Shown piece after piece: positions 1 to 64,000 of a stretch of DNA of 64,000 nucleotides. The DNA comes from Pelagibacteraceae bacterium AG-430-F16. Lineage in GTDB: Bacteria > Pseudomonadota > Alphaproteobacteria > Pelagibacterales > Pelagibacteraceae. How positions within the stretch are numbered: position 1 is the first letter of the stretch; each line of letters begins with the position of its first letter. The notes below the pieces were generated by a model. The model worked only from the letters and a program-made list of their open reading frames with translations, did no database searches and was not told the DNA's origin. Where the stretch lies: NCBI GenBank assembly GCA_003213015.1, contig QCOG01000004.1, forward strand, positions 13,486-77,485, in the 5' to 3' direction. The position numbers and the translations under genes were made by a program.

Positions 1-1
1 C

Positions 2-298
2 ACAACCACAAGATGACTTGCTCTGGGGATTGTTTATTGTGAATTGCTGCCCAATAAGCTCCTTAGAAAAATCAACTTCTGAACCCTTCAACATATCCGC
101 TGATGTTTTGTCGATCAAAATATTATTAAACACTAGATCATCCTCATTCTTAGCTTTATCGAATGAAAAATCATACTGAAAACCTGAACATCCTCCTCCT
201 TTAATAGCGATTCTAAAAAAAGAACCTTTTTCTTTTTTATCAAGAAGGTAATTGATTTGTTTTATAGCATTATCTGTAAATATAATTTCTTTATTCAT
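2..298 (-). CDS. erpA: Fe-S cluster insertion protein ErpA/IscA (HesB family), 3' end cut by the window edge
   Basis: Manual translation from ATG at 298: MNKEIIFTDNAIKQI...KGGGCSGFQYDF...NPQSKSSCGC; GCSG and SSCGC motifs of A-type carriers. Not in the ORF track. Confidence 0.9.
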   Translation of the reverse strand, partial: MNKEIIFTDNAIKQINYLLDKKEKGSFFRIAIKGGGCSGFQYDFSFDKAKNEDDLVFNNILIDKTSADMLKGSEVDFSKELIGQQFTINNPQSKSSCGC

Positions 299-348
299 AA
301 TCAAACTAAGTTATTACTAATATAATTATATATTTTCTTTTTTAAAGT

Positions 349-1464
349 ATGAATAATTACAAAAAATTAGGTGTTTTTAAAAGCAAAGGTAGATTTTTTA
401 AGGACAAAATAAGCAAATACAGAAGCCCATTTCAAAGAGACAGGGACAGAATCATTCATAGTGCTTCATTTAGAAGATTAAAACACAAAACCCAAGTTTT
501 TGTAAATACTGATGGTGATCATTATAGAACAAGAATGACTCATTCCTTAGAAGTAGCACAAATTGCAAGATCAATATCTAAATATTTAAACTTCAATGAT
601 GATTTAGCCGAAACATTAAGTTTAGCACACGATCTTGGCCACACCCCTTTTGGTCATGCAGGTGAGGAAGTTTTAAATGATTGTATGAGTAACCATGGAG
701 GTTTTGATCATAATTTACAAACCTTAAGAATAGTAATGTTTATAGAAAAAAAATATATAGATTTTGATGGTTTAAATTTATCTTTTGAGACTTTAGACGG
801 TCTAATAAAACATAATGGACCAATCAAAGACTTATCTAAATTAGAAAATATTATTGGAATAAAATCGTTTAAAAATAAGTTTAAATTAAATAAATTTTCA
901 TGTTTAGAATCGCAGATTTCAAATATTGCAGATGACATTGCTTACAACAACCATGACATACAAGACGGTCTAAAAGCAGGCTTATTCACATTAGATGAAT
1001 TATTGGAAATCAATTTCTTTAAAGATATATATAAAAAATACAAAAATAAAAAAAAGATAGAATTACAAGTTTTGATACATCAAATAATCAGAGACTCTAT
1101 AGACCTAATGGTAAAAGACATAATAAATAATACAATTCAAAATATAAAAAAAAATAAGATTAAAAAGCTCAATAATGTTTTTGATAATAAGGACAAGACA
1201 GTTGAATTTTCAGATAAACTCAAGGATATTGATAACGATATAAGAAGTTTTTTAAGAAAAAATATGTATGACCACAAAGATGTTCAAAAAAAAAACAATG
1301 AAGGAAAAAAAATTGTGAATTTCTTGTTTAAAAAGCTTTACAGTAATACTGACAATAATTTTTCTATACAAAATTTTGACAAGGATAAAGCTAGATCAGT
1401 TGCGGACTTTATATCCGGAATGACAGATCGTTATGCAATAAATTTATATGAAGAATTAAAATAG
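349..1464 (+). CDS. dgt: Deoxyguanosinetriphosphate triphosphohydrolase (dGTPase)
   Basis: RSPFQRDRDRIIHS..FRRL..KTQV, RTRMTHSLEV and HD motif AHDLGH; usual erpA-dgt-argS synteny. Confidence 0.93.
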   Translation: MNNYKKLGVFKSKGRFFKDKISKYRSPFQRDRDRIIHSASFRRLKHKTQVFVNTDGDHYRTRMTHSLEVAQIARSISKYLNFNDDLAETLSLAHDLGHTPFGHAGEEVLNDCMSNHGGFDHNLQTLRIVMFIEKKYIDFDGLNLSFETLDGLIKHNGPIKDLSKLENIIGIKSFKNKFKLNKFSCLESQISNIADDIAYNNHDIQDGLKAGLFTLDELLEINFFKDIYKKYKNKKKIELQVLIHQIIRDSIDLMVKDIINNTIQNIKKNKIKKLNNVFDNKDKTVEFSDKLKDIDNDIRSFLRKNMYDHKDVQKKNNEGKKIVNFLFKKLYSNTDNNFSIQNFDKDKARSVADFISGMTDRYAINLYEELK

Positions 1465-3192
1465 ATGAACATTTTTGATCATTATCACAACTCTTTATTA
1501 AAAGGTCTTAAAGAATTTGAAAAAAAGGGGGCAATTAAAATCCCAGAAAAAACTAATAGTATTAGTGTAGAGGTTCCACCTGAAAAGTTTGATGCTGATA
1601 TTTCAACAAACGTTTGTATGGTTTTGTCAGGTATTAATAAAAGTAAACCAAAAGATATATATGAAAATTATGTATCAAAACTTTTGAGTAAAGACGATAA
1701 TTTAGAAAACTTTGAAATTGTAAATCCTGGTTTTGTAAATTTAAAATTTAAAAAGAAATTTTGGAACTCTTTTTTAGAAAAAATTGTTCAATTAAAAGAA
1801 TATGGATCAAATAAGAATGAAAAAACTAGAAAATATTTAGTTGAATTCGTATCAGCTAATCCAACCGGACCATTACATGTAGGCCACTGTAGAGGAGCCG
1901 TATTCGGTGATGTCCTTTCAAATCTACTAAAATTTAATAATCATAATGTTACAAAAGAATATTACATAAATGATCACGGTAATCAGATAACAAATTTTAC
2001 TCATTCGGTCTTTTACAGAATTTTAGAATTAAAACACAAAAAAAAATTTCCTGATGATGAAAATCTTTATCCTGGTGAATATATAAAAGAAATTGCACAA
2101 AATATTATATCAAATTCTAAAATTGACAAGTTTGATGAGTTGGAACCAATTTATGATGAATTACAAAAACTTTGTATTGAAAATTCACTTTTAATCATAA
2201 AGTCTAATTTAAAGAAGATAGGTATTGTTCATGATAATTTTGTAAGTGAAAAAAGCATAATCGGAAATAAAGAAGTTGAAAAAGCTTTAAAAAAACTAAA
2301 AGAGCAAGATTTAGTTTTTGAAGGAAAAATTGAGGCGCCTCAAGGAGAGAAGAAAAAAATTTCTGAAACTAGAAATCAATTATTGTTTAGATCAACAGAG
2401 TTTGGTGATGATAAAGATAGGGCTTTAAAAAAAGGTGATGATAGTTGGACATACTTCGCTGGAGATCTTGCATACCATAACAATAAAATCAGTAGAAATT
2501 TTGATATACTCATAAATATTCTTGGAGCCGATCATTCTGGTTATATTAAAAGAATAAGTTCTGTTGTAGATGCCTTATCAAAAAATAAGCAAAAAATGGA
2601 ATGTAAAGTAACTCAATTAGTAAAACTTATAAAAGATAACAAACCATTTAAAATGTCAAAGAGGAAAGGTGATTATATTACTCTTGAAGATTTAATAAAT
2701 GAAGTAGGAAAAGATGCGGCTAGATTTATTATGTTAAGTAGAGTGAGTGATGTCGAATTAGAATTTGACTTTGAAAAGGTAAAACTTAAATCTAAAGACA
2801 ATCCTTTGTATTATGTACAATATTCTTATGCTAGAATTTGTTCAATTTTTTCAAATTCAAAAACACCAATTAATAATGATTATAAAAATTTAGATAAAAA
2901 TTTTGAATTTAACGATGAAGAAATTAAGATTATAAGAAAACTTTCAGAATGGCCAAAATGCATAGAAACTTCTATAAATAAATTAGAACCACACCGACTG
3001 ACAACATATTTATATCAGTTAGCATCTATTTTTCATTCATACTGGAATATGGGAAGAGATAGTGAAGATTTCAGATTTTTAGATCAGGATAAGAAAATTG
3101 AAACGAATAAAGCAGTCTTGTTAAATTGTATTCTATTAGTGATAAAAAATGGTATGGAAATTATCGGAGTTGATACACCGGAAAATATGTAA
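1465..3192 (+). CDS. argS: Arginyl-tRNA synthetase
   Basis: VEFVSANPTGPLHVGH (HIGH), KMSKRKG, YVQYSYARICS. Confidence 0.97.
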   Translation: MNIFDHYHNSLLKGLKEFEKKGAIKIPEKTNSISVEVPPEKFDADISTNVCMVLSGINKSKPKDIYENYVSKLLSKDDNLENFEIVNPGFVNLKFKKKFWNSFLEKIVQLKEYGSNKNEKTRKYLVEFVSANPTGPLHVGHCRGAVFGDVLSNLLKFNNHNVTKEYYINDHGNQITNFTHSVFYRILELKHKKKFPDDENLYPGEYIKEIAQNIISNSKIDKFDELEPIYDELQKLCIENSLLIIKSNLKKIGIVHDNFVSEKSIIGNKEVEKALKKLKEQDLVFEGKIEAPQGEKKKISETRNQLLFRSTEFGDDKDRALKKGDDSWTYFAGDLAYHNNKISRNFDILINILGADHSGYIKRISSVVDALSKNKQKMECKVTQLVKLIKDNKPFKMSKRKGDYITLEDLINEVGKDAARFIMLSRVSDVELEFDFEKVKLKSKDNPLYYVQYSYARICSIFSNSKTPINNDYKNLDKNFEFNDEEIKIIRKLSEWPKCIETSINKLEPHRLTTYLYQLASIFHSYWNMGRDSEDFRFLDQDKKIETNKAVLLNCILLVIKNGMEIIGVDTPENM

Positions 3193-3446
3193 TGATAAAA
3201 GAATTAAGATATTTGCTAATTATATTTTTTATCTTAATATTTTTTTTCCTAACAATTAAATACTATTTATCAGATGAACATAAGAAAAAATATTATAGAA
3301 CTGTCAACGAAATCAACAATAACTTAAGTATAGATGATCAAAATATACCTATACTAAAAAATGACACTCAAGATATAATTACTTACGTTGATGATAAAAA
3401 TGAAAAGACGAAACCTTTTTCATTCTGGAAACTTTTAAATGAATAA
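3192..3446 (+). CDS. Small hypothetical protein with one N-terminal transmembrane helix
   Basis: 84 aa, translationally coupled to argS and nagZ; hydrophobic N-terminus. Confidence 0.7.
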   Translation: MIKELRYLLIIFFILIFFFLTIKYYLSDEHKKKYYRTVNEINNNLSIDDQNIPILKNDTQDIITYVDDKNEKTKPFSFWKLLNE

Positions 3447-4401
3447 TCTTAAATCAAGAAGAGCTTTTATAGTTGGATTAAGCTCGACTAAAATAACAAA
3501 TAAAGAAAGACTTTTTTTGAGAAAATATAAACCTTGGGGTGTAATTTTATTTGCAAGAAATATCAAATCAGTTGATCAGACTAAAAAACTTACCAATGAT
3601 ATAAAAAAAATTTTTAAAGATCCAAAATATCCAATTTTAATAGATGAAGAGGGTGGCATGGTAACTAGAATTAGATCTATAATTGACAACAGTCATTTTC
3701 CTGCAAAATACTTTGGTGATAATTATAAAAAAAATAAAACAAAATCTTTGCTTTATCTAAGAACTTACATCAAACAAATTAGTCATTTGTTAAGATATAT
3801 GGGGATTAGCATCAACACGGTGCCTGTTTTGGATATTCCCAGATCATTTACATCAAAGGTTATTGGCACTAGAGCAATTTCGAAAGACATAAATGTAATT
3901 AATAAAATTGGTGAAAAAACAATAGAACATTTTAAAGAAGCGCATATTGCAACTGTAATAAAACATATTCCTGGTCATGGATTAGCAAAATCAGACAGCC
4001 ACTTAAAATTACCTATTGTAGACAAGACTTATGAATATTTAATGAAAAATGATTTTAAAACTTTTAAAAATAAAAAATCATTATTTGCAATGACAGCCCA
4101 TATTCTATTTAAGAAAATTGATGCAAATAATCCTGTAACCCATTCATCCAAGATTATTGGTATTATTAAAAAAAAGATAAAGTTTAAGAATTTAATAATT
4201 AGCGATGATATTTCGATGAAAGCATTAAAATTTAATATTACTTTAAATACTAGTAAAGCATTTACTGCAGGTTGTGATTTAGTTCTTCATTGTAACGGAA
4301 AAATCAAAGAAATGACCAAAGTTGCTGAAAATTCAAAAAAATTAAATAAATTTATAATCGAAAAGACTTTAAAATATTATAGATTAGTAGGTAATGATTA
4401 A
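3439..4401 (+). CDS. nagZ: Beta-N-acetylhexosaminidase (GH3)
   Basis: GVILFARN, IDEEGG.V.R, KHIPGHG...DSH, IISDD.SM.A. Confidence 0.93.
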   Translation: MNNLKSRRAFIVGLSSTKITNKERLFLRKYKPWGVILFARNIKSVDQTKKLTNDIKKIFKDPKYPILIDEEGGMVTRIRSIIDNSHFPAKYFGDNYKKNKTKSLLYLRTYIKQISHLLRYMGISINTVPVLDIPRSFTSKVIGTRAISKDINVINKIGEKTIEHFKEAHIATVIKHIPGHGLAKSDSHLKLPIVDKTYEYLMKNDFKTFKNKKSLFAMTAHILFKKIDANNPVTHSSKIIGIIKKKIKFKNLIISDDISMKALKFNITLNTSKAFTAGCDLVLHCNGKIKEMTKVAENSKKLNKFIIEKTLKYYRLVGND

Positions 4402-5128
4402 TCAAAGTAATGCATTTAACGTAAACCTAAATCAGTTTAGCGGTCCACTTGATTTATTGTTGGATTTAGCCAAATCCCAAAAAGTAAAAATTGAAGATAT
4501 ATCGATAACAAAACTAGCAGATCAATTTTTAGAATATATTTCAAAAGCAGAAAAATTAAATTTAGATATTGCCTCAGAATATCTAGTTATGGCTTCATGG
4601 TTAGCTTATTTGAAATCAAAACTTTTATTACCACAAACGGAGGAAGACGAATTTAAAGTTGATGAAGTAGCAGAAAAATTAAAACTACAATTAAAAAAGT
4701 TAGAATTAATCAGACTACTTTCAGATCAAATGCTTAAGAAAAAAAGATTAGGAAGAGACATCTTTATGAGAGGTATTAAAGGTAAAATTAAATCTATATA
4801 TAGCGAAAAATACTCAGTAAATTTATATGACTTACTTAAATCTTATTCGACTATTTATATGCAGAAGGATTTTCAAAAAATTAATATTCCAAAACTTCCA
4901 GTTTTTACCACAGAAGATGGAATAAACAGAATTAAAAGATTTCTTAGTAACTTAAATGACTGGAAAAATATAAGTGCACTATATCCAGAGAATTTTATGA
5001 AATCTAAAGATCAGAAAAAAACTGGCATAGCCGGTCTTTTTGCTGGTTCCTTAGAGCTAGTTAAAGAAGGAAATCTACAGATTAAACAAGAGAAAATATT
5101 TGATGACATATTTATTAAAAAAACATGA
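4394..5128 (+). CDS. scpA: Segregation and condensation protein A
   Basis: F.GPLDLLLDL, ASEYLVMASWLAYLKSKLLLP, LELVKEG. Confidence 0.93.
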   Translation: MINQSNAFNVNLNQFSGPLDLLLDLAKSQKVKIEDISITKLADQFLEYISKAEKLNLDIASEYLVMASWLAYLKSKLLLPQTEEDEFKVDEVAEKLKLQLKKLELIRLLSDQMLKKKRLGRDIFMRGIKGKIKSIYSEKYSVNLYDLLKSYSTIYMQKDFQKINIPKLPVFTTEDGINRIKRFLSNLNDWKNISALYPENFMKSKDQKKTGIAGLFAGSLELVKEGNLQIKQEKIFDDIFIKKT

Positions 5129-5823
5129 AAAACGAAAAAAAAAATAACAATATAATTAATTTTCCAAATAGTTTAACAAATGGAGAAAGAGAAGTTGAAG
5201 CAATCCTATTTGCAGCTTCAGAACCGCTTGAAATTGAAAGTATTGAAGCAAGATTAAATAAAAAAGTTGATGTTAAAAAAATTTTAAAAAAACTAGAGAA
5301 AATTTACGAAAATCGTGGTTTTAATTTAGTTTGCATATCTAATAAATGGTCTTTTAGAACTTCATCAAATTTATCTTCATTAATGACTCAACAAAAAAAA
5401 GTTGAAAAAAAATTATCCAAAGCATCAATAGAAACTTTATCTATTATTGTTTATCACCAACCAGTTACTAGAGCAGAGATTGAAGAAATACGTGGAGTTG
5501 CTTTTGGAGTAAATACTTTAGATATTTTAATGGAATTAAATTGGGTAAAACCTATGGGTAGAAAAGATGTACCAGGTAAACCAATTCAATATGGTACAAC
5601 AGATGATTTCTTAAGCCACTTCAATATTAAAAAATTATCTGATTTGCCTACAATAGAGGAGTTAAGTTCCGCAGGCCTAATCGACAGCTCAAATATTGAT
5701 TCTGCGATTTTTGGAACAGGCAAATTTTATCAAGAGAAAGAAGATGAAAAGAAAGAAAATATTTATACTGAAATAGACGATATGCTAAGTAGTACGTTAG
5801 ATAAAGAAAACGATGATAAGTAA
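5125..5823 (+). CDS. scpB: Segregation and condensation protein B
   Basis: VEAILFAA, LSKASIETLSIIVYHQPVTRAEIEEIRGV, PGKPIQYGTTDDFL. Confidence 0.94.
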   Translation: MKNEKKNNNIINFPNSLTNGEREVEAILFAASEPLEIESIEARLNKKVDVKKILKKLEKIYENRGFNLVCISNKWSFRTSSNLSSLMTQQKKVEKKLSKASIETLSIIVYHQPVTRAEIEEIRGVAFGVNTLDILMELNWVKPMGRKDVPGKPIQYGTTDDFLSHFNIKKLSDLPTIEELSSAGLIDSSNIDSAIFGTGKFYQEKEDEKKENIYTEIDDMLSSTLDKENDDK

Positions 5824-5866
5824 ATTATTACTTTTAAATTATTAATAAACGAGCTATAAATAACTA

Positions 5867-6079
5867 ATGAGTATAGGTTTTTGGCAAATTGCAATAGTTG
5901 TTATCCTAGTAGTCTTACTATTTGGCAGAGGTAAAATCTCTAGTCTTATGGGTGATGTAGCTAAAGGTATTAAAAGTTTTAAAAAAGGTATGGCACAGGA
6001 TCCAACTGATGATCAGGCGAAAAACATCACTGAGAATAACGATCAGACTAATAATCAAGATCCAAATAATAAAGAATAA
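5867..6079 (+). CDS. tatA: Twin-arginine translocase subunit TatA
   Basis: [28 protein letters not shown]. Confidence 0.95.
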
Positions 6080-6082
6080 TCA

Positions 6083-6319
6083 ATGCCACAAATTGGCTGG
6101 TTTGAATTACTGTTAATAATTGGTCTAGCAGTAGTAATAATTGGTCCAAAAGATTTTCCAATCGTTTTAAAAAAAATTGGAAGTTGGTTTGGTTCAATCA
6201 AAAGATATATAAGCGCTGTTCAATCAGAAGTTTCCAATCTTGAGGAAAATACTCTTGATTACGAAAATAAAGAAAACAAAGATAAAAAGGAAGACCTAAA
6301 GAAAGATGAGTCAAAATAA
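6083..6319 (+). CDS. tatB: Twin-arginine translocase subunit TatB
   Basis: IGWFELLLI...IIGPKDFP; between tatA and tatC. Confidence 0.92.
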   Translation: MPQIGWFELLLIIGLAVVIIGPKDFPIVLKKIGSWFGSIKRYISAVQSEVSNLEENTLDYENKENKDKKEDLKKDESK

Positions 6320-7067
6320 AGACGAAGGTTTTATTAGTCATTTGACTGAATTAAGAAAAAGATTAATTCAATCTTTTGTTTGTTTATTAGTTTTATTTGT
6401 CATTTGTTATATTTTTTCTGAAGAAATATATAATTTTCTTGTAGCTCCTTATGCTGAGGCCGTAAAGAATGGTGAAATACAAAGAAGATTAATCTTTACT
6501 GCATTACAAGAAACTTTTTTAACTTACATTAAAGTATCTTTTTTTACTGCATTCTTTTTTACTAGTCCTTTTATATTAATTCAAATTTGGAAGTTTATTG
6601 CTCCAGGTTTATATGAACATGAAAAGTCTGCAATCATGCCTTATTTAGTTGTAACTCCAATCTTATTTCTTTTAGGTGGAATGCTGGTTTATTATTTAAT
6701 TATGCCTTTAGCGATTAAATTTTTCTTATCATTTGAGAGCACTGGTATAACTACATCATTACCAATACAACTTGAAGCTAAAGTGAACGAATATCTCTCA
6801 CTAGTTATGAAATTAATTTTTGCTTTTGGATTAAGTTTTCAATTACCTGTTGTGTTGTCATTATTAGCAAGAGTTGGTTTTGTAGACTCTGAGTTCCTTA
6901 AAACTAGAAGAAAGTACGTTGTGATTATTATTTTTACAGCTGCCGCAATACTTACTCCACCAGATCCAATCACACAAATTGGTTTAGCAATTCCATTATT
7001 AATTTTATATGAATTATCTATAATTTCAGTAAGAATGATTGAAAAAAAAGTAGAAGAAAATGCATGA
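6306..7067 (+). CDS. tatC: Twin-arginine translocase subunit TatC
   Basis: SHLTELRKRL, QIWKFIAPGLY..E, TPPDP. Confidence 0.96.
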   Translation: MSQNKDEGFISHLTELRKRLIQSFVCLLVLFVICYIFSEEIYNFLVAPYAEAVKNGEIQRRLIFTALQETFLTYIKVSFFTAFFFTSPFILIQIWKFIAPGLYEHEKSAIMPYLVVTPILFLLGGMLVYYLIMPLAIKFFLSFESTGITTSLPIQLEAKVNEYLSLVMKLIFAFGLSFQLPVVLSLLARVGFVDSEFLKTRRKYVVIIIFTAAAILTPPDPITQIGLAIPLLILYELSIISVRMIEKKVEENA

Positions 7068-8316
7068 TATAAAAGAAATTAGAGAAAATTTAAAAGAATT
7101 TTCAAATCAAATAAAAAAAAGAAATGTTGATATAAAGTTTGATGAAATTTTAGAATTAGACAAAGAAAATAGGTCTTTAATTCAAGAAAAAGAAAAATTA
7201 GAGTCTGAAAAAAAATCTATTTCAAAAAGTAAGGATAAATCTTTATTTCAAAAATCTAAAGAACTTACTGACAAAATAAGTACTCTTCAAACAAAGCAAC
7301 TGTCAATAAGCCAAAAATTAATTGAGCTATTATCATCTATACCTAATACACCATTATCAAGTGTACCAGAGGGTAAGGACGAGACTTCAAATAAAGAAGT
7401 TGAAAAAAAAGGTACTATTGAAGAAAGTGAATTTAAAATTAAGTCTCACTATGAAGTAGGTGAAAATCTAAATATGCTAGATTTTGATCTTGCCACAAAG
7501 ACTTCTGGATCAAGATTTGTATTTGTAAAAAACAAACTTGCAAAATTGGAAAGAGCTTTATCAAATTTTATGATTGATGTTCATACGAAAGAAAATGGTT
7601 ACGAGGAGATATCTCCACCACTACTCGCTAACTTTGATACCATGTTTGGCACTGGACAACTTCCTAAATTTGAGTCTGATCAATTTGAAATAAAAATTGA
7701 TGATAACAATAGAAAATTTTTAATCCCAACCGCAGAAGTTATTTTAACTAATATGGCAAGAGAAAAAACTCTTGATATAAAAGATTTACCCTTAAGATAT
7801 GTTGCATCTACTCCTTGCTTTAGAAAAGAAGCTGGAAGCTATGGCAAAGACACAAAAGGAATGATTAGGCAGCACCAATTTTATAAAGTTGAACTGGTAA
7901 GCTTGGTAGAGCCTAAAAAATGTGAAGTGGAGTTAGAGAGAATGACTAAATGTGCATCAGGAATTTTAGATAAACTGAAACTGCCTTATAAAATTGTTGA
8001 GTTATGTACGGGTGATATGGGTTTTAGTGCTCAAAAAACTTATGACATTGAAGTTTGGGTGCCCTCAGAAAAAAAATATAGAGAAATTTCTAGTTGTTCA
8101 ACATGCGGAACTTTTCAAGCTAGAAGAATGAAAGCCAAATATAAAAATTCGAAAAATGAAAAAAATTTTATAGGTACATTAAATGGAAGCGGACTTGCAA
8201 TTGGAAGAACTATGATTGCGATCATGGAGAATTACCAAGACAAAGATGGATCAATTATAATACCTGATGTATTAAAACCATTCATGGATAATATTGATAA
8301 AATTACATCGAATTAG
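7060..8316 (+). CDS. serS: Seryl-tRNA synthetase
   Basis: LIPTAEV, CFRKEAGSYGKDTKGMIRQHQF, TLNGSGLAIGRT. Confidence 0.97.
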   Translation: MHDIKEIRENLKEFSNQIKKRNVDIKFDEILELDKENRSLIQEKEKLESEKKSISKSKDKSLFQKSKELTDKISTLQTKQLSISQKLIELLSSIPNTPLSSVPEGKDETSNKEVEKKGTIEESEFKIKSHYEVGENLNMLDFDLATKTSGSRFVFVKNKLAKLERALSNFMIDVHTKENGYEEISPPLLANFDTMFGTGQLPKFESDQFEIKIDDNNRKFLIPTAEVILTNMAREKTLDIKDLPLRYVASTPCFRKEAGSYGKDTKGMIRQHQFYKVELVSLVEPKKCEVELERMTKCASGILDKLKLPYKIVELCTGDMGFSAQKTYDIEVWVPSEKKYREISSCSTCGTFQARRMKAKYKNSKNEKNFIGTLNGSGLAIGRTMIAIMENYQDKDGSIIIPDVLKPFMDNIDKITSN

Positions 8317-8361
8317 GAGTTGTGTTAATTAATCTAATAGTATAAAAACCAATCTATTATT

Positions 8362-8649
8362 ATGTCTGAATCAGGATTTGCACAATTAATACCTTTAATA
8401 TTAATTTTTGTTATTTTTTATTTTTTCTTAATAAGACCACAGCAAAAAAAAGTTAAAGAACACAAGTTGATGGTCGAAAACTTAAAAAGAGGTGACAAAG
8501 TCATTACCTCTGGTGGAATCATAGGTACTGTCGAGAGAATTATTGACGGCGATAAAGCAGAAATTTCTATAACTGATAATGTCAAAGTTGAAGTTATCAA
8601 ATCTACAGGTATTCAAGCTCTAATAAATAATACTGACCAAAAAAAATAA
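8362..8649 (+). CDS. yajC: Preprotein translocase subunit YajC
   Basis: FYFFLIRPQQKK, LKRGDKVITSGGIIG. Confidence 0.95.
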   Translation: MSESGFAQLIPLILIFVIFYFFLIRPQQKKVKEHKLMVENLKRGDKVITSGGIIGTVERIIDGDKAEISITDNVKVEVIKSTGIQALINNTDQKK

Positions 8650-8655
8650 TTTTAA

Positions 8656-10209
8656 GTGTTATATTTTTCAAAACTGAAGATCACTTTGATAGTACTATTC
8701 ACTGTTTTTATGGTGATGGTCTCATCATCAAATTTTTTAGATTTAGATTTAGATAAACAAAAAAAAATTAAATTAGGTTTAGATCTTCAAGGTGGTTCTT
8801 ATTTGTTATTAGAACTTGATAATGAACCAGTAATTAAACAAAAATTACAATCAAAATTATTAGAAATTAAAGATTATTTAAAAAAAAATAAAATTAAAAT
8901 CTTAAGTTTAAAACTTGATGACAAATTAATAAGGCTTAAAGTTTTCAATGATGATGTTGAAAAGGTTGATGAAATATTTAATGATAAAGAAAGCACGATC
9001 AATCCTTATTTTTTTCAATACAAAGCTCACCAATTAGATGTTAAGATTAATGGTAATGTTTTTAATTTAGAGCTAAGCAAATATGGAATTATCCAGATCA
9101 AAAATTCATCATTAGATCAAGCAATAGAGATCGTTCGAAAAAGGGTAGATGAAGTTGGTACCAATGAGCCAAATATTTTAAAAAGAGGAAATGATAGAAT
9201 TTTACTTGAGCTCCCAGGTCTTGATAATCCAGACAGGATTAAATCTTTATTAGGGAAAACTGCAGATCTTGCATTTAGACTTGAGTCTAAGAGTTCAAAC
9301 GAGTCTTTTGGCACCGAAAAACTTAAATTAATAGAAACGGGTGAGGAACTATTATTAAGCAAAAGGGTTATTATAAGTGGAGATAATTTAGTTGATGCAA
9401 GTCCTCGAATGGACTCAATAAATAATCAAACGGTTGTTAGTTTTACACTTGATAGAGTTGGGTCTAAAAGATTTGCTAAAGCAACTAAAAGAAATATAGG
9501 TACGCGCCTAGCCATAGTTCTTGATGGTCAAATAATAAGTGCTCCAGTGATAAGAGATGTAATTGCAGGAGGATCAGGACAAATAAGTGGAGGTTTTACT
9601 TTTCAATCTGCGACTGACCTAGCCTTACTTTTAAGATCTGGTGCCTTACCAGCTCCATTAAATATCATCGAAGAAAGAACAGTAGGACCTGATTTAGGAC
9701 AAGATTCTATTAATGCAGGAATACTTTCACTCATAATAGGATTTTTATTAGTCATCGGGTTTATGACGTTAAAATATAGAATTTTTGGTATCATTGCAAA
9801 TTTTACGCTAATTATTAATTTGATTTTACTAATCAGTATTTTAACATTATTAGAAGCAACTCTAACTCTTCCTGGTATTGCTGGAATAATTTTAACTGTT
9901 GGAATGGCAGTGGATGCAAATGTCTTAATTTTTGAAAGAATAAAAGAAGAAACAAGTAAAGAAAAAAATAATCTAATAGCTTTTGATAATGGATACTCAA
10001 AATCAAAAATAACGATTTTAGATGCAAACATAACAACAATAATAGCGGCAATAATTCTGTTTGTTTTTGGATCAGGGCCTGTCAAAGGATTTTCAATTAC
10101 ACTATGTGTTGGAATATTAACAACTCTATTTTCAGTTTTTTTTATCGCTCGATTACTTACCTCTATTTATGTAAAAATCAACAAACATAAGGAAATTATT
10201 ATAAAATGA
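8656..10209 (+). CDS. secD: Protein translocase subunit SecD (GTG start)
   Basis: LGLDLQGG, RVDEVG..EP, TVGPDLG, GMAVDANVLIFERIKEE. Confidence 0.96.
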   Translation: MLYFSKLKITLIVLFTVFMVMVSSSNFLDLDLDKQKKIKLGLDLQGGSYLLLELDNEPVIKQKLQSKLLEIKDYLKKNKIKILSLKLDDKLIRLKVFNDDVEKVDEIFNDKESTINPYFFQYKAHQLDVKINGNVFNLELSKYGIIQIKNSSLDQAIEIVRKRVDEVGTNEPNILKRGNDRILLELPGLDNPDRIKSLLGKTADLAFRLESKSSNESFGTEKLKLIETGEELLLSKRVIISGDNLVDASPRMDSINNQTVVSFTLDRVGSKRFAKATKRNIGTRLAIVLDGQIISAPVIRDVIAGGSGQISGGFTFQSATDLALLLRSGALPAPLNIIEERTVGPDLGQDSINAGILSLIIGFLLVIGFMTLKYRIFGIIANFTLIINLILLISILTLLEATLTLPGIAGIILTVGMAVDANVLIFERIKEETSKEKNNLIAFDNGYSKSKITILDANITTIIAAIILFVFGSGPVKGFSITLCVGILTTLFSVFFIARLLTSIYVKINKHKEIIIK

Positions 10210-11102
10210 AAAAGGATTATAAATTTAATCAATACTATAAGTCATTAAATGTATTTTCTATTGCACTGATATTACTTTCATTAATCTTTTTAATATTTAA
10301 AGGTTTGAATTATGGAGTTGATTTTAAAGGTGGAACTTTAATTGAAATACGTGTTGAGACTGAAAAACCTGATATTGAAGTTTTAAGATCTAATTTTAAC
10401 AAATTGAATTTAGGTAAGATTTCAATTAAAAATTTTGGGAGCGATAATGATTTTGTTGTTAAATTTAAAAGGGACGAACTTAATGATCCAGAGTTTATTG
10501 AAAATTTACAAAGAAATCTTTCACAAGAATTAACTCAAGATTTTTCTTTCAGAAGAGTTGAAAATGTAGGACCTAAAGTAAGTTCAGAATTACTAAAAGC
10601 TGGAGTAACTGCTATATGCTTATCGTTAATGGCAATGCTAATCTATATTTGGATACGTTTTGAGTGGCAATTTAGTGTTGGTGCAATAGCTGCTTTATTT
10701 CATGATGTTATTATTACGCTTGGAATTTTTTCAGCTTTAAGTTTAGAAATAAATTTGTCAATTGTAGCAGCTGTTTTAACTATTGTAGGTTATTCAATGA
10801 ACGATACTGTCGTAATTTATGACCGTGTGAGAGAAAATCTTAAAAAATATTCTGATATTAAGATATTTGATCTAACCAACTTATCAATAAATGAGACTTT
10901 ATCTCGTACCATAATTACCTCCTCAACAACTTTATTAGCCTTAGTTTCCATATTTTTATTTGGTGGAGAAATATTAAAAGGGTTTTCACTAGCTATGATT
11001 CTTGGCGTTATTCTAGGAACCTATTCCTCAATTTTTATAGCAAATCCACTTTTGGTTTCCTTTAAAGTTTCGCAAAAAACAGTTCTTAAAGAAGATAATT
11101 AA
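10206..11102 (+). CDS. secF: Protein translocase subunit SecF
   Basis: GVDFKGGT, VGPKVS.EL, GYSMNDTVVIYDRVREN. Confidence 0.96.
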   Translation: MKKDYKFNQYYKSLNVFSIALILLSLIFLIFKGLNYGVDFKGGTLIEIRVETEKPDIEVLRSNFNKLNLGKISIKNFGSDNDFVVKFKRDELNDPEFIENLQRNLSQELTQDFSFRRVENVGPKVSSELLKAGVTAICLSLMAMLIYIWIRFEWQFSVGAIAALFHDVIITLGIFSALSLEINLSIVAAVLTIVGYSMNDTVVIYDRVRENLKKYSDIKIFDLTNLSINETLSRTIITSSTTLLALVSIFLFGGEILKGFSLAMILGVILGTYSSIFIANPLLVSFKVSQKTVLKEDN

Positions 11103-11701
11103 TATAAGTTTTGAGCTGCTACCATAGAGAGTAACATTGGTAGAGATAATAAAGTATTAGTTCTTGAAAAAACCATTGCTGTTTTTGCAGCTTTAGCTTT
11201 GCTTTCCGGATCCGTTTCGACCATTCCTAAAGCTTTTTTCTGATTTGGCCATATAACAAACCAAACGTTAAAAGCCATAATTAAACCTAGCCACATTCCT
11301 ATTCCAATCGCTGTACTTTTGCCTCCACCTGACCCTATGCCAAGCGTCATCGCATCATGCAAATATCCATTGAGATATGACAATATTAAACCGGATACAA
11401 TTGTTGCAAAAGCTGCCCATCTAAACCAAAAAAGTGCAGAAGGTGCAATTACTTTGCTAATTGCTGGTTTTTGTTCATCAGGTATTTTAGCCATATTAGG
11501 AATTTGAACAAAATTGAAATACCACAATAATCCAATCCACATTATTCCAACAAGCACGTGAATATATCTAAATAACCAGCTCCAAAATAATAAATCAAAA
11601 TCAAAACCACCATTAAGGAAAAATAATCCTACAAACAATAAAACTGATATAGCAAGAGAGTAGTGGATTGTTCTCGATAGAGAGCTTAAAATACTTATCA
11701 T
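11099..11701 (-). CDS. puuD: Urate hydroxylase PuuD-like membrane protein (N-terminal membrane domain only)
   Basis: RYIHVLVGIMWIGLLWYFNFVQ.P, ALFWFRW.A, NVWFVIWPNQKK, SRTNT.LS.PM recalled as the PuuD/DUF989 pattern; no CxxCH. Confidence 0.72.
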   Translation of the reverse strand: MISILSSLSRTIHYSLAISVLLFVGLFFLNGGFDFDLLFWSWLFRYIHVLVGIMWIGLLWYFNFVQIPNMAKIPDEQKPAISKVIAPSALFWFRWAAFATIVSGLILSYLNGYLHDAMTLGIGSGGGKSTAIGIGMWLGLIMAFNVWFVIWPNQKKALGMVETDPESKAKAAKTAMVFSRTNTLLSLPMLLSMVAAQNLY

Positions 11702-11728
11702 AATATTAAATTAACAAATTTTTTCTGA

Positions 11729-14605
11729 TTATGCAATTTTTTTAAATTTTCCGTTTAGCAAAGGTTTTAGAAATTTACCTGTGTAACTCTTTTCTGTATT
11801 GCATATATCTTCAGGTTTTCCCTCTGCGATTACTTGTCCACCTTTAACACCACCATCTGGACCCATATCGACGACATAGTCTGCAGTTTTGATGACATCT
11901 AAATTATGTTCAATAACAACGACTGTATTACCTGTTGCAACGAAAGTGTGTAATATTTCTAATAATTTTTTTATATCATGTTGATGCAACCCAGTTGTTG
12001 GTTCATCTAAAATATAGATTGTTCTACCTGTAGATCTTTTTGACAGTTCTTTTGCTAGTTTAATTCTCTGAGCCTCGCCACCAGAAAGAGTTGTAGCTTG
12101 TTGACCAATCTTTATATAGCCTAATCCAACTTTTTTTAATGTTAATAATTTTGATCTTATAGTGGCTATATTTTCAAAGAAATCACATCCTTCTTCAACG
12201 GTCATATCCAAAACTTCGGCGATACTTTTTCCTTTAAATTTTATTTCAAGCGTTTCTCTGTTGTATCTACTGCCCTTACATTCATCACAAGTTACATAAA
12301 CATCAGGAAGGAAATGCATTTCATAAGTTATAACACCATCACCTTCACATGCTTCACATCTTCCACCTTTTACGTTAAAAGAAAATCTTCCAGGTTTATA
12401 ACCTCTGCTTTTTGACTCTGGTAAATTTGTAAACCAGTCTCTTATTGGTCCAAAAGCACCTGTGTAAGTTGCTGGATTAGATCTTGGAGTTCTTCCAATA
12501 GGAGATTGATCAATGTCAATTACTTTATCAATCAATTCGATGCCCTTAAAACCTTTAAATGGCATAGGTATCTTTCTAGATTTATTATTGTTCAAAGATA
12601 AATTAAGAGCATTATAAAGTGTCTGTAGCACTAAAGTAGATTTTCCACTTCCTGAAACTCCAGTAACACATGTAAAAGTTCCAAATGGAATTTTTAAATC
12701 AACATTCTTTAAATTATTACCAGATGCTCCATTAATTTGTAAAAATCTTCCGTTTTTTGCTAACCTTCTTTTTTTTGGAATTGGTATAAAATATTTAGAA
12801 GATAAATATTTTCCTGTAATGCTGTTATCATTTTTAATAATATCTTTAAAATTACCTTCTGCAACAACTTCACCACCTTTACTACCTGCTAGAGGCCCAA
12901 GGTCTAAGATATGATCTGCATTTTCAATTGTTTCTGTATCGTGTTCAACAACAATCACTGTGTTTCCTAAATCACGTAATCTTTTTAATGCATTTATTAG
13001 TTTTACATTATCCTTTTGGTGCAATCCAATTGATGGTTCATCTAGTACATATAAAACACCTGTTAGACCTGAGCCAATTTGAGAGGCAAGTCTAATTCTT
13101 TGAGCTTCTCCACCAGATAAAGTTCCTGACTCTCTTGATAATGTTAGGTAATCAAGGCCAACATTAAGAAGAAAATTTAACCTTTCATTAATTTCTTTAA
13201 GAATATGTTCTGATATTTTAAGTTTTCTTTGATCAAGTTTTTTTGATAAATTATTGAACCATTCTTTAGCATCGCTTATAGATTTTTCAGTTACTTCACT
13301 GATATGTTTTCCATCTATTTTAACACATAATGCTTCATCTTTAAGTCGGTGACCTTTGCAAATATCGCATTTTGTATCAGATTGATATTGAGAAATCTCT
13401 TCTCTTTTCCAGTCACTATCGGTTTCTAAATATCGTCTTTCTAAATTATTTACCACTCCCTCAAAAGTTTTTTTATGGGAATACTTTTCATATCCATCAT
13501 CATATGAAAATTTTATTTCCTCATCATCAGATCCATATAAAATCATATCTTTTATCTTTTTGGGTAGTTTTGACCATTTTTCATCCATTGAGAATTTGTA
13601 ATGTTTTGCAAGAGAAGTTAATGTTTGAGCATAGTAAAGAGTTGTTGTTTTTGCCCATGGTTGAATAGCCCCTTGAGCTATACTTTTTTTATCATCAGGT
13701 ACAACTAGATTTGGATCAACGTTAAGTTTTATACCTATACCCTCACATTCCTCACAAGCACCGTAAGGACTATTAAAAGAAAATAATCTTGGCTCAATTT
13801 CTTCGATTGTAAAACCACTTTCAGGACATGCAAATTTTGAAGAAAATGTTAATTTTTCTGTCTTTCTAAATTTAGCAGGCAATGTTTCATTTTGATACTC
13901 AACAAATAAAAGGCCATTTGCTAAATTTAATGATGTTTCTATACCTTCAGCAAGTCTATTTCCCAAATCAGAATTTATTACAATTCTATCAACCAAAATA
14001 TAAATATCATGTTTCAATTTTTTATTTAAGTCTGGAGTTTTATCAATGTCATAAAGTGTGCCGTCAACTTTTACTTTTCTAAAACCTCTTTTTTTGTATG
14101 ATAAAATTTCTTTTTTATATTCTCCTTTTCTACCCCTAACTATTGGGGCAAATAAGAAAATAGTTGATTTTTTTGGTAACTCTAAAATCTTATCAACAAT
14201 TTGAGAAACTGTCTGAGATTTAATTTCTTTACCAGTAAAAGGTGAATAGGGTGTTCCAATTCTTGCGTAAAGAACTCTCATATAGTCATAAATTTCTGTA
14301 ACAGTCGCTACAGTAGATCTTGGATTTTTTGATGTATTTTTTTGTTCAATTGAAATAGCTGGACTTAATCCTTCGATAAAATCTACTTTAGGTTTTTTCA
14401 TTTTGTCTAAAAACTGTCTCGCATAAGCTGAGAGACTTTCAACGTATCTTCTTTGTCCTTCAGCATAGATGGTATCGAATGCTAATGATGATTTCCCAGA
14501 GCCTGACAAACCTGTTATGACTACAAATTTATCCTTAGGAATCTCAACAGAGATATTCCTCAAATTGTGTTCTTTTGCGCCCTTAATAACTATCTTTTTG
14601 TTCAT
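11729..14605 (-). CDS. uvrA: Excinuclease ABC subunit A
   Basis: Two ABC ATPase modules ([27 protein letters not shown] twice) and zinc fingers. Confidence 0.98.
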
Positions 14606-14676
14606 TTTTTTATTTGCTTTAGCTCAATAAAGTTAATATTCAAATCTTTTTTGTGATATAACTTATACAAAATAAT

Positions 14677-15123
14677 ATGGCTGGAAGTTTAAATAAAGTA
14701 CTTTTAATTGGAAGATTAGGTGCAGATCCTGAGATAAAACAGATGGTTAATGGTAAAAATGTCGCTAGACTTAGTCTTGCTACTAGCCAATCTTGGAAAG
14801 ATAAAAATTCTGGTGAAAAAAAGGAAAAAACTGAGTGGCACCGTGTAGTTGTATTTAATGAGGGACTTGTAAATGTTGTTCAACAGTATCTCAAAAAAGG
14901 TGCTCAAATATATGTAGAAGGCCAATTGACTACTAGAAAATGGAAAGATGAACAGTCTGGCCAAGATAAATATTCTACAGAAATATTAATACAAGGATAT
15001 AATTCATCTCTAACAATGCTTGGGGGAAATAATTCCTCAACGTCAATTGCAAATGCACCTCATAATAAGAATGAGATGTCTCAAGCGCCTGACAATGATT
15101 TAGATGACGATATTCCTTTTTAA
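14677..15123 (+). CDS. ssb: Single-stranded DNA-binding protein
   Basis: NKVLLIGRLGADPE, TEWHRVV, C-terminal DDDIPF. Confidence 0.97.
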   Translation: MAGSLNKVLLIGRLGADPEIKQMVNGKNVARLSLATSQSWKDKNSGEKKEKTEWHRVVVFNEGLVNVVQQYLKKGAQIYVEGQLTTRKWKDEQSGQDKYSTEILIQGYNSSLTMLGGNNSSTSIANAPHNKNEMSQAPDNDLDDDIPF

Positions 15124-15132
15124 TTAATCTTT

Positions 15133-17688
15133 ATGGATAAGTCACAAACAGAAATAAAGAATAATATAAAACCTATCGAAATGTATGATGAGATGAGCTC
15201 GTCTTATCTTTCTTACGCGATGAGCGTAATTGTAAGTAGAGCCTTACCAGATATAAGAGATGGTTTGAAACCAGTTCATCGAAGAATAATTTATGCTATG
15301 CATAAGGGTGGTTTTGATTGGAGTAAACAATATAGAAAGTCTGCAAGAATAGTAGGAGATGTTATTGGTAAGTATCATCCTCATGGTGATCAAGCTGTTT
15401 ACGATGCATTAGTTAGAATGGTTCAAGATTTTTCAATGAGCTTACCCTTAATCGACGGTCAAGGAAATTTTGGCTCTGTGGATGGTGATCCTCCTGCTGC
15501 AATGAGATACACAGAAACTAGATTAGCAAAAATTTCACAAAATTTAATAGATGATATAGATAAAGACACTGTTGAATTTAAAAGCAATTATGACGAAACC
15601 GAGAAAGAACCTGAAGTTTTGCCCGCCCAGTATCCAAACTTACTGGTAAATGGTGCTGGAGGTATTGCTGTTGGGATGGCAACTAGCATTCCACCTCATA
15701 ATTTATCAGAAGTAATTAATGCAACTTTAGCCCTTATAGAAAATAAAGATATTAAAATAAATGAATTAATGAAACATATACCAGGACCTGACTTTCCAAC
15801 AGGTGGAACAATAATTGGTAAAGATATTATTAAAACTGGATATAAAACCGGCAGAGGATCTTTTAAAGTTAGAGGGAATGTTTCGATAGAGCAACTTAAA
15901 AATGGTAAAGAGAGATTGGTCATCAACTCAATACCCTATCAAATCAACAAATCTGTTTTAAACGAAAAAATTGTTGAATTAATTAGAAATAAAAAAATAG
16001 AGGGAATAAGTGATATAAGAGATGAGTCTAATAGAGAGGGAATAAGGGTAGCAATAGATTTAAAAAGAAATATAGAGCCTGAAACAGTTAAAAGACAACT
16101 CTACAAATATACTTCTTTGGAGTCTTCATTTAGTTTTAATACATTAGCTATAGTAGATAGAAGACCAAAAAACTGTAATCTTAAAGATTTTCTAGAGTCT
16201 TTTCTTAAATTTAGGGAAGATGTTGTTGTTAAAAAGACAAAATTTGATCTTAAAAAAACAGAGGATAGAGCTCACATATTGATTGGCTTATCTGTTTCAG
16301 TTGAAAACATAGACAAAGTAATTAAGATTATACGATCATCAAAAAATCCCGAGCATGCAAAAAATTCTTTATTGAATACTTCTTGGAAAATCAAATCCTC
16401 TCAAAAACTAATAAAGTTAATTGATAATAAAAAAAATAAAAATACCTATTCTCTTTCCTTAAAACAAGTTGAGGCAATTTTAGAATTAAGACTTCAAAAA
16501 CTTACAGCCTTAGGTATTAATGAAATAGAAATTGAATTAAAAAAATTAGCCAATCTAATAATTTCATTTAAAAAAATAATAAACTCTAGGAAAGAACTTT
16601 TAAAAGTTATTAGTAATGAATTAAATGAAATAAAAGAAAAATATTCAGTTGAAAGAAGAACAAAAATAATTGATGCGATTCTTAATTACGATATCGAAGA
16701 GACTATTCAAAAACAATCTGTATTAATAACGGTTACTTTACAAGGATATATTAAAAGAGGTGCACTTGACATTGTCAAAAAACAAAAAAGAGGCGGCAAA
16801 GGAAAATCTGGAATTAAAACTAGAGATGAAGACTCTGTGGTTCAAACCTTATCTGTAAATACACATACATCTGTACTTTTTTTCTCAACACAGGGCATGG
16901 TTTATAAACTTAAAGCATGGAAAATACCTGAGGGATCGGCCAGCTCTAGAGGTAAATCTTTATATAATATTCTTCCATTAAAAAATCACCAATCAATCAG
17001 TTCGATAATGCCTCTACCTGAAGATAAATCTGAATTTAAAGATTTAAATATTATTTTTGCAACAGCCAAAGGAAAAATAAGAAAAAATAGTTTAGAAGAT
17101 TTTTTAAATATAAATACAGCTGGTAAAATTGCAATGAAGCTAGATAATGACGATAAGATAATAGGAGTTAAAATTTGTAAAGAAAATCAAGATATAATGC
17201 TTAGTTCATTGAATGGAAAATGCATAAGATTTGAGTCAAAAAAATTAAGATTATTTAAAGGTAGATCATCTAAAGGTATTAAAGGAATAAATTTGGGTGA
17301 CAAAGATAAAATTGTCTCTTTATCAATAGTAGAAAAAATCGAGAAAAAATCCGATAAAAACGGAAAAGTTGAGGGTAGATACATACTATCAATAACTGAA
17401 AATGGATTTGGCAAAAGAACGAATGATAAAGAATTTCGAACTACTAATAGAGGTGGTAAGGGCATTATTGGCATAGTAAACTCATCAAGAAATGGAAATA
17501 TTGCATCTTCTTTCCCAGTTTTTGATGGTGATGAAATATTGATATCCACCAATAAAGGTAGAGTGATAAGGGTTGCAGTTAAGGAAATAAGAACCGCAGG
17601 CAGAAATACTCAAGGTGTAAGAATTATTAAGTTATCTGGAGATGAAAAAGTTGTTTCAGCAATCAAAATTGATGATAACTTAGTATAA
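15133..17688 (+). CDS. gyrA: DNA gyrase subunit A
   Basis: [15 protein letters not shown] (catalytic Tyr), GyrA box QKRGGKG. Confidence 0.97.
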
Positions 17689-18183
17689 TGAAAAAAGCGA
17701 TTTATCCTGGAACTTTTGATCCAATTACATTTGGGCACATTGATCTTATTAAAAAATCTTTAAATATTTTTGATCAACTGATTGTTGCTGTATCCGATGG
17801 CAATACAAAAAAATATCTTTTTAACGCAGAGGAAAGGGAAGACTTAATAAAAAAAGCTCTTTTCAATGACTTAAAATTCAATAAAAAAAAAATAATTGTG
17901 ACATCATTCAAGACTTTAACTACTGATTTTTGCAAAAAGATGAAATCAAACGTTATTATAAGAGGTTTACGTGCAACCTCTGATTTCGAATATGAATTTC
18001 AATTAGCAGGAATGAATAAAAAGTTGAATAATCTTATTGAAACTGTTTTTTTTGATGTCAGATCCAGAAAATCAAATTATTTCATCCAAATTTGTAAAAG
18101 AAATTACTGAATTGAAAGGTGATATTAAAAAATTTACTACCAAAACAGTAATTAAATCTTTAAAAGATAAGTTTTATGTATAA
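17688..18183 (+). CDS. coaD: Phosphopantetheine adenylyltransferase with an apparent +1 frameshift in the T8 run at 18046-18053
   Basis: YPGTFDPITFGH, RGLR..SDFEYE; removing one T restores ETVFLMSDPENQIISSKFVKEI...KFYV* ending at 18183. Confidence 0.92.
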
Positions 18184-18728
18184 GGTATTTTTTTTTAATT
18201 TTTTTTTTAATATTTAATTTTAACTCAAATGCAAAGGAAAATATGATGATACTTAAATTAAAAGATGGAGATGTAAAAATAGAACTATTTGATGATAAAG
18301 CACCAAACCATGTAAAAAGGATAAAGGAATTGGCTGATAAAGGCCTTTATGATAATGTTGTATTTCATAGGGTAATAGATGGGTTTATGGCACAGGTAGG
18401 TGATATTCAATTTGGTAATTCTTCTTCAGATAATTTTGATTTGAATCGAGCTGGTACAGGTGGTTCTGATTTACCAAATCTAAAAGCTGAATTTAATGAC
18501 ATTCCTCATTTGAAGGGTATTTTGTCTATGGCAAGATCGTCTGACCCAAACAGTGCAAATAGCCAATTTTTTATATGTTTAGAGGATGCTCCACATCTTG
18601 ATAGACAATATACTGTGTTTGGTAAAGTAGTTGAGGGAATGGAATTTGTAGAAAAAATAAAACGTGGTGATGGACCTAATGGATCTGTATCGAACCCTGA
18701 CAAGATAATTAGTTTTAAATCTTTATAA
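18176..18728 (+). CDS. Cyclophilin-type peptidyl-prolyl isomerase; signal peptide displaced by an apparent +1 T in the run at 18188-18196
   Basis: FHRVIDGFMAQ.GD, SMAR..DP.SANSQFFI; removing one T gives MYKVFFLIFFLIFNFNSNAKEN in frame with the ATG at 18243. Confidence 0.88.
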
Positions 18729-18729
18729 A

Positions 18730-19842
18730 TTGAATTTAAAAAATTTTTCTTTTAAGTTAAATAATAAAGATAAATTTTCTCGATCAGGAACGATTTATAC
18801 TTCTAGGGGCAATGTTGATACACCAGTATTCATGCCTGTTGGAACTCAAGCAACTGTAAAAGCAACTTTTGTTGATGACTTAATTAAAGCTGGAACTCAA
18901 ATAATCTTATCTAACACATATCACTTAATGATAAGACCTGGTGAAGATAGAGTTGCGCTTCAAGGTGGATTGCACGAGTTTATGAATTGTCCTTTACCAA
19001 TTCTAACAGATTCTGGCGGTTATCAAGTAATGTCTTTATCAAAATTGAATAAAATTGATAGGGCAAAAGGTGCTATATTTAATTCTCATGTTGATGGGAA
19101 ACAATATACCCTTAGTCCAGAGGAAAGTATAAGAATTCAAAAAAAACTTAATTCAGACATTGTTATGGTAATGGATGAATGTCCTAAAAAAACTACCAAT
19201 AGAAAAACTATTGAAAACTCTTTAGATTTATCGACAGAATGGGCCTTAAGATCAAAAAATTCCTTTGGAAAAAATCCACAGAAGGGTCTTTTTGGAATAG
19301 TTCAAGGTGGATTATTTGATGATCTAAGAAAAAAATCATTAAAAGATTTAATGAATATAGGGTTTGATGGATATGCTCTTGGCGGCCTGGCTGTAGGAGA
19401 TACACAAAGAGAGATGTTTGAAGTTCTAGATGGTATTAAAGAATTTTTACCCGAAGACAAACCTAGATATCTCATGGGCGTGGGAACACCTTCAGATATC
19501 CTTGGAGCAGTAAAAAGAGGTGTTGATATGTTTGATTGTGTATTACCATCTAGATCTGGGAGAACTGGTTTAGCCTTTACATGGAATGGACCAATAAACA
19601 TTAAAAATGCCAAGTACCGGAATGATACAAAACCCATTGATGAAAAATGTAAAAAGTTCAATTTGAACAAATATTCAAAAAATTACTTAAATCATTTATT
19701 CAATACCAACGAAATACTTGCGTCTATGCTTCTTACCCTCCATAATATAAACTTTTATCATGAGTTCATGGATAAAATCAGAATTAACATAAATAATGGA
19801 ACTTTTGACCAGTTTTTTAATGAATACTTTCGTAAGTTGTAA
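18730..19842 (+). CDS. tgt: tRNA-guanine transglycosylase (TTG start)
   Basis: TPVFMPVGT, SNTYHL, TDSGGYQV, MDEC, GGLAVG, RYLMGVG, DMFDCV. Confidence 0.96.
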   Translation: MNLKNFSFKLNNKDKFSRSGTIYTSRGNVDTPVFMPVGTQATVKATFVDDLIKAGTQIILSNTYHLMIRPGEDRVALQGGLHEFMNCPLPILTDSGGYQVMSLSKLNKIDRAKGAIFNSHVDGKQYTLSPEESIRIQKKLNSDIVMVMDECPKKTTNRKTIENSLDLSTEWALRSKNSFGKNPQKGLFGIVQGGLFDDLRKKSLKDLMNIGFDGYALGGLAVGDTQREMFEVLDGIKEFLPEDKPRYLMGVGTPSDILGAVKRGVDMFDCVLPSRSGRTGLAFTWNGPINIKNAKYRNDTKPIDEKCKKFNLNKYSKNYLNHLFNTNEILASMLLTLHNINFYHEFMDKIRININNGTFDQFFNEYFRKL

Positions 19843-19852
19843 TTATAACATA

Positions 19853-19880
19853 TTGATTATTTGAAAAAAAAAACTATAAG
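19853..19880 (+). promoter_or_regulatory. Putative sigma70 promoter for tRNA-Lys
   Basis: TTGATT-N16-TATAAG ending 11 bp before the tRNA. Confidence 0.45.
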
Positions 19881-19891
19881 AATTTTATTTT

Positions 19892-19967
<76 letters not shown>

Positions 19968-20792
19968 TTAAGTTTTAATTGGTGGATAATCTAAAATAAT
20001 TTCATTCATCCAACCGTCAAGATTTTCTATTCTTTTTTGAGAAGAGGGATGAGTATTCATAAACTCAGGAGGTTCTTTACCTTTATTTATTTCCTTCATT
20101 CGTTCCCAAAATTTTGTTGTTTCTCTAATATCATAACCAGATAAAGATGAAAAAATAAGACCAAGATAATCAGCCTCAGTTTCCTGTTTTCTTGTAAATG
20201 GGTTCATAATGCCAATTTGTTGTAATAAACCAACAGTATCCATACCAGTTGCTCTATTCACTTGTGAAAGTTTTCCTCCTGAAAATATATCAATTAGTTG
20301 AGTGCCCGTTTGAAGTACTACACTACGACTAGCTCTTTCAACAGAATGTTTTGCAACTGCATGAGCAATCTCGTGACCCATCACTGCAGCTAATGCATTT
20401 GTATTTTTAGTCACCTCTAGCATTCCACTATAAACAGCAATTTTTCCTCCAGGCATACACCACGCATTTTTGACTTTTTTATTATCAATTAATATATACT
20501 CCCATTGAAAATTCACTGTTGGATCTTTAATATTATTTAAATAAAAATATTCACTGATCGCATATTCCATTTTTTTTCCAATTTCTTTAATTTCTTTCAA
20601 ATTACGACCATCAATAATTAACTTTTCTTTTTTTTTTACCTTTTCGTAAATTTGAGCTGCCTGTGTGTTTAATTTTGCTTCAGGTATTAAATTGAGCTGT
20701 TTTCTCTCAGTAATTGGTACTGAAGCACAAGAATTAATTATATAACTGCAACCACAACTACCGACTATATTTAGAAATTTTCTTCTATTCAT
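19968..20792 (-). CDS. M48 family zinc metallopeptidase, probable lipoprotein
   Basis: NAWCMPGGKI, HEIAH (HExxH), ETEAD, THPS..RI; N-terminal NRRKFL and NSC. Confidence 0.9.
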   Translation of the reverse strand: MNRRKFLNIVGSCGCSYIINSCASVPITERKQLNLIPEAKLNTQAAQIYEKVKKKEKLIIDGRNLKEIKEIGKKMEYAISEYFYLNNIKDPTVNFQWEYILIDNKKVKNAWCMPGGKIAVYSGMLEVTKNTNALAAVMGHEIAHAVAKHSVERASRSVVLQTGTQLIDIFSGGKLSQVNRATGMDTVGLLQQIGIMNPFTRKQETEADYLGLIFSSLSGYDIRETTKFWERMKEINKGKEPPEFMNTHPSSQKRIENLDGWMNEIILDYPPIKT

Positions 20793-20830
20793 TTAAATTA
20801 TATTAAGTATTATGTTTTAATAGTTTTTTT

Positions 20831-20908
20831 ATGAATTTAAACAATAAAATATTAGTTTTTTTATTCATAATTTCATTATGTTTTGTAATATATTCATCTT
20901 ATAATTAA
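20831..20908 (+). CDS. Candidate 25-aa single-TM microprotein MNLNNKILVFLFIISLCFVIYSSYN
   Basis: Manual translation; its TAA overlaps the ATG of the next gene (TAATG). Confidence 0.4.
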   Translation: MNLNNKILVFLFIISLCFVIYSSYN

Positions 20909-21519
20909 TGAAAAAAAAATCATCAATAACTTCAAAATTAAGAAATGCTTTTATAGCTGGTATCGTTGTATTAGTCCCAATTGGTTTTACTTTGTATCTC
21001 ACTTTATTTTTAATTAAGATATCATCAAAATTAATTCCTAATGAAATAAATCCAAATAACTATCTTCCTTTTTCTATACCGGGGCTTGAAATTTTATTAT
21101 CTGTTATTTTTATTACTATTGTCGGAGGTATTTCATTATCATTTTTTGGAAAAAAAATTTTAAATTTAATTAATGATCTTTTTAAAAGAATTCCAATCCT
21201 AAGAACTATTTACTCTGCAATTGGCCAAATGACAGAAAGTTTTACAAGTAAATCGGATAATAAAAAAAGTGTTGTTCTAGTTGAATATCCTAAAAAGGGA
21301 TCATGGGCTGTTGGTTTTGCTACTAAAGAAAATAAAGGTGAGATAAGTAAAAAGACTAATAAAGATTTAATCAATGTATTTGTCCCAACAACACCAAATC
21401 CCACGAGTGGTTTTTTATTAATGTTTCCAAGAGATGAGGTTATTTATCTTGATATGACTTTTGAAGAGGCTTCAAAATTTATTGTATCTGCTGGCACCTC
21501 AGATCCTGCTGACAATTAA
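20908..21519 (+). CDS. DUF502 family membrane protein
   Basis: FIAGIVVLVPIGFT, VLVEYPKKG.W..GF.T, VFVPTTPNPTSGFL. Confidence 0.88.
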   Translation: MKKKSSITSKLRNAFIAGIVVLVPIGFTLYLTLFLIKISSKLIPNEINPNNYLPFSIPGLEILLSVIFITIVGGISLSFFGKKILNLINDLFKRIPILRTIYSAIGQMTESFTSKSDNKKSVVLVEYPKKGSWAVGFATKENKGEISKKTNKDLINVFVPTTPNPTSGFLLMFPRDEVIYLDMTFEEASKFIVSAGTSDPADN

Positions 21520-23556
21520 ACTATATCATTTAGTATATCCGCCCTATCGTAAAGTTTGAGCAAGGATTTAAATTTATTTAAATCTATGTTTTCTCTCTCA
21601 ATTTTTTTAACTTCTTTTTCAGCTAATAAAAAAAGATGTTCATTTAAAACAGGATCTGCAAGTCGAAAACTTTGAACTCCACTTTGTTTAAAACCTAATA
21701 AATCACCGTAACCTCTTAATTTCATATCTTCCTCTGATATTTTAAAACCATCATTATTTTCTTTCAAAATATTTAATCGTTTTCTTGCATTTTTACTTAG
21801 ATTCTTTTTAAACATCAGGATGCAGAATGACTCTTTGTTTCCCCTTCCAACTCTTCCCCTAAGTTGATGAAGTTGAGACAAGCCAAACTTATTTGAATTT
21901 TCTATAATGATCACGTTAGCATTTGGAAAATCAATACCGACCTCTATCACAGTTGTTGAAACTAAAATGTCGAATTTTTTATTTAAAAATTTGTCTAATA
22001 TTTTATTTTTATCTACCTTATCGATCGATCCATGTAAAAGACCAACTTTATCTTTAAAAACTTTTTGAAGATCCTTATGTCTTTGTACAGCTGACTGGTG
22101 ATCGATTTTTTTAGACTCATCTATTAATGGACAAACCCAAAAAATTTGATTACCTTTTTTTATTTGATTTTTTGTAAAATTAATAATCTCATTTAATTTT
22201 GTATCAACTTTGCTGTAAGTTTTAACCGTTTTTCTATTTTTTGGTTTTTTGTTTTATTATAGTCACGTCCATATCTCCAAAAATAGTCATAATCATTGTT
22301 CTAGGTATAGGAGTTGCTGACATTACTAATACATCACAATTTTTGCCGCCTTTGTCAGACAATTTTTTTCTTTGTTTAACACCAAATTTATGTTGTTCAT
22401 CAATAATGACAAGACCGAGTTTTTTATAATTTATTTTTTCTTGAAAAACAGAATGAGTCCCAAATAGTATTTTAATTTCACTTTTTTCTAAATCTTTAAT
22501 TATTTTTTTCCTATCAGAATAGTTGGTTTTAGATGTTAAAAAACCTATTTTGATTTTATTTTTTATTAAAGATTGAGCTAGCTTATAATGTTGATATGCT
22601 AAAATTTCAGTTGGTGCCATAAAGGCAACCTGGTAACCACTATTAACAACATTAAAACAAGAAATTAGTGCTACAATAGTTTTACCACTTCCAACATCGC
22701 CCTGCAAAAGTCTGAACATTTTTTCATCAGATTTCAAATCATTGTTAATTTCATTTAATGCATTTGTTTGATCAGCGGTAAGTTCGTAAGTCAATTCTTT
22801 TTTGATATTGTTTGTAAAATTATCAGCAAATATTTTTTTTTCCTTTTTAAACTTTTTAATAGTTTTTCTTATTTTTGAATTAATCAAAAAAGTAGAGAGA
22901 ATTTCATCGAAAATTAATCTTTCTAAAAAGTTCCCTTTTTTATTAATATTATTGGGATCATGAAGTTCTAATACTGCTTTTTTCCAAGAAATATTATCAA
23001 ATTTTTTCAGAATTTCTTTGTCTAACCATTCATCTAAATTTGGAATGTTTTTTAATACTTCATGGATGATTTTGTTATAAAGTTTATTATTAAGACCTTC
23101 AGTTAAACTATAACTTTTATCAATTATTTTAACAGAATTAGGATCTTCAGATAAGTGGGTGGGGTTTGTTATTTGATATTTCTTATTATAATAACCAATC
23201 TTCCCACTGATAGTTACTTTTGTGTTTAGTGGGAGTATTTTTTTAATATATCCCTCATAACTATTAAAGAAGATGCAATCTAGCTTTCCAGTTTCATCTT
23301 CACACATTACCTTATTTGGTAAGTTTCTAATACGTGGAAAGTTATATTTTTTTACAATAACAGTTACGGTTTGTATTTTTCCAACCTGCAATTCATTAAT
23401 GGGAAAAACATTAGATCTATCAACAAAATCTCTAGGTAAATTCCACAGAAGATCAAATATTGTATTGATATTCTTTTTTCTAAATAATTTTCCTAATTTA
23501 GTTCCTATTCCTTTTATGGTACTTATATCAGATAGCAAATAATCATATGAAGACAT
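21516..23556 (-). CDS. recG: ATP-dependent DNA helicase RecG, split by an apparent +1 frameshift in the T6 run at 22245-22250
   Basis: LQGDVGSGKT, DEQH, MSATPIPRT in the 5' part; removing one base gives KQKPKNRKTVKT...WVCPLI...TTVIEVGIDFPNA...QLRGRVGRG. Confidence 0.93.
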
Positions 23557-23573
23557 AGTATAATTATAATATC

Positions 23574-23834
23574 ATGACTTTAAATAAAGAGGATCTTAAA
23601 AATAAAATTATATACAGGGCTTCCTACAGGGGGACAAAAGAAATGGATATACTAATGATAGCTTTTGTAAAATCATTGATTAATGATTTGGATGAAAGTT
23701 ACCTTAAAACCCTAGACACATTTGTTAACATGGATGATGAAACATTAATTTTTTTAAAAAAAAAAGAATCACCAACCGATTATAAAGATGAAAAGATGCT
23801 AAACATTATAGAGAAATTTCAAAAGTTTAATTGA
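23574..23834 (+). CDS. sdhE: Succinate dehydrogenase flavinylation factor (SdhE/SDHAF2)
   Basis: YRASYRGTKEMD matches the RG..E.D motif; usually divergent from recG. Confidence 0.85.
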   Translation: MTLNKEDLKNKIIYRASYRGTKEMDILMIAFVKSLINDLDESYLKTLDTFVNMDDETLIFLKKKESPTDYKDEKMLNIIEKFQKFN

Positions 23835-23924
23835 TGGCGGAGAGACTGGGATTCGAACCCAGGAAAGAGTTGCCCCTTTGCCGGTTTTCAAGACCGGTGC
23901 TTTCAACCGCTCAGCCATCTCTCC
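23835..23924 (-). tRNA. tRNA-Ser (TGA)
   Basis: GGAGAGA...TCTCTCC-G-CCA; anticodon arm CCGGT-CTTGAAA-ACCGG; long variable arm. Confidence 0.97.
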
Positions 23925-24011
23925 GTGAGCTAGGTTTTATAAGTATAATATTAAAATTCAAGAATTAAATGGAGTTATTTTATCAATAATAGAATATAAA
24001 ATTCCTTTTTT

Positions 24012-24890
24012 ATGAATTTAAAAGAATTTAATAAAGGTATTTTATTTAGTAGTTTAGGATCGTTTTGGTGGGGTGCAATTGGAGTAATCTATTTTAGTTA
24101 TTTTTCTTTTATTGGTCATATAGAACTAGTAATCCATAGATGTATTTGGACTGCAGTCATGCTTATCGCAACAACTCAATTTTTTTCAAAATGGAATATT
24201 TTTTTCAAAACTTTAAAAAATAAAAAAAATCTTTTAGTGCTTTTTTTCTCTGGATTATTAATATTTATTAATTGGGCAGTTTGGATCTTTGCTGTGTCAA
24301 ATGACCAAATCATTGATGCATCTTTTGGATATTTTATAATGCCAATTGTAAGTGTTTTATGTGGAAATATTTTTTTTAGAGAAAAAATAAGTTTTAAAAG
24401 TAAAATTTCTATTTTTCTTGTTTGTGTTGCTATTTTTATTCTACTCAGAAATTTTAATAATGTTCCTTGGGTTGGTCTTATAGTAGCTTTCTCGTGGGCT
24501 TTTTATAATGTTCTAAGAAAATTAATAAATGTCGATACAGACATTGGTCTACTAATAGAAAGTCTGTACATATTGCCCATGTCTTTAATTGTTTTCTATT
24601 TAATTTTTAAAAATGGACAAAACGATTTTAATTTAGAAAATTTAAATTTGATGTTTATGCTTTTATTAGCGGGACCAATGACAGTAATTCCTTTATTCCT
24701 TTATGTTAGAGGGGTTGAACTTTCTGGTTTAGGGCCCAGTGGAATGATATTCTATATTACACCGACTCTTCAGTTCCTTTTGGGTTATTTTTACTATAAT
24801 GAGCTTTTTTCTTACGAAAAATTCTTTAGTTTTACTATTATATGGATTGCTGTAATAGTTTATTTAAAAGATTTATATGAAAAATACTAA
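24012..24890 (+). CDS. rarD: RarD-like EamA/DMT family transporter
   Basis: LLIFINW..WI.AV, ASFGYFI.P, PLFLY..G, YITPTLQFLLG. Confidence 0.85.
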   Translation: MNLKEFNKGILFSSLGSFWWGAIGVIYFSYFSFIGHIELVIHRCIWTAVMLIATTQFFSKWNIFFKTLKNKKNLLVLFFSGLLIFINWAVWIFAVSNDQIIDASFGYFIMPIVSVLCGNIFFREKISFKSKISIFLVCVAIFILLRNFNNVPWVGLIVAFSWAFYNVLRKLINVDTDIGLLIESLYILPMSLIVFYLIFKNGQNDFNLENLNLMFMLLLAGPMTVIPLFLYVRGVELSGLGPSGMIFYITPTLQFLLGYFYYNELFSYEKFFSFTIIWIAVIVYLKDLYEKY

Positions 24891-25875
24891 ACTAATTCTT
24901 TTATTACTAATCTCTCTTGTAAATTTCAAAAGTGTCATTGCAGATGAAGCTTTTAATGAATGGTTGGATAACTTCAAGATTAGAGCTGTGAAATCTGGAA
25001 TAAGCAAAGAAACAGTTGATCTTGTAATGGATAATGCAATTTTTTTACCTAAGGTGATTGAATACGACAGATACCAACCTGAATTTTATGAGAATACCAA
25101 AACTTATGTTGGAAAGAGAACAAATAAAAAAAAGGTAGTTAAGGGGAAAAGAATATATAAAAAAAATTCTAAACTTATAGAAAAAGTTGATCAGGAATTT
25201 TTAGTGGAAAAAGAACTTTTACTTGCTCTAATGGGTATAGAGACAAACTTTGGTACTTATCTTGGCAAAATGGACATCATTTCGTCTCTTGCAACTTTAA
25301 GTTATGATAAAAGGAGAAGTGAATTTTTTTCTAAAGAACTAATTACAGCATTAAGATTAATTGATAAAAAAAAAATCAATAAAGATATTTTATATGGATC
25401 TTGGGCTGGAGCTTTTGGAAACTTCCAGTTTATGCCATCAACCATTTCTAATTATGCAATTGATTATAATCAAAATAATATAATTGAATTAAAAGATGTA
25501 GAAGACTCCTTTGCTTCTGCAGCTAATTATATGAAAAAAATAGGTTGGAAAAAGAACAACCATTGTTTTTATCGTGTTGAATTAAAAGATAATATTCCAT
25601 CTAAATTTTTAAATTCTTCAGCAAGAAACATTAATCATAAAAAAAATTTCAGATTTTACAAAAAATTTATTAAGAACGATCTATCCGATATTGTAAATGA
25701 TAAAGAAAAAGTTGCTATAATTACACCAGATGTAGATATTATACCTGGAAGTCAAACTCTTAATCCTGCCTATATTGTTTTCTCGAATTATGAAAAAATT
25801 TTGAAGTGGAATAGGTCATTAAGATTTGCTTTAGCTGTTTGCACTTTGAAGGACAAATTTAAAGATGAATTATAA
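24877..25875 (+). CDS. Lytic murein transglycosylase, MltB family
   Basis: DRYQPEF, GIETNFG (catalytic Glu), GSWAGAFG..QFMPST, WNRS..FA. Confidence 0.9.
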   Translation: MKNTKLILLLLISLVNFKSVIADEAFNEWLDNFKIRAVKSGISKETVDLVMDNAIFLPKVIEYDRYQPEFYENTKTYVGKRTNKKKVVKGKRIYKKNSKLIEKVDQEFLVEKELLLALMGIETNFGTYLGKMDIISSLATLSYDKRRSEFFSKELITALRLIDKKKINKDILYGSWAGAFGNFQFMPSTISNYAIDYNQNNIIELKDVEDSFASAANYMKKIGWKKNNHCFYRVELKDNIPSKFLNSSARNINHKKNFRFYKKFIKNDLSDIVNDKEKVAIITPDVDIIPGSQTLNPAYIVFSNYEKILKWNRSLRFALAVCTLKDKFKDEL

Positions 25876-26596
25876 AAATTTATTGCTGATCTTCTTTTTT
25901 TTGACAAGTTGTACAGTTCAAAGTACTCAATATAATGAAAACATATTTTCAAACAGAGGATTTGTTCTTCTATATGATGAATCTTTAATTGAAAAAAAAT
26001 TACTAAAGAAACCTCTTGATGATAGGAGCCTTGAGATAGTCCACAATACCTTGTCAAAAGGTACAAAAGTAAGAATTATTAATCTTTTAAATAACAAAAG
26101 CACAAATGCAATAGTAAAAACAAAAAATAAAAATCTTTTTTTTTATAATTCAATTTTCTCAAAAAGAATTTTTGATGAACTCCACATCTCACTCAAAGAA
26201 CCATATGTAGAAATTAGTAAAATTAGAGAAAATAAAACATTTATTGCCGAAAAATCAAAAACTTTTGATGAAGAAAAAAAAGTTGCTAATAAAGCTCCGG
26301 TCAAGTCAATAAGTATAAACGAAATCGGAACACCTAAATCAAAGGAGTTAGATGATAGAAGATCTTTTAATTATTCAATAAAAATCACTGAGTTTTATTT
26401 TTTAAAAAATGCTAAAGAGCTCAAAAAAAGAATCGAAAATGAGACTTCAATTAAAAATATCAATATAATTTCAATAAATGACACTAAGCATCAAGTATTA
26501 TTGGGCCCTTATTCTAATATTAATACTCTACAATCAGCTTATAATAGTATAAATAATTTAAGTTTTGAAAATATTGAATTAATTAGAAATGATTAA
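25865..26596 (+). CDS. rlpA: RlpA-like lipoprotein with C-terminal SPOR domain
   Basis: Lipobox LTSC, H.TL..GTKVRI.NL.N, SPOR-like VLLGPY; lies between mltB and dac. Confidence 0.7.
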   Translation: MNYKNLLLIFFFLTSCTVQSTQYNENIFSNRGFVLLYDESLIEKKLLKKPLDDRSLEIVHNTLSKGTKVRIINLLNNKSTNAIVKTKNKNLFFYNSIFSKRIFDELHISLKEPYVEISKIRENKTFIAEKSKTFDEEKKVANKAPVKSISINEIGTPKSKELDDRRSFNYSIKITEFYFLKNAKELKKRIENETSIKNINIISINDTKHQVLLGPYSNINTLQSAYNSINNLSFENIELIRND

Positions 26597-27743
26597 AAAA
26601 TTTATTATAATTTTTAATTTACTTTTTGTTTTTTTAGCTGTGCCCTCTAAGGCAGCCTTTGATATAAATGCTAGAACTGCAATTCTACAAGATTTCCTAT
26701 CTGGAGAAATACTTTTTGAAAAAGAAATAGATAGCGTTATTTATCCAGCCTCAATGACAAAAATTATGACATCAATTGTGGTTTTTGATTTATTAAAAAG
26801 TGGAGATCTTTCACTTGACGACAAGGTAATGGTATCTGAAAACGCTTGGAGATTGTCTCAATCTGGATATTCATCTATGTTTATTATGGTTGGAGACGAG
26901 GTAAGTGTGGAAGACCTGTTAAAAGGAATAATTATTGCATCAGGTAACGATGCTTGCGTTGCGTTAGCTGAAGGTGTTGCGGGCAGCGAGGAGGAATTTG
27001 CTATTTTAATGAATTCAAAAGCGTCTGAAATAGGAATGATTAATACAAATTTTTCAAATTCATCAGGCATTAATGATCCTGATAATTATTCTACAGTTAA
27101 GGATATTTTAATAATGTCTAATTATCTCATAAAAAATTATCCTGTTTATTATGAATATTTTAAGGAGAAAGAATTTACATGGGATAGAACTGGCGGAGAT
27201 CCAATTACACAAGGTAATAGAAATCCTTTACTTTACAAAAATTTAGGAGCAGATGGTATTAAAACTGGCTATTTAGCAGTTGAAAAATATTCTTTAGCAA
27301 GCTCTGTACAAAGAGGAGAAAGAAGACTTATTGCTGTAGGTAGTGGATTTGAAACTAAAAATGAAAGATCTAGACAATCGATCCGATTATTGACTTGGGG
27401 TTTAACAAATTTTGATACAGTTGAAATTGCAAAAAAAGATGAGAATTTTATAGATTTAGATGTTTGGCTTGGAAAAAAAGATATCGTTGGTGGTTATGTA
27501 AAAGAAGATATCTACAAAACCTTTCCAAAAGCCAGGAAAAGATTCTTGTCAGCAATTGTTGAATATAATGGTCCTATTAAAGCACCTATCAAAAAAGACC
27601 AAGAAATTGGCATATTAAAGATTTCTTACAAAGGGGATTTAATTGATGAGTACCCAGTTTATGCAGTTGAAAAAGTAAAAAAAGTCAACATTTTCTCTAG
27701 AATAATTCACTCTATAAATTATTTGATATGGGGCGATGTATAA
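26589..27743 (+). CDS. D-alanyl-D-alanine carboxypeptidase (PBP5/6 family)
   Basis: PASMTK (SxxK), SGND (SxN), KTG. Confidence 0.93.
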   Translation: MIKKFIIIFNLLFVFLAVPSKAAFDINARTAILQDFLSGEILFEKEIDSVIYPASMTKIMTSIVVFDLLKSGDLSLDDKVMVSENAWRLSQSGYSSMFIMVGDEVSVEDLLKGIIIASGNDACVALAEGVAGSEEEFAILMNSKASEIGMINTNFSNSSGINDPDNYSTVKDILIMSNYLIKNYPVYYEYFKEKEFTWDRTGGDPITQGNRNPLLYKNLGADGIKTGYLAVEKYSLASSVQRGERRLIAVGSGFETKNERSRQSIRLLTWGLTNFDTVEIAKKDENFIDLDVWLGKKDIVGGYVKEDIYKTFPKARKRFLSAIVEYNGPIKAPIKKDQEIGILKISYKGDLIDEYPVYAVEKVKKVNIFSRIIHSINYLIWGDV

Positions 27744-28347
27744 TAAAGTCATTGTTTTTGAAGGTATTGATGGATCGGGTAAAAGTTTTCATTTAAATGC
27801 TGCATCTAATTATTTAAAAAAGAAAAAAATTAAGCATATTAGACTTAGAGAACCAGGCGGATCTAAAAATTCAGAAAAATTAAGAAAATTACTATTATCA
27901 AATAAATCTGATTTTGAAAAAAAAACTGATTTACTTATATATCTATCTGCTAGATCTGAAAATTTTCATAAAATGATTAAACCTAATCTAAAAAAAAAAG
28001 TAATCTTGATTGATAGATTTGTTGATTCTACGATTGCATATCAACACTATGGTTTTGGCATAAATAAAAATATTATTAATTCGTTAAATAGATTTATATT
28101 AGGTAACTTTATGGTAGATTTTACGTTTCTACATATTGTTAAAAAAAAAGATATTCGTAAAAAGATCAAGACTAAAAAAAATAGATACGATAAATTTAAT
28201 AAAAATTTTTATCTTAAAGCCCAAAATGGTTTTTTGAAATTATCAAATAAGAAAAAAAATTATCTAAAGATCTACTCCAATGAGACAAAAGATAGAAATA
28301 AACAAATAATAAAAAAAAAATTAAATTCTTTGATTAAAATAAAATGA
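27736..28347 (+). CDS. tmk: Thymidylate kinase
   Basis: FEGIDGSGKS, REPGG, DRFVDSTIAYQ. Confidence 0.95.
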   Translation: MYNKVIVFEGIDGSGKSFHLNAASNYLKKKKIKHIRLREPGGSKNSEKLRKLLLSNKSDFEKKTDLLIYLSARSENFHKMIKPNLKKKVILIDRFVDSTIAYQHYGFGINKNIINSLNRFILGNFMVDFTFLHIVKKKDIRKKIKTKKNRYDKFNKNFYLKAQNGFLKLSNKKKNYLKIYSNETKDRNKQIIKKKLNSLIKIK

Positions 28348-29276
28348 CACCTTTGACCCAAACTAAATTACTATCTTTTAAAGACAATTTTAAAGAATTA
28401 GTTAACCTCTCATTGAGAAATAAACTACCAAATAAATTGATTTTCTCTGGTAATAAAGGGATAGGTAAATCCACTTTTGCTTTTCATTTAATAAATTACT
28501 TATTTTCACAGGATGAAGAGGGCAGTTATAATCTTGAAGATAATGAGATTAATATTAATAACAAATCTTATAAGCTTGTTTCAAACAATACACATCCAAA
28601 CTTACTTTTAATTGATAGTATTGATAAAAAATTTATAGAAGTTTCAAAAATAAGAGAAATATTGAATTTTGCGTCGAAAACTTCTTTTTCAAATAAAAAA
28701 AAAATTGTCCTTATTAATAATGTTGAAAAAATGAATATCAATGCCTCAAATGCTTTACTTAAGATTTTAGAAGAACCGTCAACAAATTTGTTTTTTATTT
28801 TAATTCACAATTCTAATAAAAAGTTAATCAGTACTATAAATTCAAGATGTATAAAGTTTAATTTTTTTATAACTGAGTCTGAAAAAGAAAAAATTATTAA
28901 TAATATTATAGATAATGATTTTTATGTCGGTCTTTCGTCTGATTTTAAGATAAGATATCTTTCACCAAAATTTTATATTGATTTATGTGATTTTATAAAC
29001 AAGGAAAAAATTGAATTAAATGATTTAGATATTTACTTTTTGTTAAATTACATATTTAACAAACGGAATTATCTGAAAGATGATTTTATAATTGAAAATC
29101 TGCAAATCCTTATTGAAATATATTTCTATAATAAAATTCTCTCACGGAATAATTTTGAAAATGACTATAAATCTTTTAAGCAAACAATGAACAAAATTAA
29201 CAATATGAATAAATTTAATTTAGATAAGGACTCATCCTTATTAGAAATTAAGAATATAATTGTAAATGAAAGATAA
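28344..29276 (+). CDS. holB: DNA polymerase III delta-prime subunit
   Basis: G.KGIGKST, HPN, ASNALLKILEEP, TINSRC; tmk-holB-metG synteny. Confidence 0.88.
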   Translation: MTPLTQTKLLSFKDNFKELVNLSLRNKLPNKLIFSGNKGIGKSTFAFHLINYLFSQDEEGSYNLEDNEININNKSYKLVSNNTHPNLLLIDSIDKKFIEVSKIREILNFASKTSFSNKKKIVLINNVEKMNINASNALLKILEEPSTNLFFILIHNSNKKLISTINSRCIKFNFFITESEKEKIINNIIDNDFYVGLSSDFKIRYLSPKFYIDLCDFINKEKIELNDLDIYFLLNYIFNKRNYLKDDFIIENLQILIEIYFYNKILSRNNFENDYKSFKQTMNKINNMNKFNLDKDSSLLEIKNIIVNER

Positions 29277-30798
29277 TTTTTATATTACTACACCAATTTA
29301 TTACCCTTCAGCAAAACCTCATATGGGGCATGCTTACTCAAGTATAGTAGCTGATTTTTTTGCACGTTTAAAAAGAATTCAAGGCCATAAAGTTTTTTTT
29401 TTAACTGGAACTGATGAACACGGCCAAAAAATACAAAGAGCCGCTGAGAAATCTAACAAAGATCCTTTAAAGTTCTGTGATGAAATAAGTAAGACTTTTA
29501 GAAACTTATCTTCATTACTCAATTTATCTAATGATGATTTTATAAGAACCACAGAAAAAAGACATGCATCAGCTGTAACTAATCTTTGGAACATTTTAGA
29601 AAAAAAAGAAGAAATATATCTCTCAAAATATTCAGGTTGGTATTCCGTCTCTGATGAAGCTTTTTATAATGAGGATGAAATCGAAGATCTAGATGGAAAA
29701 AAAATATCTAAATCATCCGGATCACCTGTAGAGTGGGTTGAAGAAGAGTCTTATTTTTTTAAACTATCTAAATGGCAAGAACCGCTTTTAAAATTTTATT
29801 CTGAAAATCCAAAATTTATATTACCAAAGAGCCGAAAAAATGAGGTAATTAGTTTTGTGAAAAGTGGATTAAAAGATTTATCTGTTAGCAGAAAATCTTT
29901 TTCTTGGGGGATTAAAGTTCCATCAAATAAAGATCATGTAATATACGTATGGCTTGATGCTTTAACAAATTATCTTTCTGCTTTAAATTATCCTAAGGAG
30001 ACAGAAAGATTATATAAAGACTTTTGGCCAGCTAATATTCATATTATAGGAAAAGATATTTTAAGATTTCACGCAGTGTATTGGCCAGCCTTTTTATTGG
30101 CAGCAGGTATTAAACCTCCACAGAGAGTATACGGTCATGGATGGATACTTTCAGGTGATGAAAAAATGTCAAAGTCTAAAGGTAATATTTTAGATCCTAT
30201 TGAGATAATTGATATCTATGGACTAGATGCATTGAGATACTATTTGCTTAAAGAAGTATCTTTTGGAAATGATGGAAACATTTCAAAGGAAAAATTAGAA
30301 AGCTGTATAAATAGTGATTTAGCGAATAACTATGGTAATTTGTGTCAAAGAGTTATTTTGTTTTGTGAGAAAAATCTTGCACTTAAAGTTCCGGAAAAAT
30401 ATAGTTTTACAAAAGAAGATCTCAAAATTCTTAATGATTTTAATGAAAATATAAAAAATATAGAAAAACAAATTAATGATCAAAACATTAATTACTATGT
30501 TGAGTATGTTGTAAATCAATTATTTAAAGCTAATAAATATTTCAATGATCAAGCGCCTTGGACTAAAAAAGATGATATTCTGAGATTAAACACAATTGTG
30601 TTTGTATCTCTTGAATTGATTAGAAAAATTTCAATTTTGCTATATCCAATCATTCCCAATACTTCTTTAAAAGTCCTGAATATTTTTTCTATGATGGAAA
30701 AAGATATAAAATTTGACACAATAAGTAATAATGAATATCTAAAAGATAAAAAAGAAATTATAAAGCTAGGAATTTTGTTTGAGAAAATAAAAAGATGA
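29266..30798 (+). CDS. metG: Methionyl-tRNA synthetase
   Basis: ITTPIYYP...HMGHAY, TGTDEHG, YVWLDAL, KMSKS. Confidence 0.97.
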   Translation: MKDNFYITTPIYYPSAKPHMGHAYSSIVADFFARLKRIQGHKVFFLTGTDEHGQKIQRAAEKSNKDPLKFCDEISKTFRNLSSLLNLSNDDFIRTTEKRHASAVTNLWNILEKKEEIYLSKYSGWYSVSDEAFYNEDEIEDLDGKKISKSSGSPVEWVEEESYFFKLSKWQEPLLKFYSENPKFILPKSRKNEVISFVKSGLKDLSVSRKSFSWGIKVPSNKDHVIYVWLDALTNYLSALNYPKETERLYKDFWPANIHIIGKDILRFHAVYWPAFLLAAGIKPPQRVYGHGWILSGDEKMSKSKGNILDPIEIIDIYGLDALRYYLLKEVSFGNDGNISKEKLESCINSDLANNYGNLCQRVILFCEKNLALKVPEKYSFTKEDLKILNDFNENIKNIEKQINDQNINYYVEYVVNQLFKANKYFNDQAPWTKKDDILRLNTIVFVSLELIRKISILLYPIIPNTSLKVLNIFSMMEKDIKFDTISNNEYLKDKKEIIKLGILFEKIKR

Positions 30799-31556
30799 TT
30801 GATTCACATTGCCATTTAGATCGAGAACCTCTTATATCGAATTTAAGTCAGGTCCTAACTAGAGCAAAGGACGTAGGTCTTGAAAAATTATTAACTATTT
30901 GTACTACTAGTAGTGGATATAATGATATTCTTGATATTGTGTCTAAAGATCCAATGATCTATGGAACTTTTGGAATTCATCCACACGAAACAAAAAACTA
31001 TTTAATCAAAAAAGATGAGATTATAAAAAAAGTTAAGATGGACAGGAAGATTATTGGTGTAGGAGAGACTGGTTTAGATTTTTATTACAATAACAGTGAT
31101 AAAGATACACAACTAAGGAGTTTTCAAAATCATATTGAAGCTGCAACGGATCTCAATATTCCTCTAATCATTCATTCAAGAAACGCAGAAAATGAAACCT
31201 ATGATATCCTTAAAAAGAACTATCAGAAAAATTTAAAAATTCTTATGCATTGTTTTACCGGATCAACTGATTTTGCTTTAAATTTAGTTCCATTAAATGC
31301 TTACTTTTCTGCAAGCGGCATAATTACCTTTAAAAAGTCAACAGAGTTACAGGAAACTTTTAAAAAAATTCCCGAAGATAAACTTTTAATAGAAACCGAC
31401 AGTCCTTTTTTATCTCCAGAGCCAAATAGGGGTAAAAAAAATGAACCTTCATTCATTAAATTTACCGCACAAAAACTTGCTAATCTTAGAAATATGGAGG
31501 TGGATAAGCTGATACTACTAACCACCAATAATTTTAATACTTTATTTTCTAAATAA
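30795..31556 (+). CDS. tatD: TatD family hydrolase
   Basis: DSHCH, GETGLD, HSR, HCF, ETDSP. Confidence 0.93.
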   Translation: MIDSHCHLDREPLISNLSQVLTRAKDVGLEKLLTICTTSSGYNDILDIVSKDPMIYGTFGIHPHETKNYLIKKDEIIKKVKMDRKIIGVGETGLDFYYNNSDKDTQLRSFQNHIEAATDLNIPLIIHSRNAENETYDILKKNYQKNLKILMHCFTGSTDFALNLVPLNAYFSASGIITFKKSTELQETFKKIPEDKLLIETDSPFLSPEPNRGKKNEPSFIKFTAQKLANLRNMEVDKLILLTTNNFNTLFSK

Positions 31557-31559
31557 TTT

Positions 31560-32330
31560 ATGAGATTTACAATTTTAGGATGTGGAAGTTCAATGGGTGT
31601 ACCAAGACCTGATGGTAACTTTGGAAATTGCAATCCTAACAATAAAAAGAATATAAGAACAAGATGTTCGGCAGTAATTCAGGGTAAGTCTTTAAATATA
31701 ATTATAGATACCTCTCCAGATATGAGACAACAATTAATAAATAACAAGATCACTAATATTGATAAAGTTCTATTTTCTCATATGCATGCTGACCAAACTC
31801 ATGGCATAAATGACTTAAGAGTTTTCTACTTAAAAAATAGGAAACCTGTCGATATATATGCGGATTTACCAACACAGAAATATTTAAATAAAACTTTTTC
31901 TTATTGTTTTAAAAGTAATTCTCGTGAATATCCTGCAACTTTAAAAATGAATTCTGTTAAGAAAGATCTCTATTTTAATGATGGTCAAAAAAAAATTCAC
32001 ATTAGATCTATTAAAGTAAAACATGGAAATGTTGACTGTACTTGTTATATAGTTGATAAAAAATTGGCCTATATAAGTGATGTAAGTGACATAAACAAAA
32101 AAGACTTTAAATTCTTAAAAAATTTAAAATATTTAGTAATTGATTGCTTATGGTATAGAGAACACCCATCACATTTGAATTTAGATAAATCACTTAGATT
32201 AATCGATACTCTTTCACCTAAAAAAGCTATTTTAACTAATCTGCATTCTGATTTGGATTATAATGAACTAAAAAAGAAACTTAAAAAAAATATTGTTCCA
32301 GCTTACGATGGAATGAAAATAAATTTATAA
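31560..32330 (+). CDS. MBL-fold metallohydrolase (PhnP/YcfH-neighbour type)
   Basis: ILGCGSS.GVP, IDTSPD, SHMHADQTHG. Confidence 0.88.
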   Translation: MRFTILGCGSSMGVPRPDGNFGNCNPNNKKNIRTRCSAVIQGKSLNIIIDTSPDMRQQLINNKITNIDKVLFSHMHADQTHGINDLRVFYLKNRKPVDIYADLPTQKYLNKTFSYCFKSNSREYPATLKMNSVKKDLYFNDGQKKIHIRSIKVKHGNVDCTCYIVDKKLAYISDVSDINKKDFKFLKNLKYLVIDCLWYREHPSHLNLDKSLRLIDTLSPKKAILTNLHSDLDYNELKKKLKKNIVPAYDGMKINL

Positions 32331-32870
32331 AAGACTTTCAATTTTAGAAGTAATCTTTTTTGACATAGGCTTTGTAAAAGAATTATATGTTTCTTCAATC
32401 TTGCCTTCTTTATTAATCAAAATTTTGTGAAAGTTCCACTTTGGTATAGCAGATTTACCATAATTTTTTTCTGCCCATTTGAATAATTCGTGAGAATTTT
32501 CACCTTTAACTTCAGTAATAGTTGTCATTGGAAAATTTATATTAAAATTAACTTCACAAAATTCTTTAACATCAGCATCTTCTTTTTTTTCTTGATTGAA
32601 TGTATTTGACGGTACACCCAAGACGATTAAACCTTCGGATTTGTACTTCTCCCACAATAACTGTAAATCATTGTATTGATTTGTAAATCCACAGTAACTG
32701 GCTGTGTTTACTACTAATACTACTTTATTTTTATAATCTTTAAGATCAATTTGTTCACCTGAAATACTATTTATCTTAAAGTCAAAAAATACTTTATCAT
32801 AAACAGCGGATACATCGTTCTTAGAAAAAAAAATCATGATTAATATTATAAGTAATGTTATTTTCTTCAC
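32325..32870 (-). CDS. Cys-type glutathione peroxidase, probably exported
   Basis: VNTASYCGFT.QY, PSNTFNQE, WNFHKILI. Confidence 0.92.
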   Translation of the reverse strand: MKKITLLIILIMIFFSKNDVSAVYDKVFFDFKINSISGEQIDLKDYKNKVVLVVNTASYCGFTNQYNDLQLLWEKYKSEGLIVLGVPSNTFNQEKKEDADVKEFCEVNFNINFPMTTITEVKGENSHELFKWAEKNYGKSAIPKWNFHKILINKEGKIEETYNSFTKPMSKKITSKIESLL

Positions 32871-32874
32871 AACG

Positions 32875-34050
32875 TTACCTTTTGTCAGGTGTTAGTAATA
32901 TTAAAAAATATCCTGCTAATGTTGAAAGTAGGGATCCCGTTAAAACACCAATCTTAACTCCATCCATATATTGCGCATTCTCAACGAATGCTAAATTTCC
33001 AACAAATAAACTCATAGTAAATCCAATACCAGTCAGTATGCCTACACCATAAAAATTATACCAGCTCGAATTCCCCGGCATTTGAGCGATTTTTAATTTT
33101 ATTGATACATAAGAAAAAACAAAAACTCCTAATTGTTTACCAACAAACAAACCTAATACTATTCCTAACGGAACTTTGTCTAATAAAGATGAAAGTGATA
33201 ATCCTTCTAAAGAGACTCCAGCATTAGCAAAAGCAAATAATGGCATTATTCCAAATGCAACATAAGGACTGATTGCATGTTCAATCTTTATTAATAATGA
33301 GAAGTCTTTTTCTTTTTTTCTGTGCGGAATAGTCATTGCAAGTAAAACACCAGCTATAGTAGCATGTATTCCTGAATTATGTGTGAAATCCCATAACAAA
33401 AGACCAATCAGTAAATAGGGGAAGAAAACTTTTATATTAAATTTATTTATTACTAAAAGAATTATAAACGCAACTAGCATTAAAGATAAATACATTACAT
33501 TCAAATCACCAGAATAAAATAAAGCTATAATTAATATTGCTCCTAAATCATCTATAATTGCTAGTGCTGTAAGGAAGACTTTTAATGATAAAGGAACTCT
33601 CTTACCTAAAAGAGATAAAACACCTAATGAAAAAGCAATATCTGTTGCCGAAGGTATAGCCCAACCATTTATAGTTTCTGGATCACCAAAATTTATTATT
33701 ACATAAAATAATGCAGGAACAACCATTCCACCTACAGCAGCTATTATTGGTAGCAATGCTTGTTTAATATTTGAAAGTTCTCCTTGTAAAAATTCTCTTT
33801 TAATTTCAAGTGTTACAAAAAAAAAGAAGATTGCCATTAAGGCATCATTAATCCAATGCAAGACTGATAACTTTAATCCAAAATTATTTATACCAATGAA
33901 TAAATATTTGTTTAATGTTTCAAAATAAAGATTAGATAGTTCAGAATTACTTATTATTAATGCTAAGATTGCACTAATAAGTAAGACCAAGCCACTTGCT
34001 GCTTCTAATTTAAAAAACCATTTAAATGGTGAAGAAATATATCTAAGCAT
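32875..34050 (-). CDS. nhaA: Na+/H+ antiporter NhaA
   Basis: WINDALM, ATDIAF, LAIIDDLGAI, GIGFTMSLF. Confidence 0.96.
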   Translation of the reverse strand: MLRYISSPFKWFFKLEAASGLVLLISAILALIISNSELSNLYFETLNKYLFIGINNFGLKLSVLHWINDALMAIFFFFVTLEIKREFLQGELSNIKQALLPIIAAVGGMVVPALFYVIINFGDPETINGWAIPSATDIAFSLGVLSLLGKRVPLSLKVFLTALAIIDDLGAILIIALFYSGDLNVMYLSLMLVAFIILLVINKFNIKVFFPYLLIGLLLWDFTHNSGIHATIAGVLLAMTIPHRKKEKDFSLLIKIEHAISPYVAFGIMPLFAFANAGVSLEGLSLSSLLDKVPLGIVLGLFVGKQLGVFVFSYVSIKLKIAQMPGNSSWYNFYGVGILTGIGFTMSLFVGNLAFVENAQYMDGVKIGVLTGSLLSTLAGYFLILLTPDKR

Positions 34051-34053
34051 TAT

Positions 34054-34512
34054 TTATTTTATCAAATTTTGAAAAAAAAGAGAAATATCTATTATAGACT
34101 GGTACAAATTGTCTAAATATTTTTCCGCAAAAGGTACGTATTCAGAAATTTGTATTATAAAAGTGTCTACTATCAAAATAAAAGCAACAAAAGAAATAAT
34201 AAACACTAAAAGAAGCTTAAAAAAATTAACTTGTTTAGTTTTTTGTTTTTTACTGGTTTTAGGTTTTTCTAATTCAACTGTCTTATCTTCCTCAAATACA
34301 TCATCATCATATTTATCTTCTATAATACCAAATGACTCTTGAGCTATCTCCTCGTCAGGTATTTCAACATTAGTTTCATTAATCGTGTTTATATTTTTTG
34401 AGTAAAACCACTCTCGGTCACATTCACCACATTGTAGCAGTCTACCTTTAGCTGGAATAAGTTCGTCTTTAACACTGAATTTTTTTTTACCGCAGGGACA
34501 ATCAATAATCAT
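34054..34512 (-). CDS. Zinc-ribbon (MJ0042 finger-like) protein with C-terminal TM helix
   Basis: MIIDCPC...GRLLQCGEC..EW; the ORF-track extension to 34635 overlaps tRNA-Pro and is rejected. Confidence 0.8.
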   Translation of the reverse strand: MIIDCPCGKKKFSVKDELIPAKGRLLQCGECDREWFYSKNINTINETNVEIPDEEIAQESFGIIEDKYDDDVFEEDKTVELEKPKTSKKQKTKQVNFFKLLLVFIISFVAFILIVDTFIIQISEYVPFAEKYLDNLYQSIIDISLFFQNLIK

Positions 34513-34607
34513 AGGTCTTATATACCAGATTTTTATTAAATTTCTTTTAAATTTGCGCTCCTTTATCCTTTGAAAAAGCTTGTATCTACTGTAATAGTAT
34601 TCAAATT

Positions 34608-34684
<77 letters not shown>

Positions 34685-34688
34685 TGTT

Positions 34689-34973
34689 ATGAAAAAAAAA
34701 GCTAAAATTTACAAACCAACAAAAAGTTCAATGCAATCAGGTTTAATGAAAACTAGAGAATGGGTATTGGAATATATTGTGCATAATGAGCAAATAAATC
34801 CATTAATGGGATGGCAAAGCTCATCGAATACATTGTCAGAGGTTAAAATGACCTTTAGTTCAAAAGAAGATGCAATAGATTATGCTAAGAAAAACAAAAT
34901 AAATTATATTGTAGTTGAACCTAACAAAAGATCAATCGTCAAAAAATCTTACGCAGATAATTTCTTAAAATAG
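34689..34973 (+). CDS. ETC complex I subunit (NDUFS4-like)
   Basis: AKIYKPTKSSMQSG, NPLMGW.SS, F.SKEDAIDYA, KSYADNF; true start at 34689, after the tRNA. Confidence 0.88.
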   Translation: MKKKAKIYKPTKSSMQSGLMKTREWVLEYIVHNEQINPLMGWQSSSNTLSEVKMTFSSKEDAIDYAKKNKINYIVVEPNKRSIVKKSYADNFLK

Positions 34974-35966
34974 ATGTTTAAATTCTTTACAAATAGAAAA
35001 TGGTCAAACTGGAGTATTTTTGGGTCCTTACTAATACTTGTTTCAACATGGTATCAAGTACAACTTGATGTTATGATTAATGAATGGTTTGGTGAATTTT
35101 ACGACACTTTACAAAAAGCACTAACAACTCCTAATTCAGTTACTGAAAAAGAGTTTATATCATATCTCCTAACATTTGCTAAAATTGCAGGTGTATGGAT
35201 GGTAATTTCTGTTGCTACTGATTATTTTACAAGTCATTGGACATTTAGATGGAGAACAGCAATGGCTGATTATTATCATGAAAATTGGTCAAAGGCGAGG
35301 TTGACAGAGGGTGCATCTCAAAGAGTTCAGGAAGATACACTAAAATTTGCAAGAATAATGGAAGGATTAGGCGTTGAATTATTAAGAAGTTTAATGACTT
35401 TAATTGCGTTCTTACCGATCTTATGGGGCTTATCAAAGCAAATTACAATGCTACCTTTTTTTGGAGAGGTTGATCATGCACTTGTTTGGGTAGCCATAAT
35501 TTCTGCTTTAGGAGGAACGGTACTGTTAGCCGCGGTTGGATTTAGATTACCAGGTATAGAATATGATATTCAAAAAGAAGAGGCTGCTTACAGAAAAGAA
35601 TTAGTCTTGGGTGAAGATAATACGAAAAGAGCAGGAATAAGAAATGTAGGTTCACTATATAGCAATGTAAGAAAAATTCATTTTAAAATGTATTTTCATT
35701 ATCTTTATTTTAATGCAGTTAAGTGGAGTTACCTCCAAGGGATGGTAATTGTTCCATATTTAGCTTTAGCTCCTACAATTGTTACTGGTGCAATAACTCT
35801 TGGCTTTGTCCAGCAAATAGCAAGGGCATTTAACAAAGTTGAAAACTCTTTACAATATTTAGTAAGAAGCTGGCCAATAATTGTAGAACTTATATCGGTA
35901 CAAAGAAGATTGTCTGAGTTTGAAAGTAAATTAGAAAGAGCTTCATTTGAACAAGAAAAAATTTGA
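34974..35966 (+). CDS. sbmA: SbmA/BacA family peptide transporter
   Basis: N.WFGEFYD.LQKAL, FRWRTAM..YY, EGASQRVQEDT.KF, EAAYRKELV.GED. Confidence 0.85.
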   Translation: MFKFFTNRKWSNWSIFGSLLILVSTWYQVQLDVMINEWFGEFYDTLQKALTTPNSVTEKEFISYLLTFAKIAGVWMVISVATDYFTSHWTFRWRTAMADYYHENWSKARLTEGASQRVQEDTLKFARIMEGLGVELLRSLMTLIAFLPILWGLSKQITMLPFFGEVDHALVWVAIISALGGTVLLAAVGFRLPGIEYDIQKEEAAYRKELVLGEDNTKRAGIRNVGSLYSNVRKIHFKMYFHYLYFNAVKWSYLQGMVIVPYLALAPTIVTGAITLGFVQQIARAFNKVENSLQYLVRSWPIIVELISVQRRLSEFESKLERASFEQEKI

Positions 35967-36916
35967 TGAACATTGATAAAGTTTTTCAGGATCAATTAAT
36001 TAAGATTACCCAAGAAGCTGCTATTTCAGTTTACCCTCACTTAGGAAAAAATAATAAAATTATTGCAGATGAAGCAGCCACCAATTCAATGAGAACTAAC
36101 TTAAATAAAATGAATATAAAAGGAAATATTGTTATAGGTGAGGGTGAAATGGATGAAGCTCCGATGTTATATATAGGAGAAAAAGTTGGAACTAACAATG
36201 GACCTGAGTTTGATGTTGCTGTTGATCCTTTAGAGGGTACAAATTTTGCTGCAAAAAACTTACCTGGAGCCATTTCAGTAATTGCAGTGTCAGGTAAGAA
36301 TAATTTAATCAATGCTCCAGAGTCATATATGGAAAAAATTTCTTATCCTAGTGGAATAGATCAAAATGCAATTGATTTAGATTTTTCATTAAAAAAAAAC
36401 TTATCAAATTTAGCTGACTCAAAAAATAAAAGGTTTGAAAGTCTAAGAATTTGTATTCTAGACAGACCAAGACATAAAAAAATTATTGATGAAGCAAAAT
36501 CTTTAAATATAGATGTAAAACTTATTACAGATGGAGATGTTTCGGGAGCATTATTAGTGACTGAAGAAAAACATAATATTGATTTGTTTCTAGGTACAGG
36601 CGGAGGACCTGAGGGAGTTTTAGCTGCATCTGCTTTAGATACTTATGGTTGTGGTTTCCAAGGTAGATTTATATTTGACACAGATGAATTAAAAAAAAGG
36701 GCAAACAAAATGGGAATTAATAATTTTGATAAGAAATATAAACTTAATGAAATTGTGAAAGGAGACAGCCTATTTTGTGCAACAGGGATTACAAAAGGTG
36801 ACTTAATAAATGGTATAGAATTAAGAAGCAATAAAATAGTCGTAAGCACTTTGATAACACACAAAAGTCAAAATATAAAAAAAATTGTAATTGGAGAAAT
36901 AGATATAAAAAAATGA
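35966..36916 (+). CDS. glpX: Class II fructose-1,6-bisphosphatase
   Basis: VIGEGEMDEAPML, AVDPLEGT, DRPRH, GGGPEGVLAA, FCATGIT.G. Confidence 0.95.
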   Translation: MNIDKVFQDQLIKITQEAAISVYPHLGKNNKIIADEAATNSMRTNLNKMNIKGNIVIGEGEMDEAPMLYIGEKVGTNNGPEFDVAVDPLEGTNFAAKNLPGAISVIAVSGKNNLINAPESYMEKISYPSGIDQNAIDLDFSLKKNLSNLADSKNKRFESLRICILDRPRHKKIIDEAKSLNIDVKLITDGDVSGALLVTEEKHNIDLFLGTGGGPEGVLAASALDTYGCGFQGRFIFDTDELKKRANKMGINNFDKKYKLNEIVKGDSLFCATGITKGDLINGIELRSNKIVVSTLITHKSQNIKKIVIGEIDIKK

Positions 36917-38598
36917 TATCTATCTCCGGTAAAGAGTGGAAAGAATATAAAACACCCCAACGTTTAATAGATAAATATTCAAGTGATTTTGATATTTCAG
37001 AGAATTTATCTAAATTCTATTTAACTCGTAATTTCAAAAAAGAAGATATTTTGATTAAAGAAATAACTGATAAAAATCTTAATATCTTTTCCAAGGATGA
37101 AGACTTTATATCAGCGTCTGAAATGATTATCGATATTATAAAGAATAAACAAAAAACTCTAATATTTGGTGATTATGATGTTGATGGAATTTCTTCAATT
37201 ACAATTTTATCAAGTTTTTTTAGATACTTAGATCATCCATTTAAATATGTAATTCCAGATAGATTTATAGATGGTTACGGTCCAAACATTAGATTGCTGG
37301 AGAAAAATTTGGATAAAGAAATAGATAATGTTATTTTTTTAGATTGTGGATCAAATTCTCATAGTGTTATTAATCACTTAAAGACAAAAGAAATTAAAAC
37401 TATCATAGTTGACCATCATATCATAAATAATTTAGATATACCGAAATCAGATATACTTATAAATCCTTTACAAAAAAATCAAAATTTTATTGACAGTAAT
37501 GTTTGTGCAGCAACTTTAACATTTTTCTTAGTAGATCTAATAAATCGGAAATTAGTTTCTAAATTTAAATTAAATGAATATTTCATTTATTGTTTAATAT
37601 CCACCGTTTGTGATGTTATGCCATTAAGAGGTTTTAATAGAAAGTTATTAACAATAGGTTTTAAAGATTTAATTATTAAAAACAAAGGATTAAAAAAATT
37701 AATCAACAATAATTTAAAAAAAAAGATAACCTACCAAGATATTGGATTTAATATAGGACCATTAATAAATTCCTCTGGAAGAATTGCTAAAGCTAATGAT
37801 GTGGTTGAACTATTTCTTACCCAAAATGATTATAAAATTGATAAAATATTAAATAAGATGAATATCCATAACATGACAAGAAAAAAAATTGAACAAGAGA
37901 ACTTGGACTTAATAGATTTTAAAAAATATTACAGTAAAAATGTAATATTTATTTATAATAAAAAGTTTCATGAGGGTATAATAGGAATAATTGCTGCAAA
38001 ATTATCAAGAATATTTAATAAACCATGTTTTATAATAACCGAGTCCCATAAAATATTAAAATGCTCGGTAAGATCTGGAAATAATCTAAAAATTAACAAA
38101 ACTATTAATAAGCTAATTGCTAATAAATTGATAATTTCTGGCGGTGGTCACGATGAAGCTGGAGGTTTTATTGCTCAAAAAGCACACCTTTTGGATATAG
38201 AAGATTTTTTAAATAATGAATATAAGAATCTTAAAACAAAAAGTTACTCGTATTTTGATGCTTTTACAATTTTTCCAAAAAGAAATAGTTCTTTAATAAA
38301 TGATTTAAAATCTCTAGAACCATTTGGAAAGGATAACCCCGAACCCATTTTTTGTTTTAAAAATATAAAATCAATTAAATCTAAGATTGTTAATAAAAGA
38401 CATGTTCAAAATATTTTAAAAAACAAAAGTGGAAGAACAATTAAAAGTATTAGTTTTGACTGCGTCAATTCTGAACTAGGTAAATACTTATTAAACTTTA
38501 AAAAAGAATTTGATTTAATTGGAAGTATTGTTGAAAACAATTGGAATAACAAAAAAAATTTGGAATTAAGAGTAATTGATATAATTCAAAAGACATAA
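36913..38598 (+). CDS. recJ: Single-stranded DNA exonuclease RecJ
   Basis: GDYDVDG, PDRF.DGYG, VDHH, GPLINSSGR, GGGHDEAGG, LEPFG.DNPEP. Confidence 0.95.
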   Translation: MISISGKEWKEYKTPQRLIDKYSSDFDISENLSKFYLTRNFKKEDILIKEITDKNLNIFSKDEDFISASEMIIDIIKNKQKTLIFGDYDVDGISSITILSSFFRYLDHPFKYVIPDRFIDGYGPNIRLLEKNLDKEIDNVIFLDCGSNSHSVINHLKTKEIKTIIVDHHIINNLDIPKSDILINPLQKNQNFIDSNVCAATLTFFLVDLINRKLVSKFKLNEYFIYCLISTVCDVMPLRGFNRKLLTIGFKDLIIKNKGLKKLINNNLKKKITYQDIGFNIGPLINSSGRIAKANDVVELFLTQNDYKIDKILNKMNIHNMTRKKIEQENLDLIDFKKYYSKNVIFIYNKKFHEGIIGIIAAKLSRIFNKPCFIITESHKILKCSVRSGNNLKINKTINKLIANKLIISGGGHDEAGGFIAQKAHLLDIEDFLNNEYKNLKTKSYSYFDAFTIFPKRNSSLINDLKSLEPFGKDNPEPIFCFKNIKSIKSKIVNKRHVQNILKNKSGRTIKSISFDCVNSELGKYLLNFKKEFDLIGSIVENNWNNKKNLELRVIDIIQKT

Positions 38599-38602
38599 AA
38601 AC

Positions 38603-38631
38603 TTGATTAATTTTTTTTTTTACTCTAAAAG
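38603..38631 (+). promoter_or_regulatory. Putative sigma70 promoter for tRNA-Glu and downstream genes
   Basis: TTGATT-N17-TAAAAG ending 11 bp before the tRNA. Confidence 0.5.
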
Positions 38632-38642
38632 AGGTGAAATTT

Positions 38643-38717
38643 GGTCCCTTCGTCTATCGGTTAGGACACATGGTTTTCATCCATGAAAGAGGGGTTCGAT
38701 TCCCCTAGGGACCGCCA
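38643..38717 (+). tRNA. tRNA-Glu (TTC)
   Basis: GGTCCCT...AGGGACC-G-CCA; anticodon arm CATGG-TTTTCAT-CCATG. Confidence 0.97.
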
Positions 38718-38719
38718 CA

Positions 38720-39004
38720 ATGAAATATTTTGTATATTTATTAATTTCAAAAAAAAATAGTAAATTTTTTTCTTATGCTGGTATGACTAGAGATCTAAAT
38801 AAAAGGATTGCCCTTCATAATTCATCTAAAGGAGCTAAATATACCAAGGGGAAAAAATGGCAACTAGCTTACAAAAAATCTTACAATTCTAAGTCAAAAG
38901 CCTTAAAAGAGGAATATAGTCTCAAAAAAGACAAAAAAAAAAGGGAAAAAATTAAATTAAGTTTTATTTTAAAAAATGAAAATTTCGATTCTTTTACCGT
39001 ATAA
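38720..39004 (+). CDS. Small GIY-YIG nuclease family protein
   Basis: FVYLL...SYAGMT.DL.KR...HN..KGAKYT...E..LK. Confidence 0.87.
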   Translation: MKYFVYLLISKKNSKFFSYAGMTRDLNKRIALHNSSKGAKYTKGKKWQLAYKKSYNSKSKALKEEYSLKKDKKKREKIKLSFILKNENFDSFTV

Positions 39005-41087
39005 GGAAAACTTTTCACCTTTGTATCCTGGAGCCGTATCTTTATTTATAAATTCCATGAACAAATTAAGCATTTATAAAAATCAAATTACTGTGTACGG
39101 TTCAACGGATTTGAAAGAAAAATTTTCTGAAAATTATATTAATATTAATTTAAAAAAGAGTTTTTTAAAAAGTCAAACGCGTGATTATGTTAATAAATTC
39201 GTTGAATTACACAAAAATCAAAATACAGATATAATTGAAATCCATAATAGACCAAATTATATTGATTTTTTAAAAGCACTTAATTCAAAAAAGGTTTTAT
39301 ATTTTCATAATGACCCTATATCGATGATAGGATCTAAATCACCATTAGAAAGAAAAGAATTAATTAGAAGCTGTACAAAAATTATTTTTAATAGTGAGTG
39401 GTCCAAAAAACAGTTTTTAAAAAAGCTTGATAAATTTTTTCATAAATCCGAAAAGCTTGAGGTAATACATCAATCAATTAATAAAGAGGAAGTTAATATT
39501 AATAAAAAAGAAAAATTAATTACTTTTGTAGGAAAACTAAATTCTGCAAAAGGTTATGATTTATTTGGTAAATCCATTTTAAAAATATTAGATAAACATA
39601 AAGATTGGAAATCTATAGTTATTGGAGATGAACCAAGAGAAAAGTTAATTTTTGATCACAAAAATCTTAAAGTTCTAGGTTTCCAAAATCATACAAAAGT
39701 TTTAAATATTTTTAAGAAAACAAGTATCGCGGTAGCTTGTTCAAGATGGGAAGAGCCTTTTGGTAGAACAAGTTTAGAAGCATCAAGCCGTGGTTGTGCA
39801 GTTATAGTTTCAAATAGAGGTGGTTTACCAGAAACAATTACAAACGGTATTATTGTTAGAAATTTGAATGTTAAAAATTTATACAATTCAATTAATAAAT
39901 TAATTAAGAATAATAAACAAAGAAGAAATTTACAGAAATCATCATTAAAAAACTTTTATTTAACTGACGAGTACATTTGTAAAAAAATTGACAATTATCG
40001 AGAAAAAATTGTAAATAGAAAATTAAATTTAAATGGATCTTTAAGTTCAAATAAACTGAAAATTTTACATGTAACTAATTTTAACGAGAGACATAATGGA
40101 AGATTATTTTACAATACAGGAAAAAGGATTAATAACGGACTTATAAGACTAAATCATAGTGTTTTGGAATTCAGTGACAGAGATATAGTAAGTTATTATA
40201 GAAGTTTAAATGACATCAATGGCTCGAAAAGACTAAATAAAAAGTTAATTGAGGTAATAAGTAACTATGTTCCAGATATAATTATCCTAGGTCATGCTGA
40301 TTTAATTAAAAAAGAAACTTTAAATTTCATAAAAAAAAATTATCCTAATATTAAAATGTGCCAGTGGTTTTTAGATAGAATGGACACGCAATGGTTAAGT
40401 AATAAAAAAAGATTTTTAGATAAAATTGATATGATGGATGCAAGTTTTTGTACGACAGAACCTAAATCACTCAATATACCACCTAAGTATGAGGTTTTTT
40501 ATATACCAAATCCTGTCGATGAGTCTTTTGAGAAATTAGAGAATTATAAAAACAGAAATTTTAATAATGACGTTTTTTTTGCGATGAGTCATGGCGTTCA
40601 TAGAGGTGTACTTAAAAAAGGTAAATTTGATCAAAGGGAAAATTTTATAAATAAATTAATTTCTGTAACTCCAAATATAAGATTTGATTTATATGGAATG
40701 AATGGAGTTCAACCAGTTTGGGCAGATAATTATTTATATGCAATATCTCAATCAAAAATAGGTTTAAACCTTAGCCAAGGAAAACCAGCACAGTTTTATT
40801 CAAGTGATAGATTTGCTCAACTAATTGGGAACGGGTTGTTAGTAATGGTGGATGAAAAAACGAAAATTGGTAACTTTTTTAAAAATGATGAAATTGTTCT
40901 TTATAAAAACGTAAGTGATTTATCGTCAAAAATAATAAAGTACAGTTATGATAATAAATTAAGATGCAAAATAGCAAAAAAAGGTAGAGATAAATACTTC
41001 AAATACTTTAATTCTACAATAGTAGCTGATTTTATAATAAACAAAACCATCGGAACAAAGAGAAGATTTTTTTGGGAAAATATCTAA
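38976..41087 (+). CDS. Two-domain glycosyltransferase (GT4-like plus a second GT-B/CgeB-like domain)
   Basis: EEPFGRTSLEA...GG..E in the first half; WFLD...SDRF..LIGNG in the second. Confidence 0.8.
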   Translation: MKISILLPYKENFSPLYPGAVSLFINSMNKLSIYKNQITVYGSTDLKEKFSENYININLKKSFLKSQTRDYVNKFVELHKNQNTDIIEIHNRPNYIDFLKALNSKKVLYFHNDPISMIGSKSPLERKELIRSCTKIIFNSEWSKKQFLKKLDKFFHKSEKLEVIHQSINKEEVNINKKEKLITFVGKLNSAKGYDLFGKSILKILDKHKDWKSIVIGDEPREKLIFDHKNLKVLGFQNHTKVLNIFKKTSIAVACSRWEEPFGRTSLEASSRGCAVIVSNRGGLPETITNGIIVRNLNVKNLYNSINKLIKNNKQRRNLQKSSLKNFYLTDEYICKKIDNYREKIVNRKLNLNGSLSSNKLKILHVTNFNERHNGRLFYNTGKRINNGLIRLNHSVLEFSDRDIVSYYRSLNDINGSKRLNKKLIEVISNYVPDIIILGHADLIKKETLNFIKKNYPNIKMCQWFLDRMDTQWLSNKKRFLDKIDMMDASFCTTEPKSLNIPPKYEVFYIPNPVDESFEKLENYKNRNFNNDVFFAMSHGVHRGVLKKGKFDQRENFINKLISVTPNIRFDLYGMNGVQPVWADNYLYAISQSKIGLNLSQGKPAQFYSSDRFAQLIGNGLLVMVDEKTKIGNFFKNDEIVLYKNVSDLSSKIIKYSYDNKLRCKIAKKGRDKYFKYFNSTIVADFIINKTIGTKRRFFWENI

Positions 41088-41957
41088 ATGTTTTCGATAA
41101 TTATTCCTACATTTAATAATTTAGATTATCTAAAACTATGTATTAAAAGTATTCGACAAAACTCCAAATTTAATCATCAAATTATTCCGCATGTAAACAT
41201 TGGTGAAGATGGAACTTGCAATTTTTTAAGAAATGAAAATATTGATTTTACATTTACTAATTACAATTCTGGAATTTGTGAGGGAACGAACATAGCATCC
41301 AAAAAAGCGAGATTTAAATATATATTATATTCCCATGACGATTTTTATTTTTGTCCAGATTGGGATGTAGTTTTAAAAAATGATGTTGATTCTATTGGCC
41401 ACAATAACTTTTATTTATCTGGAGTTATGATGAACAACGGACCAATCAAGTTCGATGCCGGGACAGATATTAAAAACTTTGATGAAAATAAAGTTTTAAA
41501 TGAATACCAAAATTATAATCATTATGATTTTCAGGGATCGACATGGGCACCGCATCTTTTGCATAGGGACTTATGGGAAAAGGTAGGGGGGTTTAGTGAG
41601 GAATTCTTTCCTGGAACTGGTTCAGATCCAGATTTAAATATGAAGTTATGGGAAGAAGGGGTAAGAGTTTTTAAAGGATTAAATAATTGTAAGGTTTATC
41701 ATTTTGGTTCAATAGTCACGCGAAAATATAAAAATCATCCAACAATTATTACAGAGTCAGGCAGCAAGGGTGGAAAAATTTTTCTTTTAAAATGGGGTAT
41801 AACAATTAAATTTTTTAAAAAGTTTTATTTAAGATCGGACCAAAAATATGACGGACCTCTAAATAAACCTGATAATAATTTGAACTTTTTTATTAAACTT
41901 ATGTTATGTAAATTAAACTATATGTATCTTAAATTAATTAATATTTTTAAAAAATGA
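41088..41957 (+). CDS. Glycosyltransferase family 2
   Basis: FSIIIPTFNN, HDD, GGFSEEF..G..D.DL. Confidence 0.85.
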   Translation: MFSIIIPTFNNLDYLKLCIKSIRQNSKFNHQIIPHVNIGEDGTCNFLRNENIDFTFTNYNSGICEGTNIASKKARFKYILYSHDDFYFCPDWDVVLKNDVDSIGHNNFYLSGVMMNNGPIKFDAGTDIKNFDENKVLNEYQNYNHYDFQGSTWAPHLLHRDLWEKVGGFSEEFFPGTGSDPDLNMKLWEEGVRVFKGLNNCKVYHFGSIVTRKYKNHPTIITESGSKGGKIFLLKWGITIKFFKKFYLRSDQKYDGPLNKPDNNLNFFIKLMLCKLNYMYLKLINIFKK

Positions 41958-42763
41958 GCAATCTATTTATCTACTGCTTAACATCAAAAAAATACAATCT
42001 TTTTAAATATTTACCATCAAATATAATTCCTCTAGGTCTCGGGGATAAAGATTATCCTAAAGATTTTTTAAATGAAAAATTAGGCATAAATATTACAAAA
42101 CATAATAAATATCTTGCTGAAATGACTGGAATATATTGGGTTTATAAAAACCAAATAAACAAGTTTAAAAAAGATGATTGGATTGGTTTTTGTCATTATA
42201 GAAGGTTTTGGCTTAATGATTTCTATGAACAAAATCACAAAATAAAATCATCCTTGCACTCAAAATTACTCATCCATAATGAAAAATTTAAAGAGGTAGA
42301 TGTTATACTTACCCAACCAACAAGACTTAAGAGAGAAACAATCGTAGATCATTTCATCAATAATCATGGTGACAAAATGATTTTTGAAGCAATAAATATT
42401 TTAGACGAACAAAACGCAAAAGATTTTAAAGATTATCTTAATAATAGGGAATTTAGTTGTTGTAATATGTTTATCACAAAGCCAAAAATTTTTATAGATT
42501 ATTGTGAATTTGTTTTTCCATATTTACTTAAGATACTAAAATATTGTGATGATAATAATCTATGTATTGGTAAAAATACTAAGTTACCAGCTTATTTTAT
42601 TGAGAGATTCACATCTTTTTGGTTCCACAAAAATACCAACGTTAGATATTTGTCATACGCTCAATTAAATAATTTTTTTACATCTAATGTTTTGAATAAA
42701 TTTATAAATACATTTAAGATACCAGGAACTTTTATGTTTTATCCAACAGTATTAGATATATAG
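41954..42763 (+). CDS. DUF4422 domain protein (candidate GT111 galactofuranosyltransferase)
   Basis: N.YLAEMTGIYW, IGFCHYRRF, NMFI.K...F..YC..VFP.L, ERF. Confidence 0.75.
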   Translation: MSNLFIYCLTSKKYNLFKYLPSNIIPLGLGDKDYPKDFLNEKLGINITKHNKYLAEMTGIYWVYKNQINKFKKDDWIGFCHYRRFWLNDFYEQNHKIKSSLHSKLLIHNEKFKEVDVILTQPTRLKRETIVDHFINNHGDKMIFEAINILDEQNAKDFKDYLNNREFSCCNMFITKPKIFIDYCEFVFPYLLKILKYCDDNNLCIGKNTKLPAYFIERFTSFWFHKNTNVRYLSYAQLNNFFTSNVLNKFINTFKIPGTFMFYPTVLDI

Positions 42764-42770
42764 TGTAAAA

Positions 42771-43898
42771 ATGATTGAATCAGATGTGATTATTGTAGGA
42801 GGTGGGCCAGTTGGGTGCGTTTTGGCTAATAAGCTGTCGAATGAACTTAATTTAAAATGTTTGATCATTGAAAAAAGACACCATATTGCCGGAAATTGTT
42901 ATGATGAATATAACAAAAAAGGATTATTATATCACAAATATGGTCCTCATTATTTAAGATTCAAAAATCGAAAGACTCTAAATTATTTATCCAAATTTAC
43001 AAAATGGATACCTGGAGAGTATATAGTCAAATCGTATGTAAATAAAAAATTATACCCCATACCAATAAACCTAGAAACATTAGAAATGTTTTTTAAAACG
43101 AAATTCAATTCTAAAAAAGACGTTGAAGAATTTTTAGATAAGAAAAGGATAAAACTTAAAAAGATTAGAAATGCAGAAGATTTTATTCTATCAAAGTTAG
43201 GTAAAGAAATTTATGAGAATTTTTATAAAAACTATACGATTAAACAATGGGGCATACATCCTAGAAATCTATCTAAAACAATAACGGGAAGACTTCCTAT
43301 TAGAATAAATCGTAATCCCTACTATGTTAAGGAAAAGTTGAGATTAATGCCCAAAAAAGGTTTTACTGAAATGTTTAAAAAGATGATTAATAACAAAAAT
43401 ATTACAGTTAAATTAAATACCGATTTTAATAAAATAAAAAAAGATTTACGATTTAAACATTTCCTTGTTTATACCGGAGAACCAGATAGGTATTTTAATT
43501 ATAAATATGGAAAGTTAAACTGGAGATCTTTAGTTTTTAAATTTAAGAACCATAATAAGAAATTTTTACAAAAATGTGTTCAGTATAATTATCCCAACGA
43601 TCATAAATACACCAGAACTGTTGAAATAAAACATGTGACCAAGCAAAAAAGCAACTATACTGTGATCTCGAAGGAATACCCAACCAACAAAGGTGATCCT
43701 TATTACCCCATAATAAATGATAAGAACATAAGATTATTCAAAAAATATGAAAATTTGATGAATAAAGAGGCTAAGAATAATATTTTTTTTGAGGGTAGGT
43801 TAGCTAGATACACATATTATAATACTGACGAAGTGATCGAAAGAGCTCTAGATCTATATTTAAATTTAAAAAAAAAATTCAAAAAGAATAAAAATTAA
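42771..43898 (+). CDS. glf: UDP-galactopyranose mutase
   Basis: VGGG..G, HIAGNCYD, HKYGPH, KQWG, YTR.VE.KH, PYYP, GRLA.Y.YY. Confidence 0.93.
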   Translation: MIESDVIIVGGGPVGCVLANKLSNELNLKCLIIEKRHHIAGNCYDEYNKKGLLYHKYGPHYLRFKNRKTLNYLSKFTKWIPGEYIVKSYVNKKLYPIPINLETLEMFFKTKFNSKKDVEEFLDKKRIKLKKIRNAEDFILSKLGKEIYENFYKNYTIKQWGIHPRNLSKTITGRLPIRINRNPYYVKEKLRLMPKKGFTEMFKKMINNKNITVKLNTDFNKIKKDLRFKHFLVYTGEPDRYFNYKYGKLNWRSLVFKFKNHNKKFLQKCVQYNYPNDHKYTRTVEIKHVTKQKSNYTVISKEYPTNKGDPYYPIINDKNIRLFKKYENLMNKEAKNNIFFEGRLARYTYYNTDEVIERALDLYLNLKKKFKKNKN

Positions 43899-44761
43899 AA
43901 ATCTTCAATACGTTTGAAAGATCTGTTATTCTTTATTGAGTTTATTAAACCATTTAATCTAATTTGATATTTTGATTTATTTTTCTTATTACCAGAAATA
44001 GTATTAAGACAAATCCTAAAAATTATTCTTAATAAAGCTGGCAAAAACAGGATTAGAGCAGTTAATTTGCCGTATTTTTTTCTATAATAATAAAACTTCG
44101 ACCAAATAAAATGCCATGTATATAAATTTTTAAGCTTGTTAACATCTTCTTTATTTTTAATTTCAACAGATGTACCGATATCATGATATACTTTTTGTGA
44201 GTTTACTTGGTAAATCTTAAAGTTATTTTTATTTGATCTAAAACAATAATCAGTTTCTTCAAAATAAAGGAAGAAATTTTCATCAAATCCTCTATTTTTA
44301 TCAAATACCTCAGAACAAAAAAACATTGCGGATCCACTTATCGATTCTATTTGACCGTATTTTTCATTAATATTTGATTGTTTATGTGATTTTTCACTTA
44401 CATTTTCAAATCTAGGTCCTAATGCCCCAAAATTATTATTTAATTCTTTGGCTGATTCAAAAAAAACATTTATTAATTTATCGTCAATTTTCTGCATATC
44501 TGGATTCAAAACAAAAAAGTATTTTGTAGTTACATATGTTCTTGCTAAATTTATCGCACTTCCATAACCATTATTTTCGGAAAATATTAGTTCAACGTTT
44601 TTTTTAAAATTTGAAAGTTCTTTTTCAATTGATTTGTCTTTAGAATTTTCAACAATAATTATTTTAAGTTCATTTGATATTTTTTTAATTAATTTTATTA
44701 CTTTTTTTTTACTCTTATGAGATATGATAACAATTGTGACTTCTTTTTTTGAATTAATCAT
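43895..44761 (-). CDS. Glycosyltransferase family 2 (WbbL/GT2-like)
   Basis: NNGYGSAIN, LNPD, GFDENFFLYFEETD.C. Confidence 0.87.
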   Translation of the reverse strand: MINSKKEVTIVIISHKSKKKVIKLIKKISNELKIIIVENSKDKSIEKELSNFKKNVELIFSENNGYGSAINLARTYVTTKYFFVLNPDMQKIDDKLINVFFESAKELNNNFGALGPRFENVSEKSHKQSNINEKYGQIESISGSAMFFCSEVFDKNRGFDENFFLYFEETDYCFRSNKNNFKIYQVNSQKVYHDIGTSVEIKNKEDVNKLKNLYTWHFIWSKFYYYRKKYGKLTALILFLPALLRIIFRICLNTISGNKKNKSKYQIRLNGLINSIKNNRSFKRIEDF

Positions 44762-45711
44762 ATTTTAATCTTATTCAATGCATTATTTTTAAATATATTT
44801 GCTTCTCTTATATATCTTCTAACCATTTGAGTTGTTTTATGACCTGTCATAGCCATAATACTTCTTTCATCTGCACCAGACTCAGCCGCCACTGTTGCAA
44901 ATCCAGCCCTCAAGCTATGACCTGCAAAGTTTTTATTTTCAATACCTGCCAAATTCAAGTATTTCTTCATTAATAAAACGACTGACTGATCTGTTAATCT
45001 TTTATCCGTTAGTATTGAACCCTTGGAAAATCTTCTGAAAATAGGTCCTGATTTGACTTTTGATATTTCTATCCATTTCTTTAAACTAGATACAGGGCAA
45101 TATATTTCGTTAGTGAAGTAGGGCAGGCCTTTAATCATTCCTTCCCCTAATTGATCTGTTTTAGATTTTTTGATATTGATTTTAAGACCTTCAGGTACAA
45201 ATTCTAAATCCTCATGGTCAATTGAAATCAGCTCAGTTCTTCTAAACCCACCTCCAAATCCCACTAATATGATTGATCTATCTCTTAACTTTTTAATTTC
45301 TTCGACTTTTTGTTTATCTATTACATTAACTATAGATTTTAAATGATTGATTAATATAGGTTTTTTTCCTTTCTGAAAACTTCCTTTAACCCTTTTTATA
45401 CCTAACAGATTTTCAGTGATAATTGGATGTTTTGTATCTAAATAATGACCTTTGAGCTTATGAACCATGCTTATTGATACTAATCTTCTTCTAATCGTGC
45501 TTATTTTAAAATTTTTAGATAGATGAGTAAGATATATAGAAACTATTTTAGGTTCAGTTGGTAAAGAATTAAGTCCATGCTTAGTACAAAAAGCTCCAAA
45601 ATCTTTAAAGTCTGATTTATATGCTCTTAAAGTGTTATTTGCTTTTGAACTTTTTAAGTTATTTAAAGTTGCTTCATGAAGCAATTTGAGATCTGTTGTT
45701 AATTTATTCAT
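44758..45711 (-). CDS. Cre-like tyrosine recombinase, 317 aa, catalytic residues intact
   Basis: NTLRAYKSD, STIRRRL..I, RD.SII..GF.GGFRRTEL, SKTDQ.G.G, GHSLRAGFAT, MTGH, MVRRY; ATG at 45711 preferred over the TTG at 45729. Confidence 0.92.
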   Translation of the reverse strand: MNKLTTDLKLLHEATLNNLKSSKANNTLRAYKSDFKDFGAFCTKHGLNSLPTEPKIVSIYLTHLSKNFKISTIRRRLVSISMVHKLKGHYLDTKHPIITENLLGIKRVKGSFQKGKKPILINHLKSIVNVIDKQKVEEIKKLRDRSIILVGFGGGFRRTELISIDHEDLEFVPEGLKINIKKSKTDQLGEGMIKGLPYFTNEIYCPVSSLKKWIEISKVKSGPIFRRFSKGSILTDKRLTDQSVVLLMKKYLNLAGIENKNFAGHSLRAGFATVAAESGADERSIMAMTGHKTTQMVRRYIREANIFKNNALNKIKI

Positions 45712-45712
45712 A

Positions 45713-45747
45713 ATTACTATTGATAACAATTAATTATCATTAGTAAT
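45713..45747. repeat. 14-7-14 bp inverted repeat ATTACTATTGATAA-CAATTAA-TTATCATTAGTAAT; candidate recombinase site (dif/lox-like) or operator
   Basis: 13 of 14 arm positions pair; begins 2 bp upstream of the recombinase ATG. Confidence 0.85.
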
Positions 45748-45771
45748 AATATAAGTCATTTAAGATGTCAA
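45743..45771 (-). promoter_or_regulatory. Putative promoter of the recombinase, overlapping the palindrome
   Basis: TTGACA (45771-45766)-N17-TATTAC. Confidence 0.5.
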
Positions 45772-45793
45772 GTAAATAAGTTAATTTGTTTTT

Positions 45794-45958
45794 ATGATAA
45801 AATATATAATTTTAGCTTTGGCTGTTATCGGAATAATTTTTTTTGTGCTGTTTAAATTTGAAAAATTGAATAAGCCTGAGAAAAAGAAATCTATATACAT
45901 TTTAATAACAGTATTAATTTTAGTCTTAGCTGGAATTGTCTCATTATTGTACTTTTAG
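45794..45958 (+). CDS. 54-aa protein with two TM helices
   Basis: Manual translation MIKYIILALAVIGIIFFVLFKFEKLNKPEKKKSIYILITVLILVLAGIVSLLYF; below the ORF-track cutoff. Confidence 0.72.
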   Translation: MIKYIILALAVIGIIFFVLFKFEKLNKPEKKKSIYILITVLILVLAGIVSLLYF

Positions 45959-46004
45959 AGTTATTAACGTTATTCACACCTTTCCTGTTTAATCGCTTAA
46001 AAAG

Positions 46005-46013
46005 TGATACATT
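46005..46013 (+). promoter_or_regulatory. Extended -10 promoter TG-A-TACATT
   Basis: TGnTAnnnT consensus; predicted start 46020-46021 coincides with the first helix of the RNA. Confidence 0.6.
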
Positions 46014-46020
46014 CAACCTA

Positions 46021-46228
46021 AGTAGTTTGTTATTATCAAATGAATTAAGGGGCAACCCTTAACTGGCCGACTGGGGAAAGGCCGAGAGGACCAAGCCCAG
46101 GGGGCAGAAAGTCTTACGGAGTAGCGCTAAAATCGTAGGGCGGAAGGCATGGCGGTAGCGCATACAACGACGTGCCAAAACTACTGTTCTTTGCACCGTA
46201 AAAAGTGCAAGGAAACAGGGGTTTTTTT
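46021..46228 (+). ncRNA. Structured GC-rich RNA / riboswitch-like leader of the MGMT gene
   Basis: 58% GC over 46061-46180 (70/120, counted); closing helix, four internal helices with GCAA and GAGA tetraloops, loop-loop complementarity and a terminator. Confidence 0.8.
46184..46228 (+). terminator. Intrinsic terminator ending the structured RNA
   Basis: CTGTTCTTTGCAC-CGTAAAAA-GTGCAAGGAAACAG followed by GGG and T7. Confidence 0.65.
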
Positions 46229-46232
46229 CCAT

Positions 46233-46502
46233 ATGAGAGGCACTAAATTTCAATTACAAGTTTGGAATTATCTTAAAAAGATACCTAGGGGATCTGTAAA
46301 AACATATAAACAAGTAGCTATAGCAATAAATAAACCAAAATCAGCTCGTGCGGTTGCTAATGCCTGTGCTAAGAACCCTTATGCTCCAAATATACCATGT
46401 CATAGGGTTATTAGGTCTGATGGAGGCCTTGGAGGTTATTCTGGAAGAGGTGGGGTTGATCAAAAATTGAAATTGCTGAGGTCAGAAAAGGTTGATATTT
46501 AG
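46233..46502 (+). CDS. ogt: Minimal O6-methylguanine-DNA methyltransferase (89 aa)
   Basis: T.FQ..VW..L..IP.G...TY, ARAVANAC.KNP, PCHRV; the ORF-track start at 46149 lies inside the RNA. Confidence 0.9.
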   Translation: MRGTKFQLQVWNYLKKIPRGSVKTYKQVAIAINKPKSARAVANACAKNPYAPNIPCHRVIRSDGGLGGYSGRGGVDQKLKLLRSEKVDI

Positions 46503-46910
46503 AGCTTTTTTGTCACTCAAAAACCTAGTAAAATCAACGTTTTTTATATATTCAGACTTTAAATTGATGTTAATTGCAGATTCAACGATCAGTTGTACCA
46601 TTCCGAGGGTAATTCTTAAAATTGACCCCTCTATGGCTGTTTAAATAGCATATTCATTATCTGCATTGCTCTAGATTTATGGAACAACAATAATTTTATA
46701 CACCCTTTTTTTTAATTGGTCACAGTCTTTGCGTTGCTATTAATGTCCATTTTAGTTGTTTTTTTATTCTTTTCTTCAATTTAACGGTTTTAAGTAGTAT
46801 TTTAAAAAAAATATTTATTTGGTAGATATTTATAATATGTAATAATAACAATGGTTTACATAAATATATTAAAGTATTATATTAATTTTTAGTAAACTTT
46901 TAGTACCTAT

Positions 46911-47762
46911 TTATTTAAGTTTTTTAACGATGTTCTCTCGTCTTGATATATAAATACCACTAAAAACAATAATAAATAAACCAAGAAAAGTCCACTTATC
47001 TGGGAAATCACTAAAGAAGTAATATCCTATTATAATATTTGTAACTATCTCAAAGTAACTAAATGGAGCTAATTTTGAGGCATCTGCGTGCTTAAGAGAC
47101 AATATAATAAATAAATGACCTATGCATGCAAATATTCCAATACCCGCCATCATCGACCATTGATTTAAGGTAGGTTTAATCCATACGAAAGGCATAACAA
47201 ATGAGATTACTATGGTCCCTACTACACCGGTTAATAATAAAGTTAATAAAGGATTATCAGATGAACTTAGTTTTCGTGTAATTATTAAATAAAAACCATA
47301 CATAACTCCAGTTCCTAAAGCTGCTAAACTTGCTAAGTTTATTTCTACAAATCCTGGTCTAATTACTACCATTGATCCAATAAAACCAATTATTACTGCA
47401 GACCATCTTCTAAAACCAACTTTCTCACCTAAAAAAATTGGAGAAAATGCTGTAACAATTAAAGGGGCAATGAAAGCTAATGTAAGAGCCTTTGCCAAAG
47501 AAATTATTGAAATTGAATAAAAGAAACAAACATTTGCAGTTAATAAAATTAAACCTCTAATAAGTTGTAGTTTAGGTTTATCAGTCCAAACAAGGTTTTT
47601 TCTAAAAAAGAAAAACATTATAGGCAATGTAAATGCTACTGTGAAGAAGTATCGTGCCCACGTAATTTGTAAAACTGGAAGATCAGAACTGAGATATTTA
47701 GCAAAACCATCCATTATGGGGAGCATTACCCACGCTAATAGATTAAAAGTAATAGCTTTCAT
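46911..47762 (-). CDS. DMT/EamA family transporter
   Basis: About 10 TM helices; F.APLIVT, GEKVG.RRW, ASKLAPFSY. Confidence 0.88.
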   Translation of the reverse strand: MKAITFNLLAWVMLPIMDGFAKYLSSDLPVLQITWARYFFTVAFTLPIMFFFFRKNLVWTDKPKLQLIRGLILLTANVCFFYSISIISLAKALTLAFIAPLIVTAFSPIFLGEKVGFRRWSAVIIGFIGSMVVIRPGFVEINLASLAALGTGVMYGFYLIITRKLSSSDNPLLTLLLTGVVGTIVISFVMPFVWIKPTLNQWSMMAGIGIFACIGHLFIILSLKHADASKLAPFSYFEIVTNIIIGYYFFSDFPDKWTFLGLFIIVFSGIYISRRENIVKKLK

Positions 47763-47775
47763 TTGTATATTTAAT

Positions 47776-48672
47776 CTAATTGAAATATTTTAAAGCAAAG
47801 AATACGACAATAGGAATTGTTAAAAACGACATTAAAGTTGATGTCACAATTGTACTTGCAATGCTATCAACAATTTTTTTTGGGGAATACATACTTCCAA
47901 CTAAGTAGTTTAATATAGCACTTGGCATAGCACTTTGTATTAAAAGCACACCTGCAGGAAATCCAGAAAGATCAAAGTAATAAATGACAGCAAAACCTAT
48001 AATTGGGCCAATCACAACCCTTAAAAGAGAAAATATAATTGAATCTCGAAGGGAAAATTTAAATCTTGTTAATGCTATACCTAAAGACATCAATACCAAA
48101 AAAATAGTTGCATAAGTTAAAAGGAAAGTTGTGTTTTCAAGAAACAATGGGGTTTTAATTTCAAAGAATAAAAAAATTACTGAGATTATAATTGCGTATA
48201 CAGGTGGACTTTTAATAAGAATATCAAATGAAAATTTCTTTTTTGCTAAAAAAACACCTAATGTAAAATGGAATAAGATAATAACAGAAGCAACAGCTGA
48301 AGCTATTCCTAAACCTTGAATACCATAGGCAAATAGACAAATCGGAACTCCTATATTACCTGTATTAGGAAGAATTAAGGGTGGTAATTCCATACTTAGA
48401 TCTTTTTTTAGAAGGAAAAGAAATATAAGTCCTATTACTGCAAAACCACTAATCATTAATATAGCGTAAGCGAAATAATGAACAAAAATACTTAGAGTTA
48501 TGCCTGTTGTTGTAACAGTATAAAAAATCATTGCTGGAGTACCAATATTTCCAGCAAAACTTGTTATAAAATTAGTGTCAAATTTTGGATTTTTTTTACC
48601 CAGATAGTAGCCAATACCTATGATAAAAAAAACTGGAAAAATAACTTCAAATATTTTTATGTATATTTCCAT
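47776..48672 (-). CDS. AEC (auxin efflux carrier) family transporter
   Basis: GTPAMIF, PNTGNIG.P, SPP.YA, LIQSAMPSA. Confidence 0.85.
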   Translation of the reverse strand: MEIYIKIFEVIFPVFFIIGIGYYLGKKNPKFDTNFITSFAGNIGTPAMIFYTVTTTGITLSIFVHYFAYAILMISGFAVIGLIFLFLLKKDLSMELPPLILPNTGNIGVPICLFAYGIQGLGIASAVASVIILFHFTLGVFLAKKKFSFDILIKSPPVYAIIISVIFLFFEIKTPLFLENTTFLLTYATIFLVLMSLGIALTRFKFSLRDSIIFSLLRVVIGPIIGFAVIYYFDLSGFPAGVLLIQSAMPSAILNYLVGSMYSPKKIVDSIASTIVTSTLMSFLTIPIVVFFALKYFN

Positions 48673-48674
48673 TA

Positions 48675-49964
48675 CTAAAAAAGCCTTAATAAAACTGGCT
48701 TTTTAAGAACATTTTTGTTTTTTTGTAATGATCTTAAACATTTATCTGAGTTTATTTGTTTTGTTGCATGCGTAATAATAACTATAGAAGCAGTTTTATT
48801 TTTATTGTTCGGAATTTGTATTAGTCTCTGTATAGAAATTTTATTATAAGCTAAATTTTTTGTGATTTGTGATAAAACTCCAGGTTTGTCTTTTACTTCA
48901 AAACGAATATACAAAGAATTTTCATAGTTATTTAGATCATAGCTCTTAATTTTATTTCGTTTTGTATTTGGGATGCCAAAAGGATATTTAATATTTCCTC
49001 TCAAAATTGACATTAAATCTGACATTAGCGCCGATGATGTAGGCTCAGGCCCTGCCCCTTCACCTTGTAAAACACTCTCACCGACTGGTTTTCCCTCTAA
49101 TATTACTGCGTTCATTACACCACCTACATTTCCAATGTATGTATTCTTTTTGACCAAACACGGATGAACTCTTTCAAAAAGCCTATTATTAATGATTTCT
49201 GTGATACCTAATAATTTAATTCTAAGATTTAATTGATCTGCTATTTCAAAATCATTGGGTTCTATATTTTCTATTCCTTCCATTAAAGAAACTGAATTTG
49301 ACAAGCATTTATTAAATGCTAAAGCGGATAGAATTTTAACTTTAGCAAGGGCGTCATATCCGTTTAAATCTAATTTTGGATTACCTGGTTCTGCATAGCC
49401 CAATTTTTGGGCTTTTGTTAGGACATTTTTAAAATTATCTTTTGTTTTTTCCATCTCAGATAATATGTAATTACATGTTCCGTTCAATATTCCATAAACT
49501 TTTGTAATGTGATTGGTTGCAAGACTATCTTTAATTGTTCTAAGGATTGGAATACCACCTCCAACTGATGCTTCAAACTCCAAATTTACTCTTTTACTCT
49601 CAGCAATGGAAGAAAGTTTGTCACCATGTTTTGATATTAAGGCTTTGTTGGGTGTTATAACATGAATTTTCCTATTTAAAGCAAACTCAACACATCTTTT
49701 TGACATTCCATCTGATAATCCAATGCATTCAAACAAAATATCAACTTGTTTATTCTTAAGCATTTTAATCGGATCTTTAAAAAAGATTTTTTTATTTATT
49801 GGGTATCTTCTTTTTTTATTTTTATTTCTAGCTGATAAGCCAACAATTTTTATTTTCTTTCCCGTTAGAAGTTGAATAGTTTTTTGATTTCTTTTAAGTT
49901 CATTATAAAGAAAAATTCCTATTTGTCCTAAACCTACAATTGCTATATTAAACTCTTTTTTCAT
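48675..49964 (-). CDS. hom: Homoserine dehydrogenase with C-terminal ACT domain
   Basis: GLGQIG, T.NKA, FEASVGGGIP, GILNGTCNYIL, GEGAG..PT.SA, DKPGVL. Confidence 0.95.
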   Translation of the reverse strand: MKKEFNIAIVGLGQIGIFLYNELKRNQKTIQLLTGKKIKIVGLSARNKNKKRRYPINKKIFFKDPIKMLKNKQVDILFECIGLSDGMSKRCVEFALNRKIHVITPNKALISKHGDKLSSIAESKRVNLEFEASVGGGIPILRTIKDSLATNHITKVYGILNGTCNYILSEMEKTKDNFKNVLTKAQKLGYAEPGNPKLDLNGYDALAKVKILSALAFNKCLSNSVSLMEGIENIEPNDFEIADQLNLRIKLLGITEIINNRLFERVHPCLVKKNTYIGNVGGVMNAVILEGKPVGESVLQGEGAGPEPTSSALMSDLMSILRGNIKYPFGIPNTKRNKIKSYDLNNYENSLYIRFEVKDKPGVLSQITKNLAYNKISIQRLIQIPNNKNKTASIVIITHATKQINSDKCLRSLQKNKNVLKKPVLLRLF

Positions 49965-50122
49965 TAGTCTATATTTGGGTAATCTTTAATATTTCCACTA
50001 TTTTCAATCAAAACTCTAAACTCTTCAAAAGTCATTTTTTTGTTAATGTCGATAACCTCTGTCTTAAGGTTCTGTTTACTACATGAAATTAGAAAAATGA
50101 ATATTATTAAAAAGTATCTCAT
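49964..50122 (-). CDS. 52-aa lipoprotein
   Basis: Manual translation MRYFLIIFIFLISCSKQNLKTEVIDINKKMTFEEFRVLIENSGNIKDYPNID; lipobox LISC; coupled to argC (ATGA) and hom (TAATG). Confidence 0.8.
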   Translation of the reverse strand: MRYFLIIFIFLISCSKQNLKTEVIDINKKMTFEEFRVLIENSGNIKDYPNID

Positions 50123-51135
50123 TTTAAACCTTCGTTTAATTTAAATTTAAAGATAAGATTTAAATTTTGAACAGCTTGTCCTGCTCCACCTTTTATCAAA
50201 TTGTCTATGCTGCTAAGAATAATTAATTTTTTCTTATCTTTAGATTTACAAACTGATATCTGACAATTATTTGTGTTAATAACATCATTTGTGCTTATAG
50301 CTTTATTCTTCAATATTTTTATAAATTTATGATTCATATAGAATCTTCTTAATTCATTGTATATCTTATTCAAATTTGCTTTGCTTTTATAATTTAAATA
50401 AATAGTTGATAAAATCCCTCGGAACATAGGTAGTATATGAGGAGTAAAAGTAAATTCTATGTTCTTTTTAATATAGCTCAATTCCTGCTGAATTTCTGCA
50501 TTATGTCTATGAGATTCTATTCCATAAGCGCTTGTTGAACCATATAGATTTTTATTCTTGAATTTCTTATGAACGCCACGACCAGCTCCAGAAAAACCTG
50601 ATTTTGAATCAATAATAATATTCTTGAAATCAATTAAATTTTTTTTTATTAAAGGAAATAACGGTAAAAGTATAGATGTAGGGTAACAGCCTGGACAAGC
50701 AATAATTTTTGCTTTTGATAAATTTTTCTTATTGATTTCAGATAAACCATAAACACTTTTCTTTAGATTATCTAAAGATATATGTTTAATGCCATAGTAT
50801 TTGTCATATATTTTTGCATTTTTTAATCTAAAGTCAGCTGATAGATCAATCATGATATTGTTTTTTAATAGTTTGTTCGCAATTTTTTGAGACTCACCAT
50901 TAGGCAAGGATGTAAATATAACATCCACATCTTTAAATAGTTTATAATTAATCTTGATTATCTTTGGTAACTTATATTTTTTTAAATTTTTATCATAATA
51001 AGAAATATTTTTACCAACAGATGTATTGCCACAAAGATATTTTATTTTAACATTTTTGTGTTTACATAGGAGTTTTACCAACTGAGTTCCAATATAACCC
51101 GTTGAGCCCGCAATTAATACATTAAGTTTGTCCAT
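50119..51135 (-). CDS. argC: N-acetyl-gamma-glutamyl-phosphate reductase
   Basis: GSTGYIG, DLSADFRL, PGCYPT, DSKSGFSGAG, DNLIKGGAGQAVQN. Confidence 0.96.
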   Translation of the reverse strand: MDKLNVLIAGSTGYIGTQLVKLLCKHKNVKIKYLCGNTSVGKNISYYDKNLKKYKLPKIIKINYKLFKDVDVIFTSLPNGESQKIANKLLKNNIMIDLSADFRLKNAKIYDKYYGIKHISLDNLKKSVYGLSEINKKNLSKAKIIACPGCYPTSILLPLFPLIKKNLIDFKNIIIDSKSGFSGAGRGVHKKFKNKNLYGSTSAYGIESHRHNAEIQQELSYIKKNIEFTFTPHILPMFRGILSTIYLNYKSKANLNKIYNELRRFYMNHKFIKILKNKAISTNDVINTNNCQISVCKSKDKKKLIILSSIDNLIKGGAGQAVQNLNLIFKFKLNEGLK

Positions 51136-51168
51136 AAATTATTATAACAGTTGATTGTTAAAAAGTAA

Positions 51169-51591
51169 TTATCTTTTAGAAAACTGAAAGCTTCTTCTTG
51201 CTTTTCTATGACCGTATTTTTTACGCTCAACAGAACGAGAATCTCTCGTGGTAAGTTTTTCTTTTTTTAAAGGAGCTTTAAATGAAGCATCGAACAATAA
51301 TAAAGCTTTAGAAATACCATGTATCATGGCTCCTACTTGCCCACTATGTCCGCCACCCTTCACAGAACATCTCACATCATAAGAAGTTGATTGTTCAATT
51401 AGCTCAAATGGACGTAATAACTGACTCACATGATTAGATCTTTTGAAATATTCATCATATTTTTTGCCATTTACAAAAATATTACCACTACCCTTTTTAA
51501 GCCAAACTTTAGCAATTGACTTTTTTCTTCTTCCAGTGGCATATTTACCTTCTGTGAAATTACCAATACTTTGTATATTTTCTGTGGCCAT
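51169..51591 (-). CDS. rpsI: 30S ribosomal protein S9
   Basis: TGRRK, GGGHSGQ, ERKKYG..KAR...QFSKR. Confidence 0.97.
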   Translation of the reverse strand: MATENIQSIGNFTEGKYATGRRKKSIAKVWLKKGSGNIFVNGKKYDEYFKRSNHVSQLLRPFELIEQSTSYDVRCSVKGGGHSGQVGAMIHGISKALLLFDASFKAPLKKEKLTTRDSRSVERKKYGHRKARRSFQFSKR

Positions 51592-51593
51592 AA

Positions 51594-52052
51594 TTAATTT
51601 CTGACAATATTTTTGTTGTTTAATTTTGAAACATCAATTAATACCGGGTTTTGTGACACATGCGGGTGCTTTTCACCAACATAAACTTTAAGTTTTGATA
51701 ATTGTTTTTTTCCTAAAGGTCCACCAGGTAACATTCTTTTAACAGCCAACTTTAAAACTTCCTCTGGCTTTTTTTGATGCAATTTCTCAGGTGTTGTTAC
51801 TTTAATACCGCCTGGGTAACCAGTATGTCGATAATACTTTTTATTTTCAAATTTATTTCCAGTAAATTTTATGTGTTCAATATTTTTTACCACCACAAAG
51901 TCACCGTGATCCATATGTGGTGAAAATTTAGGGCTATTCTTACCTCTTATTATTTTTGTTATAATAGTCGCTAATCTACCTACTACAGCATTTTTTGCAT
52001 CAATTTCGTACCACTTACAGTTTATTTCACTTTTTTTAACGAATTTAGTCAT
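51594..52052 (-). CDS. rplM: 50S ribosomal protein L13
   Basis: WYEIDA, GRLA, Y.RHTGYPGG, GMLP-like RMLP, HPH. Confidence 0.97.
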   Translation of the reverse strand: MTKFVKKSEINCKWYEIDAKNAVVGRLATIITKIIRGKNSPKFSPHMDHGDFVVVKNIEHIKFTGNKFENKKYYRHTGYPGGIKVTTPEKLHQKKPEEVLKLAVKRMLPGGPLGKKQLSKLKVYVGEKHPHVSQNPVLIDVSKLNNKNIVRN

Positions 52053-52062
52053 GTTTGCGGGG

Positions 52063-52091
52063 ATTAATACTTAGAAATAGCCTATTGTCAA
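52063..52091 (-). promoter_or_regulatory. Putative promoter of rplM-rpsI-argC, giving a very short leader
   Basis: TTGACA (52091-52086)-N16-TATTAAT, 10 bp before the ATG. Confidence 0.5.
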
Positions 52092-52216
52092 ATTATTATA
52101 TTTATCTTGTTTTTTCTAATTATCTTATGATAGCCTTAAAAAATATATGAAAGTAGTACATAATTCACAATTTCTACTAATCAAAAAACATAAATCATCA
52201 ACGAAGGGAGAAAAAA

Positions 52217-53542
52217 ATGAGTAAATCTAAGAATCCAGAGACTATTGCTCTACATGGTGGTGAATATAGAAGTGATCCAGCAACTACTGCTGTTGCTGTG
52301 CCGATTTATAGAACAACATCATATCAGTTTAATAATACTGGACATGCAGCAAACTTATTTGCACTTAAGGAGTTTGGAAATATCTATACAAGGATTATGA
52401 ACCCAACAAATGATGTCTTGGAAAAAAGAGTTGCAGCAATTGAAAACGGGCTAGCCTGTGTGACTGTTGGTTCGGGACAAGCAGCATCTACATTTGCAAT
52501 TCTAAATGTATGTCAGTCTGGAGATAACTTTGTTAGTTCAACAGATCTATATGGTGGAACAGTAAACTTATTTACACATACTTTAAAAAAACTTGGTATA
52601 GAAGTAAGGTATGCTGATCCCTCTGATCCAAAAAATTTTGAAAAAGCAATAGATGATAAAACAAGATGTTTCTATGCAGAAACATTGCCTAATCCTGCTT
52701 TAAGAGTTTTTCCAATAAAAGAAGTTTCAGATATTGGAAGAAAGCACAATATACCTCTAATAATGGATAATACTGCAGCACCAGTTATATGTAAGCCTTT
52801 AGACCATGGTGCGGCTGTTGTTGTTCATTCTTTAACTAAATTCATTGGAGGTCATGGCACAGTAATTGGTGGATGTTTAGTTGATGGAGGAAATTTTGAC
52901 TGGACAGCTGATCCAAAAAGACAACCATTGTTTAATGAGCCAGATATGAGTTATGGTGGAGCAAAATGGGGTGAAGTTGTACCTCAATTGACTGGAGCCA
53001 ATGTATCTTTTGCCGTAAGAGCAAGAGTATGTTTATTAAGGGACTTAGGAGCACCTTTAGCACCTGATAATGCATGGGGTATTATACAAGGGTTAGAGAC
53101 AGCACCTTTAAGAATGAAACAACACTGTTCAAATGCAGAAAAGGCTGTTGATTTTTTAACTAAGCACAAAAATGTTGAAAGAGTTATATATCCAACACTT
53201 CACAAAGGAGCAGTTGGCGATAGAACTAAGAAATATTTTTCTGGAGGTAATGGTGCTCTAGTTGGTATTGAAGTTAAAGGCGGTGTAGAAGCTGGTAAAA
53301 AGTTTATTGAGGCTTTAAAAATGTTTTATCATGTAGCAAATATTGGAGATGCAAGAAGTTTAGCTATCCACCCTGCTACAACTACGCATAGTCAGCTTAC
53401 TGAAGAAGAATTATTAGCAGCTGGTGTTACACCTGGATACATAAGACTATCAATAGGTATTGAGCATCCAGATGATATTATTGCTGACTTAAAACAAGCA
53501 CTTGATGCTTCAGGTAAGCCAAGTCTGAAGGCTGTAAGTTAA
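52217..53542 (+). CDS. metY: O-acetylhomoserine sulfhydrylase (PLP enzyme)
   Basis: PIYRTTSY.F, YTRIMNPT, HSLTKFIGGHG, ANIGDARSL.IHPA.TTH. Confidence 0.92.
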   Translation: MSKSKNPETIALHGGEYRSDPATTAVAVPIYRTTSYQFNNTGHAANLFALKEFGNIYTRIMNPTNDVLEKRVAAIENGLACVTVGSGQAASTFAILNVCQSGDNFVSSTDLYGGTVNLFTHTLKKLGIEVRYADPSDPKNFEKAIDDKTRCFYAETLPNPALRVFPIKEVSDIGRKHNIPLIMDNTAAPVICKPLDHGAAVVVHSLTKFIGGHGTVIGGCLVDGGNFDWTADPKRQPLFNEPDMSYGGAKWGEVVPQLTGANVSFAVRARVCLLRDLGAPLAPDNAWGIIQGLETAPLRMKQHCSNAEKAVDFLTKHKNVERVIYPTLHKGAVGDRTKKYFSGGNGALVGIEVKGGVEAGKKFIEALKMFYHVANIGDARSLAIHPATTTHSQLTEEELLAAGVTPGYIRLSIGIEHPDDIIADLKQALDASGKPSLKAVS

Positions 53543-54555
53543 TTTTTCTTAGTGTTTATAAATAAAAAGTAAACACTAAAGCTTACAAGTAGAATTGAAC
53601 TAATTTGGTGCATAGATGCAATAAACATTTGTGCACCACTAGTTACTGTCAAAATTCCTAACACTATTTGAAGCAATAATATGAAACCTAAAACTATAAC
53701 TGTTTTATTAAACTTTATTAATTTATTAGAAATTACCAAATAAAGAGTAATCAGATATACAAACATTATTAAATAGGCAAGATTTCGATGCATAAATTGA
53801 ACAAGAGACGGTTCGTTAAAAGCTGAAATCTTAAACAAGTTGTAGAGATTATTGTCATTTGGAAAAAACGTTGATCCCATTAGTGGCCATGAATTATAAA
53901 TTTTTCCGGCATCCATTCCCGAAACAAAAGCACCCACAATTATTTGTAAAAAAATCAAGAAAATAAAGATCTCGGGTAATTTAAATTTTATATACTCATA
54001 GTTAGAATTTAATTTTATTTTAAGATTGAAAATTTGCCAAAGTATGAGTGTTAGGATAATAAAGGCAGTTGTTAGGTGAAGAGATAATCTAAAATGGCTT
54101 ACATCAACTTTGTTAACTAATCCGCTCATAACCATATACCAACCTATAAACCCTTGAGCACATATAAGTATAAATATAAATATATATGATTTATTTTTTT
54201 TGAAACCTAGTCTGAAAATAAAATATATTAATGGTATTAGAAAAAATAAACCTATTATTCTACCCAAAAATCTATGAGCCCACTCCCACCAGAAAATTAC
54301 TTTAAATTCATCTAGTGACATATTGAAGTTTTGTAATTTATATTCAGGTATTTCCTTGTATAGATTAAAATAAACAACCCATTCAGTATTTGAAAAAGGT
54401 GGTAAAAATCCTTTAAATAATTCCCATTCAGTAATGGATAAACCTGAGTCAGTTAATCTTGTAAGCCCACCAACAACTATTATTGATGAAACTAAGATAA
54501 ACATAATGATTAACCAAAAAGACAGTAAATTTTCTATATTTTTATTTATGTACAT
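53539..54555 (-). CDS. ctaA: Heme A synthase COX15/CtaA
   Basis: GGLTRLTDSGLSITEW, WEWAHR, GWYMV.SGL, HL, QFMHR, HQ. Confidence 0.94.
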   Translation of the reverse strand: MYINKNIENLLSFWLIIMFILVSSIIVVGGLTRLTDSGLSITEWELFKGFLPPFSNTEWVVYFNLYKEIPEYKLQNFNMSLDEFKVIFWWEWAHRFLGRIIGLFFLIPLIYFIFRLGFKKNKSYIFIFILICAQGFIGWYMVMSGLVNKVDVSHFRLSLHLTTAFIILTLILWQIFNLKIKLNSNYEYIKFKLPEIFIFLIFLQIIVGAFVSGMDAGKIYNSWPLMGSTFFPNDNNLYNLFKISAFNEPSLVQFMHRNLAYLIMFVYLITLYLVISNKLIKFNKTVIVLGFILLLQIVLGILTVTSGAQMFIASMHQISSILLVSFSVYFLFINTKKN

Positions 54556-54598
54556 ATATGAATAAATATAATAATTATAATTAAATCCAAAAGATTAA

Positions 54599-54892
54599 AT
54601 GTCGCCTAATAATAAAAAAAAATTAATTATTTTAAGAAAAAAACTAGATTTACTTGATAATCAACTAATCAAAATATTAAAAAAGAGATTTAATGTTGTT
54701 CAAAGCGTCTTAAAGCTTAAAGAAAAAAAGAGTGAAATAATTGATAAAAAAAGAATTAATGTAATTTTAAATAATATTAAGAAAAAATCTAAAAAGAATA
54801 AAATAGATACTAGGATTACTCTAAAGGTATGGAAAAGTATGATTAACGCTTTTATTCAATACGAATTTAGAAATTTTAAGAAAAAAAAATAA
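54599..54892 (+). CDS. Stand-alone AroQ-type chorismate mutase
   Basis: LRKKLD.LD..L..IL.KR...V..V..LK...I.DKKR. Confidence 0.8.
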   Translation: MSPNNKKKLIILRKKLDLLDNQLIKILKKRFNVVQSVLKLKEKKSEIIDKKRINVILNNIKKKSKKNKIDTRITLKVWKSMINAFIQYEFRNFKKKK

Positions 54893-54896
54893 GTTA

Positions 54897-55088
54897 TTAT
54901 TTACTATGTGGGGGTAGTTTTTTTTCAACAAAAATTTCATGCTTTCTTGTTGAGGGGTTATACTTTTTTGCTTTTAGCTTGATCTTGGCCTTTTCACCAC
55001 CAGCTGGTTTTTTCACATAATAAAAAAATGGACTATCAGGTTTAGCCTCTGGAACTAATCTAACCTTAACGTGTGTTTTTTTTGCCAT
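54897..55088 (-). CDS. rpmG: 50S ribosomal protein L33 (Cys-free)
   Basis: MAKK...KVRL...YYVKK...KKYNP..RKH..F.EKK. Confidence 0.85.
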   Translation of the reverse strand: MAKKTHVKVRLVPEAKPDSPFFYYVKKPAGGEKAKIKLKAKKYNPSTRKHEIFVEKKLPPHSK

Positions 55089-55455
55089 TTGAGGTTTTTA
55101 GTTCCTTTATTAATTTATTAATTTTATTTAGCTTATATTTTAAATTTAAAGTATTTATAGTTTTATTTTCATTAGCGTCAATATCAAAAAAATCTTCATT
55201 TAATTGTTTTTTAACACCAGAAATAGTCATTCCTTTATCCTTAAGTAAGAATTTAATTTTCTTCAAAACATCTATACTTTTCTCATCATAATGTCTTCTT
55301 TTATTTATTATAATTGGTTTTATTTGTTTAAACTCACTTTCCCAATAGCGAATTGTATGAGTATTCTTTTTATTTCCAATAGAGTCTAATTTTAGTATTT
55401 CAGCAACTTCACCAATTGTTTTATAGGCTTTTGAGCTTTTTTTCATTATTCTCAT
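55066..55455 (-). CDS. MerR family transcriptional regulator (start may be 55446)
   Basis: YKTIGEVA, HTIRYWESEF.QIKP, RRHY, GMTI.GV; follows ihfA. Confidence 0.9.
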   Translation of the reverse strand: MRIMKKSSKAYKTIGEVAEILKLDSIGNKKNTHTIRYWESEFKQIKPIIINKRRHYDEKSIDVLKKIKFLLKDKGMTISGVKKQLNEDFFDIDANENKTINTLNLKYKLNKINKLIKELKTSNGKKNTR

Positions 55456-55735
55456 TAATAAAGTTTTTAAAATCTTTAGATGGTTTAAATAACACTACAT
55501 TTCTCTCTTTAATAATTTTTTCCTCTTTTGTTTTAGGGTTCCTCCCAATACGACTCTTTTTAAAACGTATGTGAAAAGTTCCAAAATTTGATATTTTTAC
55601 TACTTTGTTTTTTTTTAGATTTTTTATAATGTTAGATAAAATATCTTCAAGGATACTTTCAGACATTTTTTTTGAGAAACCTATTCGCATAAATACAGAA
55701 TTAATAATCTCTTTTTTTGTAAGGTTTACTCTCAT
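55421..55735 (-). CDS. ihfA: Integration host factor alpha subunit
   Basis: LTKKEI, VKISNFGTF, R.GRNPKT.EE, VLFKPS. Confidence 0.85.
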   Translation of the reverse strand: MRVNLTKKEIINSVFMRIGFSKKMSESILEDILSNIIKNLKKNKVVKISNFGTFHIRFKKSRIGRNPKTKEEKIIKERNVVLFKPSKDFKNFINENNEKKLKSL

Positions 55736-56739
55736 TAAGTAATTATGTTATGTTTAATTTTTTCAATTAAATTTCCATTAACTATTTTTTCACAAACTTT
55801 TAATGAGTTAGAAAAACCAATATGGTCTGTTGAGCCGTGACTTTTAACTACAGGTGAGTTGAGGCCTATAAGAATTGCTCCATTATAAAGTCTGGGATCT
55901 AATTTGTCTTTTACTTTCTTTAAATTTTTAATATTTAAAAATGATAGAACTTTTCCATACAAATTTGATGTCATTGAATTTTTCACTTCCTTCATTATAA
56001 AATTTGCAGTCCCTTCAGCTGTTTTAAGAGCAATGTTTCCAGTAAAACCATCTGTAACAATAACATTTACATCACCTGACATAATGTTATTACCCTCAAT
56101 GTAACCGGCAAAATTAAATTCATCACTTTTTTTTTCACTTAAAATTTTGTAAGCACTTTTTATTGTTTCATTACCTTTAATATCTTCTGATCCAATATTT
56201 AATAATGCTACCTTTGGCTCTTCTTCAGGAAAAAGAGATTTAAATAAAGATGAACCCATTATTGCAAAATCTATTAAATTTTTTTCATTACATTCAATAT
56301 TGGCTCCAAGATCAAGCACAACATTCATTCCTAATTTATTTGGCCATAAGGCAGATAGGGCTGGTTTATCAATATTTTCTATCATTTCTAAATTCATTTT
56401 TGCAATAACAAATAATGCACCTGTATTTCCTGCAGATATTATAATGTCCGACTCTTTTGCTTTAACACTTTCTATTGCTTTCCACATACTTGAATCTTTT
56501 CCTTTTTTTGCCGCTGTTAATGGAGAGTCGGTATCAAGTATTTTGTCTTTAGTATCGAAAATTTTAAAAGAATTTCCTTTTAAATCTTTTATTAATTCTT
56601 TTATTTCTTCTTCATTACCAAATATATTGTAATTTATATTTTTCGTTAATTGAGAATGGTGGATTATTCCATCTATGGTTTTTTTTGGTGAACCTTCCCC
56701 CCCCATTGCATCAACTGCAATATTTAAGATTTTGGTCAT
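55735..56739 (-). CDS. plsX: Phosphate acyltransferase PlsX
   Basis: IAVDAMGG, SAGNTGA, LDLGAN, DGFTGNIALK.AEG, KSHG. Confidence 0.96.
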   Translation of the reverse strand: MTKILNIAVDAMGGEGSPKKTIDGIIHHSQLTKNINYNIFGNEEEIKELIKDLKGNSFKIFDTKDKILDTDSPLTAAKKGKDSSMWKAIESVKAKESDIIISAGNTGALFVIAKMNLEMIENIDKPALSALWPNKLGMNVVLDLGANIECNEKNLIDFAIMGSSLFKSLFPEEEPKVALLNIGSEDIKGNETIKSAYKILSEKKSDEFNFAGYIEGNNIMSGDVNVIVTDGFTGNIALKTAEGTANFIMKEVKNSMTSNLYGKVLSFLNIKNLKKVKDKLDPRLYNGAILIGLNSPVVKSHGSTDHIGFSNSLKVCEKIVNGNLIEKIKHNIIT

Positions 56740-56748
56740 ATAGAAAAT

Positions 56749-56928
56749 CTATTCCTTGGGATCTAGTACCTGTCTACCTTTATAAGTACCAGTTTTTAAA
56801 TCTAAATGGTGTGAAAGACGATACTCACCGGATTTTTTATCTTCAATAACATTTTTAGTATTGAATTGAATATGAGATCTTCTTTTTCCAGTTCTCGATT
56901 TAGTAGTTTTACGTTTTGGTACAGCCAT
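56749..56928 (-). CDS. rpmF: 50S ribosomal protein L32 (Cys-free)
   Basis: Manual translation [19 protein letters not shown]...GEYRLSHH...G.YKGRQV; below the ORF-track cutoff. Confidence 0.95.
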
Positions 56929-56931
56929 AAT

Positions 56932-57405
56932 TTAAAACTTATGATTTATTACACTCTTTGTAAATGATTTTAAAGTAGTTTTTGACAAATATATTTCAAA
57001 GTTATCAAAATAACTAACAATTTCTAGATGATTATCTTTCAATTTATAATAAAAACCCAAAATTTCACTCTTTTTTTCGTTATCTAAATTGTCCCAATCA
57101 TTAATTTTATCCAAAATTGAGTAAAAAATATTTATGTAATCTTTCATTTTTTTGTTAATTGATACATCGCCGTAACCAATCTCTCTCAGACTAAGCTCAA
57201 TTTGTCTAAAAAAATAATCAAAAAATTTCTGAAGATATTTTTTATCAGTATTTTTTTTGTATTCACGTAAAAAGAAAGCAAAATGAAACAACAAAATAAG
57301 TATTCTGTCAGAAAATGTATCTTTATCTGTGAAAATAGAAAAAAGACTTTTATTTCGTGAGAGATTAACTAAAGTGTTATATAAATTTACAAATTCTTTT
57401 ATCAT
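56932..57405 (-). CDS. Ubiquinol-cytochrome c chaperone family (Cbp3/UQCC1-like)
   Basis: DTFSDR..IL.FH, LRE.GYGD.SI.KKMK; usual bamE / cbp3-rpmF-plsX synteny. Confidence 0.8.
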   Translation of the reverse strand: MIKEFVNLYNTLVNLSRNKSLFSIFTDKDTFSDRILILLFHFAFFLREYKKNTDKKYLQKFFDYFFRQIELSLREIGYGDVSINKKMKDYINIFYSILDKINDWDNLDNEKKSEILGFYYKLKDNHLEIVSYFDNFEIYLSKTTLKSFTKSVINHKF

Positions 57406-57874
57406 GAAAAAATTATTACTTATATCTTTACTCCTAATTATTACAAATTGTTCTTTAAATCTAGTCGATGATCACCATGGTGTTTATTTTATTGAGAAAA
57501 AAATAAAAAAAATACAAGTTAACACCACAAATAAAAACGATTTAGTTAAGATTTTTGGAGAACCTTCAACTAAGAGTACCTTTGACAATGATGTGTGGAT
57601 ATATATAGAGAGAAAAATTACAAATACTCATTTTCTTGGAAAAAGAGAATTAATTGTAAACAACGTTCTCGTGCTTGAAATAGATAGTAGAGGTTTGTTA
57701 GCAAAAATTGACTTTTATAATATTGATGACATGAATAAGTTAAAATTTGATAAAGATAATACAGATATCACGTTTAGCAAAAGAAATTTTATATATGATT
57801 TCTTATCAAGTATGCGACAAAAAGTCAATGATCCTCTAGGTGTAAGAAAAAAACGAAGAGATCAAGGTCAGTAA
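57404..57874 (+). CDS. bamE: Outer membrane assembly lipoprotein BamE
   Basis: Lipobox ITNC, HG, T.K.D....G.PS.KSTFD...W.YI; start taken at MKKLLL. Confidence 0.82.
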   Translation: MKKLLLISLLLIITNCSLNLVDDHHGVYFIEKKIKKIQVNTTNKNDLVKIFGEPSTKSTFDNDVWIYIERKITNTHFLGKRELIVNNVLVLEIDSRGLLAKIDFYNIDDMNKLKFDKDNTDITFSKRNFIYDFLSSMRQKVNDPLGVRKKRRDQGQ

Positions 57875-57878
57875 TTTA

Positions 57879-59984
57879 TTAACCTGCAATAACCGCTAAA
57901 AGTAATAGAGCTACAATATTTGTAATCTTTATCATTGGATTTACTGCTGGACCTGCCGTATCTTTATAAGGATCCCCAACTGTATCACCAGTAACTGCAG
58001 CTTTATGAGCTTCAGAACCTTTTCCACCGTGATTACCGTCTTCAATATATTTTTTTGCGTTATCCCATGCACCACCACCAGCTGTCATAGAGATTGCAAC
58101 AAATAGACCGGTGATTATAACTCCAAGTAACATAGCGCCCACAGATGATAATGCAGCAACCTGACCACCAATTTGATAAATAATTATATATAAAACTATT
58201 GGTGATAAAACAGGTAAGAGAGAAGGTATAATCATCTCTTTTATTGCGGCTTTAGTTAACAAATCTACTAACTTCCCATAATCTGGTTTAGCTTTTCTTT
58301 TCATTATACCAGGTATCTTTTTAAATTGTCTTCTAACCTCAATTACAACTGCGCCCCCTGCTCTTCCTACAGCTTGCATACCCATAGATCCAAAGAGGTA
58401 AGGCAACATTCCACCAACCAAAAGACCCACAACTACAAACGGATTTGATAGGTCAAAGCTTACAACAACATTTTCTAATTTGGATCCTGGTAGCTCTGAG
58501 AAAAATTTAATATCCTCTGTATATGCAGCAAATAAGACTAAAGCTCCTAATCCAGCAGAACCAATCGCATATCCTTTAGTTACAGCTTTTGTAGTGTTAC
58601 CAACTGCGTCTAAGGCATCAGTAGTCTTTCTTACATTTTTAGGCAAGTTTGACATTTCAGCTATTCCTCCGGCGTTGTCTGTTACCGGTCCATAAGCATC
58701 TAATGCTACTACCATTCCAGCAAGAGCTAACATAGCAGTTACAGCGATCGCTATTCCATATAATCCTGCAATATAATTTGTTAATAAAATTCCACCAACA
58801 ATAATTAGTGCTGGGATTGCTGTTGCTTCCATAGAAACAGCTAGTCCCTGGATTACATTTGTACCATGACCAGTGGTAGATGAAGATGCAACACTTTTCA
58901 CTGGTCTATAATTCGTACCAGTATAGTATTCTGTTACCCATATAAGAAGACCTGTAATTACTAATCCTATCACACTACAGTAATAAAGACTTAAACCAGA
59001 AAACTGCTTGTCGTCAATTGAATATAGTTTATCTAAACCTAAAACATAATCAGTCAATGGATATAAAATTAGGAGGGATGTAATTGCAGTAACAATGAAC
59101 CCTTTATAAAGAGCAAGCATTATATTTTTTGATGAACCTAATCTTACAAAAAATGTACCTAGGATTGAAGTAACTATACAAGCGCCTCCAATAGTAAGAG
59201 GATAAACCATCATCATTAAATCATTTTGGAAAAAGATTGATGATAAAACCATTGTGGCAACAATAGTTACTGCATAAGTTTCAAATAAATCAGCTGCCAT
59301 TCCAGCACAATCACCAACGTTATCTCCAACGTTGTCCGCTATTACTGCAGGGTTTCTTGGATCATCTTCTGGAATTCCTGCTTCAACTTTTCCAACTAAA
59401 TCTGCACCAACATCAGCGCCTTTTGTAAAAATTCCACCACCTAATCGTGCAAATATTGAAATAAGTGAAGCGCCAAATCCTAATGCAATGAGTGCATTAA
59501 TTAATTCTCTTTTATCAACATTAAACTTTAAAAGTAAATAATAGTAAACTGCTATAGATAATAAGGCTAATCCGGCTACTAACATTCCGGTAACTGCCCC
59601 TGACTTAAATGCAATTGATAAACCTTTTGATAAACCTTTCCTAGATGCTTCAGCAGTTCTCACATTAGCCTGTACTGAAACTAACATTCCCACATAACCA
59701 GCAATACCAGATAATGCAGCACCAATTAAGTAACCTAGACCCACCAAAAAGCTAAATGAGAAACTTATAATAACAAGAACTACAAAACCAACAATTGCAA
59801 TAGTTTTATACTGTCTGTTTAGATACGCTTTTGCTCCAATTTGAATTGCAGAAGCAATTTCTCTCATCTTGGAGTTTCCTGTACTTGCAGCTAAAATATT
59901 TTTTCCTGTTAAATATCCGTAAACTATTGATAAGATACCAGCTAGAATTGTGTAGATTAAGATTGTTTCAACATTATTGTTCAT
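57879..59984 (-). CDS. hppA: Membrane-bound H+-translocating pyrophosphatase, K+-independent type
   Basis: [30 protein letters not shown] (Lys signature), GDTVGDP.KD. Confidence 0.95.
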
Positions 59985-60064
59985 AAATTCCTTATGTATT
60001 AAAAGTTTCTATTTAAAAAAAATGGACATTACAAAAATAATTGTAAAAGGCAATATAATATTAG

Positions 60065-61027
60065 TTAAAATTGATGAGTATAACCAAGGTTTTTATTTAT
60101 TCTAAACTTCTTATTACCTTTTAAAATACATGAATCTTGATATTTTTTTATGATTTTGCCGATTCTTTGAATTTTAAGTTGTTTATTTTTAGCATACTTA
60201 TTGATTAAGGATCGGTTTTTTTTATGAGAGGTAAAAATAATTTCATAATCGTCACCATTAAAAACTGTATTTTCAACTTTTAATCTTTTATTTCTAATTA
60301 AAACCTTCTTGAGTTGATTTGATAATTTTATGTCATCTAATATAATTGAAAAACCATATTTTTGTTGTCTTGTCATTTTTTTTAAGTCAATCAATAACCC
60401 ATCAGATATATCAATAGAAGTATTTGCAAATTTTTGTAGAAAATTTACCATCTTTAAATTAATAGATGGCATATAAAATTTAGAAATGAAGTATTTCTTT
60501 AAATGTTTTTGTATTGAAATTTTTTTTTTTAATATTTGAAGACCTATGAAACTATCGCCCAGGTGACCCGTAATGTATATATCGTCTCCAACCATTGAAT
60601 CATGTCTTTTAATAATCTTATTGGAAAATCCTATAACACAACATGTAAAAGAGTTTGTATTAGAATAAACGGTATCTCCACCAGATAATTCAATATCAAA
60701 TCTTTTTTGTTCTAACGATAAAGAGTTTGAAATCTTTTTTAAATTTTTGTTAGAGAATGATCTTGAGTTACCACTAGCCGAAATGAAATAATATTTAGGT
60801 TTAACGCCCTTGCAAATTAAATCCGATAGAGATGATCTTAAAATCTTTTTTATTACAAGATCGGGTTCTTTAAAATTCGGAAAGTGTACTTTTTCAACAT
60901 AAGTATCTACTGTTACTGCTAATTTTTTCGATTTATCAAAAAAAATATCATCATTGAGACCTTGAGATGAATTTTGTCTTTTTGTTAACCTTTTAAGAAA
61001 TTTGTCAATTATTTGAACTTCGTTCAT
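60065..61027 (-). CDS. thiL: Thiamine-monophosphate kinase
   Basis: E..II..F, DD, D..VE.VHF, LSD, GGDT, DISDGL, GDDYE. Confidence 0.9.
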   Translation of the reverse strand: MNEVQIIDKFLKRLTKRQNSSQGLNDDIFFDKSKKLAVTVDTYVEKVHFPNFKEPDLVIKKILRSSLSDLICKGVKPKYYFISASGNSRSFSNKNLKKISNSLSLEQKRFDIELSGGDTVYSNTNSFTCCVIGFSNKIIKRHDSMVGDDIYITGHLGDSFIGLQILKKKISIQKHLKKYFISKFYMPSINLKMVNFLQKFANTSIDISDGLLIDLKKMTRQQKYGFSIILDDIKLSNQLKKVLIRNKRLKVENTVFNGDDYEIIFTSHKKNRSLINKYAKNKQLKIQRIGKIIKKYQDSCILKGNKKFRINKNLGYTHQF

Positions 61028-61423
61028 TTAGGCCCTTATCTTATTTGATATTTTATCTAATAGTGCATTAAGGTATTTCGTTTGTGATAAATCTATAAAA
61101 TAATTAGATGCATTGAGATATTCTTTGATAATTATTTTTGAGGAAACATTTGGTTTATATAAAAATTCAAAAATAGCACTTTTAATTATTATTATAAAAA
61201 TTTTATCAATTTTTTTAAGTTTAATGTCATTTTCTAAATGTATTTGAATTTCATTATCAATTACTTCGTTTCGTTCAATTGTGCCTTTTACAACATCCTT
61301 TATAAATTTCTTAAATCTGTGTTTAGGAAATGTTAATTTTTCATCTTTATTAAAAAATTTTCCATATAATTTTTGAATTATAATTACTCTAGGATTGTTT
61401 TTTGGACTATATTGAAGCTGCAT
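61028..61423 (-). CDS. nusB: Transcription antitermination factor NusB
   Basis: R...IQ.LY, I...I.EF, KIII.EY...S, NALLD; follows ribH. Confidence 0.85.
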   Translation of the reverse strand: MQLQYSPKNNPRVIIIQKLYGKFFNKDEKLTFPKHRFKKFIKDVVKGTIERNEVIDNEIQIHLENDIKLKKIDKIFIIIIKSAIFEFLYKPNVSSKIIIKEYLNASNYFIDLSQTKYLNALLDKISNKIRA

Positions 61424-61425
61424 TT

Positions 61426-61839
61426 TTATTCGTCGCCAATCAAAAGCTCAACTGCTGCATCCGCAGCTTCTTTGCCTTTATTTTTATGTGATTTATCTGC
61501 ACGTTTAACTGCTTGGTCTTTATTAAGGCAAGTTAAAATTCCATTTCCGATAGGTTTTTTATTTTCAATAGATAATTTCATTATGGCATCTATTGAAGAT
61601 TTGCTGATAAATTCAAAATGAGGTGTTTCACCTTTGATAACACATCCTAAGGCTATAAAGGCATCATATTTTTTTAAATTTTTTGATATCGCATATGGTA
61701 TTTCGAAAACACCTGGAACATATATGGTTTTTGTTTTAATCTTTTTTTTATGAATATTTAAAACATCATTTGCACCATCAACTAGCATATTGATAATATC
61801 TTCATAATATTTTGATGCGACTATACAAATTTTTTTCAT
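61426..61839 (-). CDS. ribH: 6,7-dimethyl-8-ribityllumazine synthase
   Basis: VPGVFEIP, LGCVIKGETPHF, GNGILT. Confidence 0.96.
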   Translation of the reverse strand: MKKICIVASKYYEDIINMLVDGANDVLNIHKKKIKTKTIYVPGVFEIPYAISKNLKKYDAFIALGCVIKGETPHFEFISKSSIDAIMKLSIENKKPIGNGILTCLNKDQAVKRADKSHKNKGKEAADAAVELLIGDE

Positions 61840-62939
61840 TTTATTATTTCTTGTTTAGTAATTTTAATTCCAAAACCTTCTAGACCAATAACTTTTTTAG
61901 GCGATCTAGTAACTAATATCATATTTTTAACTCTTAAAGCTTTAATAATTTGAGCTCCAATACCATAGTTTCTAATTAATTTATCAGTTCCTATTTTATT
62001 TTTCCTATCAGATTTAAAGTCTCTTAAAGTGGAAGAGACGGACTTTAAATTAGAGTCTCTTATAAAGACTAATATACAATTATTATAATCTTTAAAATAA
62101 TCTAACGTATTATTAAATGAATTAGGCAATCTCTTTCCTAGTAAATAACTTTCAACTAAATTAGAAGATATTACTCGAACTCTAGTATTTTTACTGGGGC
62201 TGATTTTACCTTTTATTAATGCAAAATGTTCAGAGCCATCAAGTTGATTTTCAAAAATTTTTATTTGATATTTTTTATTTTTAATTACAATTTTATCAGT
62301 TTTTTTAAGCTTGACTAATTTTTCATTCTTTAATCTATAAGAAATTAAATCTTCTATTTTTGCTATCGCCAATTTATGTTTATTAGCAAATTCAAAAAGC
62401 TCTTTGCCTTTTGTCATTACTCCTTTATCGTTCATTATTTCACATATTACTGCTGAAGGATTTTTTTTAGCTAGTTTTGATATATCAACTGAGGCCTCTG
62501 TATGGCCTGCTCTCACTAAAACTCCACCATCCTTTGAGATGATTGGAAAAATATGTCCTGGCGAAACTATATCTTTTTTTTTAACATTTGTTTTTATTGC
62601 AGTTTTAATTGTTAAAGACCTATCTTTGGCAGAAATTCCAGTTGTAACTCCCCTTCTTGCCTCTATTGAAATTGTAAAAGCTGTTTGGTTTCTTGACTTA
62701 TTGATTGGAGACATGAGAGAAAGGTTTAATTTTTTTGCTTGCTTGTTAGTTAACGCTAAACAAATTAATCCTCTTCCATATTTAGCCATAAAATTAATTT
62801 TATTAGGAGAAACATTTGAAGCTGGTATTACTAAATCCCCTTCATTTTCTCTATTTTCATCATCTACAAGGATATACATTTCACCTTTCTTGGCTTTACG
62901 AACAATATTTTCTACAGAGCTAAACTTTTTTGTTTTCAT
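61836..62939 (-). CDS. ribB: DHBP synthase fused to a degenerate GTP cyclohydrolase II-like domain (RibBX type)
   Basis: DDENRENEGD, R.GHTEA, VICEI; the C-terminal domain lacks the Cys zinc ligands but keeps R.YGIGAQI..LG. Confidence 0.9.
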   Translation of the reverse strand: MKTKKFSSVENIVRKAKKGEMYILVDDENRENEGDLVIPASNVSPNKINFMAKYGRGLICLALTNKQAKKLNLSLMSPINKSRNQTAFTISIEARRGVTTGISAKDRSLTIKTAIKTNVKKKDIVSPGHIFPIISKDGGVLVRAGHTEASVDISKLAKKNPSAVICEIMNDKGVMTKGKELFEFANKHKLAIAKIEDLISYRLKNEKLVKLKKTDKIVIKNKKYQIKIFENQLDGSEHFALIKGKISPSKNTRVRVISSNLVESYLLGKRLPNSFNNTLDYFKDYNNCILVFIRDSNLKSVSSTLRDFKSDRKNKIGTDKLIRNYGIGAQIIKALRVKNMILVTRSPKKVIGLEGFGIKITKQEIIK

Positions 62940-63516
62940 AAAATTTTTTTACGTATTTTGAAAGAATATCTATTTCAATATTAACAATATCATTAACCTT
63001 TAAACTTGATAAATTAGTAAGTTTTAAAGTATGCGGAATGCACCAGATTTGAAAGTTATTACCTTTTATTTTTGATATTGTAAGCGAAACACCGTTTATA
63101 AGTATTGAAGCTTTAGGTATTAAATATTTTGAAAATTTATTTTCAATTTTAAATTCAAATACAATTGATTTACCTACTTTTTTAATTTTTTTTAGTAAAG
63201 AAGTACAATCAACATGGCCTTGGCATATATGACCTGAAATATCTTGACCATATTTTAAAGGCAGTTCAAGATTTATCTTTTGACCAATTTTTAGATGCTT
63301 AAATTTTGATTTGTTAATACTTTCTTTGGATAGATAAAATTCTAATAAGTCTTTTCTTTTTGAAACCAATGTAAGACAAACTCCATCACATGCAATGGAT
63401 GAACCAATATCTTTTTTGTCTAATTTAAGCTTGCTCTTTATAAATATTTTTGTCCCTAAGTTTAATTTCGAAAATTTTGATACAGTTCCCTGTTGATATA
63501 TAATTCCGTTAAACAT
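62920..63516 (-). CDS. ribE: Riboflavin synthase alpha chain
   Basis: MFNGII, SIACDGVCLT, GHICQGHVD, SI.INGVSLT, NIEID. Confidence 0.94.
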   Translation of the reverse strand: MFNGIIYQQGTVSKFSKLNLGTKIFIKSKLKLDKKDIGSSIACDGVCLTLVSKRKDLLEFYLSKESINKSKFKHLKIGQKINLELPLKYGQDISGHICQGHVDCTSLLKKIKKVGKSIVFEFKIENKFSKYLIPKASILINGVSLTISKIKGNNFQIWCIPHTLKLTNLSSLKVNDIVNIEIDILSKYVKKFYENKKV

Positions 63517-63519
63517 TTT

Positions 63520-64000
63520 TTAAATAAATCTTGTAATTCTGTTTTTATCAAAATACTGATTGATATTACTCTTAATTCTAAATTTTTTTGATAATTTATA
63601 AACTATTTTTTTAATGTTTAATTTACCAGATTGTCTCAATTTATTATCTGTTTTTATTAAATAAAATTCATTAAATAAATTTTTATCCAACATTTTGTTT
63701 GTAAACCGATTTCCACCCTCAACTAATAAAAAACAAATATTATTTTGGTATAAAATTGACATAACTTTTTTTAAGTCAAATTCACCATTTTTTTGGAGTT
63801 TAACATTGATTAGTTTTACTTTTTTACTCTTCAGGAACTTTATCTTTTTTTTATCACCTGAATTATAAAAAATAATTATTTTAGTATTCTTTGATTTGAA
63901 AATATTTGCGTTTTTTTTTACTTTTAAATTTTTATCTATAATAACTTTTAATGGTGAATACTCATTTAAACCAGATAATCTACAATCCAATAATGGATTG
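63520..64000 (-). CDS. ribD: RibD reductase domain (5' part outside the window)
   Basis: NPLLDCRL.GL...P.KVIID, LLVEGG; the frame stays open to the window edge. Confidence 0.88.
   Translation of the reverse strand, partial: NPLLDCRLSGLNEYSPLKVIIDKNLKVKKNANIFKSKNTKIIIFYNSGDKKKIKFLKSKKVKLINVKLQKNGEFDLKKVMSILYQNNICFLLVEGGNRFTNKMLDKNLFNEFYLIKTDNKLRQSGKLNIKKIVYKLSKKFRIKSNINQYFDKNRITRFI

What the first reader, a model, noticed from the sequence alone, without database searches (positions are those of the whole stretch)
44758..45771. Cre-like recombinase with a lox/dif-like palindrome at an apparent replication terminus: candidate single-recombinase chromosome-dimer-resolution system
Seen: an intact tyrosine recombinase (R-K-HxxR-H-Y) with Cre-family motifs (SKTDQ.G.G, GHSLRAG). 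Starting 2 bp upstream of its ATG is ATTACTATTGATAA-CAATTAA-TTATCATTAGTAAT, with 13 of 14 arm bases pairing around an asymmetric 7-bp spacer. Its inner GATAA-N7-TTATC recalls the CATAA-N6-TTATG core of canonical dif. No att repeats, excisionase or phage genes flank it, and it sits where gene orientation converges. Established: XerS/difSL (streptococci) uses one recombinase with the site directly upstream of its own gene; XerH/difH (epsilonproteobacteria) is also a one-recombinase system; loxP is 13-8-13. Inference: a domesticated Cre-like enzyme may resolve chromosome dimers here in place of XerC/XerD; symmetric arms fit a homotetramer. I do not know of this having been described for SAR11.
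Basis: partly seen in the sequence, partly recalled or inferred. Interest (0 to 1): 0.9.

Follow-up and report, generated by a model that had tools for sequence, protein, structure and literature searches.

The report
SAR11 Cre/lox-like chromosome dimer resolver
The ocean's most abundant bacterium, reported to lack the usual system for separating joined sister chromosomes, carries a strongly conserved Cre-like enzyme with its own lox-like DNA site near the replication terminus; this pair probably does that job, and some SAR11 phages carry copies of the site.

Summary
A 317-aa tyrosine recombinase (44758-45711, minus strand) has a 35-bp palindrome (45713-45747) one base upstream of its ATG. The palindrome is not statistically unusual within this AT-rich window. 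Across 80 SAR11 species genomes, however, it is 98.6% conserved, including the 7-bp spacer. Synonymous sites of the gene are only 63% identical and the flank 60%.

Homologues at 45-69% identity keep the same 14-7-14 layout, with both arms changed in parallel. Relatives at 31-45% carry similar sites upstream, with arms resembling loxP and the validated SloxP site. The predicted fold matches Cre best (TM 0.76-0.80).

The HTCC1062 orthologue is SAR11_1019. It lies about 12 kb from the published cumulative GC-skew inflection (995,771). The same study reported no dif and no Xer homologue in that genome, although RecA is present.

My best reading is a Cre/lox-type single-recombinase chromosome-dimer-resolution module that probably also represses its own promoter (confidence about 0.6). 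Recombination itself is untested.

One unexpected result: pelagiphage-like contigs carry sites with the host's arms but a different spacer, next to the terminase gene, and no recombinase homologue was found on the held parts.

The parts
44758..45711 (-). Cre-type tyrosine recombinase gene (317 aa), orthologue of HTCC1062 SAR11_1019 'xerD'
   Evidence: Translation. Pfam Phage_integrase 5.3e-20 and SAM-like N domain. Catalytic R157-K184-H265-R268-H291-Y300 invariant. AlphaFold model pLDDT 90, best PDB fold matches Cre/Tre with TM 0.76-0.80. 87-100% identical in the top 120 database hits, and relatives in 557 GTDB species genomes. Synteny with metY and hppA matches SAR11_1019/1030/1040.
45713..45747 (.). 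lox-like recombination site, 14-7-14 (or 13-9-13): arms 45713-45726 and 45734-45747, asymmetric spacer 45727-45733
   Evidence: Sequence. 98.6% mean column conservation in 79 genomes, against 60-63% at neutral-like sites. Same layout with co-changed arms in 45-69% homologues. Related sites lie upstream of 31-45% relatives. Arms resemble SloxM1 and loxP (own knowledge).
45743..45771 (-). Promoter of the recombinase: -35 TTGACA (45771-45766) and a -10-like hexamer (TATTAC 45748-45743 or TATATT 45753-45748) that abuts or overlaps the distal arm
   Evidence: TTGACA is 97-100% conserved, 18 nt from the site. Consensus scan. Metatranscriptome contigs cover the gene. SAR11_1019 mRNA was measured in culture.
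43895..46502 (.). Point where gene orientation converges: + genes to the left, - genes to the right
   Evidence: 77% of coding bases are on + to the left and 88% on - to the right. The best breakpoint is 43.5-45 kb. Cumulative GC skew peaks at 42-46 kb. HTCC1062 skew inflection at 995,771.
38643..44761 (.). Variable glycosyltransferase cluster between tRNA-Glu (38643-38717) and the 3' end of the recombinase. It is neighbouring context and probably not part of the module.
   Evidence: Pfam GT2, GT4, DUF4422 and UDP-galactopyranose mutase. glf is present in 3 of 68 related loci and DUF4422 in 4 of 64, while the palindrome side is syntenic in nearly all.

Best explanation
This is a Cre/lox-type site-specific recombination module fixed in the SAR11 chromosome near the replication terminus. 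It most likely serves as the cell's only chromosome-dimer-resolution system.

Proposed mechanism, all inferred:
1. One recombinase monomer binds each arm of the 35-bp site.
2. After an odd number of RecA-dependent sister exchanges, the dimeric chromosome carries two directly repeated copies of the site.
3. Four monomers synapse the two sites. Y300 cleaves on either side of the asymmetric spacer TTAATTG, and two ordered pairs of strand exchanges pass through a Holliday junction, yielding two monomers.
4. The asymmetric spacer gives the site its direction.

Because the distal arm overlaps the -10 region and the expected transcription start, bound recombinase probably also represses its own gene.

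What is shown: the anatomy, the conservation, the Cre-like fold, the lox-like site family, transcription, and the location near the published GC-skew inflection. What is inferred: binding, cleavage, dimer resolution, autoregulation, and any dependence on FtsK.
For: - Site constraint: the 35-bp site is 98.6% conserved across 79 SAR11 genomes, with the spacer invariant in 77. Third codon positions of the adjacent gene are 63% identical and the upstream flank 60%.
- Protein constraint: first and second codon positions are 93% identical against 63% at third positions. This indicates purifying selection rather than a recent sweep.
- Architecture in distant homologues: a 45%-identical homologue has a perfect ATTACTTCCGATAA-CATACAA-TTATCGGAAGTAAT one base before its ATG. 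Homologues of 67-69% have the spacer TTAATGG.
- Site type across the family: of 84 loci with 31-45% relatives, 12 carry GATAA-N7-TTATC palindromes. In 10 of them the palindrome starts 36-384 bp upstream of the gene match.
- Similarity to a validated site: the arms match the type of SloxM1, CTCGTGTCCGATA-ACTGTAAT-TATCGGACACGAG.
- Fold: the top 30 PDB matches are Cre or Tre at TM 0.76-0.80. IntI scores 0.65, XerH about 0.6 and XerA 0.47.
- Copy number: one site and one tyrosine recombinase per locus in the window and 80 loci.
- Location: gene orientation converges at the locus. The orthologue SAR11_1019 sits at about 984 kb by tag arithmetic, against the published GC-skew inflection at 995,771.
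- Need for such a system: the literature reports no dif and no Xer homologue in HTCC1062, but RecA is present.
- Expression: SAR11_1019 mRNA rises about 8-fold in stationary phase, together with recA.
- Phage mimics: phages carry copies of the host arms. That makes sense for a recombination site but not for a mere operator.
- Established knowledge: Cre/loxP placed at the dif position can replace XerCD/dif in E. coli (Leslie & Sherratt 1995), and P1 Cre resolves plasmid-prophage dimers.
Against: - No biochemical or genetic evidence exists for binding, cleavage or dimer resolution.
- The local GC-skew flip is largely explained by gene orientation. Coding-strand GC3 skew is lower, not higher, in genes presumed to be on the leading strand (0.03 against 0.16, p=0.04, n=53 and 13).
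- The coordinate of SAR11_1019 was estimated from its tag number, not read from the record.
- Copy number could be checked only within +/-10 kb.
- The site overlaps the promoter and 5' UTR, so part of its conservation may be regulatory.
- Most members of this recombinase family sit in phage-like or plasmid-like contexts.
- FtsK and polar orienting motifs were not examined.
Confidence: 0.6

Rival explanations
1. The palindrome is only an autoregulatory operator. The recombinase binds it to repress its own promoter, and its true recombination substrate, if any, lies elsewhere.
For: The distal arm overlaps the -10 hexamer and the expected transcription start, and the conserved TTGACA lies 18 nt away. 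Expression is regulated, about 8-fold up in stationary phase.
Against: The 7-bp spacer is as invariant as the arms (77 of 79), which a dimer-binding operator does not require. Validated Cre-type recombinases have their recombination site next to the gene. Phages copy the arms, which would bring no obvious gain if the site only regulated a host gene. No other candidate site was found within 64 kb.
Confidence: 0.12
2. The module is mainly a docking or processing system for foreign DNA, either exploited by it or directed against it. The chromosomal site would be a landing pad, or the enzyme would act on lox-like sites of pelagiphages (cyclisation, multimer resolution or integration). Chromosome dimer resolution would be absent or secondary.
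For: 47 IMG/VR contigs and 21 metagenome contigs carry the same arms. At least two pelagiphage lineages place the site just upstream of terL and show no recombinase homologue on the held parts. No cultured pelagiphage encodes a homologue.
Against: Phage spacers (TCATAAA and others) never equal the host spacer (TTAATTG or TTAATGG), so host-phage exchange should be inefficient. No insertion is present at the host site in 77 genomes, where the distance to ogt is 530-1442 bp. A gene kept only for phages to use would not be expected to show such strong purifying selection in the host. The location near the terminus is left unexplained.
Confidence: 0.15
3. It is the integrase of a genomic island, a relic or still active, and is responsible for the variable glycosyltransferase cluster between tRNA-Glu and its 3' end.
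For: The gene abuts a cluster whose content differs between genomes and which starts at a tRNA gene. Family members occur in mobile contexts.
Against: There is no second site or direct repeat at the tRNA-Glu end. The site lies on the conserved side, away from the island. The gene is present and 87-94% identical in the sampled genomes whatever the island content. There is no excisionase or phage gene.
Confidence: 0.08

Closest known systems
Cre/loxP of phage P1 and validated Cre-type pairs (SCre/SloxP, VCre/VloxP, Dre/rox)
   Same: The size is the same (317 aa against 343 for Cre). The two-domain fold matches, with TM 0.76-0.80 to Cre-DNA complexes. The catalytic residues are of the same type. 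The site is made of two 13-14-bp inverted arms around a short asymmetric spacer and lies next to the gene. The arms (ATTACTAATGATA, or ATTACTTCCGATA in a relative) resemble loxP ATAACTTCGTATA (own knowledge) and SloxM1 ...GTCCGATA. In P1 the natural role includes resolving replicon dimers.
   Different: Identity to Cre is only 17-19%. The fifth catalytic position is His291, where Cre has Trp. The spacer is one base longer (13-9-13 against 13-8-13). The module is a conserved chromosomal core gene of a free-living bacterium rather than part of a phage or plasmid. Activity is untested.
Single-recombinase dif/Xer systems: XerS/difSL, XerH/difH, XerL/dif (Legionellales), XerA/dif (archaea)
   Same: One recombinase acts with one conserved AT-rich palindromic site near the terminus. 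The site is adjacent to the gene, as for XerS and XerH and for the plasmid copy in Coxiella. It occurs in a lineage reported to lack XerCD and dif, as Legionella was before XerL. Mobile elements carry mimics of the site, as LME-1 does for XerL.
   Different: It is not an orthologue of these enzymes. NCBIfam scores are 44-74 bits against cut-offs of 220-335, and fold similarity to XerH and XerA is lower than to Cre. The site is 35 bp with 14-bp arms and shows no dif consensus. The phage mimics have a different spacer, and no integrated form was seen.
XerC/XerD-dif
   Same: The presumed task is the same, as is the chromosomal position. The inner ATAA...TTAT of the arms loosely recalls the dif core.
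   Different: One enzyme acts instead of two. The arms are symmetric. There is no dif-like 28-mer; the literature reports 'absence of dif-related sequence' in HTCC1062. XerD and XerC model scores are far below their cut-offs.

Membership tests
Cre-type tyrosine recombinase with lox-type site | Tyrosine-recombinase catalytic set R-K-H-R-(H/W)-Y intact | tested here: met
   R157, K184, H265, R268, H291 and Y300 are invariant among 25 sequences. Pfam Phage_integrase 5.3e-20.
Cre-type tyrosine recombinase with lox-type site | Whole-protein fold closest to Cre, both domains | tested here: met
   AlphaFold model pLDDT 90.2. PDB ranks 1-30 are all Cre or Tre, TM 0.72-0.80, E down to 3e-14. IntI, XerH and XerA score lower.
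Cre-type tyrosine recombinase with lox-type site | Detectable sequence homology to Cre over the full length | tested here: met
   phmmer against the PDB finds Cre at E=2e-5 over residues 26-304 of 317. The match is weak, and XerA (2e-8) and XerD (1e-6) score better over the catalytic domain only.
Cre-type tyrosine recombinase with lox-type site | Target of two ~13-bp inverted repeats around a short asymmetric spacer, close to the gene | tested here: met
   A 14-7-14 (or 13-9-13) site lies 1-3 nt from the ATG. The same site type lies upstream of distant relatives. Arms are like SloxM1. The spacer is one base longer than the canonical 8.
Cre-type tyrosine recombinase with lox-type site | Recombines two sites without accessory proteins | not testable with these tools
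   Needs an excision assay in E. coli or in vitro.
dif/Xer chromosome dimer resolution (functional class) | Site at the replication terminus | tested here: inconclusive
   For: orientation converges at the site, and SAR11_1019 (about 984 kb by tag arithmetic) is near the published skew inflection at 995,771. Against: the GC3-skew control shows no independent replication signal. No complete genome could be read directly.
dif/Xer chromosome dimer resolution (functional class) | Single, conserved copy per chromosome | tested here: inconclusive
   There is one copy per 20-kb locus in 80 genomes and one in the 64-kb window. Whole genomes were not scanned.
dif/Xer chromosome dimer resolution (functional class) | Recombinase orthologous to XerC, XerD, XerS, XerH or XerA | tested here: not met
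   NCBIfam scores against cut-offs: XerD 73.9/329.6, XerC 62.5/335, XerA 64.5/220, XerS 43.9/267. Published BLAST scores in HTCC1062 are 42-47 bits.
dif/Xer chromosome dimer resolution (functional class) | 28-31-bp dif consensus | tested here: not met
   The site is 35 bp with 14-bp arms. Only ATAA...TTAT is shared with the dif core. The literature found no dif-related sequence in HTCC1062.
dif/Xer chromosome dimer resolution (functional class) | Resolves chromosome dimers; control by FtsK | not testable with these tools
   Needs genetics or heterologous complementation. FtsK in SAR11 was not examined.
Phage or genomic-island integrase; integron integrase | att repeats bounding an element, excisionase or phage genes, or IntI signature with a cassette array | tested here: not met
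   No direct repeats or second site. Neighbours are glycosyltransferases and housekeeping genes. The integron-integrase model scores 29 against a cut-off of 265. The side bearing the site is syntenic, with no cassettes.

The most novel reading that the evidence does not exclude
SAR11, the most abundant bacterial lineage in the sea and published as lacking any dif/Xer system, resolves chromosome dimers with a domesticated Cre/lox module. This would be a natural counterpart of the classic experiment in which Cre/loxP replaced XerCD/dif. In addition, several pelagiphage lineages carry lox mimics with the host's arms but their own spacer, next to their packaging genes. They would use the host enzyme on their own DNA (cyclisation or multimer resolution) without integrating.
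Probability: 0.3. Interest if true: 0.9.

Novelty: new variant of a known kind. Interest (0 to 1): 0.75.

Why it matters
It would close a published gap. SAR11 has RecA and is known for frequent recombination (own knowledge), so it should need dimer resolution. Yet it was listed with endosymbionts as lacking the machinery.

It would add a fifth, Cre-type lineage to the single-recombinase dimer-resolution systems. It would show that Cre/lox-like modules can be taken over as core chromosome-maintenance genes.

It would give a precise marker of the terminus for SAR11 population genomics and for growth-rate estimates from coverage.

The phage-borne mimics point to an unrecognised use of a host recombinase by abundant marine phages.

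The enzyme and its 35-bp site, together with the natural spacer variants, are also a candidate orthogonal recombination tool.

Tried and rejected
- Chance test of the palindrome within the window. It is not significant, so the argument rests on conservation.
- Locating the locus in a complete genome by exact-protein look-up of ribosomal protein S9 and by listing cluster members. No complete genome was reached. The position was instead inferred from the literature.
- Separating replication skew from transcription skew using GC3 skew. The result was inconclusive and slightly contrary.
- Second copies or att repeats. Only weak chance-like matches with four mismatches were found.
- Insertions at the site (IMEX-like). 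None in 77 genomes.
- Cultured pelagiphages HTVC027P and HTVC023P. No site within 6 kb of terL. HTVC106P has only a related palindrome.
- A host clade whose site carries the phage spacer TCATAAA. None was found. None of the 21 metagenome hits has an adjacent recombinase, and those with recognisable genes are phage-like.
- HVR2 integrase SAR11_0551 as the orthologue. Rejected, because synteny points to SAR11_1019.
- RNA hairpin reading. Variation in the distal arm is not compensated in the proximal arm, so pairing is not what is being conserved within SAR11.
Full report
**What is there.** The ORF at 44758-45711 on the minus strand encodes a 317-aa protein. It has a Phage_integrase catalytic domain (E=5.3e-20) and an N-terminal SAM-like domain. 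One base upstream of its ATG lies ATTACTATTGATAA-CAATTAA-TTATCATTAGTAAT (45713-45747). Thirteen of 14 arm positions pair around an asymmetric 7-bp spacer. A TTGACA box lies 18 nt further upstream, at 45771-45766 on the minus strand. A -10-like hexamer therefore abuts or overlaps the distal arm.

Taken alone, such a palindrome is not unusual in this 26-30% G+C window. One was seen, against 1.7 +/- 1.7 expected in simulations.

**Conservation.**
- The protein is abundant and very conserved. The top 120 database hits are 87-100% identical and 316-318 aa long. Those that carry a name are labelled Pelagibacter.
- In a one-genome-per-species collection, 557 stretches encode a relative. The 80 best loci were fetched.
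- Upstream of every one lies the same 35-bp site. Mean column conservation is 98.6%, 33 of 35 columns are at least 95% conserved, and the spacer TTAATTG is present in 77 of 79.
- By contrast, the 40 nt upstream are 60% identical to the window. Third codon positions of the recombinase are 63% identical, and first plus second positions 93%.
- The protein and the whole site, spacer included, are therefore under strong purifying selection. The pattern does not fit a recent sweep.
- Only positions 8-9 of the promoter-distal arm vary, and these changes are not compensated in the other arm. This argues against a conserved hairpin within SAR11.
- The 80 loci were chosen by recombinase similarity. Comparisons with neighbouring genes are therefore biased. 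The comparison of the site with synonymous sites of the same gene is not.

**The site travels with the family.**
- A 69%-identical homologue has ATTACTAACGATAA-TTAATGG-TTATCAATAGTAAT.
- A 67% homologue has TATACTTCCGATAA-TTAATGG-TTATCGGAAAAATA.
- A 45% homologue has a perfect ATTACTTCCGATAA-CATACAA-TTATCGGAAGTAAT one base before its ATG. Its 90%-identity cluster includes a protein from a MarineAlpha5 alphaproteobacterial MAG. Both arms have changed in parallel (AAT/ATT to TCC/GGA).
- The family is large: 2,666 cluster representatives score E<=1e-30.
- 421 IMG/VR contigs encode relatives of 31-41% identity.
- Among 84 such distant loci, 12 carry an exact GATAA-N7-TTATC palindrome. In 10 of them it starts 36-384 bp upstream of the gene match, with arms such as ATAACTTCCGATAA or CTGGTGTCCGATAA.
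- These arms are of the same type as the experimentally validated SloxM1 site of SCre, CTCGTGTCCGATA-ACTGTAAT-TATCGGACACGAG. They also resemble loxP, ATAACTTCGTATA (own knowledge).
- Read as 13-9-13, the SAR11 site differs from the canonical 13-8-13 by one spacer base.

**Cre-like or Xer-like?**
- By sequence the protein is only a generic tyrosine recombinase. XerD, XerC, XerA and XerS models score 44-74 bits against cut-offs of 220-335.
- Against PDB sequences, XerA (2e-8) and XerD (1e-6) match the catalytic domain. Cre matches the full length at 2e-5.
- By fold the answer is clear. A confident model (pLDDT 90.2) has Cre or its evolved derivative Tre as its top 30 PDB matches (TM 0.72-0.80). 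The integron integrase (0.65), XerH (about 0.6) and XerA (0.47) follow.
- R157, K184, H265, R268, H291 and Y300 are invariant.
- 'Cre-type recombinase with a lox-type site' is therefore supported. 'Member of a Xer orthologous group' is not.

**Genomic context.**
- On the palindrome side the order is conserved at fixed offsets in nearly all loci. It runs: small ORF, IMES-2 RNA, ogt, EamA transporter, auxin-efflux-carrier-type transporter, homoserine dehydrogenase, rpsI and rplM.
- On the 3' side lies a glycosyltransferase cluster that starts after tRNA-Glu. Its content differs between genomes: glf is in 3 of 68 loci and DUF4422 in 4 of 64.
- There is no second site, no direct repeat and no phage gene.
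- Only one tyrosine recombinase is detectable per locus.
- The distance from the recombinase start to ogt is 530-1442 bp in 77 genomes, so nothing is integrated at the site.

**Is it at the terminus?**
- In the window, 77% of coding bases left of the site are on the + strand and 88% right of it on the - strand. The best breakpoint is 43.5-45 kb. Cumulative GC skew peaks at 42-46 kb.
- A control weakens the skew argument. Coding-strand GC3 skew is lower in genes presumed to be on the leading strand (0.03 against 0.16, p=0.04, n=53 and 13). The flip is therefore mostly a gene-orientation effect.
- Independent support comes from the literature. The window's order of recombinase, metY and hppA matches HTCC1062 SAR11_1019 ('xerD, integrase/recombinase'), SAR11_1030 and SAR11_1040.
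- Table S1 of Carnoy & Roten (2009) places the cumulative GC-skew inflection of HTCC1062 at 995,771 of 1,308,759 bp. It records 'absence of dif-related sequence'.
- With 1,354 CDS tags (966.6 bp per tag), SAR11_1019 falls at about 984 kb and SAR11_1030 at about 996 kb. The locus is therefore roughly 12 kb, under 1% of the chromosome, from the inflection. That lies inside the range of dif-to-skew distances in the same table. This step is inference: the coordinate was not read from the record.

**Does SAR11 need such a system, and does it lack the usual one?**
- The same study lists HTCC1062 best BLAST scores of 42-47 bits to XerD, XerC, XerS and XerH, scored as absent. RecA scores 459 bits and is scored as present.
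- No paper in the searched library discusses SAR11_1019 in this connection.
- The history of Legionella is a precedent. It was also listed as lacking dif/Xer until the single recombinase XerL and a perfectly palindromic dif were found through a mobile element carrying a mimic of the site.
- It is established that Cre/loxP inserted at the dif position can replace XerCD/dif in E. coli, and that P1 Cre resolves plasmid-prophage dimers (own knowledge).
- The gene is expressed. SAR11_1019 mRNA rises 7.6-8.5-fold in stationary phase, as does recA. Marine metatranscriptome contigs cover the gene.

**Phage copies of the site.**
- A pattern search found 47 IMG/VR contigs with ATTACT-N3-GATAA-N7-TTATC-N3-AGTAAT. 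My rough estimate is that fewer than one would be expected by chance.
- Fourteen low-G+C contigs share the order 120-aa ORF, site, about 200 bp, terL. In the contig examined a portal gene follows. Their terL is 72% identical to that of Pelagibacter phage HTVC027P.
- A second group has the order terS, site, terL, portal, with terL 89% identical to HTVC106P.
- Their arms equal the SAR11 host arms. In L093 both arms are identical to the window's. Their spacers differ, though: TCATAAA, TCATAAG, CGCACTA and others.
- No recombinase homologue is present on the held parts of these contigs, nor in any cultured pelagiphage among 50,697 phage records.
- A metagenome scan for the TCATAAA form gave 21 contigs. 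None has an adjacent recombinase, and those with recognisable genes are phage-like.
- HTVC027P and HTVC023P lack the site within 6 kb of terL. HTVC106P has a related palindrome, TTTCCGATAACGATTAATATCGGAA, between its terS-like gene and terL.
- Five contigs of 37-41% G+C have their own distant 318-aa integrase, and its last codons and stop (YYFR*) lie in the arm.
- I read the pelagiphage sites as mimics that recruit the host enzyme. Their position next to the packaging genes recalls loxP and pac in P1, where Cre cyclises terminally redundant DNA (own knowledge). This is speculative. It does favour a true recombination site over a mere operator.

**Verdict.** The most likely explanation is a Cre/lox-type single-recombinase chromosome-dimer-resolution module near the SAR11 terminus, probably autoregulated through overlap of the site with its promoter (confidence about 0.6). 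The rivals are an operator only (0.12), a system mainly concerned with foreign or phage DNA (0.15), and an island integrase (0.08). It works like the single-recombinase Xer systems but is not an orthologue of them. In fold and site type it belongs with Cre-type recombinases. It is a new variant of a known kind. The decisive evidence would be excision and complementation assays, plus a census of complete genomes.

Noticed in passing
window 46038-46178 (+): An IMES-2 RNA motif (Rfam RF02035, 158.8 bits, full length) lies between the lox-like site and ogt. It is extremely abundant in a marine metatranscriptome: contig word depth is about 60,000, against about 100-2,600 over the recombinase. It was found at the same place in 3 of 6 SAR11 loci tested (L002, L015, L017) and not in L031, L046 or L052.
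   Followed up: partly
L090-L136 (IMG/VR) and L221-L241 (metagenomes); e.g. L093 9169-9203: Pelagiphage-like contigs (HTVC027P-like and HTVC106P-like) carry lox-like sites with the SAR11 host's arms but other spacers (TCATAAA is the most common). The sites lie just upstream of terL, and no recombinase homologue is present on the held parts.
   Followed up: partly
L220 1510-1534 (Pelagibacter phage HTVC106P, MN698244.1, between gp68 and terL): The cultured pelagiphage HTVC106P has a related palindrome, TTTCCGATAACGATTAATATCGGAA, at the same position as the sites in its uncultured relatives. It does not match the strict pattern.
   Followed up: partly
L098 10100-11077; also L121, L129, L130, L136: Phage contigs of 37-41% G+C carry a distant 318-aa tyrosine integrase. 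Its C-terminal codons and stop (YYFR*) are encoded by the arm ATTACTTCCGATAA of a lox-like site. The same arm is found in the chromosomal site of L081, whose recombinase clusters with one from a MarineAlpha5 MAG.
   Followed up: partly
window 38720-44761: A small glycosyltransferase island lies between tRNA-Glu and the recombinase, and it differs from strain to strain (GT4, GT2, DUF4422, UDP-galactopyranose mutase). It is separate from the main SAR11 hypervariable region HVR2. The last glycosyltransferase gene overlaps the recombinase stop codon by 4 bp, which suggests co-transcription.
   Followed up: partly
window 21516-23556 (-): The RecG-like ORF is only 440 aa (wedge and DEAD domains). 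A 144-aa ORF follows on the same strand. This may be a split or frameshifted recG, or an assembly error.
   Followed up: no
L015 3361-3427, L046 3465-3531, L052 3463-3529: SAM-V riboswitch matches lie about 6.5 kb upstream of the recombinase start, near the expected position of metY, in three related genomes. The window itself gave no SAM-V match at gathering threshold.
   Followed up: no
L083 and L085 (a 41%-identical relative): A family member sits next to the BREX genes brxA and brxB. L083 also carries a second integrase. In L083 a CGATAA-N7-TTATCG core starts about 125 bp upstream of the gene. The family also occurs in defence-island or mobile contexts.
   Followed up: no

What the first reader, a model, noticed from the sequence alone, without database searches (positions are those of the whole stretch)
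46005..46502. Kissing-loop structured RNA with a competing terminator upstream of a minimal DNA alkyltransferase
Seen, folded by hand: promoter TGnTACATT, then P1 46021-28/46178-85; P2 TTAAGGG-GCAA-CCCTTAA (46045-62); P3 CTGGG..CC-GAGA-GG..CCCAG (46071-100, extendable to 46063-107); P4 46111-19/46133-41; P5 GGCATG/CGTGCC (46146-51/46171-76). The P4 loop (GCGCTA, 46124-29) is complementary to the P5 loop (TAGCGC, 46156-61). The base of the terminator stem (46184 onward, T7 at 46222-28) overlaps the 3' strand of P1 and holds the GGGG Shine-Dalgarno-like tract of ogt, whose ATG follows 4 nt after the T run. GC is 58% against a very AT-rich background. Inference: an orphan riboswitch/attenuator or an abundant independent ncRNA. 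From memory and unverified, a highly expressed putative sRNA upstream of 6-O-MGMT was reported in Pelagibacter from ocean metatranscriptomes, and the marine IMES motifs are another possible match. I know of no assigned function or ligand.
Basis: partly seen in the sequence, partly recalled or inferred. Interest (0 to 1): 0.8.

Follow-up and report, generated by a model that had tools for sequence, protein, structure and literature searches.

The report
IMES-2 small RNA of SAR11
The structured element is a textbook copy of IMES-2, a marine RNA family described in 2009 whose function is still unknown; it is an abundant stand-alone small RNA of SAR11 bacteria with its own promoter and terminator, not a switch that controls the DNA-repair gene behind it.

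Summary
Window 46038-46178 (+) matches Rfam RF02035 (IMES-2) over the full model at 158.8 bits, against a cut-off of 54.7. The hand-folded hairpins P2-P5, the loop-loop pairing, the terminator and the 89-aa ogt are all real. An alignment of 119 Pelagibacteraceae loci shows strong covariation for them. The loop-loop pairing has three compensatory events.

The proposed P1 helix is not conserved: 45% of cells pair, the same as shifted controls. No conserved antiterminator exists, so the "competing terminator/riboswitch" reading fails.

IMES-2 occupies two mutually exclusive conserved positions:
- recombinase / IMES-2 / ogt (72 of 121 loci);
- mnmA / IMES-2 / convergent gene, with nothing downstream to regulate (49 of 121).

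In addition, 28 of 80 SAR11 ogt loci lack IMES-2.

In marine metatranscriptome assemblies the depth over about 46042-46230 is 10 to more than 1,000 times that over ogt, and it equals or exceeds the depth over metY.

Best reading: a self-contained unit of about 270 bp (upstream boxes, extended -10, RNA of about 187 nt, intrinsic terminator) that makes a trans-acting structured RNA. ogt is transcribed only by leaky read-through.

Function remains unknown. Novelty: already known.

The parts
45961..45978 (+). Two adjacent 9-mers, TTATTAACG and TTATTCACA, that resemble the DnaA-box consensus TTATNCACA. They mark the left edge of the homology block shared by both locus types.
   Evidence: 113 of 120 loci have a match with at most 1 mismatch at an equivalent position. 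The alignment of class A and class B upstream regions shows homology starting here. A single occurrence is not above chance in the window: 3 found, 4.4 expected. Binding by DnaA is an inference.
46002..46010 (+). Conserved block AAGTGATAC, about -40 to -32 from the inferred start. Its role is unknown: a -35-like element or a regulator site.
   Evidence: GTGAT is present at a fixed offset in all 120 loci of both classes.
46028..46036 (+). Extended -10 promoter element TGTTATTAT (TG-n-TATTAT).
   Evidence: TGnTAnnnT in most class A loci and TGATTTAAT in most class B loci sit at the same alignment columns. T8, T10 and T13 of alignment A1 are nearly invariant, and both flanks are variable. The element lies 6-7 nt before the contig starts at 46042/46043.
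46042..46228 (+). Inferred IMES-2 transcript, about 187 nt, running from the start at G46042/A46043 to the end of the U tract.
   Evidence: Depth in metatranscriptome assemblies is 5,500-60,000 (X3), 930-3,250 (X6) and 1,650-2,100 (X13) inside this range. In X3 it is 0 upstream and 6-38 downstream. Contigs begin at 46042 or 46043 in three runs. The ends are inferred from contigs, not from read ends.
46038..46178 (+). Match to Rfam RF02035 (IMES-2), model positions 1-141 of 141.
   Evidence: 158.8 bits, gathering score 54.7, E 9.7e-42. It is the only Rfam hit with E <= 1 in 45600-47000.
46045..46062 (+). P2 hairpin, 7 bp, with an invariant GCAA (GNRA) tetraloop.
   Evidence: 100% of cells pair, and 2 pairs carry compensatory changes.
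46063..46107 (+). P3, a three-part helix with a conserved GAAA/CAAG internal loop and an invariant GAGA (GNRA) tetraloop.
   Evidence: 95% of cells pair, and 8 pairs carry compensatory changes. This window has two non-canonical pairs, marked 'v'.
46111..46141 (+). P4 hairpin, 8 bp, with a 15-nt loop GAGUAGCGCUAAAAU.
   Evidence: All 8 pairs covary, and 95% of cells pair.
46146..46176 (+). P5 hairpin, 9 positions including a conserved G.A mismatch, with a 13-nt loop GUAGCGCAUACAA.
   Evidence: 4 pairs carry compensatory changes, and 88% of cells pair. The shortfall comes from the conserved G.A.
46124..46161 (+). Loop-loop (kissing) pairing: GCGCUA 46124-29 with UAGCGC 46156-61.
   Evidence: L217 and L268 have GUACUA/UAGUAC, and L286 has GUGCUA/UAGCAA. 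99.4% of cells pair, and no shuffle of 500 reaches the observed double changes.
46184..46228 (+). Intrinsic terminator: a 13-bp stem with one bulged A, an 8-nt loop, GGG, then U7.
   Evidence: All 13 pairs covary across very different stem sequences in class A and class B. The mean hairpin energy is -18.5 kcal/mol. Depth drops here in four runs.
46233..46502 (+). ogt: an 89-aa O6-alkylguanine-DNA alkyltransferase made of the C-terminal domain only, with active-site motif PCHRV.
   Evidence: PF01035, E 5.5e-33. TIGR00589, E 1.5e-29. No promoter-like site lies between the IMES-2 start and the ATG.
45794..45958 (+). 54-aa hydrophobic small ORF between the recombinase gene and the IMES-2 unit.
   Evidence: Conserved at 83-89% identity in seven related loci. 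Only a sub-threshold DUF6524 hit.
44758..45729 (-). Divergently oriented tyrosine recombinase (phage-integrase family). It is a neighbour in class A loci and not part of the RNA unit.
   Evidence: PF00589 plus PF02899. Below the cut-offs for XerC and XerD. Present at ogt loci both with and without IMES-2.

Best explanation
The element is the gene for IMES-2 RNA, a stand-alone, very abundant structured small RNA of Pelagibacteraceae (SAR11). It is carried on a self-contained unit of about 270 bp.

The unit consists of:
- two adjacent DnaA-box-like 9-mers;
- a conserved AAGTGATAC block;
- an extended -10 (TGTTATTAT);
- a transcription start near 46042;
- four hairpins in series (P2-P5), closed into a compact fold by two GNRA tetraloops and a 6-bp P4-P5 loop-loop pairing;
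- a short A-rich linker;
- a strong intrinsic terminator.

Most transcripts stop at the terminator and accumulate as an RNA of about 187 nt that acts in trans. Its heavily conserved loops and junctions point to recognition of a protein or small ligand through its three-dimensional shape. Simple antisense pairing is less likely.

In this locus type ogt has no promoter of its own between the terminator and its ATG. It is transcribed by the small fraction of polymerases that read through. That arrangement suits a suicide repair protein that is needed in low copy number.

What is shown: family membership, structure, the terminator, the two genomic contexts, and relative depth in assemblies.

What is inferred: the exact 5' and 3' ends, the read-through origin of ogt mRNA, trans action, and the type of partner.
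For: Family: RF02035, full length, 158.8 bits.

Structure: 92.5% of cells pair against 35-43% for slid controls, and 38 of 58 pairs show double changes. RNAalifold gives the same structure independently. The kissing loop covaries.

Independence from ogt:
- In 49 of 121 loci IMES-2 lies between mnmA (confirmed by Pfam) and a convergent membrane-protein gene whose stop is about 30 nt past the terminator.
- 28 of 80 ogt loci with the same recombinase/ogt/eamA/AEC synteny have no IMES-2. One of these is the 1.33-Mb HIMB2250 contig.

A single unit: the promoter blocks and the terminator are conserved in both contexts.

One copy per genome: 120 loci come from 120 different assemblies, and a 1.1-Mb contig has a single hit.

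Abundance and boundaries:
- 14 labelled RNA runs from 8 studies hold about one third of the sampled words of the 561-nt query, roughly the length of the RNA.
- X3 depth is 0 upstream, 5,500-60,000 inside and 6-38 over ogt. X6, X13 and X2 behave similarly. IMES-2 equals or exceeds metY, the strongest mRNA nearby.
- Contigs bridging 46167-46445 and 46197-46511 show that read-through molecules exist.

No switch.
Against: - Function was not tested. No partner protein gene is linked in either context, so the choice of protein or ligand binding over antisense action rests only on the conservation pattern.
- Depths are assembler k-mer depths of contigs, not read counts. Contigs break where strains differ, so the 5' end at 46042 could partly reflect the boundary between conserved and variable sequence.
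- Some runs (X1, X2) show flat low coverage on both sides that could be DNA.
- Regulated read-through by a factor that does not need an antiterminator helix cannot be excluded.
- The conserved AAAACUAC linker ahead of the terminator would also suit a seed or chaperone-binding site of a base-pairing sRNA.
Confidence: 0.7

Rival explanations
1. Cis-acting riboswitch or attenuator: ligand binding to the IMES-2 fold decides between the terminator and an alternative helix (P1), and so sets ogt expression.
For: - In 72 of 121 loci ogt follows IMES-2. In the 52 IMES-2-bearing loci of the ogt scan its ATG lies 55-73 nt past the conserved core, with a terminator in between.
- In this window P1 is a perfect 8 bp that overlaps the base of the terminator.
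- The pattern of conserved junctions and loops resembles that of aptamers.
Against: - P1 pairs in 45% of cells, the same as slid controls. Only 11 of 119 loci have a complement of 6 nt or more, and 7 of those (the window plus six near relatives) share the same 5' strand.
- RNAalifold predicts no enclosing helix.
- The candidate antiterminator segment has a mean energy of -2.1 kcal/mol, against -2.2 for shuffles and -18.5 for the terminator.
- 49 of 121 loci have only a convergent gene downstream.
- 28 of 80 ogt loci lack the RNA.
- Rfam classes the family as 'Gene', not as cis-regulatory.
Confidence: 0.05
2. Base-pairing trans-acting sRNA: the structured body only stabilises the molecule. A conserved single-stranded stretch, such as the AAAACUACU linker or the 3' halves of the loops, pairs with target mRNAs, possibly with a chaperone bound at the terminator U tail.
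For: - It has its own promoter and intrinsic terminator, and it is highly abundant.
- A159-C163 and T164 of the linker are nearly invariant.
Against: - About 135 nt of intricate, covarying structure with invariant GNRA loops and a kissing loop is far more than typical seed-type sRNAs carry.
- No target search could be done with one 64-kb window.
Confidence: 0.15
3. The palindromic loops mediate pairing between molecules (dimers or multimers, as at the HIV-1 DIS) instead of, or in addition to, the intramolecular P4-P5 contact.
For: - The P4 loop UAGCGCUA is an 8-nt palindrome.
- The variant AGUACU keeps the palindrome.
- Very high cellular concentration would favour dimers.
Against: - The P5 loop changes together with P4 in L217 and L268. 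That change is not needed for P4-P4' pairing.
- L286 breaks the P4 palindrome (AGUGCU) but keeps 5 of 6 P4-P5 pairs through a compensatory change.
- The common variant CAGCGCUA shortens the palindrome without touching the 6 kissing pairs.
Confidence: 0.08
4. The RNA gene is chiefly a landmark for site-specific recombination, either as an attachment site for the neighbouring tyrosine recombinase or as part of a mobile cassette.
For: - A divergent recombinase gene sits 160-850 bp upstream in class A loci, next to a variable glycosyltransferase region.
- The unit of about 270 bp occurs at two unrelated sites with sharp homology edges.
- Presence at ogt loci is patchy relative to Ogt and EamA similarity.
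- One SAG shows IMES-2 broken at the P4 loop and joined to the recombinase gene.
Against: - The recombinase is equally present at ogt loci without IMES-2 and absent from all 49 mnmA loci.
- No copy was found in 2.9 million viral contigs or 50,697 phage records.
- No flanking direct repeats were looked for or seen.
- The L206 junction may be an amplification chimera.
Confidence: 0.07

Closest known systems
IMES-2 RNA motif (Rfam RF02035). From memory: Weinberg et al. 2009 Nature 462:656, and a putative sRNA group of Shi, Tyson & DeLong 2009 Nature 459:266. Neither paper is held in the library.
   Same: Full-length match to all 141 model positions at three times the gathering score, with the same four hairpins and the same conserved loop sequences. 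It is marine and very abundant in metatranscriptomes.
   Different: Nothing structural differs.

Added here, with publication status not checkable using these tools:
- assignment to at least 120 Pelagibacteraceae genomes;
- two exclusive synteny types;
- conserved promoter blocks and terminator;
- covariation of the loop-loop pairing;
- lack of a switch.
Transcription-terminating riboswitches, for example the SAM-V and SAM-II leaders of 'Ca. Pelagibacter ubique'
   Same: A GC-rich structured leader in an AT-rich genome, followed by an intrinsic terminator and, in 60% of loci, by a gene.
   Different: It has no enclosing P1, no antiterminator and no constant downstream gene class. It accumulates to mRNA-exceeding levels as a discrete RNA.
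Abundant housekeeping or regulatory structured RNAs that act through shape, such as 6S RNA, and other marine 'most abundant transcript' ncRNAs such as cyanobacterial Yfr103 (PMC5069720)
   Same: A stand-alone gene with its own promoter and terminator, at the top of the transcriptome, with conserved secondary structure.
   Different: There is no sequence or structural similarity. 6S is a long interrupted duplex that mimics open promoter DNA, whereas IMES-2 is four short hairpins with tertiary contacts. IMES-2 is missing from some SAR11 genomes at the ogt site, so it may be dispensable.
Loop-loop kissing complexes, such as the HIV-1 DIS and the ColE1 RNA I/RNA II pair
   Same: Six Watson-Crick pairs between two hairpin loops with a GC-rich palindromic core.
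   Different: Here the covariation favours an intramolecular contact between neighbouring hairpins.

Membership tests
IMES-2 RNA motif (RF02035) | Covariance-model score above the curated gathering threshold over the whole model. | tested here: met
   158.8 bits against 54.7, model positions 1-141 of 141, E 9.7e-42.
IMES-2 RNA motif (RF02035) | Four consecutive hairpins supported by covariation, with conserved GCAA and GAGA tetraloops and AGUAGCGCU / GGUAGCGC loops. | tested here: met
   29 of 44 RNAalifold pairs and 38 of 58 named pairs carry compensatory changes.
IMES-2 RNA motif (RF02035) | Marine origin and exceptional abundance in metatranscriptomes. This property of the family is recalled from the original descriptions, from memory. 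| tested here: met
   14 labelled RNA runs of seawater or marine metatranscriptomes hold it. Its depth equals or exceeds that of the strongest neighbouring mRNA.
IMES-2 RNA motif (RF02035) | Pseudoknot between the P4 and P5 loops. I could not check whether the published consensus annotates it. | tested here: met
   The pairing itself is supported. Its status in the published model cannot be tested here, because cmscan output carries no pseudoknot line and the paper is not held.
Transcriptional riboswitch / attenuator | Constant position in the 5' leader of genes of one functional class. | tested here: not met
   49 of 121 loci have no co-oriented downstream gene. 28 of 80 ogt loci lack the RNA.
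Transcriptional riboswitch / attenuator | Mutually exclusive terminator and antiterminator (or P1) pairings that are conserved. | tested here: not met
   For P1, 45% of cells pair, the same as slid controls. The antiterminator segment is no more stable than shuffles, with mean z of 0.08.
Transcriptional riboswitch / attenuator | Specific ligand binding that changes the fold. | not testable with these tools
   Needs in-line probing, ITC or similar.
Stand-alone bacterial sRNA gene | Own promoter, own Rho-independent terminator, and a discrete transcript. | tested here: met
   Promoter blocks and a covarying terminator are conserved in both contexts. The depth profile has sharp edges. Read-level ends are not available.
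O6-alkylguanine-DNA alkyltransferase (Ogt/MGMT), the downstream gene | PF01035 / TIGR00589 domain with the acceptor cysteine in PCHRV. | tested here: met
   The N-terminal domain of full-length Ogt is absent (89 aa).

The most novel reading that the evidence does not exclude
IMES-2 is a relocatable RNA-gene cassette of about 270 bp whose transcription is set by DnaA bound to the two adjacent DnaA-box-like 9-mers. On this reading the most abundant small RNA of IMES-2-positive SAR11 cells reports replication or growth state. It acts in trans through a compact kissing-loop fold on a protein or metabolite, and the cassette has moved between the mnmA and ogt sites, carrying the last codons of mnmA with it.
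Probability: 0.12. Interest if true: 0.6.

Novelty: already known. Interest (0 to 1): 0.33.

Why it matters
SAR11 is the most abundant bacterial lineage in the ocean and has very few protein regulators. An RNA that matches or outnumbers its strongest mRNAs is therefore likely to matter for its physiology.

IMES-2 has had no assigned function since it was described in 2009, as far as I recall. None of the ten literature calls found any text on it (six full-text searches; four look-ups by identifier).

This work adds no new class. It narrows the hypotheses:
- IMES-2 is not an ogt riboswitch.
- It is single-copy.
- It sits in two defined loci.
- It has a definable promoter and terminator.
- It has a testable tertiary contact.

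These points make experiments on cultured IMES-2-positive isolates straightforward to design. They also warn annotators about the spurious 117-aa ORF that fuses the RNA to ogt.

Tried and rejected
- Literature: six full-text searches and four look-ups of the two founding papers gave nothing on IMES-2. Four other papers were checked for mentions, also with nothing.
- The first pattern, AGTAGCGCTN{12,40}GGTAGCGC, was too loose. Most of its 120 genome hits and all 74 viral hits were chance matches. It was replaced by a P2-P3 pattern that leaves the P4 and P5 loops free.
- That specific pattern found no viral contig. blastn of the whole unit found no phage record.
- The simple promoter/terminator scan found neither the IMES-2 promoter nor its terminator, because there is no -35, the stem is bulged and GGG precedes the T run. 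Both rest instead on conservation and covariation.
- P1 was rejected and an antiterminator was rejected.
- The in-frame ATG at 46149 gives a 117-aa ORF. This was rejected as coding because the distance from the core to the ATG varies from 55 to 73 nt across loci, not in multiples of three, and the region evolves by compensatory stem changes.
- The exact Ogt protein is not on record, so the source genome was not identified.
- One read-laying run failed on a filtered stretch.
- I could not determine whether ogt loci without IMES-2 carry the mnmA-linked copy.

Full report
**Identity.** A gathering-threshold Rfam scan of the whole window gives one non-tRNA hit. It is RF02035, the IMES-2 RNA motif, at 46038-46178 on the + strand. 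The score is 158.8 bits against a cut-off of 54.7, E is 9.7e-42, and all 141 model positions are matched. A permissive scan of 45600-47000 finds nothing else.

**The observation.**
- The sequence is as described. Rfam extends P5 to nine positions with a conserved G.A.
- The region folds better than shuffles, with z = -3.8.
- GC is 57% in a 20-33% GC background.
- The ORF behind it runs 46233-46502. It encodes 89 aa, consists of the Ogt C-terminal domain only, and has the PCHRV acceptor motif.

**Relatives.**
- A first, loose pattern returned mostly chance hits.
- A pattern confined to the P2 loop through the P3 loop leaves P4 and P5 unconstrained. All are Pelagibacteraceae and all are different isolates.
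- The same pattern hit no viral contig.
- A 1.1-Mb contig carries a single hit, which suggests one copy per genome.

**Structure.**
- Alignment A1 holds 119 loci. On it, the Rfam helices plus the loop-loop pairing plus the terminator pair in 92.5% of cells. Slid partners give 35-43%. 38 of 58 pairs show changes on both sides.
- RNAalifold finds the same helices and the terminator independently, and finds no enclosing helix.
- The loop-loop pairing GCGCUA/UAGCGC is invariant in most sequences. It changes to GUACUA/UAGUAC in L217 and L268, and to GUGCUA/UAGCAA in L286. Tested alone, it pairs in 99.4% of cells, with 7 double-changed cells against 0.2 expected.
- The loops are partly palindromic, so pairing between molecules is conceivable. 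The coordinated change of P5 and the broken P4 palindrome in L286 favour the intramolecular contact.
It pairs in 45% of cells, no better than slid controls. Only 11 of 119 loci have a complement of 6 nt or more, and 7 of those (the window plus six near relatives) share the same 5' strand.
- The segment that would have to form an antiterminator is no more stable than shuffles: -2.1 against -2.2 kcal/mol. The terminator averages -18.5 kcal/mol.

**Genomic context.** tblastn with the window's proteins and clustering of neighbouring ORFs give two exclusive arrangements.
- Class A (72 of 121 loci): tyrosine recombinase (-), IMES-2 (+), ogt (+), eamA (-), AEC transporter (-).
- Class B (49 of 121 loci): mnmA (+), IMES-2 (+), then a convergent membrane-protein gene that ends about 30 nt past the terminator. 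Nothing downstream could be regulated in cis.
- Conversely, 28 of the 80 best SAR11 ogt loci have class A synteny but no IMES-2. One is the 1.33-Mb HIMB2250 contig. In these loci a small membrane ORF precedes ogt.
- Presence is patchy with respect to Ogt and EamA similarity.

**The unit.** Homology between the two classes starts at two adjacent DnaA-box-like 9-mers. In the window these are 45961-78. In class B the first 9-mer is the final Leu-Ser-Thr codons of mnmA. Homology then runs through a conserved AAGTGATAC block (46002-10) and an extended -10 (46028-36) into the RNA and its terminator. The spacers between these blocks vary, as expected of promoter elements.

**Expression.**
- 14 labelled RNA runs from 8 studies hold about one third of the sampled words of a 561-nt query. 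That fraction corresponds to the length of the RNA.
- In Logan assemblies of five runs the depth rises near 46042 and falls after about 46230.
- In X3 the depth is 0 upstream, 5,500-60,000 inside and 6-38 over ogt.
- In X6 it is 930-3,250 inside against 25-50 over ogt.
- In X13 it is about 1,650-2,100 inside against 11.
- In X2 it is 55-155 inside against 10-20.
- The IMES-2 bin equals or exceeds metY, the strongest mRNA in the 12-kb neighbourhood.
- Contigs start at 46042 or 46043 in three runs. One is chimeric exactly at 46042.
- Contigs that bridge the terminator into ogt exist.
- These are assembler depths of contigs, not read counts, so the boundaries and ratios are approximate.

**Mechanism.**
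- Shown: a stand-alone, single-copy, highly expressed structured RNA gene with its own promoter blocks and a covarying intrinsic terminator.
- Inferred: transcription starts at G46042/A46043. About 90-99.9% of transcripts end at the U tract. ogt has no promoter-like site between 46042 and its ATG, so it is transcribed by read-through.
- Inferred with low confidence: the RNA acts in trans through its compact fold (two GNRA tetraloops, a kissing loop, invariant junctions) on a protein or small molecule. A seed-type antisense mechanism is the main rival.

**Comparison and novelty.** The element is a member of IMES-2 on every testable criterion, and it fails two of the three criteria I listed for a transcriptional riboswitch (the third, ligand binding, cannot be tested here). 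Neither founding paper is held in the library. What I state about them (discovery in marine metagenomes, exceptional abundance, no cultivated host in 2009) is therefore from memory. I cannot tell whether the clade assignment, the two contexts or the pseudoknot are already published. The finding is an already known RNA family of unknown function. The interest is moderate to low for novelty. It is somewhat higher as an open question that is now easier to attack.

Noticed in passing
window 45961-45978; equivalent positions in 113 of 120 loci: Two directly adjacent 9-mers resemble the DnaA box TTATNCACA and are conserved upstream of IMES-2 in both locus types. In the mnmA-linked type the first 9-mer is the last three codons (L-S-T) of mnmA and the second begins at its stop codon. 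This could be a regulator site, or a relic showing that the unit came from the mnmA site.
   Followed up: partly
L206:276-1181 (SAG AG-365-E11): The 5' half of IMES-2 ends in the P4 loop and is joined on the same strand to the recombinase gene from about codon 57 onward. No 3' half is present within 8 kb. This is either a real inversion between the RNA gene and the recombinase gene or a chimera from single-cell genome amplification.
   Followed up: partly
window 43895-45729 and class A loci: The tyrosine recombinase is conserved at 60-94% identity. It sits between a region of glycosyltransferase genes that differs from genome to genome and the conserved ogt-eamA-AEC flank. It therefore appears to mark the edge of a hypervariable (surface polysaccharide?) island.
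   Followed up: partly
L312-L385 subset, e.g. L372:2695-3000 (HIMB2250), L324:2736-3000: 28 of 80 SAR11 ogt loci have no IMES-2. There a small hydrophobic ORF abuts ogt. The window has both a small ORF (45794-45958) and IMES-2. Presence does not follow Ogt or EamA similarity.
   Followed up: partly
window 46149-46502: An ATG inside P5 is in frame with ogt and gives a 117-aa ORF, so gene callers could annotate a falsely extended Ogt that swallows the 3' part of the RNA and its terminator. A 64-aa ORF on the minus strand (46059-46253) also overlaps the RNA.
   Followed up: yes
window 52053-52216 (leader of metY, 52217-53539): metY (O-acetylhomoserine sulfhydrylase) is the most highly expressed mRNA in the 12-kb neighbourhood. 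No Rfam family, including the SAM riboswitches known from Pelagibacter metY leaders (from memory), matches 51900-52400 even at E <= 1.
   Followed up: no
window 46503-46910: A 408-nt very AT-rich spacer (16-33% GC) lies between the convergent ogt and eamA genes. Its length varies between about 415 and 560 nt among loci. It is transcribed at ogt-like low depth. No Rfam hit.
   Followed up: no
runs X4, X5: Two oligo-dT-selected marine libraries also hold the IMES-2 words. This could come from sheer abundance, from internal priming on A-rich stretches, or from polyadenylation.
   Followed up: no
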